A DNA stretch of 64,000 bases from Macrostomum lignano (lineage: Eukaryota). The notes under the pieces were generated by a model. It was not told the DNA's origin. It did no database searches and saw only the letters and a program-made list of their open reading frames with translations. The stretch lies in NCBI GenBank assembly GCA_002269645.1, contig NIVC01000827.1, positions 463,929-527,928 on the forward strand. The letters run 5' to 3'. Positions 1 to 64,000 of the stretch are shown here, in pieces (position 1 is the first letter of the stretch; every line of letters begins with the position of its first letter). The translations under genes were made by a program, and so were the position numbers.

Positions 1-23
1 TGGGTACTGTTGAAAGATTCTCT

Positions 24-1373
<1,350 letters not shown>

Positions 1374-1914
1374 GCGATGGACGAATGAACAGCAGGAGCC
1401 ACTGACCCTCTAAAGTGAGTTTTTACTGCTCCCTCAGTCGAGTTTCTTATTTTACTGCTTCCACAAGAGCTGCTTTCGACTTTCTGGCTGGAACATCAGG
1501 GCAGGCAAGTCAGTCCGCTAGTAAAAAATGATTCCGCAGACATTTTTGGCACAGATTTTTGTCCAGTTCGTCCCAACTCGCTTTTTTTTGCCTGGCTGGA
1601 CGATGCAGAGAGGCGGGCGGGGGCAGCAAAGTGGGTGAAACTCGCCGCGCAGTTCGGCTTTTAGGGGGGGGGGGTGGCAGAGATGCTTAGGGATGGCACA
1701 CTGCACTGCAGCAATGGGATATTGACAATTAAGCCTGTGGCTTCGATTCTTTTCGCAATAATTTACGTCAGTAGCTTCCGCCGTTGCGGTATTGGCGCAA
1801 TCTGCCGCTAGTGTGCATGTTTTTGCCATGTTTTCGTTAGTGGGAGTTGGAGATCAAAGTATGCGGTATCATTTTGAAATTGTGTAAGCTTTTCCATTGG
1901 ACTGTGCAGTGATA

Positions 1915-1987
1915 GACTGACTGACTGACTGACTGACTGACTGACTGACTGACTGACTGACTGACTGACTGACTGACTGACTGACTG
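1915..1987. repeat. (GACT)n microsatellite
   Basis: Directly visible gactgactgact run. Confidence 0.95.
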
Positions 1988-2028
1988 AAAGACACGAGAC
2001 CTCAGACAGATGCTAGGACGCAAACTAT

Positions 2029-2531
2029 ACAGACACTAATTCAGACATTACAGACACTAATTCAGACATTACAGACACTAATTCAGACATTACAGACACT
2101 AATTCAGACATTACAGACACTAATTCAGACATTACAGACACTAATTCAGACATTACAGACACTGATACAGACACTACAGACACTGATACAGACAATACAG
2201 ACACTGATACAGACACTACAGACACTGATACAGACAATACAGACACTGATACAGACACTACAGACACTGATACAGACAATACAGACACTGATACAGACAC
2301 TACAGACACTGATACAGACAATACAGACACTGATACAGACACTACAGACACTGATACAGACAGTATGCAGACACTGATTCAGACATTACAGACACTGATA
2401 CAGACACTACAGACACTGATACAGACAGTATGCAGACACTGATTCAGACAATACAGACACTGATACAGACAATACAGACACTGATACAGACACTACAGAC
2501 ACTGATACAGACACTACAGACACTGATACAG
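2029..2531. repeat. 21-bp minisatellite (acagacactaattcagacatt / acagacactgatacagacact)
   Basis: Tandem units visible; source of the spurious SVSVSV/SELVSVM ORF. Confidence 0.93.
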
Positions 2532-3356
2532 ATTCTATCACTAAAACAGGCATAATTATTGCAGCTACGGCTAATTCAGTTCAGCAGGCAATAATATTTA
2601 CTTTTACTATTTCTACTGCAGTTTAGTAAGCAATAATTGACAAATATACACGCCAGTTCCGGGTGCAAAAGTACACCTAATTGGGTGAAGAGCAGGTGCA
2701 GTTGCACATCGGTCTGTCCAGATTGCTTCAATCAGTGCCCAGCAGACGAGAATGCGGTATTCGAATTTCGAATCCCTTTATAAACCAAAGTAAGTCTGTG
2801 TAGAAGAAGGTCAAAAAGTAAATGTAAATATTAACCCAGCTTCGCATTTTACTGTTGCCATGCAAGATGAAGCTTGCTTGCGAGAAAAACTCGAAAAAAC
2901 CCATCTCTAACACTGCACAGCTTCAGAAATATTTTCAATTTATGTTTACGCTTATACAAACTTTTAAAGTAACATGATTTTCAACGTTTTCATGGGGTCC
3001 TCCGTAACAGCTGGCAAAGTTTGGGTAAACAGGCGAAAAATTATGAAACTAAAAAAATCCTATAGGATGAACCTCCCTGCCGTGGCTGCCTGACTGAGGG
3101 AAAACACCAAAACTGTAGCATTTATTTCGCATTGGAAATGCCGAGCCAATACACAGTTTGTAAGCCAATTTCCTCAACCTGCACACTTTGCAAGGTAAAA
3201 AATTGCATTGGCTGAAATTATGCACGGTTTCCTGTGCTTCCGGTTTGTAAGCGACGCTTTTAGGTGCAGTGGTTAAGGTTTCATTGCAGCCGCGAATTGC
3301 TGCTATTTGTGCCATTGAATCATTGACTGAGGGCTAAAGCTGGATTACGAATATTA

Positions 3357-4480
3357 TGGATTGCTAATCTATAGACTGGATTGCTAATCTATGGACTGGA
3401 TTGCTAATCTATAGACTGGATTGCTAATCTATAGACTGGATTGCTAATCTATAGACTGGATTGCTAATCTATAGACTGGATTGCTAATCTATAGACTGGA
3501 TTGCTAATCTATAGACTGGATTGCTAATCTATAGACTGGATTGCTAATCTATAGACTGGATTGCTAATCTATAGACTGGATTGCTAATCTATAGACTGGA
3601 TTGCTAATCTATAGACTGGATTGCTAATCTATAGAATGGATTGCTAATCTATAGACTGGATTGCTAATCTATAGACTGGATTGCTAATCTATAGAATGGA
3701 TTGCTAATCTATAAAATGGATTGCTAATCTATAGAATGGATTGCTAATCTATAGACTGGATTGCTAATCTATAAAATGGATTGCTAATCTATAGAATGGA
3801 TTGCTAATCTATAGAATGGATTGCTAATCTATAGACTGGATTGCTAATCTATAAAATGGATTGCTAATCTATAGAATGGATTGCTAATCTATAGACTGGA
3901 TTGCTAATCTATAAAATGGATTGCTAATCTATAGAACGGATTGCTAATCTATAGAATGGAGTGCTAATCTATAGAATGGATTGCTAATCTATAGAATGGA
4001 TTGCTAATCTATAGAATGGATTGCTAATCTATAGAATGGATTGCTAATCTATAGACTGGATTGCTAATCTATAGAATGGATTGCTAATCTATAGAATGGA
4101 TTGCTAATCTATAGAACGGATTGCTAATCTATAGAATGGAGTGCTAGTCTATAGAACAGATTGATAATCTATAGAATGGATTGCTAATCTATAGAATGAA
4201 TTGCTAATCTGTACATGCTAATCTATAGAATGGATTGCTAGTCTATAGAATGGATTGCTAATCTATAGAATGGATTGCTAGTCTATAGAGCAGATTGATA
4301 ATCTATAGAATGGATTGCTAATATATAAAATGGATTGCTAATCTACAGAATGGATTGCTAGTCTATACAACGGATTGATAATCTATAGAATGAATTGCTA
4401 ATCTGTACATGCTAATCTATAGACTGGATTGCTAATCTATAGAATGAATTGCTAGTCTATAGACTCGATTGCTAGTGTAT
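3357..4480. repeat. 20-bp minisatellite (tggattgctaatctatagac)
   Basis: Three units per 60-nt line; degenerates toward the 3' end. Confidence 0.95.
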
Positions 4481-5324
4481 AGAACATCAAATCTATAGCA
4501 ACTATAATGACTCCCGTCTCAGTGTTACTCCTACAGCCACAACAGAGCCGTCAAACAGTAAATAAGTTGGTTTTGCATCACCGCCTCAACCCGCCATCTC
4601 TAAACACAGCATCGCAAAGCTGCACTGCAGACACTGAGGGACAGAGAGACATGCTGAAACAAAACGAATCAAGCGAAAAGTATCGGGACTTTGTCCTTCG
4701 ATTCCCACGCTTCTTTTTCCCTCTCTGCCAGAAAGAAATTCTGTGGGGTAATTGTGCAATCATGTTTCCTGGGTAGCAACCCCGACCCCCCTCAGCCTGG
4801 CCTAATGGATCATGGCGCCTCACCCTGGACACCGGATGGGAGAGGCAGCAACAGGCGCTGCAGACACTGCCACAAAATGCTTTGACAGTTTTCCAAGTCG
4901 CTTTCAGCTGATTTCGAGAAACAACACAACTCCTGTGTTGATGAAATCTGAGAGGGGGCAGCGCAGATGGAAGGGGCTTCTGCTGCTTCTGCTGCTGTTT
5001 CAACATTGGCCCCACTATCATTTTTCTAAGGCAGATGCCAATGCGGAATAAGAAGAATTTGAATGAGAAAATGCGCAGCTCGGGGCGCCTCCACTCAGTG
5101 GGCCAGGAAGAAAAGTATGGCTTAAAGCGCAGCTACTGATGGATTTGCAAAAAAAGCAATATAATTCAATTTTTGCATAGCTTTGCAACTGTGCAGTAAG
5201 AATTGCTGGGCAGATTCCATTGGGGGCATTTTTTAATGGTCTGTTTTTAATGCATGCCATTCCCATTGTTGAGCCGCGTTCCAGTCTTGCAGTAAAATTA
5301 TCTACCTGATTTCATTTCGTAGCT

Positions 5325-5925
5325 TGTTTCCTCCATCTCTCCCAGGCTCTCTCCTGTTCCATATACCATACTCTCTTCTCCATCTCCAAGACTCTCTCCT
5401 ACCCCATCTCCCAGAGTCTCTCCTGCCCCATCTCCCCGATTTTCTTCTGCTCCATCTTCCAGACTCTCTCCTGCCCCATCTCCAAGACTCTCTCCTGCTC
5501 CATCTCCCAGAGTCTCTCCTGCCCCATCTCCCCGATTTTCTTCTGCTCCATCTCACAGACTCTCTCCTGCCCCATCTCCCAGACTCTCTCCTGCTCCATC
5601 TCCCCTATTCTCACGTGCTCCATCTCCCAGATTATCTTCTCCATTTCCCAGACTCTCTCCTGCTCCATCTCTTAGAGTCTGCTTCATCTCCCAGACTTTC
5701 TCCTGCTCCATCTCCCATACTCTTTTCTCCGTCTCCAAGACTCTCTCCCGCTCCATCTCTCAGACTCTCTCCCGCTCCATCTCCCAGACTCTGTCCTCAA
5801 TCTCCCAGACTCTCTCCTGCTCTATTTCTCAGAGTCTCCCCTGCTCCATCTGTCAGACTCTCCTGCTTTATCTCCCCGATTTTCTCCTGCTCCATCTCTC
5901 AGACTCTCTCCTGCTTCATCTTTCA
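5325..5925. repeat. ~24-bp CT-rich minisatellite (ccatctcccagactctctcctgct)
   Basis: Tandem degenerate units; ORFs over it are low complexity. Confidence 0.88.
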
Positions 5926-6180
5926 GTCTACCCAATCGCAAAGAATGAATAAAAAGCTAAAACGCTTTTATTTCTACTTACAAGCTAGCTATTAGTAGCG
6001 CATTACGAGACATATTGCATAATTTAAATTTATAAAATCTGTAAACTTTAAATTTCATAGGTTCAGACAGCCGCTCAAAAATTGCATATAAAATCACCGA
6101 CAAATCCGAAGGCAAGTCGCCTATCTCAAATAATCTCAGTCCAAAATCTCACCTTCTTTCTAACAAACAGTCGAAGCCTC

Positions 6181-9100
6181 ATGCATTTCAGCGGCGCCCG
6201 AGGAGGCGGCTCCCGCTCTGTCAGCGATGTTGGCAGCGACAATCGCCAAGAAACTCCGTCGACATCCGCAATGTCTAAAATTCGACAACATCAGCAAATT
6301 CAATTTGGCGGCGGCGGTGGCGCGTCGCGCGACTCCAGCCTGGAGCGTCACGTGACCTTCTCGCCGGCCACACGCAGCCCCACGGCCGGGCACCGACGCC
6401 CGCCGCCATCGCCGGTGCCACCGTCGATGAGTCGTCGATTTGGCGCCGATGACGGCAGCGACGATGACGAGGAAGGAGAAGAAGACGATTATAGAGCTGA
6501 TGAAGCCGAGCGTCGGGAAGCTGGGCATCTTCATCCGGCCAGCTTGCTGCAGTTCCCCGGTAGCTCGCTGGTCATCCCGTGCCCGCTGCCGCAGTCCTGC
6601 CCGGCGACGCCGCTGCGTCGTTCGCGCGAGTCGACGGCGGCATCGAAGCAGCCGAGATCAACGCCGGAGGTGAGAGATTCGATTGCGGTGTGAGATCTCA
6701 GAGAGTGAGACTCTGAGAATAGATTCCAAAAATGGATGCTCACTTTAGTGAGACTTTGCAAATTCAATCCTAAAAGTGAAAATCCCTGAATGAGGCTTTC
6801 AGCAGAGTAAGATTCCTAGGATTGAGACTTTCGTAGTGAGATTTTCATAGCGATTTTCTCAGGATGAGATTTTTTAAGAGTGAGATTTTCATAGCGATTT
6901 TCTCAGGGTGAGATTTTAAGAGTGAGATTTTCATAGCGATTTTCTCATGATGAGATTTTAAGAGTGAGATTTTCATAGCGATTTTCTCAGGATGAGATTG
7001 TAAGAGTGAGATTTTCATAGCGATTTTCTCAGGGTGAGATTTTAAAAGTGAGATTTTCAGAGTGAGATTCCGGCAGTGAGATTCCTCAACTGCCACTACC
7101 AGAGTGAGATTCCCAGAGTGAGATTCCCAGAGTGAGATTCCCAGACTGGGAGTCTCTTACCAGAGTGAGATTCCCAGAGTGAGATTCCCAGACTGGGAGT
7201 CTCTTACCAGAGTGAGATTCCCAGAGTGAGATTCCCAGAGTGAGATTCCCAGAGTGAGATTTTCAGAGTGAGATTCCCAGAGTGAGATTCCAGCCACCCT
7301 AAGAGACAGATTTCATCCGATGAGTTTCAGGGTATAGGAATCTTTGACTTACTTACAGGGTATAGGAGTCTTGACATTGCGTGTCACAGGTAATTAAATA
7401 TTTTTCTACATTTTTAATAATTAATTCAAATATTGATTTCAACTGGCAATCCTGGTAACCCAATGACTTCCGTGGACAGAACCTTCCCATAGATTCCCAT
7501 GGAGCTTCCCCAAGCTAATCTCCTTCTCGTCTCCAGTAGCACGTGAGCTTCGTCTTCTGATGTTTCATGAGATGGGGAAAACGCAAACTAATCTTCATCA
7601 GTCAGTCACGCTGAATTTGGGTGAGGCTGAATTGGGATTCTGTTGTTTTAAAAGGGGAGATTGGGAGCAAATGACAAATCCAAGCTTTCTGAGGTCTAAT
7701 CTGAGGGACACGGAAACTCTGTACGGATTCGAAATCTCCCTCCTTAAATTGAATTTTTTAGAATGTCAGTTCAGGAGTCTCAATCTAGCAATGTCAGCCG
7801 GAGAACCTCACTCTGAATCTCACTCTGGGAATCTCATCCTAGGAATCTCACCATGAAAATCTCACTCTGGGAATCTCACCATGAAAAACTCACTCTGGGA
7901 ATCTCACCCTAGGAATCTCACCATGAAAATCTCACTCTGGGAATCTCACTCTGGGAATCAAACTCTGGGAGTCTCACACGGTGAATATCTCTCTGGGAAC
8001 CTCATTTTGGGAATCTCACTCTGGGAATATCACTCTGGGAATCTCACTCTGGGATCTCACTCTGGAAATCTCACTCTGGGATCTCACTCTGGAAATCTCA
8101 CTCTGGGATCTCACTCTTGAAATCTCACTCTGGAAATCTCACTCTGGAAATCTCACTCTGGAAATCTCACTCTGGGAATCTCACTCTGGGAATCTCACTC
8201 TGGGAATCTCACTCTGGGATCTCACTCTGGGAATCTCACTCTGGGATCTCACTCTGGAAATCTCACTCTGGGAATCTCACTCTGGCAATCTCACTCTGGG
8301 AATCTCACTCTGGGAATCTCACTCTGGGAATCTCACTCTGGGATCTCACTCTGGGAATCTCACTCTGGGATCTCACTCTGAAAATCTCACTCTGGAAATC
8401 TCACTCTGGAAATCTCACTCTGGAAATCTCACTCTGGGAATCTCACTCTGGGAATCTCATTCTGACAATCTCACTCTGGGAATCTCATTCTGGGAATCTC
8501 ACTCTGGAAATCTCACTCTGGAAATCTCACTCTGGAAATCTCACTCTGGAAATCTCACTCTGGGAATCTCACTCTGGGAATCTCATTCTGACAATCTCAC
8601 TCTGGGAATCTCATTCTGGGATCTCAGTCTGTGAATCTCACTCTATGAATCACAATTTGGGTATCTCACGACGGTAATCACACCCTGTGAATTTAACTCT
8701 GGAAAACTCACTCTGAGAATCTGACTCTAAGTTTAAGTACATCAGCTAGCAAAGTTTCTCTCCGGCACTGGTGTACTAATTGTGCAAGTTTCAACAACAT
8801 GCAATGGCCTCCGTTAAAATGGGAGCAGATATGAGCCCCTGTGACAGCCGCAGTCTCCCTATCCATTGATGTTTTTGTGGGAAACACGACTAAAAACCTG
8901 GATGGACGGGGGCCGACTTCCCGTGTTGAAAAGCATTGTCAGTTTCTTTTTAATTAAAAAAAAATTCAGCGTATACCTTACCTGCATGAGGATTAGGGCT
9001 AAAGCAATAATGCCTACTTATAATACAGTTATTGTCAGGATGAGGGCATTGTTAACTCTCTGTAGTGCTCAGTCTCGGGGGTGAGAGGCATGCAATGGAC

Positions 9101-12100
9101 ACATGAAGGGTATGAGAGTCACGGGAGAGTGGGGTGAGGGTTGCAGACATCAGAATCTCATATGAGAGTCACGGGAGAGTCGGGATGACGATGCAGACAT
9201 CAGATCAAAATCTCATATGAGAGTCACGGTGGTGCAATCAAAATCTCATATGAGAGTCACGGTGGTGCAATCAAAATCTCATATGAGAGTCACGGTGGTG
9301 CAATCAAAATCTCATATGAGAGTCACGGTGGTGCAATCAAAATCTCATATGAGAGTCACGAGTGAAGGCATCAAAATCTCACATAAGAGTCACGGGAGGG
9401 TCATCAAAATCTCATATGAGAGTCACGGAAGGGACATCAAAATCTCATATGAGAGTCACGGGGAGAGGCATCAGAATCTCATATGAGAGTCAAGAGTAGA
9501 GGCATCAGAATCTCATATGAGAGTCACGGGTAGAGGCATCAAAATCTCATATGAAAGCCATGGGTAGAGGCATCAAAATCTCATATGAAAGCCATGGGTA
9601 GAGGCATCAGAATCTCATATGAGAGTCAAGAGTAGAGGCATCAGAATCTCATATGAGAGTCACGGGGAGAGGCATCAAAATCTAATATGAGAGTCACGGT
9701 GTTGCAATCAAAATCTCATATGAGAGTCACGGTGGTACAATCAAAATCTCATATGAGAGTCACGGTGGTGCAATCAAAATCTCATATGAGAGTCACGGGT
9801 AGAGGCATAAAAATCTCATATGAAAGTCACGTGTAGAGGCATCAGAATCTCATACGAGAGGCACCGAGAATATTAGCAATAATTCGAATAAAAATCAAAC
9901 AGAAGCCTTTTTGTACTTTCAGGTTGCCAGATTATCCGTTGTCTTCGGGCACTTTGGCTCATTAAAGACCGTCAATTGATAATTAATGCTAATTTTTCAT
10001 CTCAGATTCCTCCTCTTCGATGAGGATGTGTCAGGATATTTTTAGATAAAAACTTCGCAAATTAAGTGATTTAGCTCGTATGTAAAACTCATAAATCAAC
10101 TGAATACGTGATCTGGAATCCTGCTATTGAAATCAGATGGTTAGATTAGTGAAATTTTATACCATAAGTAGCGAAGAAAGAAATTGGATTATTTCATAAT
10201 TGAGGGCGACAAAACCATGAATAAATCGCTGAGGAGATAGGAGGGTAAGAGAGTAGGAAGAGAAGGAGGAAGGCTTGAAATGAAGGTGGGAAAAGAGAGA
10301 ATGAGGGAGGGAGAGAAGGAGAGAGTGAGAGAGAGGGAGAGAGGGAGAGAGGGAGACAGGGAGACAGGGAGAGAGGAAGACAGGGAGAGGGGGAGAGAGG
10401 GTGAGAGGGAGGGAGAGAGGGAGACAGGGAGACAGGGAGAGAGGAAGACAGGGAGACAGGGAGAGAGGGAGAGAGGGAGAGAGGGAGGTAAGGAGAGAGG
10501 GGGAGAGGGAGAGAGGGAGACATGGAGACAGAGAGAGAGGGAGAGAGGGAGAGAGGGAGAGAGAGGGAGGCAGGGAGACAGGAAGACAGGGAGACAGGGT
10601 GAGAGGGAGAGAGGGAGAGAGGGAGACATGGAGACAGAGAGAGAGGGAGACAGGGAGATAGGGAGAGAGAGGGAGGCAGGGAGACGGGGAGACAGGGAGA
10701 CAGGGAGACAGGGAGACAGGGAGACAGGGAGACAGGGAGACAGGGAGATAGGGAGACAGGGAGACAGGGAGAATAGAGGGACAGAGGGAGACAGGGAGAC
10801 AGGGTGAGAGGGAGACAGGGAGACAGGGAGAGAGGGAGAGAGGAAGACAGGGAGACAGGGAGACAGGGAAAGAGGGAGAGAGGGAGACAAGGAGACAGGG
10901 TGAGAGGGAGACAGGGAGACAGGGAGACAGGGTGAGAGGGAGACAGGGAGACAGGGAGACAGGGTGAGAGGGAGACAGGGAGACAGGGAGACAGGGTGAG
11001 AGGGAGACAGGGAGACAGGGAGACAGGGAGACAGGGAGACAGGGAGAGAGGGACAGAGGGAGAGAGGGAGACAGGGAGACAGGGTGAGAGGGAAGTAGGG
11101 AGACACGGAGACAGGGTGAGAGGGAGACAGGGAGACAGGGTGAGAGGGAAATAGGGAGACAGGGAGACAGGGTGAGAGGGAGACAGGGAGACAGGGAGAG
11201 AGGGAGGGAGACAGGGAGACAGGAAGGGAGGGAGAGAGGGAGATAGGTAGAGAGGGAGAGGGAGAGAGGGAGAGAGGGAGAGAGGGAGACACGGAGAGAG
11301 GAAGAGAGAGAGGGTGAGAAGGAAAGATGGAGAGAAGGAGAGAGGGAGAGAGGGAGACAGGGAGACAGGAAGGGAGGGAGAGAGGGAGATAGGTAGAGAG
11401 GGAGAGGGAGGGAGGGAGAGAGGGAGAGAGGGAGACACGGAGAGAGGAAGAGAGAGAGGGTGAGAAGGAAAGATGGAGAGAGGGAGAGAGAGAGAGAGGG
11501 AGAAAGGGAGAGAGAGAGGGTGAGAAGGAGAGAGGGAGAGAGGGATAGAGAGGGAGACAGGGAGGGAGGGAGAGAGGGAGATAGATAGAAAGGGAGAGGG
11601 AGAGAGGGAGACGGGGAGACAGGGAGACAGGGAGACAGGGAGAGAGGGAGATAGGTAGAGAGGGAGAGGGAGAGAGGGAGAGAGGGAGAGAGGGAGACAC
11701 GGAGAGAGGAAGAGAGAGAGGGTGAGAAGGAAAGATGGAGAGAGGGAGAGAGGGAGAGAGGGAGAAAGGGAGAGAGAGAGGGTGAGAAGGAGAGAGGGAG
11801 AGAGGGATAGAGAGGGAGACAGGGAGGGAGGGAGAGAGGGAGATAGATAGAAAGGGAGAGGGAGAGAGGGAGACAGGGAGACAGGGAGAGAGGAAGACAG
11901 GGAGACAGGGAGAGAGGGAGAGAGGGAGAGAGGGAGGTAAGGAGAGAGGGAGAGAGGGAGAGAGGGAGACATGGAGACAGAGAGAGAGGGAGAGAGGGAG
12001 AGAGGGAGAGAGAGGGAGGCAGGGAGACAGGAAGACAGGGAGACAGGGTGAGAGGGAAATAGGGAGACAGGGAGACAGGGTGAGAGGGAGACAGGGAGAC

Positions 12101-14313
12101 AGGGAGAGAGGGAGGGAGACAGGGAGACAGGAAGGGAGGGAGAGAGGGAGATAGGTAGAGAGGGAGAGGGAGAGAGGGAGAGAGGGAGAGAGGGAGACAC
12201 GGAGAGAGGAAGAGAGAGAGGGTGAGAAGGAAAGATGGAGAGAGGGAGAGAGGGAGAGAGGGAGACAGGGAGACAGGAAGGGAGGGAGAGAGGGAGATAG
12301 GTAGAGAGGGAGAGGGAGGGAGAGAGGGAGAGAGGGAGACACGGAGAGAGGAAGAGAGAGAGGGTGAGAAGGAAAGATGGAGAGAGGGAGAGAGAGAGAG
12401 AGGGAGAAAGGGAGAGAGAGAGGGTGAGAAGGAGAGAGGGAGAGAGGGATAGAGAGGGAGACAGGGAGGGAGGAGAGAGGGAGATAGATAGAAAGGGAGA
12501 GGGAGAGAGGGAGACAGGGAGACAGGGAGAGAGGAAGACAGGGAGACAGGGAGAGAGGGAGAGAGGGAGAGAGGGAGGTAAGGAGAGAGGGAGAGAGGGA
12601 GAGAGGGAGACATGGAGACAGAGAGAGAGGGAGAGAGGGAGAGAGGGAGAGAGAGGGAGGCAGGGAGACAGGAAGACAGGGAGACAGGGTGAGAGGGAGA
12701 GAGGGAGAGAGGGAGACATGGAGACAGAGAGAGAGGGAGACAGGGAGATAGGGAGAGAGAGGGAGGCAGGGAGACGGGGAGACAGGGAGACAGGGAGACA
12801 GGGAGACAGGGAGACAGGGAGACAGGGAGACAGGGAGATAGGGAGACAGGGAGACAGGGAGAATAGAGGGACAGAGGGAGACAGGGAGACAGGGTGAGAG
12901 GGAGACAGGGAGACAGGGAGAGAGGGAGAGAGGAAGACAGGGAGACAGGGAGAGAGGGAGAGAGGAAGACAGGGAGACAGGGAGACAGGGACAGAGGGAG
13001 AGAGGGAGACAAGGAGACAGGGTGAGAGGGAGACAGGGAGACAGGGAGACAGGGTGAGAGGGAGACAGGGAGACAGGGAGACAGGGTGAGAGGGAGACAG
13101 GGAGACAGGGAGACAGGGTGAGAGGGAGACAGGGAGACAGGGAGACAGGGAGACAGGGAGAGAGGGACAGAGGGAGAGAGGGAGACAGGGAGACAGGGTG
13201 AGAGGGAAATAGGGAGACAGGGAGACAGGGTGAGAGGGAGACAGGGAGACAGGGAGAGAGGGAGGGAGACAGGGAGACAGGAAGGGAGGGAGAGAGGGAG
13301 ATAGGTAGAGAGGGAGAGGGAGAGAGGGAGAGAGGGAGAGAGGGAGACACGGAGAGAGGAAGAGAGAGAGGGTGAGAAGGAAAGATGGAGAGAGGGAGAG
13401 AGGGAGAGAGGGAGACAGGGAGACAGGAAGGGAGGGAGAGAGGGAGATAGGTAGAGAGGGAGAGGGAGGGAGGGAGAGAGGGAGAGAGGGAGACACGGAG
13501 AGAGGAAGAGAGAGAGGGTGAGAAGGAAAGATGGAGAGAGGGAGAGAGGGAGAGAGGGAGAAAGGGAGAGAGAGAGGGTGAGAAGGAGAGAGGGAGAGAG
13601 GGATAGAGAGGGAGACAGGGAGGGAGGGAGAGAGGGAGATAGATAGAAAGGGAGAGGGAGAGAGGGAGACGGGGAGACAGGGAGACAGGGAGACAGGGAG
13701 AGAGGGAGATAGGTAGAGAGGGAGAGGGAGAGAGGGAGAACTGCTACAGCAATAACTGTTCATCATTATCACCATTTCACAGCAGGATCAGCTGAAGAGG
13801 ACCGTCAGCAGTTCGGCTGGGATCCCCAGACCGGGTGAAATTTTCCCGAGCATCGCGGCTCCGGCTCGACTGCCACAGGATGGGGCCGAGGTCGATCAAC
13901 TGCTCCTTACTGACTGCTTCGATTCCCAGCATCCATTGCTGCTTTTTATCTTGCCGCCATCGAAGCGGACCCAGCGCGATCATCTAGCAAACTCGGTGTT
14001 GCAAACTTTCTCCAATCGAGTGGACGAATTTACCAACTGTCGCCTGATTGGTCGACTCTGTAGTCATGGTGACACCGAGGAAATCGGTGCGGTAGCTTTT
14101 CCAATACTGGTGGACCTGTCGGGTCGTGTTGATGGAGCCTGCGGACTCGGCGATAACTCGACTGTCTGTGGAATTTTCGCTCTGAGCTGCGTGGATTTTG
14201 GAGGCGACAAGCGGGCGATTCTGCGGTGGTCAGCGCTGTTTGCCGCTGTTGATGGAGCTCCGAAACAGCCTGATGGATGGGTGGAGCTTGCGCTGAAGAT
14301 GCTTTCTGGATGA
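6181..14313 (+). CDS. Two-exon protein: disordered Pro/acidic N-terminus plus C-terminal peroxiredoxin (AhpC/TSA)-fold domain lacking the peroxidatic Cys; join(6181..6669,13783..14313), ~339 aa
   Basis: Exon 1 ends at CCGGAG|gtgaga (phase 0). Acceptor ttcacag|CAG at 13782 is also phase 0. Exon 2 aligns by eye to 2-Cys Prx: PRPGEIFPSIAAPA ~ KIGHPAPNFKATA; FSNRVDEFTNCRLIG ~ FSDRAEEFKKLNCQVIG; FPILVD ~ IPLVSD. The start (6181 or 6271) and possible extra internal exons are uncertain. Confidence 0.6.
6690..7290 (+). repeat. Tandem gagtgagattccca-type repeats (left arm of inverted pair)
   Basis: 14-15-bp units plus a longer ~36-38-bp variant at 6830-7050. Confidence 0.88.
7805..8730 (-). repeat. 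Tandem tgggaatctcactc repeats (right arm, reverse complement of 6690-7290)
   Basis: The unit is the reverse complement of the left-arm unit. Confidence 0.88.
9108..9860. repeat. ~33-bp minisatellite containing the palindrome TCTCATATGAGA
   Basis: atcaaaatctcatatgagagtcacggtggtgca repeated with variants. Confidence 0.9.
10262..13740. repeat. ~3.5-kb polypurine (GA-rich, gggagacag/gggagagag) satellite
   Basis: Almost purely A/G on the + strand with internally duplicated blocks; produces the spurious PLSLSP and ERGREG ORFs. Confidence 0.97.
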
Positions 14314-15744
14314 CAGCACGGTGAATTTGAAGAGGTACAAATAGACTTTTGAATCTTTGACGTCTCACAATTGAAGTTTGTGTCTTCAGTGGAATGTTAT
14401 TACGAACTAATTTTTGTCTGCAGATTTAAATCTTTGTGTCCGTCCAATAGAAGTACTGTGTCTCTGCAAATTGGGGTCGGAGACGTCGTTTTTTGAAGCT
14501 TCGCGCCTAAGACCTTTTGGTTCGATTTCGTGCTTGTTCGAAAATTGAGCTTGGGGGGGGGGGTTTCTGCAATTTACACCCATGACGGTCAGCACCCAAG
14601 CCACAGAGAGTAGGTACATGTCCGACGATTAGACAGTTAGGGTGTATGAGTGCCCTCCTGCGTATTTTTAATTTATTCTGTGTGCTGGTTTCTCGTCTTA
14701 AAATAAATCGATAGTTAAACAGTTCGATTTCTTTTCCAGGGTGAACTGGGCTGCTCACACCAAGAAGAAACAAACCAAGGATTCACAGCTAGTGAAACCA
14801 CTGCCTATACCGATCAGTCCCAGACAATACCTATTGTACGTACTTGAATAAACGTTAAATTATCGAAGAGAGCTTATGAATTACACAATACATTTTCCTA
14901 GATGTGTTAGTCATGCGAGTAACTGAAGTCATTCCATTTTCATAAATTTTTCAAGTAGTTAGTCGGATTTAGAAAATATCAAGTAAGCAAAATGTGCATC
15001 AGCTTTCTTACCGCGCACTTTTATCGAATAATAGTCTATGTTTCATGCTAGAATTTCTCTCACGGATGGGCCGCATAGTGCCATAGACTAAAAAAATACA
15101 CTTTAACAAACTTAGGTAAGGAACAGCTATAATAAGCTGTTTTTTAATTAGCGTTGACCCCTCCATGCATAAAGTTGACGATGACTTGTTTAATTTGGTT
15201 GGAGCGATTAAGGCGACGTGCATAAAATACATGTAATCGTGTTCCTTTGATGCCAACAAACCAGGATGTTAACACTATCAATAAAATATTGATTATACTT
15301 AACGTCGTTACGATTCTGTTTATAGTTTTTTTACGAACAGTAACTAAATTCCCTCATCAGATAGTTGCTGCATTATATCGTAACGTAAATAACACCAGAA
15401 AGGTTCTCTCACTCTCGTAGTGTAAACTCGGTCCAACTCGATAAAACCAATTGAGAATTCATATCCAGATAAAAAACAACTGATAAAAGCGATAAAAGTA
15501 CACAAGGTCAGACCAAAAGTGAGCATCAACTAATAAATTACTATAGTCTATGGCCGCAAGCATCGGACGCATTGAAACAGGGAAATTTACGCCATAGACT
15601 TGCGCATTTCACAGTCTATGGTCGCTAATGACGAACTGTTTTTCAGATCGAGAGGAGTGGGGGAGAGTGAGAGGCGCTTAGATTCGAGGGAGCGGACACA
15701 AGTAGTTTACAAAAAATCTGCTCTCAGTGAAAGCCAAAGTCAGC

Positions 15745-16740
15745 ATGGCCAAGATTCTAATTTGCGGCTTGTGCAACAAAGTGTTTATTGCCGAGGTAAA
15801 TCTGATCGAACATCTCAAAACTCATATACCATTAGCTATGCACGTGGCCTTAGCGGCCAAAAGTGGTAGCTCTTCGAGAAACAATGAAGGTCAACAAAAC
15901 TTCGTCAGTCCTAGCGTGGCTGTCTGCACCATAAAGGTAACTGCTTAATTTTTTAATCACTTACGAGAATTACGACAACCAATAGAATAGGAATCTGATT
16001 AAAGCTTCCGAATTATTTTCAAACACGACACCCAGGTGGAGATTTGCAACGCGTCTCTCTCAGACGGTTCGACGCCCATTAACCAGATCAGCCAGAGACA
16101 AGAACCAGCCGGCTCAGAAAGTCAACAGATGCTCGATCAGCAAACCATTCCGTCTTTACCGCGTCGAATACCAGAGGACGCCATCCAGAGTCGTGAGCCC
16201 TGCCCGACTAGCGACCAAGTGAACGTGCTCCGTCTCCGCCGCTTGGTCGCCGCCAATCGCTACCGACGCAAAGTGGCCTTCGAGTGTCGAGTTTGTCGCC
16301 GACAATTCAACTATCAGACTGCCGCAACGAAGCACGCCAACCACTATCACGCCGCCGCCGCGCATAACCGGCCCAAGCCGTACAACTTTCGCCAGAGCGC
16401 CAACGCTGGTCGCGTCTTGCCAGCAAGACGAATTCAAGAGAAACGCATTGCCGCTAGAAAGCAACCGAAGCAGAATAAAAAAACTTTGCCAAGTCGCGAT
16501 GCGGCCCGGCAGGCGGACTTGGTCGACATGGAGGCGGATGGCAACAACGAGGAGGCCGCATCTGACAACGAAGCCGACCGGTCGTCCAGCCGCGGAAACG
16601 AAATAGTCGCCGAAGAAGATGACGAAGTCGAGATGCAGCCAAGCTCCGCTAGTGCCGACAACCAGGCGACATCGCAGGCGCCTCCCCAATCCGTTGCGTC
16701 TATAATTGAAGCGGCAAGGACCCAGCAACAACAACAACAT

Positions 16741-16772
<32 letters not shown>

Positions 16773-17624
16773 GCAGCAGCAATTTCTGCATCAACAACTG
16801 TTGTTGTCGGCGGTACAAGCTGAACGACAACGACTTCAGATGGCAGTTGCAAGTAGGCAATTTTATTACTGGTACTTTACAGATTTATATATCCTTATTC
16901 AAGCCTTACTGTATCCCCACAAAAATCCCCCACAGCGACGTCCTCTACGGCGCAATTGGGTCAGCCATCGCGGATTCTGCCTTGCCCACACTGTCCGATG
17001 ACTTTCACGGACATTGGCTTCCTGGCCAGGCACGTCCAACTGCACAACGAACTGCAGAAACAGCAACCGCTCCTATTGCAACAGGCGTCGCAGAATTCCA
17101 CGCAGCCGTCGCAGTCAGCCTTCGGTTCAATTCCAATTCCGGGTGGTTCGATTCCTGTTTCTGTAGCGCCCTGGTTGACCCCAGCCAGACTGGCTCCAGC
17201 TTCCTCCTCTCAGCAGCAGCAGCCGCAGGCCAAAGGACCAGCACCTGCTGCACCAACAACCAAAACGCAGCTCGTTAGTCGGCCAACCCCACTTCTACCG
17301 CCAATGCCATCGCATTCGCAAGCTCTGCTAATGAGTCGGCCGGCAGGACCTGGACTTCTGCGGCCGAGGCAGCCGTTGCCGATACCATTCACAGCGCTGA
17401 CCGGTCTGCAGCAGCAGCAACAGCAACAGAAACTTCCAGCGGGATTCCTTCCTGCCAACTTCATCTATGGCGGCGTTCCCGCTAATAACCTGGCAGCTCA
17501 GCGTGCTCTGCAGCAGACGCAACTGACTCAGCAGTCGTTGCCAATGCGCCTCATGCCGAGTATTCGACCGCAGCCGATTCTGGCAGCTCGAGATCATACC
17601 GCCGCTCCATCTTCGTCCAAATGA
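15745..17624 (+). CDS. C2H2 zinc-finger protein with three dispersed fingers and polyQ tracts; join(15745..15936,16036..16852,16936..17624), 565 aa
   Basis: Fingers CGLCNKVFIAEVNLIEHLKTH, CRVCRRQFNYQTAATKHANHYH and CPHCPMTFTDIGFLARHVQLH. Two short GT-AG introns with matching phases 0 and 1; total 1698 nt. Confidence 0.85.
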
Positions 17625-20152
17625 TTCTTGACTCGCTAAACCCTCCCCGTATCTGACCATGCAGTTTACATTAGAACGAGTTTGGTTCTATTTGTTGATT
17701 GTTGATGAAAAACTCCTACTTGTGATGCTAAACCGACGCCCTCCTTATACTGTTCCCGTTATAGTTTTTTTTCATTTTCGTCTATTAATTAGTTCACACA
17801 TTAAACTACTTGATAACAATCAAACGTATACTTATTTGCCCGCTTTTTGCATTGATTGATTGATAATTCTATGGTTTGAATCCTAGCCAATTGTTTTGTT
17901 ATACTTATTTAACATGAACTGTCGTGATTCAAAATGGGTAGAGCGACTTGGAGCGGATCATGTGACCTACCGAAGCTTCTTATGCATAGTTTAACCGACA
18001 CATCCCATTGAAAGCAAGAAAAATAAGCATAATCTTTTAAACTCCGTTTTGAGAAAACACGACTGTACTCGTATGCTCGTCTATTTTCCTTCGAAAAAAC
18101 ATACATACCCTGGCCATAGACTATTAAAACGTGTTTATTTGGCCTGGACCAAATTTAGTCTATGGTAGAAAGCTCCACACACCCTGTAGTGACTGACGCG
18201 AAACCGAGATAATTTGCTGAGTAAGACTTCGGCCCCGACTTGGGCATTTATTGATACGGCTCGTATATATTTATTTAAGAACCAACCTAAGGGTTCGATA
18301 TTAGAGAAACGTACATCCGATTTCACGTACACCAACCTTGCACGTACAACAGCTCAATGTGCAATTGGACTAAAATAGCCCGCGCAGAGAATGAAGGTGA
18401 CCGTGTAGAACAACCCAAATCTATGCTTTTTTCGCTTTTTTCCGTCTAATGTCTGTCTATGGGCAAGACCAAAACTACTGTCGCAGATAAAATATAGTAT
18501 GCTTGGAAAAGAATCTTCTTTAGAAGTGATACCTTAAGCATAGCACAGAACAAAACAGGGAGCACGGGTGTCATTTAGACGATTTTTTTTATTATTGCAG
18601 TCATTGTGCCAAAAAATGAATCTGCAATCAAGGATATAAGGATGAATTTTTGACAGGGTAGCCAAGAGTCCAGGCGGAGACCGCTGTTCGCCTCCAGTCC
18701 CAGTGGAGTTTGTCTCCAGTCCAGATGCTAGTTAGAGCAGTCCATGGCATATGCCCTCTACATGTAGTTTTGTCTTGTATCTCAAGGCTGCTGATCGTGG
18801 GGAGTCAAGAGGTCAACAGCTTAACACGATTGTGAGGTCAGGAAGAGCGGAGAAGCCCAAGGGTTTTGTGGCTCAAGTTGACCAACTGACACTGACTTAC
18901 TCCTGCTTTATATATATTTCTTATGTTCATTGATATGCTGTGTTTTATATCTCTGTCGAAAGAGGAAGTTTCTTTTGAATTTCAAATCTGCGCGTGCGCG
19001 TCACTCGACAATTTTGGCCACAGACAGTCTGAATTGAATTTCATCTGTTTCAATAGAATCGGGACTTCGTTTAAATCCTCACTGAGAATTCATCTCACTC
19101 CAAAGCAAAGTAAAAAATTGAGTAGCTCGTGTGGATTTGTTAATCTTATTGCCGTCACATAACTAGAATTTATTCATTCCAGTGTAAAAGCTGTTTTGAA
19201 TTATTGCTTGGCTCTCTTGAGACGGATCGCAAAGACGTGGCTATTTGTATTTTTTTATTTTGTTTATAACTCAAATTAGAGCCTCCTAATTCTGGGAGCA
19301 TTTTTTCTTCGCATGCTACTTTTAACATTCAGTCAGTAGCCTCTTCGGGACGCAATGACTCTTTCAACACAGCTTTTCATAAAATCTCTTTCCCGTTTTA
19401 CAAACAATGCCATGACTATGCAAATGTACTTATGTTTTTTTACAATCTACAAGCGTATGCAGCTAAACGTACATTGAACGAACTAGAAAATTCCATGGAT
19501 AGCCCGCGGCCATTCTTTGGGTTTTACGTGGATTTACCGACGCGATTTTTATGTTTTGATACAAACGATTTCGGCAAAGATTCAATGTTTAATTCTTCCG
19601 ACAAAAATTCAAGAAACACACTCAGCAACATTAAAAACCGCCAACCCTAGAGCACTGGCAGAGCGACTGACTTCAGCTCACAAATAACAAATGACACAAA
19701 TAAGTATATCTTCATCGACTGAGATCGTAGCAAAGATGATTCAATGTATGGAAAGAGCAGAGAAAGGCGAGCCCGTGCATAGTGGTAAGTGACGGAATCC
19801 GCAAGCTATGTCTGCTAAAAGCTAAAGAATTTCTGCTAGCTAATACTGATTTCTGCAATTTCTGCTTTTGGAAGTCTAGAGCTTCTATTTCGTACTTATC
19901 TAAGAGCTTCTGTTTCTCTATGAACTCACTCATATCTAACAAGATGAACCCTTGTTTCTCAGAGAAAAGACAATCCTTGGTGGAAGACTCTGTTCTTGAG
20001 CCCTTGGGGTGGCAGCGCTGTGCTTGGAGAAAGGTGTTGTGCTTGGAGAAAGGATAAAATTAGCAACAAATCAGAAATTCGCCTTAGCCTAAAATTCTAA
20101 ATAAGCGATTTGCAAAAAAACTCGAGCTGTTTTCAAGTTAGAAATGTTAGAG

Positions 20153-20396
20153 CAGGGGTAGGCAAACTCAGACCCGCTGCCACATGCGGCCCGCGGAAGG
20201 CCCCTCTATCCGGCACTCGGGTCTTTCGAAACTTCACAATAGCAATCTGGCCCGCTCAATGTTTGTGTCTCTTCTCAGCTCTCTTCTCTCCCTTCCCTCG
20301 TAAATATTTTCTCTGACCCTCTCCTCTCTATCTTCTTGCCTTCAGTCATGCACTGGATTCTCTATCTGGCTTTGTGTTAGAGTTTGCCGACCTCTG
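20153..20396. mobile_element. hAT (Charlie-like) MITE, 244 bp
   Basis: 16-bp TIRs caggggtaggcaaact / agtttgccgacctctg (2 mismatches) and a subterminal GGCCCGC motif typical of hAT-Charlie ends. The 8-bp TSD is only partly conserved. Confidence 0.6.
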
Positions 20397-21389
20397 TGCT
20401 AACTAAATAAAGAAGACTATAGCTAGGGTTAGGGCTGGTAGCTGGAGTGGGGTTAGGGCTCTTTGTCGAACAATTTCTCTCTAATCTGTCTGTCCGTCTG
20501 TCTCTCTGCCTGCACTGGTGACGTGGGTGAAATGAAATAGAATAGAATAAACTCGTAGCGTTTCTCGTTTCTAAGAAAATAAAAGAAGGTGTATCGACTC
20601 TACTATTTTTAGTACGTCTCAAAACCATCAGATTTTCTCATTCCACTACTGTATGAAAACAACAGCCAACTTCACAATCCCAAAGCTTCATATACCTAAA
20701 ACTTTTTGGCCAAGGGGTGCCAGCTGACGTCCTCTTTACTGGCAATTGTGAAAGTGTTGCACTTTCAATTGAGTCAACGTCATAGTATGATGTCCCACAA
20801 TGATTTTTCGTGTCACACTGGTCCTGTACTAACTTTGTCGGTGTATCCTTCATCCAGAAAAAAGTTTGAAACGAAACCATTGAAAGCAAGAGTAAGGGAG
20901 GGAGTTGATGGGAATGTCTCTCTCAATGGAGTCATTGTCACATAGTCATATAAAGCTTCTAAAGGTATATAGGCACCCTCAATCTTTCTACAGAACCGCC
21001 GAAGGCACTTTGTTTCGATGATGTGCTCGAGTAAAATGTGTCACTGCTCCCTGGTAGGTCCCTTATTTATTAGCGACAGTGCCGCCGATCCATTTCAAAC
21101 TGTCACTGAGAAAGGTCATTTTGATCCCCTGTGAATTGTCTGTTCGGATACTGCACATTAGTTTGCTGCAAAAGTGACATGTCACACATTTCTACAAGCG
21201 TATTTGCAGAATATGCGTCCACTCACCTGTCACTGCCTTGGTATCATGTGCCCCTTCTCGATCAAGCTCGTGACCATCCGTTGCACGGTTGCATGGTTGC
21301 ACGGTCATCACGGTTTAACTTTAAATTCGATAAAGACTCCAAATCAACAGGCAGACTTTATTTTACCCGATCCAGTTTGCGAGAGTAAT

Positions 21390-21832
21390 AGTGCTAATCA
21401 GGGGGGGGGTAGTGTTAATCTAGGGATCTGGGGAGTGGTGCTAACCTGAAGGGAGTGGTGCTAATCTGAAGGGAGTAGTGCTAATCTGAAGGGAGTAGTG
21501 CTAATCTGAAGGGAGTAGTGCTAATCTGGAGGGAGTAGTGCTAAGGAGGGAGTAGTGCTAATCTGGAGGGAGTAGTGCTAAGGAGGGAGTAGTGCTAATC
21601 TGGAGGGAGTAGTGCTAATCTGGAGGGAGTAGTGCTAAGGAGGGAGTAGTGCTAATCTGAAGGGAGTAGTGCTAATCTGGAGGGAGTAGTGCTAAGGAGG
21701 GAGTAGTGCTAATCTGGAGGGAGTAGTGCTAAGGAGGGAGTAGTGCTAATCTAGAGGGAGTAGTGCTAATCTAGAGGGAGTAGTGCTAATTTAGAGGGAG
21801 TAGTGCTAACCTGCGGGAGTGTTGCTAATCTG
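21390..21832. repeat. 20/16-bp minisatellite (gagggagtagtgctaatctg)
   Basis: Tandem units visible. Confidence 0.9.
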
Positions 21833-22174
21833 GGGAGGAATTGTTAGTTTGGAGCATTAGAGCATTTTTAGTCTCAAAAGGATAGGTGAAAAAACTGCTT
21901 AGAGATTACTGCAGAACTGTTTGGAGATCAGTGGCCATCTGCTCAGGGATTATACACTGCTACCCGGAGTGGCATTAGCCACCCGGAGTGGGCAAAATGG
22001 CTAGTCAAGATAAATAATTTATTTCTGGTTTTATTTAATTTTTTTTAAATATTATTTTATATTTTATTTTCTCTATGTTCTACGAGCTATTTTTTCAAAA
22101 CACATTAGAATTACCTTGCATTAATACATGAATGCTATGGTGGATACAAATACATGATTTTGTTAAGTCATAGG

Positions 22175-22555
22175 GGTCGGCAAAATACAGGTGTGCGGCC
22201 GCGTCTTGTCCATCTGCTACGGTACCTCGTCCAGATGAATTGGATTTGACCGGAGTGCGCCAGAGGTCCCCAATGTACTCTATCGACCATCGACCTTGGT
22301 GTTCGGTGGAGTTGTGCAGATGAAGTCTCGTTTGTTTGGCGTGAAGGCCACCAGCAGCATGGTATTCTCGTCAGAGATGGACCTACTGGTCACGGTTGCC
22401 CTGGAGTCCCCAGCTCCCAGCCAGCAGCGACTGTCTGCCTTGCTGCCCTTGCCACCCAGGTGGAGCCAGGTTTCATCCTCAACAACCAGACTGCAGTTTA
22501 GGATCCCTGAAGAGGCGGGGGATAGAAGCTCTCCGCTCGGATCACGTGCTCTACC
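22175..22555 (-). mobile_element. Degenerate Tc1/mariner transposase catalytic-domain fragment
   Basis: The minus frame reads VVEDETWLH...SKADSRCW...NTMLLVAF...QMDKTRPHT, matching mariner DETW and DNARPH motifs. The two Asp codons (22475-22477 and 22208-22210) are 89 codons apart; two in-frame stops. Confidence 0.65.
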
Positions 22556-23190
22556 AAGTCAATTACAAATTAATTTCGGGGTCACTCAAACATCAACATG
22601 CAAAATGCTGATTAAAATGGCCCTTTTAGTAATAACCTTACAGTTATACTTTACAATTGCTATATTTGAATATTAGAGTGAAATTCCATTCTCTATCTCA
22701 CTGCTGTTTTCTGATTACTAAAGCATAGCATAAATTGTATTTAGCATCATAATATCCGAGCATAGCCATCATGGTGCAAGATTTCATGGTTGTCACTAAA
22801 TGTGCCGTTTTAATCAGCCTTTTGCATTGATTTAAAACTTCTGTTGCATTGAGCGATCCCTTAGAAATCTCATAGAGGGCTAATTTTTTATGAGTCATTC
22901 TTTTATCAAAAGGAGCATCCTTCTTAGAGTTAACTTTTCAAAACAATTACATTATTCTATGGCACTACCGCGAACCTGTCGTCCATGCCCGTCTGTGGAC
23001 CGCAACGTCTGAGAGCGAGGTCTTTGGCGGTAGCCTGTTGCTCTAAGGAATCAACGAGGTTTCGAACAGGTCAGACAGGCCGTCCGCCTGTAGATTCTAC
23101 TCTTGCGAGGAGTTTCTCGCTACCATGCTTCGGTCATACTTCGGCAATTCTGATGTGTTTTTTTATGAATTTCTTTACTTTAAAAATGTA

Positions 23191-23406
23191 TTACAAATTG
23201 GCCGCTCCATAGTCAGCAACCTCAGTAGGACGCCGACTCATAATTTGCAGTAACTCAGCAAACAGGTTGGCAGAGCTGTCTCCGTCCTCCACCGGTTGCT
23301 GAGGTTGCTGTTGCTGCGGAAGCTGAAACAAAATTAGCAGAGGATCTGGATCGTCGTCCTCAACGACTTGCTGAGGCAGAGCCCCTTGAAAGAATGGCAA
23401 AGCCAT
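23191..23406 (-). CDS. Small acidic Gln-rich protein A, 71 aa (MALPFFQGALPQQVVEDDDPDP...)
   Basis: ATG lies 35 nt after a strong acceptor tttctttcttttag (exon starts 23441). Upstream candidate non-coding exon ends at a gtaagt donor (24787), with TATAAAA at 24864-24857. No recognised homolog. Confidence 0.45.
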   Translation of the reverse strand: MALPFFQGALPQQVVEDDDPDPLLILFQLPQQQQPQQPVEDGDSSANLFAELLQIMSRRPTEVADYGAANL

Positions 23407-23547
23407 GATGTGACTTTTAACTTCCACCAGCTGGCTAGGATCTAAAAGAAAGAAAGCAGAATTACTGCTTATTGTTTATTGAAATTGTCTTCCAGCCTCT
23501 CTACCAGGGATCTCTGGATCTACTATCTAGGTTCTAGATCTCTATGT

Positions 23548-24625
23548 CTCAAGTCACTAATCTCTCCATTCTGTACAAACTCTCAAGTCACTAATCTCTA
23601 CATTCTGTATAAACTCTCAAGTCACTAATCTCTCCATTCTGTACAAACTCTCAACTTACTAATCTCTACATTCTGTATAAACTCTCAAGTCACTAATCTC
23701 TACATTCTGTATAAACTCTCAACTTACTAATCTCTCCATTCTTTACAAACTCTCAACTCACTAATCTCTACATTCTGTATAAACTCTCAACTCACTAATC
23801 TCTACATTCTGTATAAACTCTCAAGTCACTAATCTCTCCATTCTGTATAAACTCTCAACTTACTAATCTCTACATTCTGTATAAACTCTCAAGTCACTAA
23901 TCTCTACATTCTGTATAAACTCTCAACTCACTAATCTCTACATTCTGTATAAACTCTCAAGTCACTAATCTCTACATTCTGTATAAACTCTCAAGTCACT
24001 AATCTCTCCATTCTGTATAAACTCTCAACTTACTAATCTCTACATTCTGTATAAACTCTCAAGTCACTAATCTCTACATTCTGTATAAACTCTCAAGTCA
24101 CTAATCTCTACATTCTGTATAAACTCTCAACTTACTAATCTCTACATTCTGTATAAACTCTCAAGTCACTAATCTCTACATTCTGTATAAACTCTCAAGT
24201 TACTAATCTCTACATTCTGTATAAACTCTCAAGTCACTAATCTCTACATTCTGTATAAACTCTCAAGTCACTAATCTCTACATTCTGTATAAACTCTCAA
24301 GTCACTAATCTCTCCATTCTGTATAAACTCTCAAGTTACTAATCTCTACATTCTGTATAAACTCTCAAGTCACTAATCTCTACATTCTGTATAAACTCTC
24401 AAGTCACTAATCTCTACATTCTGTATAAACTCTCAACTTACTAATCTCTACATTCTGTATAAACTCTCAACTTACTAATCTCTACATTCTGTATAAACTC
24501 TCAACTTACTAATCTCTACATTCTGTACAAACTCTCAACTCACTAATCTCTACATTCTGTATAAACTCTCAACTCACTAATCTCTACATTCTGTACAAAT
24601 TCTCAACTCACTAATCTCCTCAACT
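23548..24625. repeat. 34-bp minisatellite (tctcaagtcactaatctctacattctgtataaac)
   Basis: About 31 tandem units; a degenerate relative lies at 25530-25800. Confidence 0.95.
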
Positions 24626-25244
24626 CATTCCTTAAAGCTTGTCATTTTAAAGTAGATTTGGTTATGCAGTTCTACTTTCTATTTTACCTCGATATTGTAC
24701 TGCCATATTGGAGACAAAAGTCTCTTAAATCAGTCACATATCGTTGCTTAATAATGCATGGGCTATTCCACTTCCAAATTCACTTACGGGTGTCACAGCA
24801 CGCTTTGCTGTTGTTTGGTGATTGCAATAGTTTATTAAAAAAAAGACACTTAACAATTTTTATAGCAGCTAAAACAGTAGAGGAGCTCAAGTGATCCGTA
24901 TTTATGCTTTGTGAGCTTGCGTTCGCAGGTTGGTTTCGCTCTCGCTATAAGGTACTAGCGTTGCCGCAAGAAGAAGAATAGCTAGAAGAACTGAGGAACT
25001 TCCCTCTTTTTTGTTATTTTGCCTGTAGCTTGTCTCAGATAACTGTGCACTCAAAACTGATCCTTGGCATCTCAGCAACTCCTCCTATGATATGAGTCAC
25101 AGCATCTCAGCAATTTGCCTCATGAACCTTCATAACTCAAAGGCCCCCCCTATGAACCCTAACATGTCAGAAATTCTCCGAATGAATTCTGAAAGAGCGA
25201 TTGTTTTCTAGTTGACAACCTTTGATGGTTATTGATTATTTTGG

Positions 25245-25525
25245 GTAGTGATTATTTTATGGTTGTCAAGCTGATTTTTTATGGTTGTCAGAATAATCAT
25301 TTTATGGTTGTCAGGGTGATTATTTTATGGTTGTCAGGGTGATCATTTCATGGTTGTCAGGGTGATTATTTTATGGTTGTCAAGCTGATTATTTTATGGT
25401 TGTCAGGATGATAATTTTATGGTTGTCAGGGTGATTATTTTGTGGTTGTCAGAGTGATCATTTTATAGTTGACTGGGTGATCATTTTATGGTTGTCAGAG
25501 TGATAATTTTATAGTTGACTGGGTG
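25245..25525. repeat. ~24-bp minisatellite (ttttatggttgtcagggtgattat)
   Basis: Tandem degenerate units. Confidence 0.85.
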
Positions 25526-26490
25526 ATCTGATCTAATCTTCATTCTCTAACACCTCCTCTACTTACTAGTCTTCATTCTCCAACACCTCCTCTACTCACT
25601 AATCTTCATTCTCTACAACCTCTCCACTCACTAATCTCTATTCTCTACAAACTTATAACTTACTAATTTCGATTCTGTACACAACTCACTAATCTCATTC
25701 TGTACCAATACTTAGTTCCTCAATTTTCATCTTGCCACATTTAAACTTACTAATCTGCATTCTTCCACCTTCTCAACTCACTGATCTCATTTTACTAGTT
25801 CTCCATTCTCAGCTTGAAACTTGAAGCTTGTAATTCCAGTGTACTCGTAAGTTTGGCTATGCGGTTCATTTGCTATTTTACTTCGATTTAGTACTGCAAT
25901 ATTGGAGGCAGTTCTTAAAATCAGTCACCAGATCTGTTGCTTAGTAGTAAGCTATTCTACTTCCATATTTACTTACTGGTGTCAAAGTGCGCCTTGCTGT
26001 TGTTTGATATTTGTAATAATTAATTGACAATATATTTTATTCAAAGACCAAGGTTTAACAACAATTTTTATATATATTATATCTACGAGCTATAACAGTT
26101 AGACAGTAGACAACAGGGATTATACGTAGTCGTTTTTGAATGTGCGAAGTATCTATACCAGTATGTCGTGTGGTGTTCAGCTTTGCTATAAGGTATGCTA
26201 TAGCCAAGCCTTAGCTAGGAGTGAGATCGGTTTATGCATACAAGAAAGGGCTCAAGTCTTTTAAGAAGCTGAAAAAGAATCAGCGTAAGAATGGTCACTT
26301 TAAAGATATGCGGGCATTTCCTTCTCAGCCTGTCTTTCGCACTTGCCTACAAAACACCTGCCCTGTTGTCTGTCTCTAAACATATTCTCAGTCGACTGCA
26401 CACTTCGGTGAGATGCCCGTGCTATTTTGTGCTCTCCTATGCTCAAGTTAATGTTTTCAAGGGCCTGGCTGCATCTTTATCCAGTCAGTA

Positions 26491-28290
26491 GGGGGATTTA
26501 GCACCAAGGGGCTTTAGCACCAAGGGGCTTTAGCACCAAGGGGCTTTAGCACCAAGGGGCTTTAGCACCAAGGGGCTTTAGCACCAAGGGGCTTTAGCAC
26601 CAAGGGGCTTTAGCACCAAGGGGCTTTAGCACCAAGGGGCTTTAGCACCAAGGGGCTTTAGCACCAAGGGGCTTTAGCACCAAGGGGCTTTAGCACCAAG
26701 GGGCTTTAGCACCAAGGGGCTTTAGCACCAAGGGGCTTTAGCACCAAGGGGCTTTAGCACCAAGGGGCTTTAGCACCAAGGGGCTTTAGCACCAAGGGGC
26801 TTTAGCACCAAGGGGCTTTAGCACCAAGGGGCTTTAGCACCAAGGGGCTTTAGCACCAAGGGGCTTTAGCACCAAGGGGCTTTAGCACCAAGGGGCTTTA
26901 GCACCAAGGGGCTTTAGCACCAAGGGGCTTTAGCACCAAGGGGCTTTAGCACCAAGGGGCTTTAGCACCAAGGGGCTTTAGCACCAAGGGGCTTTAGCAC
27001 CAAGGGGCTTTAGCACCAAGGGGCTTTAGCACCAAGGGGCTTTAGCACCAAGGGGCTTTAGCACCAAGGGGCTTTAGCACCAAGGGGCTTTAGCACCAAG
27101 GGGCTTTAGCACCAAGGGGCTTTAGCACCAAGGGGCTTTAGCACCAAGGGGCTTTAGCACCAAGGGGCTTTAGCACCAAGGGGCTTTAGCACCAAGGGGC
27201 TTTAGCACCAAGGGGCTTTAGCACCAAGGGGCTTTAGCACCAAGGGGCTTTAGCACCAAGGGGCTTTAGCACCAAGGGGCTTTAGCACCAAGGGGCTTTA
27301 GCACCAAGGGGCTTTAGCACCAAGGGGCTTTAGCACCAAGGGGCTTTAGCACCAAGGGGCTTTAGCACCAAGGGGCTTTAGCACCAAGGGGCTTTAGCAC
27401 CAAGGGGCTTTAGCACCAAGGGGCTTTAGCACCAAGGGGCTTTAGCACCAAGGGGCTTTAGCACCAAGGGGCTTTAGCACCAAGGGGCTTTAGCACCAAG
27501 GGGCTTTAGCACCAAGGGGCTTTAGCACCAAGGGGCTTTAGCACCAAGGGGCTTTAGCACCAAGGGGCTTTAGCACCAAGGGGCTTTAGCACCAAGGGGC
27601 TTTAGCACCAAGGGGCTTTAGCACCAAGGGGCTTTAGCACCAAGGGGCTTTAGCACCAAGGGGCTTTAGCACCAAGGGGCTTTAGCACCAAGGGGCTTTA
27701 GCACCAAGGGGCTTTAGCACCAAGGGGCTTTAGCACCAAGGGGCTTTAGCACCAAGGGGCTTTAGCACCAAGGGGCTTTAGCACCAAGGGGCTTTAGCAC
27801 CAAGGGGCTTTAGCACCAAGGGGCTTTAGCACCAAGGGGCTTTAGCACCAAGGGGCTTTAGCACCAAGGGGCTTTAGCACCAAGGGGCTTTAGCACCAAG
27901 GGGCTTTAGCACCAAGGGGCTTTAGCACCAAGGGGCTTTAGCACCAAGGGGCTTTAGCACCAAGGGGCTTTAGCACCAAGGGGCTTTAGCACCAAGGGGC
28001 TTTAGCACCAAGGGGCTTTAGCACCAAGGGGCTTTAGCACCAAGGGGCTTTAGCACCAAGGGGCTTTAGCACCAAGGGGCTTTAGCACCAAGGGGCTTTA
28101 GCACCAAGGGGCTTTAGCACCAAGGGGCTTTAGCACCAAGGGGCTTTAGCACCAAGGGGCTTTAGCACCAAGGGGCTTTAGCACCAAGGGGCTTTAGCAC
28201 CAAGGGTCGAAAGCATCAAGGGGCTTTAGCACCAAGGGGCTTTAGCACCAAGGGGCTTTAGCACCAAGGGTCGAAAGCATCAAGGGGCGT
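26491..28290. repeat. Highly homogeneous 16-bp satellite (caaggggctttagcac), ~112 copies
   Basis: The pattern recurs exactly every four 60-nt lines; variants appear only at the two ends. Confidence 0.98.
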
Positions 28291-29199
28291 CAAAGTAGTT
28301 TGGGAACTGCTATAATTGGGATCAGGGGCACCAAACCTGATCTTAAGGTGAAACTAATTTAAGTCAAACTTTCAGTCAAACTAAATTTGTTAAGCTTCAA
28401 TGTGAATATCCGGGTAGTAAATTGTGGAAATTTGGGCCTGACTTGAAAGCCATCTGATAGATAAGTTCGTTTATTTATTGTGAAAGATTGAAAGTTCTCC
28501 TGCATTGAAAAACTTCTTGCAAAAAAGCAAAAAAAGATAAATTAATTAATTCCAAGTAGCAAAGAGTTAAAGAAAACGCTTTATAATAGAAAACATATAG
28601 AAAATATTCCAGGCTGTTCCATCAGCATCCGTGACTTCAATTGTTAGTTTCTGCTGATTGTGCTTCTCCAATGTGCCGATTCATTGAGGCATTGGCCGCG
28701 GTGCACAAGTCTGCTGCCAGAGGGAAGTGCTAAAAATTAAAAAAAGAAATGGTTGCGAGCTGATTGAAGAAATGAAATCACAATCCACTGTACCTCCCTC
28801 TCTCTCTCTCTCTCTCTCTACCTCTCTCTCAGCCCAAAGCAGTAAAATAGCAGGCTCTGATTTACCTTTAAACTCTTGGCCAGCTTCCTAAGTTTGTTAG
28901 TATCGCTGGCTACTTTCTATTCCAACACGGACCAGGCATCGCCTTGCAATAAGGCTTGTACTCGTAGCTGCCATTATATGGCACTGTTGTGGCTGCGCCC
29001 GATACGAACAAGCAGTCGAGCAGTCCTTGGTCCGTAGGGTGTACTATATAAGTAAGGGTAAATAAGGGCAAATTTGAAAAACACATTTCTCAAAAAAGTC
29101 TTAATTAACAAAGTTTTCTATGTTTAGCGTATGTACTGCACATTACCCAAGGCCAAATATGCTTAGGAGATGTTCTTAAGGGAACTCGTTGACCTCTTT

Positions 29200-29224
29200 T
29201 ACTCTTATCTCACTCTCTTCCTCA

Positions 29225-29307
<83 letters not shown>

Positions 29308-29540
29308 TCATTCACTCTCTCTCTCTCTTCCTCATTCACTCTCTCTCTCTTCCTCATTCACTCTCTCTTCCTCATTCACTCTCTCTCCCTCGTTCATTCT
29401 CTCTCCCTCGTTCACTCTCTCTCCCTCGTTCACTCTCTCTTCCTCGTTCACTCTCTCTTCCTCGTTCACTCTCTCTTCCTCGTTCACTCTCTTCCTCGTT
29501 CACTCTCTTCCTCGTTCACTCTCTTTTTCGTTCATTCTCT
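29200..29540. repeat. (CT)n and ctcgttcactctctct repeats
   Basis: Directly visible. Confidence 0.9.
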
Positions 29541-29716
29541 TTTCGAGATGTCTCCACAAAAAATTCTGGCCCATGCTGTCCAACCCATGTACGCTTCTGC
29601 ACTATTTTTAGAAATTCAATTCTGAAGGGTCCAATGTACAGCCAACAATGGAAACAATGTACGCTTTAAAAAAGTGAAGTTTGCCTGAACTTGGACGAGT
29701 TCAATATAACAAACAC

Positions 29717-30566
29717 GGGAGCACGAGAAATGCCCGCAGACGAATTGCCCGCCGAGATTTGCCCGCAGGAGATTTGCCCGTGGAGATTTGCCCGCCGAGC
29801 TTTTCCCGCGGAGATTTGCCCGCAGTGCATTTTGCCCGTGAGCGAATTGCCCGTGGAGATTTGCCCGCCGAGATTTTCCCGCAGTGCAATTTGCCCGCGA
29901 GCGAGTTGCCCGCCGAGTTTTTTCCCGCCGAGGTTTGCCCGCAATGCTTTTTTCCTGCAGCGCATTTAGCGACGCGGCAGATTTTGTCTGCATTGCCTTC
30001 CCAATGCTTAGTATTGGTTTTTGCGAGCTATCTCAGCCAAGGAGCAAGCAAACTCATCCATCCCATAGATTTCAATACGACGAAGGAGGTGGTTTGAACC
30101 ATAGACTATCACGTTTTTTCAACCAAACTCATCCAACGGGCGAGGCAACTCGCTCGCGGGCAAATTGCATTGCGGGCAAATCTCGGCGGGCAATTCTCGG
30201 CGGGCAAATCTCCACGGGCAATTCGCTCACGGGCAAAATGCACTGCGGGCAAATCTCCGCGGGCAATTCTCGGCGGGCAAATCTCCACGGGCAATTCGCT
30301 CACGGGCAAAATGCACTGCGGGCAAATCTCCGCGGGCAATTCTCGGCGGGCAAATCTCCACGGGCAATTCGCTCACGGGCAAAATGCACTGCGGGCAAAT
30401 CTCCGCGGGCAATTCTCGGCGGGCAAATCTCCACGGGCAATTCGCTCACGGGCAAAATGCACTGCGGGCAAATCTCCGCGGGAAAAGCTCGGCGGGCAAA
30501 TCTCCACGGGCAAATCTCCTGCGGGCAAATCTCGGCGGGCAATTTGTCTGCGGGCAATTCTCATGG
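29717..30566. mobile_element. Foldback/MULE-like non-autonomous element with long inverted arms of TTGCCCG repeats
   Basis: The left arm 29722-29946 is nearly the exact reverse complement of the distal right arm ending 30565. Unique spacer of ~195 bp; 9-bp direct repeat aacaaacac at 29708-29716 and 30567-30575. Confidence 0.7.
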
Positions 30567-30867
30567 AACAAACACTCTTTAAGCTACAGCGGCTAAACCA
30601 CGGAAATTCTGGGGCTGAACCGGGGGCAATCCAAACAGTTCTACGCGTATTAAATACTTATATGATATGCTGGAGGGAGTTGCAAATCAATTAACTTTCA
30701 AATCAAATCAAATCTCTCTCATGTTATACATGCGTTTAAAGAATCGCTTAACTTTAATCCGTCTTTCATATTGTTGCGTTACTTAAAAACAATTTTTTTA
30801 TTTTCTTCGAAAATGGAAACAAAAAGGTAATCGCATTTTATAAAGTTTCTTAGCTTTGACAATACCG

Positions 30868-31522
30868 CTCTCTGCTCCCTTCACTCTCTTCTCCCTCCAC
30901 TCTCTGCTCCCTTCACTCTCTTCTCCTTAACTCTCTGCCCCTTCACTCTCTTCTCCTTAACTCTCTGCTCCCTTTACTCTCTTCTCCCTCCACTCTCTGC
31001 TCCCTTCACTCTCTTCTCCCTTGACTCTCTGCTCCCTTCACTCTCTTCTCCCTCCACTCTCTGCTCCCTTCACTCTCTTCTCCTTAACTCTCTGCTCCCT
31101 TTACTCTCTTCTCCCTCCACTCTCTGCTCCCTTCACTCTCTTCTCCCTTGACTCTCTGCTCCCTTCACTCTCTTCTCCCTCCACTCTCTGCTCCCTTCAC
31201 TCTTTTCTCCCTTCACTCTCTGCTCCCTTCACTCTCTTCTCCCTTCACTCTCTTCTCCCTTCACTCTTTTCTCCATTCACTCTCTGCTCCCTTCACTCTC
31301 TGCTCCCTTCACTCTCTTCTCCCTTCACTCTTTTCTCCCTTCACTCTCTTCTCCCTTCACTCTTTTCTCCATTCACTCTCTGCTCCCTTCACTCTCTTCT
31401 CCCTTCACTCTCTTCTCCCTTCACTCTTTTCTCCATTCACTCTCTGCTCCCTTCACTCTCTTCTCCCTTCACTCTCTTCTCCCTTCACTCTCTTCTTTCA
31501 CTATCTTCCCCTTCATTCCCTT
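30868..31522. repeat. 16-17-bp CT-rich minisatellite (ctctcttctcccttca)
   Basis: Tandem units visible. Confidence 0.9.
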
Positions 31523-31736
31523 TTCGAAAAACTTATTTTGCTGATGCATTTTTCATTTGACGATGCACTTCCAGTGGAATTTATGCGATTTTCTCGAGTT
31601 TTAGAGTACATTTTTCTACCTGAGTTGCCTGTGCATACGTTACCAATCGATGCTACAAAAACTATACTTACAATCAATCCGCAGACCATTTACAACGTCG
31701 CGCGACTCTTGATTAGATGAACGCCAATGTTCGACT

Positions 31737-31955
31737 TCAATCAGCCACCTGTTGTTGGATTGTTGATGGTCGACTTGTGAGCAAGTCGAAAACAGTGTTT
31801 GTTGACTCATCCTCTGTTTGGCTAGGATTTGGGTTCAGCACCAGCTGAAGCTGCTGTACAGGATTTGGTGCAGCAGCAGCGCTGTTTTCAAGAGCTTGAG
31901 CAGGCGCACTTTCAAGTTGAGCCGGAAAGATGATGGCCTGATGCTGGTTGGCCAT
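31737..31955 (-). CDS. Small acidic Gln-rich protein B, 72 aa (MANQHQAIIFPAQLESAPAQ...)
   Basis: ATG lies 14 nt after acceptor tttcttaatctccggcag (exon starts 31969); candidate upstream donor gtaagt at 32617. Weak similarity to protein A. Confidence 0.42.
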   Translation of the reverse strand: MANQHQAIIFPAQLESAPAQALENSAAAAPNPVQQLQLVLNPNPSQTEDESTNTVFDLLTSRPSTIQQQVAD

Positions 31956-34728
31956 CGCTTTTCTCTGTCCTGCCGGAGATTAAGAAAGGTGACAATCTTT
32001 ACAAAGAAATTATGACCTTTCAGCTCGTACTGTTGATTTCATTCTCTGGTAACCCAACAATTAACTTTGTTGCATTCGTTTCAAATCTAAAATGCAACAG
32101 CTGATAATCTTGTGTTTCAATTTGATTGAAGTGTCTGTAGAGAACATTCTAAAGACAATAGGATAAAATAGATAGATGTGTGGACCTATATCTCGTAGCA
32201 GTCTGCCTCCCCCACGAAAACGCATTCCGCTGCTCTCTCACAAGAGCGGGGCCTTGGATTCAACACAGCCATGTTATTACAAATATGTATATAAAAAAAG
32301 GATGTACTTTGACTACATAACAATATTTTAAGAATTTATTGCAATGTTATGATTCATAAATTCGATTTGTAAAGCACAATTGATCGTTACCTCCTACTCT
32401 GAATGTAATGTAATTATTGTTTATCTTTGTTAATCTACTTTATTAAAACAATTTGAAGAGTTGTTCACAAAAAGCAGATCAAAAGGTTTACTGTTTAACA
32501 CTCTACTTTGTTGATATTTTTGTACTTCAAATTGTTAAATTTAAGTTCATCAGTTTTGAACAAGGAAATACTTTAGTCTCGTACTCTTGTAGATGTTGTT
32601 TGAATACATGTACTTACACGTACGCCAGTCGGTACTTATAACTGGTAGATTGACAAGACGGAACAGGAGTGGCAGTGGTCTGTAGCTAAGCCTTCTGTTT
32701 CTATTGATAGCGGCTACAGTCATGCAGAAGCAGCCTATAAATACATTTAACCTAGTAATAAATAGGCAGCCAATAAGATAAGTAGCCGTGAGCCAGTCCA
32801 AGGACTTCTCAATTCACCTGGAATGGATACTATTTTTTAACTATATAGCCGTATTGTTTTGCATTGAATTTTGGGGAATCAGAATGGATGGCCGAATCTT
32901 GGAAAAACTCAAGCAGAAGCAGATCGACGCGGCGCTAAAGTTTCTAAGAAATGAGCAAAGTGCATGTATCTTCTATCACTTTTGACGATCTAAGTGAGAC
33001 TTAAGTCAAACAAAACAACAAGACTCCATATCCTCCCCGTACAAACCAAACACGAGCAATGTCAAGAAAAACATGTCTGGCCATAGACAGCGCCCGTATA
33101 AGCCATAGACTATAAATGGAGAATCAAAATGACATGTAGACGCCGCCTATGGGTCTGTCAGCCTGTTTCTCTATTTCTATCTGGTGCATTAGAACTTTAA
33201 TTCTACACCTTTTTGCTCCGCCGATTCTAACAGAAGACCGTGAACGAATCGTCTACATACATAGTCAATAATCCTCACATCCAATGATCCACACCACATC
33301 CTATTTTGATCATCTGATCTACAGCACATCCTCTGATCCGCACCAAATTCTGCGGTATACATGTAAATACATGTACGCTCGTACAGGTCATGTACATGTA
33401 GGCCTTACTGTCAGATTTTGTGAATTGTTGGTGCATAGTTTTGTCGTGCTAGAGGGAGGGTGCGAACCCCGGAAAATTCCCGTTAATCTAGGCGTTAATC
33501 TACTGTAATGTCGGAGGAAATTGGCTCTAAAATCAGCCACTGCATCGCTGTGTAACAGTAGAACTACCAAGGGGTCAGTGGCCCAGCCCCTGAAATTTTG
33601 CTGCATCGCAGGCACACAAAACTCCAGAACACGGAACAAAATTTTTGTTGCGCATCTTCTCAACCAAGAATCAAGTCGCCAGCCCTTCGGACCATCGGGA
33701 TATTCAATGATTTACAAGAAGGTCGGATTTTTAAGCGCTAGTGTACAGTGCAGCGTAACAAATTTCATCAATACGTCGACCACATTTGTTTGCCAAGGAC
33801 CACTGGCAGCATATATACTGATACAATTCTAGTGGTCATTGGTGTTTTGCATCGGCTCTTTGTTGGTCACTTAATCGTTGAATATCTCTAGGATCCGACC
33901 GGAGGGCTGGTGACCTGATTCTTGTTTGAGAAGGTGCAGCGAATTGCGCAACAAAAAGTCAGCCGTGGTCTTGAATTTGCCGTTCCAGAGCGCGGGAGAG
34001 AAGTTCCTCTCCCTGGTAGTTCGACGGGCGGAAAAATGGCTTGGTATTTGCAGAGTGGAGGCGCTTGGACCTGGACCCTATAGTATAGGTTGGCGCGAGG
34101 ATATAGAAAATTCAAGTGGACAGAACGGAGGGGGTATGAGCGAGCGGGTATAGAAAAGAGGAAACAGGTTTAGTGTAGACGGTAGAGGGTTTTGTTCTAG
34201 ATCTCTATGTCTCTGCACTGTGCTCTCTCTCTCTCTCTCTCTCAGGGTTAGGCTGAAGTGCGCAGAGCATCATTTAGACTTTGGTCACGAAGGTACCACC
34301 TTCGTAAGCAATACACATTAAATATAATTTAGCGACTCCGTTTCTCCCAGTCCACCCTCCGCGAGGACCGAGACTAAGGTCGAAAAACGAGGTTGAAAAA
34401 CTAACTTCTGCTGTTTGTATTAAACTTGAGTTGCTGAATTTTTCGACAGTTTACAATAGTAGTACCAAAAGGCTGACAAGTCATAAATGCATGTTACATA
34501 GCTCGTACTATCATTCTGATTACTAGCTAATAGGTAACTCACTGTAATTTAGTAATTGACGTTACATTTTTTGGCGGAAGAAGTGTGATAGAACTAAAAA
34601 AGTTACTTTTATTGATTTCACTGTACATTTTTACCATGTTAAATAAAACTAAATTTAGAACTGCTACAAGGAGAAGGAGGATTTTTTAAAGGAAAATGTG
34701 GAAGTTACATTTATAAGTTTTGTTGTTA

Positions 34729-35309
34729 CACCTTTTTGCATTCAATTTCAACCAAAGTCGCATTCAATTTCAGCAAGCTGGCATTCAAAATCGGCAATCT
34801 AAATTTAGCCAACCAAATCTTCATTCAATTTAAGCATGCTCGCATTCCATTTCAGCGAACCACATTCAATTTCGGCAATCTGCATTCATTTTAATTTTGT
34901 CTCAAACTCGTCTGCTCGTCTATGAGTAAACTTTGGTGACGCGTGCAGATTTTGCTTTCAATTTCGGCAATCTGCATTCAAATTCAGCAAAATAAGGTGG
35001 GCTCTGCATGTATCTCCGTCAGAAACTTGTTCGTATGGTCCTCGACCTTCTTCTAACTCAATTTCTTCGTCACCTTGTTCTTCAATGATCTCTTATCTAT
35101 TCTTGATATCTCCACTTGGAGTCGAAAAAACAGAAAGCTGGGGGTGAAGTGAAATGAAAGGATCGACAAAGCCTCTTTGCATGTAAACTGTACATGAAAA
35201 TGTACATGATCATTCGTCTGGTGTTGAAATCGAATGTGTTTTGCTGAATTTGAATGTCAGCTTGCTGAAATTGAATGCGACCCCGGTTGAAATTGAATGC
35301 AAAAAGGTG
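34729..35309. mobile_element. Tc1/mariner-type MITE, 581 bp, TA target duplication
   Basis: ~60-bp TIRs cacctttttgcattcaatttcaacc... / ...ggttgaaattgaatgcaaaaaggtg, flanked by TA on both sides (34727-34728 and 35310-35311). Confidence 0.75.
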
Positions 35310-36218
35310 TAGTAAATGCATGGGGTCAACAAGGCAAAATGAACTTACCGCTTTGTATATAGCGTTGCGATGAAATTTTTCTGACTTAAAGAAGAATTAA
35401 AAAAAGGGAGATACTTCAAGTCCTGTCCTTGGCTTGGCTTTAAAAGGCTAAAAGCGATGTACATTGAAAATTTACGAATGTGCACAGGTGAGCTGTCGAC
35501 CTAATGGTTGATCATGCTATACGTGCATATACTTACTTTTGGTGGGTGGGGCAGGGGCAACGAAATAGCTAGATTCACAGGACCGAAAACAATGCAAAGA
35601 GAGCATTGCCTCAAACTGTCAGGCAGCGGAAGCAGAGGAAGACAGACAGACCACAGACCACGCGGGGGCGTAGATGTGCAATAAATGCAGGAGGACAATT
35701 GTACTATGGTACTATTGCAATAATTGTATATTATTGCAACCTACAATACAACTAACCTGTGCGTGCATAAATATTTGCGTACTTCTACGTACCGGTATTG
35801 CAATAATAGAATTTTGGAAAGATAGAGATAGAGGCAAGACTATAGAGAAGGGCCAGGGGACTGAAAGAAAGAAAAGAAAAAAAGAAACTAACTAAAAGAC
35901 AATTAACCTGCTAGCTAAGTCCTGCTTGCCTATTTTGCTGAAGAAGAATAAGATAAATTAAATCAATATAATAATTGATGGCATTCTCAAATGTTTAATG
36001 TTAATTAAAACTCATTTTGGCTGCTGCCTGCAAACAGCAAAACCTGCAAACAACGGATAATTGGGATTCTACTTGTATCGATAATTTCTTAAAACCAAGA
36101 AGATCCTGCATGGTCAACCAGTTACGCTCTTATATAGAAATTGTAATTTTTTAGTTTCAACTTGTAAAAAAAGGTTATGCAATAATTTCAATTGAGAATC
36201 CGTCAGTTCAAATCTTTT

Positions 36219-39200
36219 TTAGGTCTGCGGCAGATAGTGCTCAACCCGTTCGAGCAGTGAATCAGAGTAGCCGGGGCTGTAGTACTTCACAATCTCCTCC
36301 GGGTAGCAGTTGTTGATGGTGTTGATGTACTCCGCTAGAGCGCTGCCCGGCTCCGCTCTGATCTCCTGGATCTTCTTCAGCCCGCCTGAGGTGACGAACA
36401 GTCGGCGGGACTTGGGATTGTGCGGCAGCACCTTGCTGAACTGGGCGACCACGTGCTTGAGGATGTTGGCCGGGGCTTCTTGGAGCAGCGGCTCCAGAGC
36501 CTCGAGGTGGACGCACTTTTGAAGGATGTGTTTCAGCGCTTTCTTGGACTGCCAAGGTTAGGGTTTGAGGAAGTGGTTTACTCAGGATTCTTCAGGTAAT
36601 ACTCAGGATTTACATCTTCAGGTAATACTCAGGATTTACATCTTCAGGTAATACTCAGGATTTACATCTTCAGGTAATACTCAGGATTTACATCTTCAGG
36701 TAATACTCAGGATTTACATCTTCAGGTAATACTCAGGATTTACATCTTCAGGTAATACTCAGGATTTACATCTTCAGGTAATACTCAGGATTTACATCTT
36801 CAGGTAATACTCAGGATTTACATCTTCAGGTAATACTCAGGATTTACATCTTCAGGTAATACTCAGGATTTACATCTTCAGGTAATACTCAGGATTTACA
36901 TCTTCAGGTAATACTCAGGATTTACATCTTCAGGTAATACTCAGGATTTACATCTTCAGGTAATACTCAGGATTTACATCTTCAGGTAATACTCAGGATT
37001 TACATCTTCATGTAAAACTCAGGATTAACATCTTTAGGTAATACTCAGGATTTACATCTTCAGGTAATACTCAGGATTTACATCTTCAGGTAATACTCAG
37101 GATTAACATCTTTAGGTAATACTCAGGATTTACATCTTCAGGTAATACTCAGGATTTACATCTTCAGGTAATACTCAGGATTCTTCAGGTAATACTCAGG
37201 ATTTACATCTTCAGGTAATACTCAGGAATTACATCTTCAGGTAATACTCAGGATTTACATCTTCAGGTAATACTCAGGATTTACATCTTCAGGTAATACT
37301 CAGGATTTACATCTTCAGGTAATACTCAGGATTTACATCTTCAGGTAATACTCAGGAATTACATCTTCAGGTAATACTCAGGATTTACATCTTCAGGTAA
37401 TACTCAGGATTTACATCTTCAGGTAATACTCAGGATTTACATCTTCAGGTAATACTCAGGATTTACATCTTCAGGTAATACTCAGGATTTACATCTTCAG
37501 GTTTCTTAAGACTCCAATTATCAGTCATTTAGACACTTGGAGTCACTTAGAACATTGCAGGTAGTTATCGCAATCGCAATCCTCACCTTGATCTGCAGAT
37601 CCTCGCTAACATCGGGCCTCAAATAAGCTCTGAGCAGTTTGGGCAGCACATTGGCCTGAGCAACAGCCTTGGCGTGCTCGGGCGAGTGGCGGCCAATCTG
37701 GCCCAGAGACCAGGCCGCCGCAGCCTGGATGTGGTCCTCAGACTCGGTTTGCAGGACCGCGTCCAACGTTAGTACACCCTGCGGATGGGGGGGGGGGCAC
37801 GATCGTAATCTTAGGCTTTTGAAAGAATTGAGAAAATAAGCGCAGCGTGGGAGAGGCGGGATGGGGGAGCGGGGGCGGCAGCCAATGGAGGGTTTTGGGC
37901 TACGAGGCAACCCCCATTTATTACTAGACTTGTAAAATATACGAGCTATATTTTAACTGCACTACTTACACTACAGATATCAGTAGACAAACTTGAAAAT
38001 TTAATTTTTATACAAATGTAGCTCGTAAATGTAATTACACATGTAAATAGCTTATGAAGAACGTGTTAATAAATCGAGACGGGGATTTCAGACACACGCT
38101 CACACAGGGTGCACAGGGGCCCTGACTTTCTAATCGTCAGGCATGTACAGTCTCCGTGCCTTTGGGGAATGAAAATGAACTTCAGGCACTCATTTTAGCG
38201 CCGCAGGCACTCATTTTAGCGCCGCAGGCACTCATTTTAGCGCCGCAGGCACTCATTTTAGCGCCGAAGGCACTCATTTTAGCGCCACAGGCACTCATTT
38301 TAGCTCATTTTAGCGCCGCAGGCACTCATTTTAGCGCCGCAAGCACTCATTTTAGCGCCACAGGCACTCATTTTAGCGCCGCAGGCACTCATTTTAGCGC
38401 CACAGGCACTCATTTTAGCGCCGCAGGCACTCATTTTAGCGCCACAGGCACTCATTTTAGCTCATTTTAGCGCCGCAGGCACTCATTTTAGCGCCGCAAG
38501 CACTCATTTTAGCGCCACAGGCACTCATTTTAGCGCCACAGGCACTCATTTTAGCGCCGCAGGCACTCATTTTAGCGCCGCAGGCACTCATTTTAGCGCC
38601 GCAGGCACTCATTTTAGCGCCGCAGACACTCATTTTAGCGCCGCAGGCACTCATTTTAGCGCCGCAGGCACTCATTTTAGCGCCGCAGGCACTCATTTTA
38701 TAAAGCGCCGTAGGCACTCATTTTAGCGCCACAGGCACTCATTTTGGCGCCGCAGGCACTCATTTTGTCGCCCCGTTGGCGACGCCTCCATAGTTAATCC
38801 CCAGACAGATTATGTCTGTTAAAAATTACCCTGGACACAATGACAGCCATGGCCAGATTCTCAGAGTGGGCGGCCACATATCCAAGCATCATGACTCCCG
38901 GCAGGCGGACGTTCCCTCGACTGTCGCCGACAAAATCGACAATGGCGGCAACTCCGCCCGCATTCACAATGAGCTGCGACAGCTCAGGCGTGTGCTTGGC
39001 AACCTCGCGGATGAGGGTGGCGCAGTTCTTGCGAACATATTCGTCCGGGTCCTTCAGGCAGGTCAGCACAGCCGGGAAGATTTCGGCTTCGACCACCATT
39101 TCGGCCAGATCGACGGAGTGCTTGGAGATCTGGGCGAGGGCTGAGAACACCTGGCGCTTCAGCTTGGCGTCAGGGTTCAGCACCATCTGGGCCAAGTGGG

Positions 39201-41853
39201 CGATCGCGCCTGGTAGCGGGGGAGGCAGGGGACGGAGATTTTAATGGATTTTTCTCTTGCATTCTTATAATGATTTTCCACTTTCATCTCCCCTCTCATC
39301 TCCCCCTCTCATCTCCCCTCTCATCCCCTCTCATCTCCCCTCCCATCTTCACTCTCATCTCCCCTCCCATCTCCCCACCCATCTCGCCTCTCATCCCCCT
39401 CTCATCCTCTTTCCTCACCCCCCTCTCATCCCCCCTCATCCCTCTCTCATCTCCCCTCTCACCCCTTCTCATCTCCCCTCTCATCCCCCTTCTCATCTCC
39501 TCTCTCAACACCTCTCATAACGCCTCTTATCTCTTCTATCATGAGATTAGATGAGAAATATAGCAGTCTGACTCTTATTCCTCTCTTTCTTCCATAGATT
39601 GTCCAAATCCCCATCCCGTTCCAAACTTCCTTCCAACTCACCAGCGTCCACCACAGTCTGGGCGAGCTCTGGCGAGTGCTTAGAAATGTCGGACAGGGCC
39701 GAGGCGGCGATCCGCTTGAGGCTGAGGTCGGGCTCCTGCACGCACAGCACCAGGAGCGGCACCGCGCCAGCGTCCACCACAGCCTGGGCGAGCTCCGGCC
39801 CGTGTCTGGCGATGTAGCCGAGGGCCCAGGCGGCGCTCTCCTTGACGCCCGGGTCGAATTCCTCCAGACAGATGACCAGAGCGTCTAGGGCGCCGCAGTC
39901 AACGACGGCTTGAGCCAGTTCTGGCGAGTGCTTGGCAACGGCGCGGAGTACGAATGCGGCGGCCTTTTTGTAGAAGCGCTGAAGGTCGGGGTGAAAAATC
40001 GAGTTTTAAAAAAGGCGCAAAAATCGAACTGATAAAGGCGCCGAAATCGAACTAATAAAAGGCGCCGAAATCGAACTAATAAAAGGCGCCGAAATCGAAC
40101 TGATAAAGGCGCCCACATCGAACTTATAAAGGCGCCAAAATCGAACTTATAAAGGCGCCGAAATTGAACTAATAAAGGCGCCAAAATCGAACTGATAAAG
40201 GCGCCAAAATCAAACTAATAAAGGCGCCAAAATCGAACTGATAAAGGCGCCAAAATCAAACTAATAAAGGCGCCAAAATCGAACTGATAAAAGGCGCCGA
40301 AATCGAACTGATAAAGGCGCCGAAATTGAACTGATAAAGGCGCCGAAATCAAGCTGATAAAGGCGCCGAAATCGAACTGATAAAGGCGCCAAAATCGAAC
40401 TGATAAAAGGCGCCGAAATCGAACTGATAAAGGCGCCGAAATCGAACTGATAAAGGCGCCCACATCGAACTTATAAAGGCACCAAAATCGAACTTATAAA
40501 GGCGCCGAAATTGAACTAATAAAGGCGCCAAAATCGAACTGATAAAGGCGCCGAAATCAAACTGATAAAGGCGCCAAAATCGAACTGATAAAAGGCGCCG
40601 AAATCGAACTGATAAAGGCGCCGAAATTGAACTGATAAAGGCGCCGAAATCAAACTGATAAAGGCGCCAAAATCGAACTTATAAAGGCGCCGAAATCGAA
40701 CTGATAAAAGGCGCCGAAATCGAACTGATAAAAGGCGCCTAAATCGAACTGAAAAGGTACCAAAATCTATTTGAAAGAGCGCCATTCTATTCATTCTATT
40801 CGTATTCTTCCTCTCGAAAGATTTTTAAGACTTTTATTGATTGCGATAGACAAGCGTTGCTAATCCAAGTAGCACTACATGTGTCTAACGCCAAAAAACC
40901 AAAAACTCACATTTTGCTCGGCGAGGGAATAGACCAGCTGCGGCAGGATGTCGCCTTTGACAACGGCCTCAGCCAGATCGTCGTTGTAGTTGGCCAGTCG
41001 GCCGAGAGCCAAGGCGGCGGTCTGCTGGATAGTGGGCACAATGTCCAGCAGCAGAGGCCGCAGTAGCGACATGACGCCGGCATTTTGCAGCGTCTCGATG
41101 TTCTGAGGCCGGGTGGCCAGCTCGGCGACAGTCTGCACGAACTGGGTGCGAGCCTTCTGGTACTGCTCGAATACTGAGTGAAATTGTTTTATTAAACTTA
41201 AGTAAGCTTTGAATGAATAATAAATAAGACTAAAATCTAACCTTTCAATTCAAAATTTTTTTAACCATCAGAAATAAATTGTGGTCTTTTCGTTGCAGCA
41301 AAATATTTTTTGAACTTGGATACTTTTAACAAAATTAAATATGCTGCTTTATGTTATATTTATATTAATATATATTAAAGACCATTTAAATTCGAAAATT
41401 ATTGATAAGATTTTCATGATGAAATAGACATCATTTTGACATTGTTTTTAATGTTGAATTTAAATTACTAAAAATTATAATTGATTATTCAGATTATATA
41501 ACACTACATATGGAAACTATTTTTTCCTATTAAAACAACATTCTTTTTACAGAAATTAAAAAGCACAGAAATTAAACAAAACTCTTTATCTTAGAATCAC
41601 ACACTTGATCACATAGAATGTTTTACAGCATGAAACTGCATAGAGAACTTAGTCTGCCTTAGGATTTATTTGCAAATTTTTTTAGTGTAAATAAGCCTAC
41701 CAGTACCAGTTCATGTCTTCATAATCATTTCATTTTCTAATTGAATGGCTGTCTTCTTCTTACTGTCTAAATATACTTCCCTTGAATGATTAACTACCAG
41801 TTTTAAGTAACGGACAGCGAACCCTTACCTTGAAGAACCTGTCGTTGGCTCAT
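36219..41853 (-). CDS. SPAG6: Sperm-associated antigen 6 / PF16, armadillo-repeat axonemal central-pair protein; complement(join(41853..41829,41173..40911,39978..39642,39209..38830,37778..37587,36548..36219)), 508 aa
   Basis: MSQRQVLQVFEQYQKARTQFVQTVAELATRPQNIETLQNAGVMSLLRPLLLD... ending EEIVKYYSPGYSDSLLERVEHY. All five introns are GT-AG with consistent phases (1,0,1,0,0). Confidence 0.96.
36583..37502. repeat. 26-bp intronic minisatellite (actcaggatttacatcttcaggtaat)
   Basis: About 35 tandem units in the last SPAG6 intron. Confidence 0.95.
38180..38765. repeat. 21-bp intronic minisatellite (gcaggcactcattttagcgcc)
   Basis: Tandem units in SPAG6 intron 4. Confidence 0.95.
39285..39535. repeat. 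CT-rich low-complexity repeat (ccctctcatct)
   Basis: Fills SPAG6 intron 3. Confidence 0.85.
40020..40760. repeat. 23-24-bp intronic minisatellite (taaaggcgccgaaatcgaactga)
   Basis: Tandem units in SPAG6 intron 2. Confidence 0.94.
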
Positions 41854-41980
41854 CTTTATGCAGCTTGAATTTACTTGCACTCTGTGCTGAACTGCAAAAA
41901 AAAGTCACCACGCGTCGCAACCTTTCAATTTATGAAATGCGTTTTGATTTAGGAATTTGAAATACCTCGCGTTTCCAAAA

Positions 41981-41994
41981 CTTTCTATAGCAAC
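41981..41994 (-). promoter_or_regulatory. Candidate RFX X-box upstream of SPAG6
   Basis: GTTGCTATAGAAAG on the minus strand, one mismatch from the X-box consensus, ~130 nt upstream of the ATG. RFX control of ciliary genes is established. Confidence 0.45.
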
Positions 41995-42835
41995 ATCAAA
42001 AAGTAAAACAAATGAAACAAAATTGACATAATTTTTGCACAAACGTTATTTAATTACGTTATTAAATTAAAGTATAGTTAGTTTTTTAGTAGGAAATTAT
42101 TTTCTACACACTTTCAAATGAAGTAGATTCGGCATTGATTTTACAACATCGGTCAACGACCATTTGAATTCATTTATTAGTTTATTTCACTGCAGTTTTA
42201 TGGATTATACTTATAACTTTAGTAAGCATGATAGAATTGTTTGATTACACTTAATGAATTTCTAATTATCTACATATGTATACTGGGCACACTTCCGCTA
42301 AATTCCGTTTTTTCAGTTTCGCTTATTTAATTTTAGTCTGCTCTTAGCAGCTCCTCGTATGTAATGCGTGAATTCTTTCAACTGCTCTTACAGCAAGCGC
42401 CGAACATAGCGTTCAACATAGGCACTGTTGCACATTGTTCATTTGTGCATGATCTTGCTTTATTATAGTCATTACTCAGATATTGTCATACAACAATGCT
42501 GAGTAGTATCTATAATATTTAGTGAATGTGCCAAATAACGCTAGGCCACACGCATAATTTTAGGACGATCGGGTGGCCAATGATCCACCTTGCTTATTTA
42601 CAAACCGTCTCGCATGTTAGGCTGCCCGTGCAATGAAGCAGATTTAATATTGTCGCTCGAACTCTGCCGGTATAACCCCTGAGGCCCTGACTACAAATAG
42701 CTTTAAGCCTTAAAGCCTTAAGTTGCATTGGCACACTGAGCTAAAACTCTAAACAGGTCGAGCCTTTAATAGTTCTATATATATTCGTCAAAACAGTGGG
42801 AAGATAGAATTAACCTTTTGTGCTATTATAGAGCT

Positions 42836-44389
42836 ATGAAAGCTACGGCGCACAATGAGCAGATTGAAAATGAGACTGAGGAGCAGCAGCAACTGCAGCA
42901 GCAATTGACCAGCAGCAGCAATGATCAGTCACCGTGTCTGTCAGCATCGACAGAATCTGTCCACTCAACGGGCTCAAGAGGTGTCCCCGAATGTCGAATT
43001 TGTCGCAGTTCATCAACGGAGCTTCGCCGAGTTGGCGACAAGCTTCACCGGGTTAAATGCGCCTGCACTGGCAGCCTGGAGCACCTGTGCGCCCAGTGCT
43101 ACCAGCGCTATTACCTGGAACAGGAGTTGGAAAGGGGAGACATTTGAGAACTGATTTTGATCAACTTGCTGGGAATTGAGCCTTTTGTCTGCTGCCTTCC
43201 CAGCTGCCTTCCCAGCTCCCTTTCCTGCTGTCTTCCTTACTGCTTTCCCAGCTGACTTCGCATCTGTCTTACCAGCTACCTGATCTCAGCTATCTTTCTG
43301 CAGTAGCTTTCCCAGCTGTTTTCCCAGCTGTCTTACCGGCTGTTTTCCCAGCTGTCTTACTGGCTGTTTTCCCAGCTGTCTTACCGGCTGTTTTCCCAAC
43401 TGTCTTATCAGCTGTTTTCCCAACTGTCTTATCAGCTGTTTTCTTAGCTGTCTTACCGGCTGTTTCCCAGCTGTCTTACCAGCTGCTTTCCCAGCTGTAT
43501 TACCAGCTGCTGCTTTCCCAGCTGTCTTACCAGCTGCTTTCCCAGCTGTCTTACCAGCTGCTTTCCCAGCTGTCTTACCAGCTGCTGCTTTCCCAGCTGT
43601 CTTACCATCTGTTTTCCTAGCTGTCTTACCAGCTGTTTTCCTAGCTGTCTTACCAGCTGTTTCCCAGCTGTCTTACCAGCTGTTTCCCAGCTGTCTTACC
43701 AGCTGATTTCCCAGCTGACTTACCAGCTGCCTTCTCTGCATTCCTGGTAATCTTCGAGGATGGCCCAACAACTGAGGATCTGTGGGAGGCTATCTTTCTC
43801 AAGCAGCCTGCAGCTCTATAAACAGCCTCCACTTCCAAGACCCTGTCTCTCTTGCAGATGCGAAATCTGTCGCCAGCCGATCGACATCGAGGAGAGCAAC
43901 CTCGCGGCCAGGGCTCTGCTGAAGCTCCGACTTCGCTGCCGCCCCAGTTCCTCGTCGTCTGACGGGTCCCACAGAAGTCGACGCAACGACAGCGGCTGCA
44001 TTGAGGGCCGCTTCCTGGCTTACGCCTGCTTCGTTCTAATAGTCTTTGTCGTAGTCTTTATCATATTCTTTGTCGTTGGGGAGAAGCTTCAGCAGCGAAG
44101 GCGCCTCAGGCAGCTGGCGGCACCCGGAGGAGTTGATGATGAAGCCTCGACAGCCGCCACAACGGCGCCGACGAGACCGATATCGGATTCTGAGCGCCGA
44201 GTTGAAGCTGTGGTGTTCGCCGCGGTGGCCTGCATCAACGTGGCCATCGCGTTGATGTACATGGCCTGGCGGAGTTGCGGCAGCTGCGAGCGGCGCCGTC
44301 GACACCACAGTCAGTTTCCACAACAGCGGTCAGGTGACCGCGACGTGGAGGCTGTTGAGCGAATTGCTAACGAAAATCTAAGGGCTTGA
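42836..44389 (+). CDS. MARCH-family RING-CH (RINGv) membrane E3 ubiquitin ligase-like protein; join(42836..43143 or ..43125, 43858..44389)
   Basis: CRIC...CACTGSLEHLCAQC in exon 1, CEIC at the start of exon 2 (acceptor cttgcag at 43857), followed by two hydrophobic TM segments. The exon 1 donor is ambiguous. Confidence 0.72.
43190..43735. repeat. CAGCTG-rich intronic minisatellite (cagctgtcttaccagctgctttcc)
   Basis: Degenerate tandem units inside the MARCH-like intron. Confidence 0.88.
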
Positions 44390-44464
44390 ATATTAGCTAA
44401 GTAGGTAATTATATCTTAATCAATTGTGACTAATTTTTAGGATCAGAATTTAACGTTTAGCTGG

Positions 44465-44697
44465 GGAATTTGGGGATCAGAGTTTTACCTGAGGAATTTG
44501 GGCATCAGAGTTTTACCTGAGGAATTTGGGGATCAGAGTTTTAAGAGGGTAATTTGGGGATCAGAGTTTTACCTGAGGAATTTGGGGATCAGAGTTTCAC
44601 CTGAGGAATTTGGGGATCAGATCGTTTTACCTGAGGAATTCGGGGATCAGAGTTTTACCTGAGGAATTTGGGGATTAGAGTTTTACTTGAGGAATTC
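44465..44697. repeat. 28-bp minisatellite (ggaatttggggatcagagttttacctga)
   Basis: About 8 tandem units. Confidence 0.88.
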
Positions 44698-45283
44698 CTT
44701 GTCTATCAGCACAAATACCTCACTATAACATTTATGTACATTAATGTATATCTTGTCTAAGCAAATTTATATAACTTTGCATTATTCAATAACAATAAGT
44801 ATTTTCATGTACATTTTTCTAGTTTTATGTAATTAGCACTTTTAACAGTTTTTCTCATTTAAACTTTAAAAGGGTTTTGTAATTTGTATTCAAAATCTGT
44901 ACATAAAGCTAAAGCATTACTTGTTTATCTTGCTCAGTAGTAACATTGCCATTTCTTCCAGTATAACAAAAGCGATTTGTTGTTGTATTTCGTCTCCTAA
45001 CAAACAGTTGACTTTATCTGATCAGCTATCGATATTTCTTTATCTATCATTTTTTCTACTGTAACAAAAAAGCCAAGTTTTTTATGTCGAAATAAATAAA
45101 AAAGAGCCGAAAATATTGCTTTTTGTTTTAATAATGCAGCACGTCAAAAAGTTGTTGATATTGAATGAAAAATAAACCCTCTCGTTGGATAAACTTGTTT
45201 TAATTGGTTAAACATTTCATCCTCTCAATCCAGTTCACATCCAATAGGTCATTTAAGGTCACCGAATAGAATCGTTATCAAAA

Positions 45284-48200
45284 TTAGCAGAGGACCGATT
45301 TGCCCCGACGATTGGTTGCCATGGCAACCAGGGCAGCGCCGCCGGCAATTCCAAATTGGGCGACGTCCGCCGAGTAGCTGCAAGATGAAACCGGGTGCTT
45401 AAATTATTCGGTGCCTGCATGCGTATTTCTAGATTTGTTGAAGCAGTTCGATCAAAATTTTATTAGACATCCCGTCTCAATTCCAGCCTTAGAAGATAAG
45501 GATGAGATACAGGAGCCTATTCAGAATAACAGCTATGAGCGTTCCTGAAACTCATGATATATCAGCATTCCTGAATCTCATATATGAAGATTCCTGATTC
45601 TCATATATCTGAATTTCTGAATCTCCTATATCAGAATATGAAACATTCCCGAATCTTTTATATTACCATTCCTGAATCCCATATATATGAGCATTCCTGA
45701 ATCTCACCTATGAGCATTCCTGAATCTCACCTATGAGCATTCCTGAATCTCACCTATGAGCATTCCTGAATCTCACCTATGAGCATTCCTGAATCTCACC
45801 TATGAGCATTCCTGAATCCCACCTATGCGCATTCCTGAATCTCACCTATGAGCGTTCCTGAATCTCACCTATGAGCGTTCTTGAATCTCACCTATGAGCA
45901 TTCCTGAATCTCACCTATGCGCATCCCTAAATCTCACCCTACAAGATACAATGAAACCCACCTCGAAACAGCTCCCACAGCTGAGCCAATCTGCCACAGA
46001 ATCTTCTTTTGGAGCGAAGCGCTCGGCACTTGACGGGTCAGTTCGTCGGAGGCCAGCAAAGTGGACAAGGTCTTGTCGAAATTGACGGTCGGCTGACTCG
46101 GTAGCGACACAGTCTGATGATCAGGTTTGTCAAGTGAGATGAGTCGAGAGCTGTTAAGAACGGAGGGCTCTTCAATAACGACGTCGAACTTAGTGCTGGA
46201 TGATTTTGTGCTGAGCACCGGCTGGGAGCCAAAATTGGTAATGCGCTTTGACTGCTTGGACAAATGGACTCGCTCCGCAGCCATAGTCAGGCGTCGGTCG
46301 TTCGACACGGAACGACGTTCTCGTGACAGCCGTCGATCCATCGACACAACGCGACGCTCAGCAGCTCTAGTCAGACGTCGGTCAGTCGACACAGCGCGAC
46401 GCTCAGCAGCTCTAGTCAGACGTCGGTCAGTCGACACAGCGCGACGCTCAGCAGCTCTAGTCAGACGTCGGTCAGTCGACACAGCGCGACGCTCAGCAGC
46501 CCTAGTCAGACGCTGGTCAGTCGACACGGAACGACGCTCTCGTGACAGCCGTCGGTCAGTCGACACAGCGCGACGCTCAGCAGCTCTAGTCAGACGTCGG
46601 TCAGTCGACACAGCGCGACGCTCAGCAGCTCTAGTCAGACGTCGGTCAGTCGACACAGCTCGACGCTCAGCAGCCCTAGTCAGACGTCGGTTGTTCGACA
46701 CGGAACGACGCTCTCGTGACAGCCGTCGGTCCATCGACACAACGCGACGCTCAGCAGCTCTAGTCAGACGTCGGTCGTTCGACACGGAACGACGCTCTCG
46801 TGACAGCCGTCGGTCCATCGACACAGCGCGAGGCTCAGCAGCTCTAGTCAGACGTTGGTCAGTCGACACGGAACGACGCTCTCGTGACAGCCGTCGGTCA
46901 GTCGACACAGCGCGACGCTCAGCAGCCCAAGTCAGGCGTCGGTCATTCGACACGGAACGACGCTCTCGTGGCAGCCTTCGGTCAGTCGACACAGCGCGAC
47001 GCTCAGCAGCTCTAGTCAGACGTCGGTCGTTCGACACGGAACGATGCTCTCGTGACAGCCGTCGGTCCATCGACACAACGCGACGCTCAGCAGCTCTAGT
47101 CAGACGTCGGTCAGTCGACACAGCGCGACGCACAGAAGCCCTAGAGAGGCGTCGGTCGTTCGACACGGAACGACGCTTAGAAGCTCTAGTCAGCCGTCGG
47201 TCAGTCGTCACAGCGCGACGCTCAGCAGCTCTAGTCAGGCGTCGGTCGTTCGACACGGAACGACGCTCTCGTGACAGCCGTCGGTCAGTCGACACAGCGC
47301 GACGCTCAGCAGCTCTAGTCAGACGTCGGTCGTTCGACACGGAACGACGCTCTCGTGACAGCCGTCGGTCCATCGACACAGCGCGACGCTCAGCAGCTCT
47401 AGTCAGACGTCGGTCAGTCGACACAACGCGACGCTCAGCAGCTCTAGTCAGACGTCGGTCAGTCGACACAGCGCGACGCTCAGCAGCTCTAGTCAGACGT
47501 CGGTCAGTCGACACAGCGCGACGCTCAGTAGCTCTAGTCAGGCGTCGGTCGTTCGACACGGAACGACGCTCTCGTGACAGCCGTCGGTCAGTCGACACAG
47601 CGCGACGCTCAGCAGCTCTAGTCAGACGTCGGTCGTTCGACACGGAACGACGCTCTCGTGACAGCCGTCGGTCAGTCGACACAGCGCGACGCTCAGCAGC
47701 TCTAGTCAGACGTCGGTCAGTCGGCACAGCGCGACGCTCAGCAGCTCTAGTCAGACGTCGGTCAGTCGACACAACGCGACGCTCAGCAGCTCTAGTCAGA
47801 CGTCGGTCGTTCGACACGGAACGAGGCTCTCGTGACAGCTGTCGGTCAGTCGACACAGCGCGACGCTCAGCAGCTCTAGTCAGACGTCGGTCAGTCGTCA
47901 CAGCGCGACGCTCAGCAGCTCTAGTCAGACGTCGGTCAGTCGACACAGCGCGACGCTCAGTAGCTCTAGTCAGGCGTCGGTCGTTCGACACGGAACGACG
48001 CTCTCGTGACAGCCGTCGGTCAGTCGACACAGCGCGACGCTCAGCAGCTCTAGTCAGACGTCGGTCAGTCGACACAGCGCGACGCTCAGCAGCTCTAGTC
48101 AGACGTCGGTCAGTCGACACAACGCGACGCTCAGCAGCTCTAGTCAGACGTCGGTCGTTCGACACGGAACGACGCTCTCGTGACAGCCGTCGGTCCATCG

Positions 48201-49833
48201 ACACAGCGCGACGCTCAGCAGCTCTAGTCAGACGTCGGTCAGTCGACACTGCGCGACGCTCAGAAGCTCTAGTCAGACGTCGGTCGTTCGACACGGAACG
48301 AGGCTCTCGTGACAGCCGTCGGTCAGTCGACACAGCGCGACGCTTAGCAGCTCTAGTCAGACGTCGGTCAGTCGACACAGCTCGACGCTCAGCAGCCCTA
48401 GTCAGACGTCGGTCGTTCGACACGGAACGACGCTCTCGTGACAGCCGTCGGTCAGTCGACACAGCGCGACGCTCAGCAGCTCTAGTCAGACGTCGGTCAG
48501 TCGACACAGCGCGACGCACAGAAGCCCTAGAGAGGCGTCGGTCGTTCGACACGGAACGACGCTTAGAAGCTCTAGTCAGCCGTCGGTCAGTCGTCACAGC
48601 GCGACGCTCAGCAGCTCTAGTCAGGCGTCGGTCGTTCGACACGGAACGACGCTCTCGTGACAGCCGTCGGTCAGTCGACACAGCGCGACGCTCAGCAGCT
48701 CTAGTCAGACGTCGGTCGTTCGACACGGAACGACGCTCTCGTGACAGCCGTCGGTCCATCGACACAGCGCGACGCTCAGCAGCTCTAGTCAGACGTCGGT
48801 CAGTCGACACAGCGCGACGCTCAGCAGCTCTAGTCAGACGTCGGTCAGTCGACACAACTTGACGCTCAGAAGCTCTAGTCAGACGTCGGTCGTTCGACAC
48901 GGAACGAGGCTCTCGTGACAGCTGTCGGTCAGTCGACACAGCGCGACGCTCAGCAGCTCTAGTCAGACGTCGGTCAGTCGTCACAGCGCGACGCTCAGCA
49001 GCTCTAGTCAGACGTCGGTCAGTCGACACAGCGCGACGCTCAGTAGCTCTAGTCAGACGTCGGTCGTTCGACACGGAACGACGCTCTCGTGACAGCCGTC
49101 GGTCAGTCGACACAGCGCGACGCTCAGCAGCTCTAGTCAGACGTCGGTCAGTCGACACAGCGCGACGCTCAGCAGCTCTAGTCAGACGTCGGTCAGTCGA
49201 CACAACGCGACGCTCAGCAGCTCTAGTCAGACGTCGGTCGTTCGACACGGAACGACGCTCTCGTGACAGCCGTCGGTCCATCGACACAGCGCGACGCTCA
49301 GCAGCTCTAGTCAGACGTCGGTCAGTCGACACTGCGCGACGCTCAGAAGCTCTAGTCAGACGTCGGTCGTTCGACACGGAACGAGGCTCTCGTGACAGCC
49401 GTCGGTCAGTCGACACAGCTCGACGCTCAGCAGCCCTAGTCAGACGTCGGTCGTTCGACACGGAACGACGCTCTCGTGACAGCCGTCGGTCAGTCGACAC
49501 AGCGCGACGCTCAGCAGCTCTAGTCAGACGTCGGTCAGTCGACACAGCGCGACGCTCAGAAGCTCTAGTCATTCGTCGGTCGTTCGACACGGAACGACGC
49601 TCTCGTGACAGTTGACTGCTCTGTGGGAGCCGTCGCACATCAACTCTTGACTGACGAGCGTCATTCACTACCGAAGTCTTCCCGACATCCAACACAGAGA
49701 TGCGGCTGCCCGGCTGTGGTCCAGCAGGAGCGGCATCTCCGGCGTTAACTCCGACTTCAGCGATGTGACAGTCGATTGTCTTCCTGGTCATGAAGACCAG
49801 AGTAATCAACAGCAGCAGCTTGACGTCCACCAT
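45284..49833 (-). CDS. Secreted Arg-rich tandem-repeat protein; complement(join(49833..45962,45377..45284)), ~1321 aa
   Basis: Signal-peptide-like MVDVKLLLLITLVFMTRKTIDC; roughly 75-80 units of RRAVSTDRRLTRAAE / RRSVSNDRRLTRAAE / RRAVSTDRRLSRE; unique flanks on both sides of the repeat. Donor tcgag|gtgggt at 45961 (phase 2) fits acceptor tttcatcttgcag at 45378; the last exon is less certain. Confidence 0.75.
45540..45930. repeat. 23-bp intronic minisatellite (attcctgaatctcacctatgagc)
   Basis: Tandem units in the last intron of the Arg-rich gene. Confidence 0.9.
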
Positions 49834-51065
49834 CTGGAAGTGGAGAAAAGTTTGAGAAAATTTGACAGCTTTTAGATTAGTATTGCAAAAAAGCATGTTT
49901 TTCGAATATTTAATCCCTTTAGCATTTATCAATTTCTTAGCCAAGATACATGTACCGTCCCGGGAAAATTTCTGATCGAACAGTGCAAATTCGAACAAAA
50001 TCGGTCAAGCCATTCAGGAGAAAATCGATTTCGTACAAACAAACAACTCATTTTTAGTACATAGGAAAAAGGTAGTTTTGCAGGAAGGTTGCTGGATCAG
50101 AGGATCCAGCTTTAGTGGGCACCTTAGGCTTGATAGGCATATATAGTATTTTCACTAGGCCTCTTGGACGACAACTGGTCTGAAGTTTGTATACAATACT
50201 TGCCTGGCGATGAGAAAGTATCCGCATGCGTTATGTACGAGTATCAGTGTCTCCGCTTGCCTATACTTGCTGGCTCCGGGTCAATTTTAGGCAAGGGTTG
50301 GCAAACTCCCGCGCGTGAAGGTTTTTTCGCTCAAGTCTGGTCTCTTCTCAGCTCTCTTCTTTCTTCTACTCTCCTCCCCTCTTTTCTCTCCATCTCCTCT
50401 CTCCCTTCTCCCTTTTCTCTTCTTTCCTCTCCTAGCCCGCAGTCATTCGCAAGATTCGATATATTTCAATATTCAAATGATGAGGACGCACTTTTTCCCA
50501 AATCCCGCGCTAGCACATGGGCTCTAAACTTACTTGCCTACTAACAGTGGGCAGTGGGCATTTTTATCCTTTTTCTGCGAATTTTCATAGAATCTATACT
50601 AGATATAATGTCTGGCCATACTAGTAGTCATAATAACATAGGCGCAGCTTTTTGGGTCATAAATCATCGCTTTCGAAGCTGATCTGACAGCCACCTGCGC
50701 CTCACTCAGTGTTGAAGCGGGCGCCAGATGGTCTGAGAGGATGCGGGCGGTAGCTTTTTTCTCATCATTTTGACAGGCCATCAAGATTTATGAGGTCAGA
50801 GCCTATTGTTCGGATTCACTCAAGCGTGTGACAGCTTTGACAGCTATGCGTTTTACCCCTAAAAGTACCTTGGGATTAGCGATTAGCGATTTCTCTTCAT
50901 TATCTTCACTTTCTATTTAATAAGAGCTTTCTAATGTATATTTTTTCATTAATTTCTGTCAATCCTACGCGAAAAGTCATAAATCATTTTGTTGCGATTT
51001 TGAGTGATTTATGGCCGCACCTGTCATCTTTTTACGACCCTGTGGGAACTGATAGGATCTCTCGG

Positions 51066-51197
51066 TCACGTGATTCTGGGTAGCAACGAGCTTAGCCAAT
51101 CAGAAAATTCGGCGCTCATTTTAACAAAACGGCTCAGCCAATCAGAATCGACGTGTTCCGTTATAACAAACTGCGGTCCAGTTAGCGGCTATTTAAA
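51066..51197 (+). promoter_or_regulatory. Promoter-like cluster: E-box TCACGTGA, two AGCCAATCAGA boxes and TATTTAAA
   Basis: Motifs at 51066-51073, 51094-51104, 51136-51146 and 51190-51197; no associated ORF found. Confidence 0.35.
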
Positions 51198-52499
51198 CCG
51201 GAGTTTTTGGCCCGCTCGGACGCAACTACTCCTTCTTACTTTGGCTCGGGCCCAGCGCGCAACTTCTGGTTCCCGGAGCACGACCGTCGTTTCTTGATCC
51301 CCGGATTGCAACTTCCCCCATCATCATCAAGGACGAGTCCCCCGGTCGACAGCAGCGAACATCCAGTTAAGAGCATCACCTGCTAGCTAACAGCGAAGAT
51401 TGTGACAGCATCATCCCGAGTCTACAGCTGCAGAGAATCGAGCCGATTCGGTCACTGTGGAATACCTGGTCTCCGGCTGTTGAGTTTCTGATTGGTTGGG
51501 TGAGAGGCTACCTAGACTTGCTTGATTGGGTGATCCCTTTTCTGTCCCCTGTTGCAGTAGCTGAATTAGGCGCACACTTTTGCTCATTTTGTTCAGTAGT
51601 GCTGTTGCTGAGGCAGGAATCATTCAATAATACTGCTAGTAGTCTAAGACTCCAATTCAATCTAAAGTGTGAAGTGAACTAAGGAGAAGGTTAAATCTAA
51701 CAGTTATCTTTGTCGGCTTTATTTCTTTGTTCGCCGATGGCTCAGATGAGTAGCTAAGCTAGTAGGCGCCGGTCACAGTGGACCAATGGCAAGGCAGTTC
51801 TCAGTCGACCAATCTAACAAATCAGTGAGCAAAACTGCCGAAAGTGCAGAATCGGCGCCAGAGATGTACTTTGTGCACTCTAGGGTAGCCAAGCGGCTCG
51901 GGTAAATGAATCATGCGGTCTCTGATGTTCGAGTTAGCCTATCATCAGCGCTATGAGAGGCTAGTTGGCGCGTTGAAGGCCAAAAGTACATATCTTCGTA
52001 TTTAGCAATGTAATAGTACATGCAGCTACCCCATAGACTCGCCACCGCAAGAATCCCCAGCGCAAGTCCCCTCTGTACCTGCATGGCCAACGCGATCTAG
52101 TCCCAGCAGTGTCCCTTATCATCGGCTATGACTTCGAGATTGACAGCAAAAAGACACTAGTTGGCAGGTAAGTGCAAAGCCCCTTCTAGTCGGAAGCCCG
52201 ATTTCGAGAGTCCCGGTGTGGTGAGCCAGGGCGCACGGGCTGGTGGCAGCAAGTTAGTTGATCTGCGGATTAGCTAATTTCTACTTTCAAAATTCTCCCT
52301 GCTCGTCTCTCGCTGTCCCTCTCTTAGCTATAGGACCTAGACTGCTCGCCACACGATCAAGCTACCATGGGGCTGACCATCTGACAGGAGTGGGGGGCCA
52401 GGTCTCTAATTGATTTATTTCTGAGCCTGAGGCCCGAAGGCTTCCCTAACAAGGAGCCCGAAGGTCGAAACCCATCACAAAGATTATATATGTATATCT

Positions 52500-52755
52500 A
52501 TATCGCAATTAAAGATTCCATATCCATATCGCAAGATTCCATATCTACAACGCAAGATTCCATGTCTATATCGCATGATTCTATATCTATATCGCATGAT
52601 TCCATATCTACAACGCAAGATTCCATATCTATATCGCAAGATTCCATATCTATATCGCAAGATTCCATATCTATATCGCAAGATTCCATATCTATATCGC
52701 AAGATTCCATATCTATATCGCAAGATTCCATATCTATATCGCAAGATTCCATATC
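52500..52755. repeat. 21-bp minisatellite (atatcgcaagattccatatct)
   Basis: Tandem units visible. Confidence 0.92.
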
Positions 52756-53489
52756 TGCTCGTATTTCCAGGAAAGCCCTAGACGAACTAAGTCTACGGAG
52801 AACACCGTGAACCTGCCGGTTAAAGTGCAATATGCAGTTCAGTTTCAAGGATATTACGAGTAGTTCAACTCACCTTGGTAGACAGTTAGTTCAACAAAAA
52901 TTATGCGCAGAAAGGTGCCAGAATCGAAAATTGATGAACTTGGTGAAAGGCAGTGAAGTCCGACTAGCGCCGCTACTGTCTGATATATATATACATTTCT
53001 CTTAGTTGCTAGGGGAAAACTGACTTGCGCTTATCAGCAATTGGCAGGCGGAGCGGTCGCCAGCAGGCCGGCACCAACCCAAACCCAATGGGCTTTCATC
53101 AATTTCAACGGATTGCAGGGCCTTGGTTTCATGGAATTCGAATCTGGTTTCAACCACTCGCGGTCACGGTTTCAATCCAACGAGTTCCATGATTTTTATC
53201 GCTTTTTCTTTCCGTCGAGTTTCTCACCGATAATTCGGGAAATCGCGCGTCGAGGGAAATCAGACTCTGAGAGTGGGTTACGCAACAGCGAGTACTGATT
53301 GAAAGCTCGGCACTCGAAGGAATTGTGGGCAACGTTGATTAACTCTTGTGTCATAAACACAAGTTGTCGCTTTTGAAAGCAGATGGGCCTTTGTTTACAG
53401 ATTTCTGCTGTCTTTAGGCAAGCATGCAAGAGCAGTAGCCAGCTTGAAAACGGTGGGAAAGCCTGATGGTGAATCATGTTGCACTTGTA

Positions 53490-53955
53490 TTGGTGAATAG
53501 TGTGATGGTGAATTGTGTAGCAATCTATTGGTGAATGTGACAGTGTGATGGTGAATTATGTAGCAAGCTATTGGTGAATGTAACAGTGACAGTGTGATGG
53601 TGAATTGTGTAGCAATCTATTGGTGAATAGTGTGACAGTGTGATGGTGAATTATGTGACAGACTGCAATGGTGAATGATTTGAAAGTGCAATGGTGAATG
53701 ATGTGACAGTGCAATGATGAGTGATGTGACAGTGCAATGGTGAATGATGTGAAAGTGCAATGGTGAATGATGTGAAAGTGCAATGGTGAATGATGTGAAA
53801 GTGCATTGGTGAATGATGTGAAAGTGCAATGGTGAATGATGTGAAAGTGCAATGGTGAATGATGTGAAAGTGCAATGGTGAATGATGTGAAAGTGCATTG
53901 GTGAATGATGTGAAAGTGCAATGGTGAATGATGTGAAAGTGCATTGGTGAATGAT
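53490..53955. repeat. 23-bp minisatellite (tggtgaatgatgtgaaagtgcaa)
   Basis: Tandem units visible. Confidence 0.9.
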
Positions 53956-54324
53956 TTTCTTCTGGTTGTTGAAATATTTAGCCAAAACAAAGCAAGCCAA
54001 GTAAATTTCAAACAGAATACGTCGTAAATTGTTTCACTGCTTCAGCAAAAACAAATGCAAGCATTTTTAATGCTACGCTTGACAAATGACAAAACTTATC
54101 ATCAGTGTATTTCGGTTTACGATTTTGCGAATAGAAAAGAACAGTATTTTGTGCCGGTGGAAATCAAAAAAAGACTAACAGAAACTATTGGAACAAAAAC
54201 AAAATAAGCTGCTAATTGTGCATGTATGAAAGCACTTTTATTGTTTTTATTAGTTAACCTGTTAATCATAGCGATCGAATAGATGATTATTTGGCACCCT
54301 CTAAAATGATTTTAGTTCACCGTA

Positions 54325-54645
54325 GAAATGATTTTGCCTCACACTAGAAATGATTTTGTCTCATCCTAGAAATGATTTTGTCTCATCCTAGAAATGATTT
54401 TGTCTCACCCTAGAAATGATTATGTCTCATCCTAGAAATGATTTTGTCTCACCCTAGAATTGATTTTGTCTCACCCTAGAAATGATTTTGTCTCATCCTA
54501 GAAATGATTATGACTCATCCTAGAAATGATTTTGTCTCACCCTAGAAATGATTATGACTCATCCTAGAAATGATTTTGTCTCACCCTAGAAATGATTATG
54601 ACTCATCCTAGAAGTAATTTTGTCCGATCCTAGAAATGATTTTGG
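54325..54645. repeat. 22-bp minisatellite (ctagaaatgattttgtctcacc)
   Basis: Tandem units just 3' of PIGW. Confidence 0.9.
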
Positions 54646-54764
54646 GTCCCCCTTGGACTGATAGTTTTATAGTTAGGGAAATTTTTAGAAGAGAATTATC
54701 AAGAGTCAAAAAAGCAACAAGGAGTTCCACTGTAAAAAACAGTGCATCATATTTTACGAGGTGT

Positions 54765-61433
<6,669 letters not shown>

Positions 61434-61888
61434 ACTACTCAGCAGGCAGGCGAGATTAAGTAGTACAGACTGGACGTTAGTTGACAGATTATTTTTTTCT
61501 GCTGGGAAACAAAAAATGAGCTTTTAAATAAACAGAGCTTTGTTAATTTTTCATGCCAAGAACCACACCAACATCGTCACTCATACACACAGCTCACACA
61601 GGGCGTAAAGCGGCCCTCACCACGGTGTAAATCGCACAACCAATCCACTTGGTCAATCTGGATGGTAAGAGTCATCAGAGCCTAAAGTGGTTCAACTGCA
61701 CAATCCCCCGAAGAGGGACACTTAAGCTGAGCTAGTCCACATATACTAAAATTTCCAACACTTTGGAGAACAAATTTGTTGCATATTCTAGGAACACACA
61801 TATAATAAATCACAGCTCAGCTGCTGTCACGGTGGAAACAAATTCCCCAAATTTTCCTAGATTCAATAATATACAATGACCGACCGTG

Positions 61889-63516
61889 TTACTGACTCAG
61901 ACGCGGATCTTTGGTTGGTGGACGCTTAGGTGTAGGCGACGGCGACGGAGCAAACGCAATGAAGCCATCGGAGTGCTTGTACTGCTCGGCATTGTCATAG
62001 TTAATCCGATGCAGATGGCCTGAACTGGTTGAATCTGTCCCCATTGACCTCAGACTGTTGAGACGGCCGCCCATGGCTTCTAGGATAGCCTGGCCAGCGC
62101 ATAGATCCCATTTTTTTATCGGACCCGCGTGGAGATAGTTGTCAGCTAATCCCTGAATGAACAACCAAGTGGGGATTTTAGTAGTATATTAGTATATTTA
62201 GATTAATAACCTATGAATATATGAAACACTCTCAAATTTTTAAGACACCCGAATGGCTCATGTCGATTACAAGACTACAGATACAATGCAAAATTCATTC
62301 TAAAAAACCGTCAGCGGATGCTGAGATGCTGAATGACTCACATGAAGTTTATAAAATACAAAATGACTTATAGGGAATTGCTATGATTCCAAACGGCTCA
62401 TGGGGAATCGTTAGGATGCCAAGTGGCTCATGGGGAATCGCTAGGATGCCAAGTGGCTCATGGGGAATCGCTAGGATGCCAAGTGGCTCATGGGGAATCG
62501 CTGGGATGCCAAGTGGCTCATGGGGAATCGCCCTGATACCAAGTGGCTCATGGGGAATCGCTAGGATGCCAAGTAGCTCATGGGGAATCGCTGGGATGCC
62601 AAGTGGCTCATGGGGAATCGCTAAGATGCCAAGTGGCTCATGGGGAATCGCCCTGATACCAAGTGGCTCATGGGGAATCGCTAGGATGCCAATTGGCTCA
62701 TGGGGAATCGCTAGGATGCAATCGCCAAGTGGCTCATGGAGAATCGCTAGGATGCCAAGTGGCTCATGGGGAATCGCTAGGATTCCAAGTGGCTCATGGG
62801 GAATCGCTAGGATGCAATCGCCAAGTGGCTCATGGGGAATCGCTAGGATGCAATCGCCAAGTGGCTCATGGGGAATCGCTAGGATGCAATCGCCAAGTGG
62901 CTCATGGAGAATCGCTAGGATGCAATCGCCAAGTGGCTCATGGGGAATCGCTAGGATGCAATCGCCAAGTGGCTCATGGGGAATCGCTAGGATGCAATCG
63001 CCAAGTGGCTCACGGGGAATCGCTGTGATACCAGAGTTTCTAAAGAAGTGTTTAGACACCAAGACTTATAGAAAACGGCTTGTCACGCGGTGCAAGCCTA
63101 AAGTGGTTAAACTGCACAATCCTCCGAAGAGGGACACACACTAGTCTACATATACTACATGTAAAATTTCCAAACTTTTTTCTTACCTTACTAAGCAGCA
63201 GTAGTTTATAACCCGCCCCGGCAGCCGATAACAAGTCGACGGACTCGTTAGGGAACAATTTTCTAGCCGTGCTATTCAATTGAGCGCCCCGATGACTGCG
63301 CGAAATCAGCACCCGCCTTCGTCGGTGACTCTTATCGGCGGCGCCTTTGATGTGTGAGTCCGATTTTAATACGTGCTTATCCAGCACAATAGGTAAATTT
63401 AATTGCTCTTTTAGACTGTCGGATACGCGAGAATTGCGCCAAGCCCAATAGGTTTTATTAGCGAATGGAAAATGCAGCACGCCTAGCAGGGGTGTGCCTC
63501 GGTAGGCCACGCACAC
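61889..63516 (-). CDS. BPNT2: Golgi-resident PAP 3'-phosphatase (IMPAD1/gPAPP), last two exons; complement(join(63516..63187,62152..61889)), 5' part lies outside the window
   Basis: VCVAYRGTPLLGVLHFPF, VLISRSH, AAGAGYKLL and IKKWDLCAGQAILEAMGG match the IMPAD1 motifs; GT-AG phase 0 intron. Confidence 0.88.
62375..63030. repeat. 30/36-bp intronic minisatellite (gccaagtggctcatggggaatcgctaggat)
   Basis: In the IMPAD1 intron; gives the spurious IPHEPLG ORFs. Confidence 0.93.
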
Positions 63517-63619
63517 CTGTTTTAGAGGTATTGTTGCTTGCTTATTACTTCATAAGTGCGATTTCTAACTAATTAACTAAATCTCTTTCTCCCCCTCTAA
63601 CTCATTGTCTCTATGCTGC

Positions 63620-64000
63620 ATTTCACTGTCTCTCTGCCTCTATCTCACCGTCTCTCGGCCTCTATCTCACCGTCTCTCTGCCTCTATCTTGCTCTCTCTC
63701 TGCCTCTATCTCACTGTCTCTCTGCTTCTATCTCACTATATCTCTGCCTCTATCTCACTGTCTGCCTCTATCTCACTGTCTGCCTCTATCTCACTGTCTC
63801 TCGGCCTCTATCTCACTGTCTCTCTGCCTCTATCTTACTCTCTCTCTGCCTCTATCTCACTGTCTCTGCCTCTATCTCACTGTCTCTCTGCTTCTATCTC
63901 GCTATATCTCTGCCTCTATCTCACTGTCTCTGCCTCTATCTCACTGTCTCTCTGCCTCTATCTCACTGTCTTTCTGCCTCATCGCAACGTCTATCTCTGT
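63620..64000. repeat. ~22-bp CT-rich minisatellite (ctctatctcactgtctctctgc)
   Basis: Runs to the window end within an IMPAD1 intron. Confidence 0.88.

What the first reader, a model, noticed from the sequence alone, without database searches (positions are those of the whole stretch)
6181..14313. Pseudo-peroxiredoxin: PxxxTxxC becomes PxxxTxxD, fused to a disordered acidic N-terminus
Seen: exon 13783-14313 follows the 2-Cys Prx fold along most of its length. The active-site loop reads P-SKR-T-QR-D (GAT at 13978-13980), keeping Pro and Thr but with Asp at the peroxidatic Cys. The conserved Arg of FRGLF appears as Cys (VCGIF), and the C-terminal resolving-Cys/YF tail is absent. Established: Prx catalysis needs PxxxTxxC plus that Arg. 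Inference: a catalytically dead Prx-fold scaffold or redox-sensing adaptor, attached to a Pro/Ser-rich, Asp/Glu-tract N-terminal region across a 7.1-kb repeat-filled intron.
Basis: partly seen in the sequence, partly recalled or inferred. Interest (0 to 1): 0.7.

Follow-up and report, generated by a model that had tools for sequence, protein, structure and literature searches.

The report
Possible dead peroxiredoxin relic in flatworm
An unannotated 176-codon open reading frame in a Macrostomum flatworm genome faintly but measurably resembles the antioxidant enzyme peroxiredoxin while lacking its catalytic residues, so it may be a fast-evolving dead copy; neither its expression nor its claimed link to an upstream exon could be shown.

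Summary
The window is Macrostomum lignano or a near-identical genome.

Standard tests find no peroxiredoxin (Prx):
- Pfam, NCBIfam, PDB phmmer, BLASTP against human PRDX2 and two searches of billions of proteins gave nothing.
- The AlphaFold single-sequence model is uninformative (pLDDT 35), and Foldseek found nothing.

Profile-profile comparison does find a signal:
- Against an 88-sequence Prx profile, residues 12-124 align colinearly with PRDX2 3-119 (P 1.5e-5, probability 80%; 49% with a typical-2-Cys-only profile).
- None of 600 shuffles reached the observed score, and this ORF ranks first of 124 window ORFs.
- Three separate segments each land at the expected Prx position.

The peroxidatic Cys is absent, and the aligned Arg position holds Cys. 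The last 43 residues show no significant similarity.

My reading is a highly diverged, catalytically dead Prx-derived ORF (about 0.5); chance resemblance in a chance ORF remains a serious rival (about 0.3).

The fusion to the acidic exon across a 7.1-kb intron is untested. The M. lignano spliced leader ends in ATG and would be in frame at this acceptor, which gives a simpler stand-alone gene model. Function is unknown.

The parts
13783..14313 (+). Candidate terminal or single exon: 176 codons plus TGA stop (14311-14313)
   Evidence: Translation; frame open from 13756 with TAA at 13753-13755; unique within the window; position-specific base composition resembles the window's known exons (0.041 per codon against 0.018-0.062, about the 95th percentile of random windows)
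13781..13785 (+). Tandem AG acceptors (cAG|cAG, NAGNAG) after a pyrimidine-rich stretch; usable for cis-splicing or SL trans-splicing
   Evidence: Sequence. The M. lignano SL ends in ATG (PMC8629364), so joining at 13782/3 or 13785/6 gives an in-frame Met. The enriched [T/C]TNCAG motif is not matched.
13816..14181 (+). Prx-like region, residues 12-133, colinear with human PRDX2 residues 3-131 (beta1 to beta6), with about 9 indels including loss of about 11 residues at helix alpha3
   Evidence: hhalign P 1.5e-5, probability 79.5% (all-Prx profile); P 1.8e-4, probability 48.7% (2-Cys profile). 0 of 600 shuffles reach the score; top of 124 window ORFs. Split segments map to the expected positions.
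13954..13980 (+). Remnant of the active-site loop, PPSKRTQRD; Pro and Thr kept, no Cys; Asp66 (GAT 13978-13980) or Ala68 stands at the peroxidatic Cys position, depending on where the 4 extra residues are placed
14008..14031 (+). FSNRVDEF, matching FSNRAEDF of helix alpha2 in Prx1-type enzymes; strongest local signal
   Evidence: Segment 49-90 alone: P 3.7e-4, mapping to PRDX2 55-74
14098..14118 (+). FPILVDL, matching (I/Y)PLLAD of strand beta5
   Evidence: Segment 91-135 alone: P 1.6e-3, mapping to PRDX2 94-117. This is the only stretch HMMER aligned.
14164..14178 (+). VCGIF, aligned with YRGLF; Cys129 (TGT 14167-14169) at the position of the conserved catalytic Arg
   Evidence: hhalign with the 2-Cys profile, low-confidence columns
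14182..14310 (+). C-terminal 43 residues with no significant Prx similarity. Two rival registers: WVELALKML = helix alpha5 with the protein ending there, or KQPDGW = VCPAGW.
   Evidence: P 0.095-0.19 when tested alone; registers seen
6181..6669 (+). If unspliced it stops at TGA 6691-6693. Link to the Prx-like ORF unproven.
   Evidence: No homologues, no Pfam or NCBIfam hit, flat GC1/2/3 and no coding periodicity.
6670..13782 (+). Putative 7113-nt intron, or outron/intergenic DNA: 14-mer arrays 6803-7291 and 7803-8728, 34-mer array 9204-9864, (GAGAGAGG)n 10295-13739
   Evidence: Tandem Repeats Finder; composition
14702..14852 (+). First AATAAA signals downstream of the stop (14702 and 14847)
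   Evidence: Pattern scan; consensus match only

Best explanation
The ORF at 13783-14313 is a highly diverged descendant of a Prx1/AhpC-type (typical 2-Cys) peroxiredoxin gene in Macrostomum lignano.

Shown:
- It keeps a recognisable trace of the N-terminal two thirds of the fold: the beta1-beta2 hairpin, beta3, the FSNRxxEF helix, beta4, the PLLxD strand beta5 and beta6.
- There is no Cys where the peroxidatic Cys belongs, and Cys stands at the aligned Arg position.
- There is no significant match to the C-terminal arm that carries the resolving Cys.

Inferred:
- It cannot reduce peroxides.
- The alignment needs about 9 indels, all in frame, and the 186-codon frame has no stop. So if the homology is real, the frame was kept by selection and the ORF is, or recently was, translated as a non-catalytic protein.
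- The alignment deletes about 11 residues at helix alpha3 (decamer-building A-type interface, from my knowledge of Prx structures). The beta7/C-terminal arm (B-type dimer interface) is unrecognisable. I therefore expect a monomeric thioredoxin-fold remnant acting, if at all, as a binding module, not a Prx-like decamer or chaperone.
- The simplest gene model is a single-exon gene trans-spliced at the AG at 13782 (or 13785). The spliced leader's terminal ATG then supplies the in-frame start codon.
For: - hhalign of the exon against an 88-sequence Prx profile: score 38.3, P 1.5e-5, probability 79.5%, query 12-124 to PRDX2 3-119. With the 2-Cys-only profile: 32.4, P 1.8e-4, probability 48.7%, extending to residue 133.
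- The score rose from 27.5 (8-sequence profile) as the profile deepened.
- 0 of 400 and 0 of 600 composition-preserving shuffles reach the observed score (maxima 24.2 and 26.1; Gumbel P 9e-6).
- Among 124 stop-to-stop ORFs of at least 100 codons in the window, this one scores 38.0 and the next 22.3.
- A reversed-profile decoy scores 13.8.
- Non-overlapping segments each map to the colinear Prx position: 1-48 to 4-21 (P 0.11), 49-90 to 55-74 (P 3.7e-4), 91-135 to 94-117 (P 1.6e-3).
- The order of secondary-structure elements in the low-confidence AF2 model (E E E H E E E E H) is compatible with Prx.
- Base periodicity in the frame resembles the window's PIG-L and GWT1 exons.
- The M. lignano SL sequence ends in ATG (PMC8629364; also PMC10468722), and the ORF starts in phase 0 right after an AG.
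Against: - No hit by Pfam AhpC-TSA/Redoxin or any Pfam or NCBIfam model at E<=10, by PDB phmmer, or by BLASTP against PRDX2.
- hmmsearch --max with the same deep profile gives 3.1 bits, E 4.5, no better than other six-frame segments.
- A P of 1.5e-5 would be E of about 0.3 against a Pfam-sized library, and the hypothesis was chosen after looking at the sequence.
- No homologue of any kind in 5.8 billion clusters or 1.84 billion representatives (the one hit is a spurious bacterial repeat protein).
- The ORF is not in the UniRef M. lignano proteome, although the neighbouring PIG-L gene is there at 98-100% identity.
- AF2 pLDDT is 35 and Foldseek finds no thioredoxin fold.
- The C-terminal quarter is not significantly similar.
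- There is no expression evidence, and the acceptor does not match the enriched trans-splice motif [T/C]TNCAG.
Confidence: 0.5

Rival explanations
1. Chance: the ORF is a non-coding open frame in a 56% G+C unique island between satellite arrays, and the Prx resemblance is a coincidence that a motivated reader picked out.
For: - All standard sequence searches are negative.
- An ORF of this length is not rare in the window: 124 stop-to-stop ORFs of at least 100 codons.
- There is no in-frame start codon, no homologue and no annotation in UniRef M. lignano.
- The AF2 model is uninformative.
- P 1.5e-5 is not significant after correcting for a family library of about 20,000 models.
Against: - hhalign probability is 49-80%.
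- 0 of 1000 shuffles in total reach the score, and the ORF is an outlier among all window ORFs.
- The score increased with profile depth.
- Three independent segments land colinearly at the right Prx positions.
- The frame shows coding-like periodicity.
Confidence: 0.3
2. Relic: a true Prx duplicate or retrocopy that is now a non-expressed pseudogene. It lost its start codon and catalytic residues, and its frame survives only by luck or because inactivation is recent.
For: - The whole Prx-like region lies in one exon with no ATG.
- Catalytic residues are gone.
- It is embedded in repeat arrays.
- It is not annotated in UniRef M. lignano.
Against: At about 25% identity with about 9 in-frame indels and no stop in 186 codons, long neutral decay is very unlikely. 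From the base composition, the chance of no stop is about 8e-4, and each indel has at most a 1/3 chance of being in frame (my calculation on the alignments). Typical 2-Cys Prx are otherwise so conserved (54-66% identity between human and bacteria for most of the 80 loci) that this much change implies a long history.
Confidence: 0.12
3. One reading: a two-exon gene (6181-6669 joined to 13783-14313) encoding a disordered acidic N-terminus fused to a dead Prx domain that works as a redox-sensing adaptor.
For: - Good GAG|GTGAGA donor and cAG acceptor, both in phase 0.
- GT[G/A]AG and CAG are the enriched M. lignano cis-splice motifs (PMC8629364).
- The domain has 6 Cys.
Against: - The 7113-nt intron compares with a mean of 1,114 nt in M. 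lignano (PMC10468722); the two PIG-L introns I could measure in this window are about 230 and 470 nt.
- Exon 1 has no homologue, a flat GC1/2/3 and no periodicity, and ORFs open on several frames, as expected for 65% G+C DNA.
- Exon 1 has its own stop 8 codons past the donor.
- Nothing bears on redox sensing.
Confidence: 0.08

Closest known systems
Typical 2-Cys peroxiredoxins (Prx1/AhpC subfamily; human PRDX1/2, yeast Tsa1, bacterial AhpC)
   Same: Colinear profile-profile similarity from the N-terminal beta-hairpin to beta6. It includes the subfamily-typical FSNRxxEF helix and the (G)IGxVxFPLLxD strand. Pro and Thr of the active-site loop are retained.
   Different: - No peroxidatic Cys, and Cys in place of the aligned Arg.
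- 4 extra residues in the active-site loop/helix, and about 11 residues missing at alpha3.
- The C-terminal arm with the resolving Cys is not recognisable.
- About 25% identity, where most family members share more than 50%.
- Below every Pfam and HMMER threshold.
Pseudoenzymes in general (catalytically dead paralogues kept as scaffolds or regulators)
   Same: Loss of all catalytic residues with apparent retention of an open frame derived from an enzyme fold.
   Different: No evidence here of expression, conservation or partners. My two full-text searches found no described natural peroxiredoxin pseudoenzyme to compare with.
SL trans-spliced genes of Macrostomum lignano whose start codon is the ATG at the end of the spliced leader
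   Same: The ORF begins in phase 0 directly after an AG acceptor and has no start codon of its own. The 35-nt SL ends in ATG (PMC8629364; PMC10468722 notes it as a likely start codon).
   Different: No SL-containing reads could be examined. The acceptor hexamer (TCACAG or CAGCAG) does not match the enriched [T/C]TNCAG motif, and 3.4 kb of GA repeat lies immediately upstream.

Membership tests
Peroxiredoxin (Pfam AhpC-TSA PF00578 / Redoxin PF08534) | Match to the family HMM at or above the curated threshold | tested here: not met
   0 Pfam families at E<=10. My own Prx HMM with filters off: 3.1 bits, E 4.5.
Peroxiredoxin (Pfam AhpC-TSA PF00578 / Redoxin PF08534) | Homology detectable by profile-profile comparison, colinear over the domain | tested here: inconclusive
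   hhalign P 1.5e-5, probability 79.5% (all Prx) and 48.7% (2-Cys only) for residues 12-133. Shuffle, decoy and split controls support it. It would not be significant against a whole family library.
Peroxiredoxin (Pfam AhpC-TSA PF00578 / Redoxin PF08534) | PxxxTxxC motif with the peroxidatic cysteine | tested here: not met
The loop reads PPSKRTQRDHLA. The nearest Cys residues are 45 and 86.
Peroxiredoxin (Pfam AhpC-TSA PF00578 / Redoxin PF08534) | Conserved active-site Arg (R127 of PRDX2; invariant in alignment A1) | tested here: not met
   TVCGIFA aligns with AYRGLFI, putting Cys129 at the Arg column, in low-confidence columns.
Peroxiredoxin (Pfam AhpC-TSA PF00578 / Redoxin PF08534) | Thioredoxin fold shown by structure | tested here: inconclusive
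   AF2 single-sequence model: mean pLDDT 35.1, pTM 0.29. Foldseek against PDB: no match with E<=0.001 and none to a thioredoxin fold. No homologues exist to build an alignment.
Typical 2-Cys Prx (Prx1/AhpC subfamily) | Resolving Cys in a C-terminal arm (VCPxxW) and, in sensitive forms, the YF helix | tested here: not met
   No Cys after residue 136. The C-terminal 54 aa alone give P 0.12-0.19. KQPDGW may be a remnant of VCPAGW with Gln for Cys, but this is not significant. There is no Tyr anywhere in the ORF.
Expressed protein-coding gene / pseudoenzyme | Transcript, splice junction or peptide evidence; purifying selection in orthologues | not testable with these tools
   No eukaryotic read or genome collection is available. 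The ORF is absent from the UniRef M. lignano proteome, although the neighbouring gene is present.
SL trans-spliced gene of M. lignano | SL-bearing reads at an AG acceptor; enriched motif [T/C]TNCAG | tested here: inconclusive
   An AG acceptor is present and the SL ATG would be in frame. The motif is not matched; PMC8629364 reports it at 9,551 of 21,754 trans-splice sites. Reads are not available.

The most novel reading that the evidence does not exclude
A Macrostomum-specific, translated pseudo-peroxiredoxin: a Prx1-type domain that has lost the peroxidatic Cys, the catalytic Arg, both oligomer interfaces and the resolving arm, evolves so fast that no homologue is detectable, and receives its start codon from the spliced leader.
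Probability: 0.3. Interest if true: 0.5.

Novelty: new variant of a known kind. Interest (0 to 1): 0.3.

Why it matters
Typical 2-Cys peroxiredoxins are among the most conserved enzymes known. My two literature searches found no described natural catalytically dead paralogue.

If this ORF is translated, it would show what the Prx scaffold can be reused for once peroxidase chemistry and oligomerisation are gone. It would also be an example of a gene whose only start codon comes from the flatworm spliced leader.

If it is not expressed, it is just an unannotated relic or a coincidence in a repeat-rich region, and of little consequence. On present evidence the case is modest and rests on one kind of test.

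Tried and rejected
- Pfam and NCBIfam scans of both exons gave nothing.
- PDB sequence search gave nothing.
- Word-indexed homologue searches of exon 2 and exon 1 gave nothing at E<=1.
- The exhaustive HMMER search of 1.84 billion representatives gave one hit. It is a 1677-aa bacterial repeat protein and I rejected it as spurious.
- BLASTP against PRDX2 gave E 0.57 in the wrong register.
- AF2 single-sequence modelling plus Foldseek PDB was uninformative.
- I did not run AF2 with a Prx alignment.
- The search for related loci with the 8-subfamily alignment failed because it was too diverse.
- The BCP scan of metagenomes returned only near-identical E. coli BCP, and the PRDX6 scan of viral contigs found nothing, so the profile could not be widened beyond the Prx1 type.
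- Rfam and tRNA scans of the window were empty.
- No second Prx-like segment and no DNA duplicate of either exon exists in the window.
- The bacterial promoter/terminator scan is irrelevant for a eukaryote.
- An early guess that the window was from an insect was rejected: PIG-L is 98-100% identical to M. lignano over its first two mapped segments (residues 1-236).
PRDX2 scores 450 bits full-length to 5ijt_A. The profile of all eight retrieves the PDB peroxiredoxins. BCP is 100% identical to E. coli contigs.


Full report
**What is in the sequence.** Bases 13783-14313 (+) translate without interruption to 176 residues followed by TGA.
- The frame is open from 13756, just after a TAA. It contains no ATG, GTG or TTG before 13936.
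- The exon starts in phase 0 directly after tttcacAG|CAG|GAT, a tandem AG acceptor.
- Upstream, an ATG at 6181 opens a 163-codon Ser/Pro/Arg/Gly-rich frame with an acidic tract. It ends at GAG|gtgaga (6669/6670), also in phase 0. If unspliced, it stops 8 codons later.
- The 7113 nt in between are tandem arrays: 14-mers at 6803-7291 and 7803-8728, a 34-mer at 9204-9864, and a 3.4-kb (GAGAGAGG)n array at 10295-13739 that ends 43 nt before the acceptor.

**Organism.** The window carries PIG-L and GWT1 genes. PIG-L is 98-100% identical over its first two mapped segments (residues 1-236) to a UniRef protein of the flatworm Macrostomum lignano. The window is therefore M. lignano or a near-identical genome.

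**Standard homology tests are all negative.**
- Pfam and NCBIfam give no family at E<=10 for either exon.
- phmmer against all PDB sequences gives nothing.
- The word-indexed search of 5.8 billion clusters gives nothing at E<=1 for either exon.
- An exhaustive HMMER scan of 1.84 billion representatives gives one hit, a bacterial 1677-aa repeat protein, which I regard as spurious.
- The AlphaFold single-sequence model has mean pLDDT 35, and Foldseek against the PDB finds no thioredoxin fold. With no alignment available, this is uninformative rather than negative.

**Profile-profile comparison does find a signal.** I checked them against the PDB and against metagenomic E. coli contigs.
- hhalign of the exon against these eight gave score 27.5, P 0.0012. 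Residues 12-122 were colinear with PRDX2 3-117, and 0 of 400 shuffles reached that score.
- I then added 80 bacterial typical 2-Cys Prx fetched from genomes. The score rose to 38.3 (P 1.5e-5, probability 79.5%).
- With a typical-2-Cys-only profile the score was 32.4 (P 1.8e-4, probability 48.7%). That alignment extends to residue 133, so that TVCGIFA pairs with AYRGLFI.
- Controls:
  - 0 of 600 shuffles reached the score (maximum 26.1, Gumbel P 9e-6).
  - Of 124 stop-to-stop ORFs of at least 100 codons in the window, this one scores 38.0 and the runner-up 22.3.
  - A reversed profile scores 13.8.
- Non-overlapping pieces tested alone each map to the expected place: 1-48 to Prx 4-21 (P 0.11), 49-90 to 55-74 (P 3.7e-4), 91-135 to 94-117 (P 1.6e-3). 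Residues 136-176 map nowhere.
- The best-matching stretches are FSNRVDEF against FSNRAEDF, and IGAVAFPILVDLSGRV against LGPLNIPLLADVTRRL.

**Cautions on that signal.**
- hmmsearch with filters off, using the same deep profile, gives only 3.1 bits. That is no better than other six-frame segments.
- A P of 1.5e-5 would be E of about 0.3 against a Pfam-sized library.
- The hypothesis was chosen after inspecting the sequence.
- I therefore put real homology at roughly two in three, not higher.

**Catalytic residues.**
- There are four extra residues between the beta3 strand (LLLFIL) and FSNR. hhalign places them so that the peroxidatic Cys column meets Ala68.
- In either register Pro and Thr are kept and there is no Cys. 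The nearest Cys residues are at 45 and 86.
- The conserved Arg column meets Cys129, in low-confidence columns.
- The C-terminal 43-54 residues are not significantly Prx-like.
- The alignment deletes about 11 residues at helix alpha3.
- If this is a Prx relative, it fails every catalytic criterion of the family and cannot be filed as a peroxiredoxin.

**Gene or relic?**
- If the homology is real, about 25% identity with about 9 indels, all in frame, and no stop in 186 codons is very unlikely under neutral decay. By my estimate the chance of no stop is about 8e-4, and each indel has at most a 1/3 chance of being in frame. So the frame was probably kept by selection.
- Position-specific base composition in the frame resembles that of the window's PIG-L and GWT1 exons. 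It lies at about the 95th percentile of random windows, which is weak support. Exon 1 shows no such periodicity.
- Against a real gene: the ORF is missing from the UniRef M. lignano proteome, which does contain the neighbouring gene.
- Assemblies of M. lignano sequencing runs seem not to be in the protein collection, because the PIG-L cluster has UniRef as its only source. Their silence therefore says nothing about expression.

**Gene model.**
It needs a 7.1-kb intron, where the M. lignano mean is 1,114 nt (PMC10468722). The two PIG-L introns I could measure in this window are about 230 and 470 nt.
- The 35-nt M. lignano spliced leader is CGGTCTCTTACTGCGAAGACTCAATTTATTGCATG, ending in ATG. About 30% of the species' genes are trans-spliced (PMC8629364).
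- Joined to either AG of the tandem acceptor, that ATG is in frame with the ORF. This gives a 177- or 176-residue stand-alone protein and explains the missing start codon.
- The acceptor does not match the enriched [T/C]TNCAG motif, which is reported at 9,551 of 21,754 trans-splice sites. Only reads can decide between the models.

**Verdict.**
- The most likely reading (about 0.5) is a fast-evolving, catalytically dead, probably monomeric Prx-derived protein of unknown role, possibly started by the spliced leader.
- Chance resemblance in a chance ORF (about 0.3) and a silent relic (about 0.12) remain open.
- The specific fusion and adaptor story has little support (about 0.08).
- The finding is of modest interest until RNA-seq and cross-species comparison are done.

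Noticed in passing
window 55949-60046 (-): PIG-L (60046-59867 and 59636-59109) is followed on the same strand by GWT1/PIG-W sequence (58635-57999; Pfam GWT1 ORF at 55949-56476). The matching M. lignano UniRef protein P0002 carries both PF02585 and PF06423. So two consecutive GPI-anchor biosynthesis enzymes are either fused or sit in one operon here.
   Followed up: partly
window 45934-49998 (both strands): A tandem array of about 45 nt gives a 1354-aa ORF of DRRLTRAAERRAVST-like units on the minus strand and a 911-aa ORF on the plus strand. It could be a satellite or a repeat protein; this is undecided.
   Followed up: no
window 10295-13739: A 3.4-kb polypurine (GAGAGAGG)n array with extreme strand asymmetry (GC skew about 0.75, AT skew about 0.73) ends 43 nt upstream of the acceptor of the Prx-like ORF. 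It creates ORFs of 950-1190 aa on the minus strand that are artefacts of the repeat.
   Followed up: partly
window 16036-17624 (+): Overlapping ORFs with weak C2H2 zinc-finger matches and a long polyglutamine run lie 1.7 kb downstream of the Prx-like ORF. This is probably a real neighbouring gene.
   Followed up: no
window 5338-5921 and 6803-9864: The GC-rich 'exon 1' island (about 5950-6800) is a unique stretch sandwiched between a 24-mer array upstream and 14-mer and 34-mer arrays downstream. With 65% G+C it has ORFs open in several frames on both strands.
   Followed up: partly

What the first reader, a model, noticed from the sequence alone, without database searches (positions are those of the whole stretch)
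45284..49833. Giant secreted polycation: signal peptide plus ~1100 aa of RR-punctuated repeats
Seen: a signal-like N-terminus and 13/15-aa units with five Arg and two acidic residues each (about one third Arg, net +3 per unit). There is an RR pair roughly every 6-8 residues, no Cys or aromatic residue in the standard units, and a unique C-terminus with a hydrophobic stretch. Established: dibasic RR sites are prohormone convertase targets, and flatworm adhesive proteins include K/R-rich repetitive regions. Inference: either a polyprotein releasing many short peptides (AVSTD, SVSND, LTRAAE, LSRE) or an uncleaved glue/mucus/gland-granule protein, possibly Ser/Thr phosphorylated. I do not recognise it.
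Basis: partly seen in the sequence, partly recalled or inferred. Interest (0 to 1): 0.7.

Follow-up and report, generated by a model that had tools for sequence, protein, structure and literature searches.

The report
Arginine-rich secreted repeat protein gene, flatworm
This is a real, transcribed, two-exon gene of the flatworm Macrostomum lignano that encodes a 1,321-residue protein with a signal-like start, about 1,100 residues of arginine-rich 13/15-residue repeats and a hydrophobic tail; it has no relatives outside the species and its function has not been tested.

Summary
On the minus strand an ATG at 49833 opens exon 1, which ends at 45962. A GT-AG intron runs 45961-45378, and exon 2 ends at a TAA (45286-45284). 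The product is 1,321 aa: a signal-like N-terminus, then 77 units (53 x RRLTRAAERRAVSTD, 24 x RRLSRERRSVSND; 34% Arg, net +3 per unit), a unique 112-aa region and a hydrophobic stretch.

The window is Macrostomum lignano DNA, and 38% of it is minisatellite, so open frames across arrays are common here. This array is the only one whose frame stays open for more than 130 codons on both sides. RNA-seq-derived GenBank models (BOX15_Mlig000613g1/g3/g4) cover both ends and use the same splice junction. Variants among units are enriched for synonymous changes only in this frame (p=0.006).

No Pfam domain was found, and no homologue outside M. lignano. It is not the adhesive protein Mlig-ap1. Published positional RNA-seq shows dilution from head fragment to whole worm, so it is not tail-, testis- or ovary-specific.

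AlphaFold2 predicts the repeat as one continuous helix with an Arg-rich face. The 13-aa units carry 19 canonical furin-type RERR|S motifs.

Best reading: a secretory-pathway polycation that binds polyanions, either intact or after limited cleavage. Dicing at every RR into pentapeptides is unlikely.

The parts
45284..49833 (-). Whole coding region of the two-exon gene: 1,321 aa, about 154 kDa, net charge +235
   Evidence: partial GenBank and UniProt models of other copies
49834..49849 (-). Polypyrimidine tract plus CAG directly upstream of the ATG (ttttctccacttccag|ATG). Candidate spliced-leader trans-splice acceptor. This is an inference.
   Evidence: Sequence. The transcript-derived model P0001 starts at this ATG and not at the in-frame upstream ATG at 49899. 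38.8% of M. lignano genes are trans-spliced (PMC5730564).
49768..49833 (-). Signal-peptide-like N-terminus MVDVKLLLLITLVFMTRKTIDC, with a possible cleavage site after Cys22
   Evidence: Hydropathy. Heuristic only; no SignalP was available.
45962..49833 (-). Exon 1 (3,872 nt), ending at a GAG|GTGGGT donor
   Evidence: the junction GAVS|SYSAD is present in P0003, P0043 and (frameshifted) P0002
46297..49617 (-). Repeat array of 77 units (53 x 45 nt coding RRLTRAAERRAVSTD, 24 x 39 nt coding RRLSRERRSVSND). It is organised in higher-order LLS (129 nt) and LLLS (174 nt) blocks and carries 19 RERR|S furin-type motifs.
   Evidence: AlphaFold2 helix prediction
45962..46296 (-). Unique Ser/Thr/Pro-containing C-terminal region in exon 1 (about 112 aa). 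No domain match; predicted mostly disordered with short helices.
45378..45961 (-). GT-AG intron (584 nt), mostly a 23-nt minisatellite (45542-45938)
45284..45377 (-). Exon 2: the last 30 codons plus TAA
45314..45364 (-). Hydrophobic stretch VAQFGIAGGAALVAMAT, a candidate membrane anchor. It is followed by NRRGKSVLC here and by a different, frame-shifted tail in other copies.
45199..45204 (-). ATTAAA, a candidate polyadenylation signal about 80 nt after the stop codon
   Evidence: Sequence. This is an inference.
46127..48862 (+). Antisense 911-aa ORF. It is a by-product of the stop-free repeat and is not considered a gene.
   Evidence: It has two stops inside the array, no support from the flanks, and no excess of synonymous variants.

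Best explanation
This is a lineage-restricted protein-coding gene of Macrostomum lignano. The mRNA is probably spliced-leader trans-spliced just before the ATG and has one intron.

The encoded protein enters the secretory pathway through an N-terminal signal peptide. It carries about 1,100 residues of Arg-rich 13/15-residue repeats and ends in a unique region plus a hydrophobic segment. That segment would tether it, at least at first, as a type I membrane protein with a very short tail.

The repeat most likely forms a long, highly cationic helical rod. Within each unit, 4 of the 5 Arg fall in a 100-degree arc, the acidic residues flank that arc, and Ala/Leu/Thr/Ser lie on the opposite face.

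I propose that the protein works electrostatically. It would bind or condense polyanions such as sulfated or acidic glycans of mucus or glycocalyx, granule contents, or microbial surfaces. It would do so in secretory cells of the anterior body, either intact or after limited furin-type cleavage at the RERR|S motifs of the 13-aa units.

Shown: gene structure, transcription, composition, the frame-specific excess of synonymous variants, absence of homologues, and the absence of tail or gonad enrichment.

Inferred: the signal peptide, membrane topology, helix, polyanion binding, any cleavage, and the cell type.
For: Gene and frame:
- The exon/intron model fits canonical signals.
- This is the only array of 28 in the window whose ORF extends more than 130 codons on both sides.
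- RNA-seq-derived GenBank models BOX15_Mlig000613g1 (5' end) and g3/g4 (3' end, with the identical exon junction) exist at the syntenic copies. The Mlig_3_7 annotation is transcript-based (PMC5730564).

Protein-level constraint:
- Of 56 distinct unit variants, 27 are synonymous against 31% expected (p=0.006). None of the other five frames is significant.
- The 15-aa and 13-aa consensus units keep all five Arg, although three of the Arg codons differ (CGT/CGG, AGA/CGA, CGC/CGT). Their length difference is exactly 6 nt.
- All 77 units are exactly 39 or 45 nt.
- There are no indels in the 551 nt of unique exon-1 coding sequence between the window and L001.

Secretory and polycationic character: hydropathy, net charge +235 and calculated pI 12.

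Helix: AlphaFold2 predicts residues 2-154 of the query as one helix at pLDDT 94-97. The local Arg moment peaks at 99-100 degrees per residue.

Expression:
- Counts A/B/C/D are 551/271/246/168 (g3), 761/475/416/338 (g4) and 2749/1652/1575/1254 (g13).
- This is a fall of 1.6-2.1 log2 from head fragment to whole worm. The gene is classed Non-Specific: not testis, ovary or tail.

Precedent: in the same species the cationic regions of Mlig-ap1 act by binding negatively charged sugars (PMC6410801).

Furin-type motifs: 19 RERR|S, all in 13-aa units.
Against: - There is no direct evidence of translation, secretion or binding.
- No signal-peptide or transmembrane predictor could be run. The hydrophobic stretch is only 17 residues and Gly/Ala-rich in the window copy.
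- The tail after the hydrophobic stretch differs by frame-shifting 1-nt differences among copies.
- Between the window and L001, the unique coding parts differ by 6 non-synonymous changes and only 1 synonymous change. This points to weak or no purifying selection there.
- dN/dS among units is only about 0.5.
- The helix comes from a single-sequence AlphaFold2 run, which tends to over-predict long helices in charged low-complexity sequence. The units also contain V, S, T and D, and they lack the i/i+4 ion pairs of true single alpha-helices.
- The positional RNA-seq is unreplicated and unstranded and used 36-nt reads. Its authors read a decline with fragment size as a dilution effect. The identity of transcript g13 with this gene was not verified.
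- No full-length transcript spanning the array is on record.
Confidence: 0.45

Rival explanations
1. Limited-processing polyprotein. The 13-aa units act as furin-type linkers (RERR|S). The precursor is cut in the Golgi or granules into about 20 cationic amphipathic helical peptides of 28-116 aa (net +6 to +21). These are released from anterior gland cells, for example as antimicrobial or mucus- or prey-acting agents.
For: - There are 19 canonical R-X-R-R|S motifs. All lie in 13-aa units, spaced by the LLS/LLLS higher-order blocks.
- The 15-aa units have only A-E-R-R and T-D-R-R, which lack a P4 Arg.
- The helix is predicted to have an Arg-rich face.
- The gene is well expressed and not gonadal.
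Against: - Predicted fragment sizes are heterogeneous: 28, 43, 58, 71, 73, 86, 101 and 116 aa.
- 5 of 24 linker units have lost the P2 Arg (REPR or REHR) with no sign of purging.
- There is no acidic pro-region to neutralise the cargo.
- The neutral face (Ala, Leu, Thr, Ser) is weakly hydrophobic, and the hydrophobic moment at 100 degrees is low.
- No peptide data exist.
Confidence: 0.15
2. Prohormone-like polyprotein. The protein is cleaved at every RR pair and trimmed by a carboxypeptidase. This releases more than 150 copies of AVSTD, LTRAAE, SVSND and LSRE as signalling peptides.
For: - The repeat holds 142 RR pairs, spaced 6-8 residues apart, behind a signal-like peptide.
- Head-biased expression would fit neurons of the brain.
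Against: - There is no Gly anywhere in the repeat, so no amidation donor.
- The products would be 4-6 residues long, acidic and varied.
- A scale of 154 sites and 1,321 aa, with a C-terminal membrane-anchor-like segment, is unlike the multi-copy neuropeptide precursors I know of (my own knowledge).
- Half of the RR sites are followed by Leu.
- The region is predicted to be a continuous helix, not an exposed linker.
- Constraint falls on the Arg residues themselves.
Confidence: 0.05
3. A transcribed but functionless or very young ORF. A 39/45-nt minisatellite that happens to lack stops expanded inside a transcribed locus of a genome full of such arrays. The 'protein' is made poorly or not at all and has no selected function.
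For: - 38% of the window is minisatellite, and 9 of 28 arrays have open frames across them.
- The antisense frame is also largely open.
- No homologue exists outside the species.
- Unique regions show 6 non-synonymous changes to 1 synonymous between copies, and the C-terminal tail varies.
- The array evolves by recent internal duplication: 574 nt with 4 mismatches at an offset of 1,083 nt.
Against: - The flanking open frame, ATG, signal-like peptide and in-frame canonical splice are not expected by chance.
- The excess of synonymous variants is specific to the sense frame.
- Arg is kept through codon changes between the two unit types.
- Read counts are above those of most transcripts on the sampled page of the table.
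Confidence: 0.2
4. Not secreted. The N-terminal hydrophobic segment is not a functional signal, and the Arg/Ser-rich repeat acts inside the cell as a nucleic-acid-binding or condensate-forming protein, like protamine or SR-type proteins.
For: The sequence is one third Arg with many Ser/Thr and 71 RRx[S/T] kinase-type motifs. Arg-rich repeats commonly bind RNA or DNA (general knowledge).
Against: - The start has a clear n-region, a 10-residue h-region and a polar c-region.
- There are no RS dipeptide runs.
- It is not enriched in the testis region, so a protamine-like role is unlikely.
- The second hydrophobic segment at the C-terminus fits a membrane or secretory protein.
Confidence: 0.08

Closest known systems
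Mlig-ap1, adhesive protein 1 of Macrostomum lignano (Wunderer et al. 2019, PMC6410801): KR-regions A-C
   Same: Same species. Both are very large secreted proteins dominated by extremely cationic repeats. For Mlig-ap1 the demonstrated mode of action is electrostatic binding of negatively charged sugars. This is the best functional analogy.
   Different: - No sequence similarity: it did not appear in either protein search.
- Mlig-ap1 repeats are rich in Lys, Arg and Pro (e.g. SRKPRRKNRKSRKP), whereas this repeat has only 3 Lys in about 1,100 aa.
- Mlig-ap1 has C-type lectin, vWD, C8, TIL and EGF domains and 11% Cys in its domain region. This protein has no domain and no Cys in the repeat.
- Mlig-ap1 is expressed in tail adhesive glands, whereas this gene is not tail-enriched.
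Membrane-tethered mucins (architecture only)
   Same: Signal peptide, then a long tandem-repeat ectodomain with many Ser/Thr (21% here), then a single hydrophobic anchor and a very short tail. Repeat number varies between copies (a 3.3-kb array in the window against 3.0 kb in L001).
   Different: There are almost no Pro residues. One third of the repeat is Arg, and it is predicted helical rather than extended. There is no SEA or other juxtamembrane domain and no homology.
Multi-copy peptide precursors cut at dibasic sites (FMRFamide-type neuropeptide precursors; apidaecin-type antimicrobial polyproteins)
   Same: Signal peptide followed by tandem short units bounded by RR. The 13-aa units carry canonical RERR|S furin-type sites.
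   Different: There is no Gly for amidation. The units between RR pairs are 4-6 acidic residues. Cleavage at every RR would destroy the cationic character. It has 77 units and a C-terminal anchor, and no homology.
Single alpha-helix (ER/K) domains and trichohyalin-like charged helical repeats
   Same: A charged, low-complexity repeat predicted as one uninterrupted helix more than 150 residues long. If the whole array were helical it would be about 165 nm long (1,107 x 0.15 nm).
   Different: Those proteins are intracellular, close to neutral, and stabilised by i/i+4 Glu-Arg/Lys pairs. Here the ratio of basic to acidic residues is 5:2, Glu8 and Asp15 have no basic partner at i+/-4 (only R5-E8 at i+3), and the protein has a signal-like peptide.
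Protamines and Arg-rich sperm nuclear basic proteins
   Same: About one third Arg, interspersed with Ser/Thr that could be phosphorylated.
   Different: This protein is 1,321 aa with a signal-like peptide and regular acidic residues, and it is not enriched in the testis region.

Membership tests
Protein-coding gene (as opposed to an accidental ORF in a minisatellite) | The reading frame extends well beyond the repeat on both sides and has start, stop and splice signals | tested here: met
   The frame stays open 134 and 131 codons beyond the array. This is unique among the 28 arrays in the window.
Protein-coding gene (as opposed to an accidental ORF in a minisatellite) | Transcription on the proposed strand, with the proposed splice | tested here: met
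   Transcript-derived GenBank models g1, g3 and g4 at syntenic copies carry the junction GAVS|SYSAD (annotation method). The evidence comes from other copies and assemblies, not from this exact sequence. No full-length transcript is known.
Protein-coding gene (as opposed to an accidental ORF in a minisatellite) | Purifying selection in the proposed frame | tested here: inconclusive
   Repeat variants are 27 synonymous to 29 non-synonymous against 31% synonymous expected (p=0.006). This holds only in the sense frame. Unique regions, however, show 6 non-synonymous to 1 synonymous change between copies.
Classical secreted or type I membrane protein | Cleavable N-terminal signal peptide | not testable with these tools
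   Only a heuristic is available: K5, a 10-residue hydrophobic core, and I-D-C|H at positions -3 to -1. No SignalP-type predictor was available.
Classical secreted or type I membrane protein | A C-terminal transmembrane helix of about 20 hydrophobic residues | tested here: inconclusive
   The window copy has 17 Gly/Ala-rich residues (19-aa Kyte-Doolittle 1.32). The P0003 and P0002 versions extend this to about 21 residues (…AMATIVGA).
Flatworm adhesive protein Mlig-ap1 | Sequence homology, Lys/Arg-rich KR-regions, and lectin/vWD/TIL/EGF domains | tested here: not met
   It did not appear in either search. There is no Pfam domain. The repeat has only 3 Lys.
Flatworm adhesive protein Mlig-ap1 | Expression in adhesive gland cells of the tail plate | tested here: not met
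   Positional RNA-seq gives class Non-Specific. The change from C to D (adding the tail) is negative for g3, g4 and g13.
Neuropeptide or prohormone polyprotein | Repeated bioactive peptides flanked by dibasic sites, typically with a C-terminal Gly for amidation | tested here: not met
   Dibasic sites are present (142 RR), but the repeat contains no Gly, and the segments between sites are 4-6 acidic residues.
Furin-type proprotein convertase substrate | An R-X-[K/R]-R motif in an accessible region, with demonstrated cleavage | tested here: inconclusive
   The motif is present 19 times, as RERR|S. Accessibility is doubtful because the region is predicted helical. Cleavage cannot be tested here.
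Single alpha-helix (ER/K) domain | Dense i/i+4 oppositely charged pairs, near-neutral net charge, and a stable isolated helix | tested here: not met
   Net charge is +3 per unit. Glu8 and Asp15 have no basic residue at i+/-4 (unit sequence). A helix is predicted, but the defining charge pattern is absent.

The most novel reading that the evidence does not exclude
The two unit types have different jobs. The 15-aa units build a cationic amphipathic helix. The 13-aa units are furin-type cutting points (RERR|S). On this reading the gene is a membrane-anchored polyprotein that anterior gland cells process into about 20 strongly cationic helical peptides (28-116 aa, +6 to +21). That would be an unrecognised flatworm effector class for antimicrobial defence, prey handling or mucus control.

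Alternatively the array stays intact as a cell-surface polycationic single helix about 165 nm long. I know of no extracellular precedent for that.
Probability: 0.12. Interest if true: 0.65.

Novelty: new member of a known kind. Interest (0 to 1): 0.4.

Why it matters
Orphan, repeat-rich secreted proteins underlie much flatworm-specific biology, including adhesion, mucus, seminal fluid and rhabdite-type secretions. Short-read transcriptomes and earlier assemblies fragment them.

Here the public annotation holds only 165-204-aa fragments labelled 'hypothetical protein'. One UniRef label reads 'kinesin motor domain-containing', which looks like a mis-annotation. This window gives the first uninterrupted view of the 1,321-aa product.

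A second giant polycation in M. lignano, unrelated in sequence to Mlig-ap1 and not expressed in the tail, would show that charge-based extracellular chemistry is used beyond the adhesive organ.

The case is also a useful calibration. In a genome this rich in minisatellites, a long ORF across an array means nothing by itself. The checks that separated this gene from the spurious 1,000-aa ORFs elsewhere in the same window were flank extension, splice junctions, frame-specific synonymous excess and transcript models.

Tried and rejected
- Exact-product look-up of the window ORF and of P0002 found nothing on record.
- Pfam on a condensed version of the protein gave only sub-threshold noise.
- The exhaustive phmmer search returned 41 hits. 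Everything beyond the three M. lignano entries is an unrelated repeat protein that matches only the repeat part of the query at 20-55% identity (e.g. TDxRI/QQAEK, PTQVSTDEITTR, AERRAPS repeats). I rejected these as compositional or periodic matches.
- Literature searches for the gene ID in main texts and for peptide or DNA strings of the repeat found nothing. The ID was absent from the supplements of PMC5816591, PMC5730564 and PMC12732829.
- ORF openness and absence of stops in the repeat do not count as evidence of coding. Only about 4% of possible single changes create a stop, so about 56 variants without a stop is unremarkable. Other arrays are open too.
- The frameshifts in L001 (-1 and -2, net -3) do not count as evidence of pseudogenisation. 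L002, from the same assembly, changes frame at least 8 times in 1.2 kb at a contig end while its unique 3' part is intact, so assembly error is the simpler reading.
- The idea of a straight Arg stripe along the helix does not hold. The mean unit length of 14.38 aa equals 4 turns of 3.59 residues. However, the phase jumps +60 degrees per 15-aa unit and -140 degrees per 13-aa unit, and the global moments are low. I note it only as a curiosity.
- No fold search was run on the AlphaFold2 model, because a single long helix gives meaningless matches.

Full report
**1. What is in the sequence**

The window is eukaryotic DNA packed with minisatellites. Tandem Repeats Finder returns 106 rows. Arrays of at least 300 bp cover about 24.5 kb of the 64 kb.

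- Frames: between 45934 and 49998 the minus strand has a 1,354-codon open frame. A six-frame stop map shows this is the only frame with no stop between 45936 and 50007. One antisense frame is open for 911 codons but has stops at 48860 and 49613.
The ATG is at 49833, directly after ttttctccacttccag. Exon 1 ends at 45962 (GAG|gtgggt). The intron is 45961-45378 and ends catcttgcag. Exon 2 is 45377-45284 and ends in TAA.
- Product: 1,321 aa, about 154 kDa, net charge +235.

**2. The repeat**

Splitting the protein at each RR-L/M boundary gives 77 units: 53 of exactly 15 aa (consensus RRLTRAAERRAVSTD) and 24 of exactly 13 aa (RRLSRERRSVSND). No other unit length occurs.

- Order: the units run mostly LLS or LLLS, which explains the 129-, 174- and 303-nt periods found by TRF.
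- Composition: the 1,055 residues analysed are 33.6% Arg, 12.6% Ala and 21% Ser+Thr. They have no Cys, Phe, Tyr, Gly or Ile and only 3 Lys.
- RR spacing: RR pairs recur at 7, 8 or 6 residues.
- Recent growth: a 574-nt block recurs 1,083 nt away with 4 mismatches, so the array grows by recent internal duplication.

**3. Is it more than chance?**

In this window an open frame across an array is ordinary. Nine of 28 arrays have at least one, and the (GAGAGAGG)n array at 10295-13739 gives three ORFs of about 1,000 aa.

Three things distinguish this array.

- (i) Flanks. Its frame continues 134 codons upstream and 131 codons downstream of the array. No other array has long extensions on both sides; the best is 22 and 24 codons.
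- (ii) Signals. The flanks supply an ATG, a signal-like peptide, a canonical GT-AG intron that keeps the frame, and a stop codon followed about 80 nt later by ATTAAA.
- (iii) Variants. Among 56 distinct single-base variants of the units (window plus the L001 copy), 27 are synonymous in the sense frame against 31% expected (binomial p=0.006). None of the other five frames shows an excess (window alone 19:22).

In addition, the two unit types differ by exactly 6 nt. They keep all five Arg although three Arg codons differ (CGT/CGG, AGA/CGA, CGC/CGT). The three amino-acid differences are conservative: T/S, A/S and T/N. That pattern points to constraint on the peptide, not on the DNA.

The absence of stops is not informative in itself, because only about 4% of possible changes would create one.

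**4. Organism, other copies and transcripts**

A protein search with a condensed query found only two proteins among 5.8 billion clusters, both from Macrostomum lignano.

- P0001 is BOX15_Mlig000613g1, partial: the N-terminus plus the first repeats.
- P0002 is A0A1I8FC25: the C-terminus, garbled by frameshifts.

An exhaustive phmmer search of 1.84 billion representatives, using ten repeats plus the unique C-terminal region, added two more entries.

- P0003 is BOX15_Mlig000613g4.
- P0004 is A0A1I8FIM9.
- The cluster look-up added P0043, which is BOX15_Mlig000613g3.
- P0003 and P0043 contain the junction …GAVS|SYSAD…, which is the splice proposed above.

The GenBank annotation of assembly Mlig_3_7 is built only from RNA-seq transcripts (StringTie/TACO/TBONE, strand-filtered, with ORFs called by TransDecoder; PMC5730564). 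The locus is therefore transcribed and spliced on this strand.

The models are fragments because the ORF is interrupted in that assembly.

- L001 (NIVC01003160.1) is a syntenic copy. Its array is 3.0 kb, with a 1-nt and a 2-nt deletion 520 nt apart.
- L002 (NIVC01003432.1) ends inside the array and changes frame at least 8 times in 1.2 kb, with unit spacings of 37, 44, 46 and 47 nt.
- The unique 3' part of L002 is intact, so these shifts are most simply PacBio consensus errors. They cannot be used as the 'frame-breaking indels among haplotypes' test.

**5. Comparison of copies**

Window against L001:

- The N-terminal unique coding part has 2 differences in 216 nt. The C-terminal unique part of exon 1 has 5 in 335 nt. 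Neither has indels. The upstream 830 nt has 23 substitutions and 28 indels.
- Six of the seven coding differences are non-synonymous. Constraint on the unique parts is therefore weak, or the gene is evolving fast.
- Exon 2 is the least stable part. Three versions of the tail follow the hydrophobic stretch: …AMATNRRGKSVLC (window, P0004), …AMATIVGANRSSANFDNDSIR (P0003, P0002) and …AMATIVGQIGPLANFDNDSIR (P0043). They differ by 1-nt changes in short homopolymer runs.
- The hydrophobic segment is kept in all versions, and it is longer (about 21 residues) in the second and third.

**6. What kind of protein**

- No Pfam family matches, and nothing outside M. lignano is related.
- The N-terminus (MVDVK, LLLLITLVFM, TRKTIDC|H) has the layout of a signal peptide. 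The only other hydrophobic stretch is VAQFGIAGGAALVAMAT, near the C-terminus. No dedicated predictor was available.
- AlphaFold2, run on a single sequence, models the repeat part of a 245-aa piece as one uninterrupted helix (residues 2-154, pLDDT 94-97). The unique region is mostly low-confidence. Such predictions are generous to charged low-complexity sequence.
- The local Arg periodicity does peak at 99-100 degrees per residue, and 4 of the 5 Arg in a unit fall within a 100-degree arc. Glu and Asp lie at the edge of that arc, and Ala/Leu/Thr/Ser lie opposite it.
- The charge pattern of true ER/K single helices is absent.
- The repeat holds 71 RRx[S/T] and 94 Sx[E/D] motifs. The whole protein has one N-glycosylation sequon, which lies outside the repeat.
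- Only the 13-aa units contain a canonical furin-type motif, RERR|S (19 sites). Cutting there would give fragments of 28-116 aa with net charge +6 to +21.

**7. Expression**

Table S8 of Brand et al. 2020 re-analyses the positional RNA-seq of Arbore et al. 2015. It lists three transcripts of the cluster.

| Transcript | Head (A) | +testis region (B) | +ovary region (C) | Whole worm (D) |
|---|---|---|---|---|
| Mlig000613.g3 | 551 | 271 | 246 | 168 |
| Mlig000613.g4 | 761 | 475 | 416 | 338 |
| Mlig000613.g13 | 2749 | 1652 | 1575 | 1254 |

- All three are classed 'Non-Specific' (fragment definitions).
- Normalised expression falls by 2.1, 1.6 and 1.6 log2 units from A to D. That is a larger fall than for any of the well-expressed transcripts on the sampled page, which range from about +1.05 to -1.3.
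- A transcript largely confined to the head region would dilute in this way. The gene is certainly not enriched in the testis, ovary or tail regions.
- This argues against adhesive organs, prostate or seminal fluid, cement glands and germline.
- Caveats: the libraries are single, unreplicated and unstranded, with 36-nt reads. The original authors treat declines with fragment size as a dilution effect rather than a real difference between samples. I verified that g3 and g4 are this gene, but not g13.
- The gene shows no significant response to social group size, and the table lists no neoblast or germline flag for these transcripts.

**8. Interpretation**

The best-supported reading is a species- or genus-restricted gene for a secretory-pathway polycation. 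I propose that it binds polyanions through a long Arg-faced helical repeat. This is functionally analogous to the KR-regions of Mlig-ap1, which act through negatively charged sugars (PMC6410801). It is not a member of that family, and it is used in the anterior body.

- Intact or processed: the sequence cannot decide whether it stays intact and membrane-tethered or is cut at the RERR|S sites.
- Full dicing at every RR is unlikely. There is no Gly, the products would be very short and acidic, the repeat is predicted helical, and the protein has a C-terminal anchor.
- A functionless young ORF remains a serious rival (about 0.2), given the orphan status and weak constraint on the unique regions.
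- From memory only: flatworm rhabdite and rhammite secretions are acidophilic, meaning basic protein, and rhammite gland bodies lie in the head. This is a lead for in situ work, not evidence.

**9. Verdict**

- The gene exists in public annotation only as 'hypothetical protein' fragments. The full architecture, the furin-type motifs in the 13-aa units, the helix prediction and the non-tail expression are new descriptive points.
- It is a new member of a known kind: a lineage-specific, repeat-rich secreted polycation.
- Interest is moderate.

Noticed in passing
window 1-64000: Minisatellite density is extreme. TRF gives 106 rows, and arrays of at least 300 bp cover about 24.5 kb (38%) of the window. 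The genome-wide figure reported for M. lignano is 15% simple and tandem repeats (PMC5730564). Periods are mostly not multiples of 3 (14, 16, 20, 22, 23, 26, 34 nt).
   Followed up: partly
window 10295-13739: A 3.4-kb purine-rich (GAGAGAGG)n array with very strong GC and AT skew. On the minus strand it yields three overlapping Ser/Leu/Pro-rich ORFs of 951-1,193 aa with no flank support. This is a clear example of a spurious giant ORF in the same window.
   Followed up: partly
window 55949-56476 (-) and 58995-59912 (-): Two genes of GPI-anchor biosynthesis lie about 2.5 kb apart on the same strand: a GWT1/PIG-W exon (Pfam E=2e-22) and a PIG-L exon (GlcNAc-PI de-N-acetylase, E=1.7e-15). Tetranucleotide arrays ((GTCT)n/(CAGA)n) separate them. 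Whether they form one trans-spliced transcriptional unit was not checked.
   Followed up: partly
window 45542-45938 (intron of the gene); L001 12592-12797: The intron is mostly a 23-nt minisatellite whose unit contains AGGTGAGA, a consensus-like 5' splice site repeated about 17 times. The array is about 400 nt in the window but only 9 copies (about 206 nt) in L001, so intron length varies between copies.
   Followed up: partly
window 45314-45315 and 45284-45320: One C of a CC run is absent in three other database versions of the gene. This switches the last residues from NRRGKSVLC* to IVGANRSSANFDNDSIR* and lengthens the hydrophobic segment to about 21 residues. A third version has two further compensating 1-nt changes. 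Whether these are real variants or assembly errors is undecided.
   Followed up: partly
window 46127-48862 (+): The antisense strand of the array encodes a 911-aa ORF that is also Arg-rich (RRRSVDTARRSAALV…), because CGN codons read as NCG in reverse. It has two stops inside the array and no excess of synonymous variants.
   Followed up: yes
protein P0004 (UniRef100_A0A1I8FIM9): This C-terminal fragment of the gene is labelled 'Kinesin motor domain-containing protein' in UniRef. Nothing in the sequence supports that name; it looks like a mis-annotation.
   Followed up: no
window 63052-63516 (-); 16036-17624 (+); 43760-44389 (+): Other probable exons or genes:
- An inositol-monophosphatase-family fragment, below Pfam threshold (E=1.7e-4).
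- A polyQ-containing ORF pair with C2H2-like motifs and no Pfam hit.
- A 209-aa ORF with two hydrophobic segments just downstream of the gene on the opposite strand, with only weak TM-type Pfam noise.
   Followed up: partly
window 46297-49617: The mean unit length (14.38 aa) equals four alpha-helical turns of 3.59 residues. The LLS (43 aa) and LLLS (58 aa) blocks equal 11.9 and 16.1 turns. This may be coincidence. The phase wobbles by +60 or -140 degrees per unit, so no straight Arg stripe results.
   Followed up: partly
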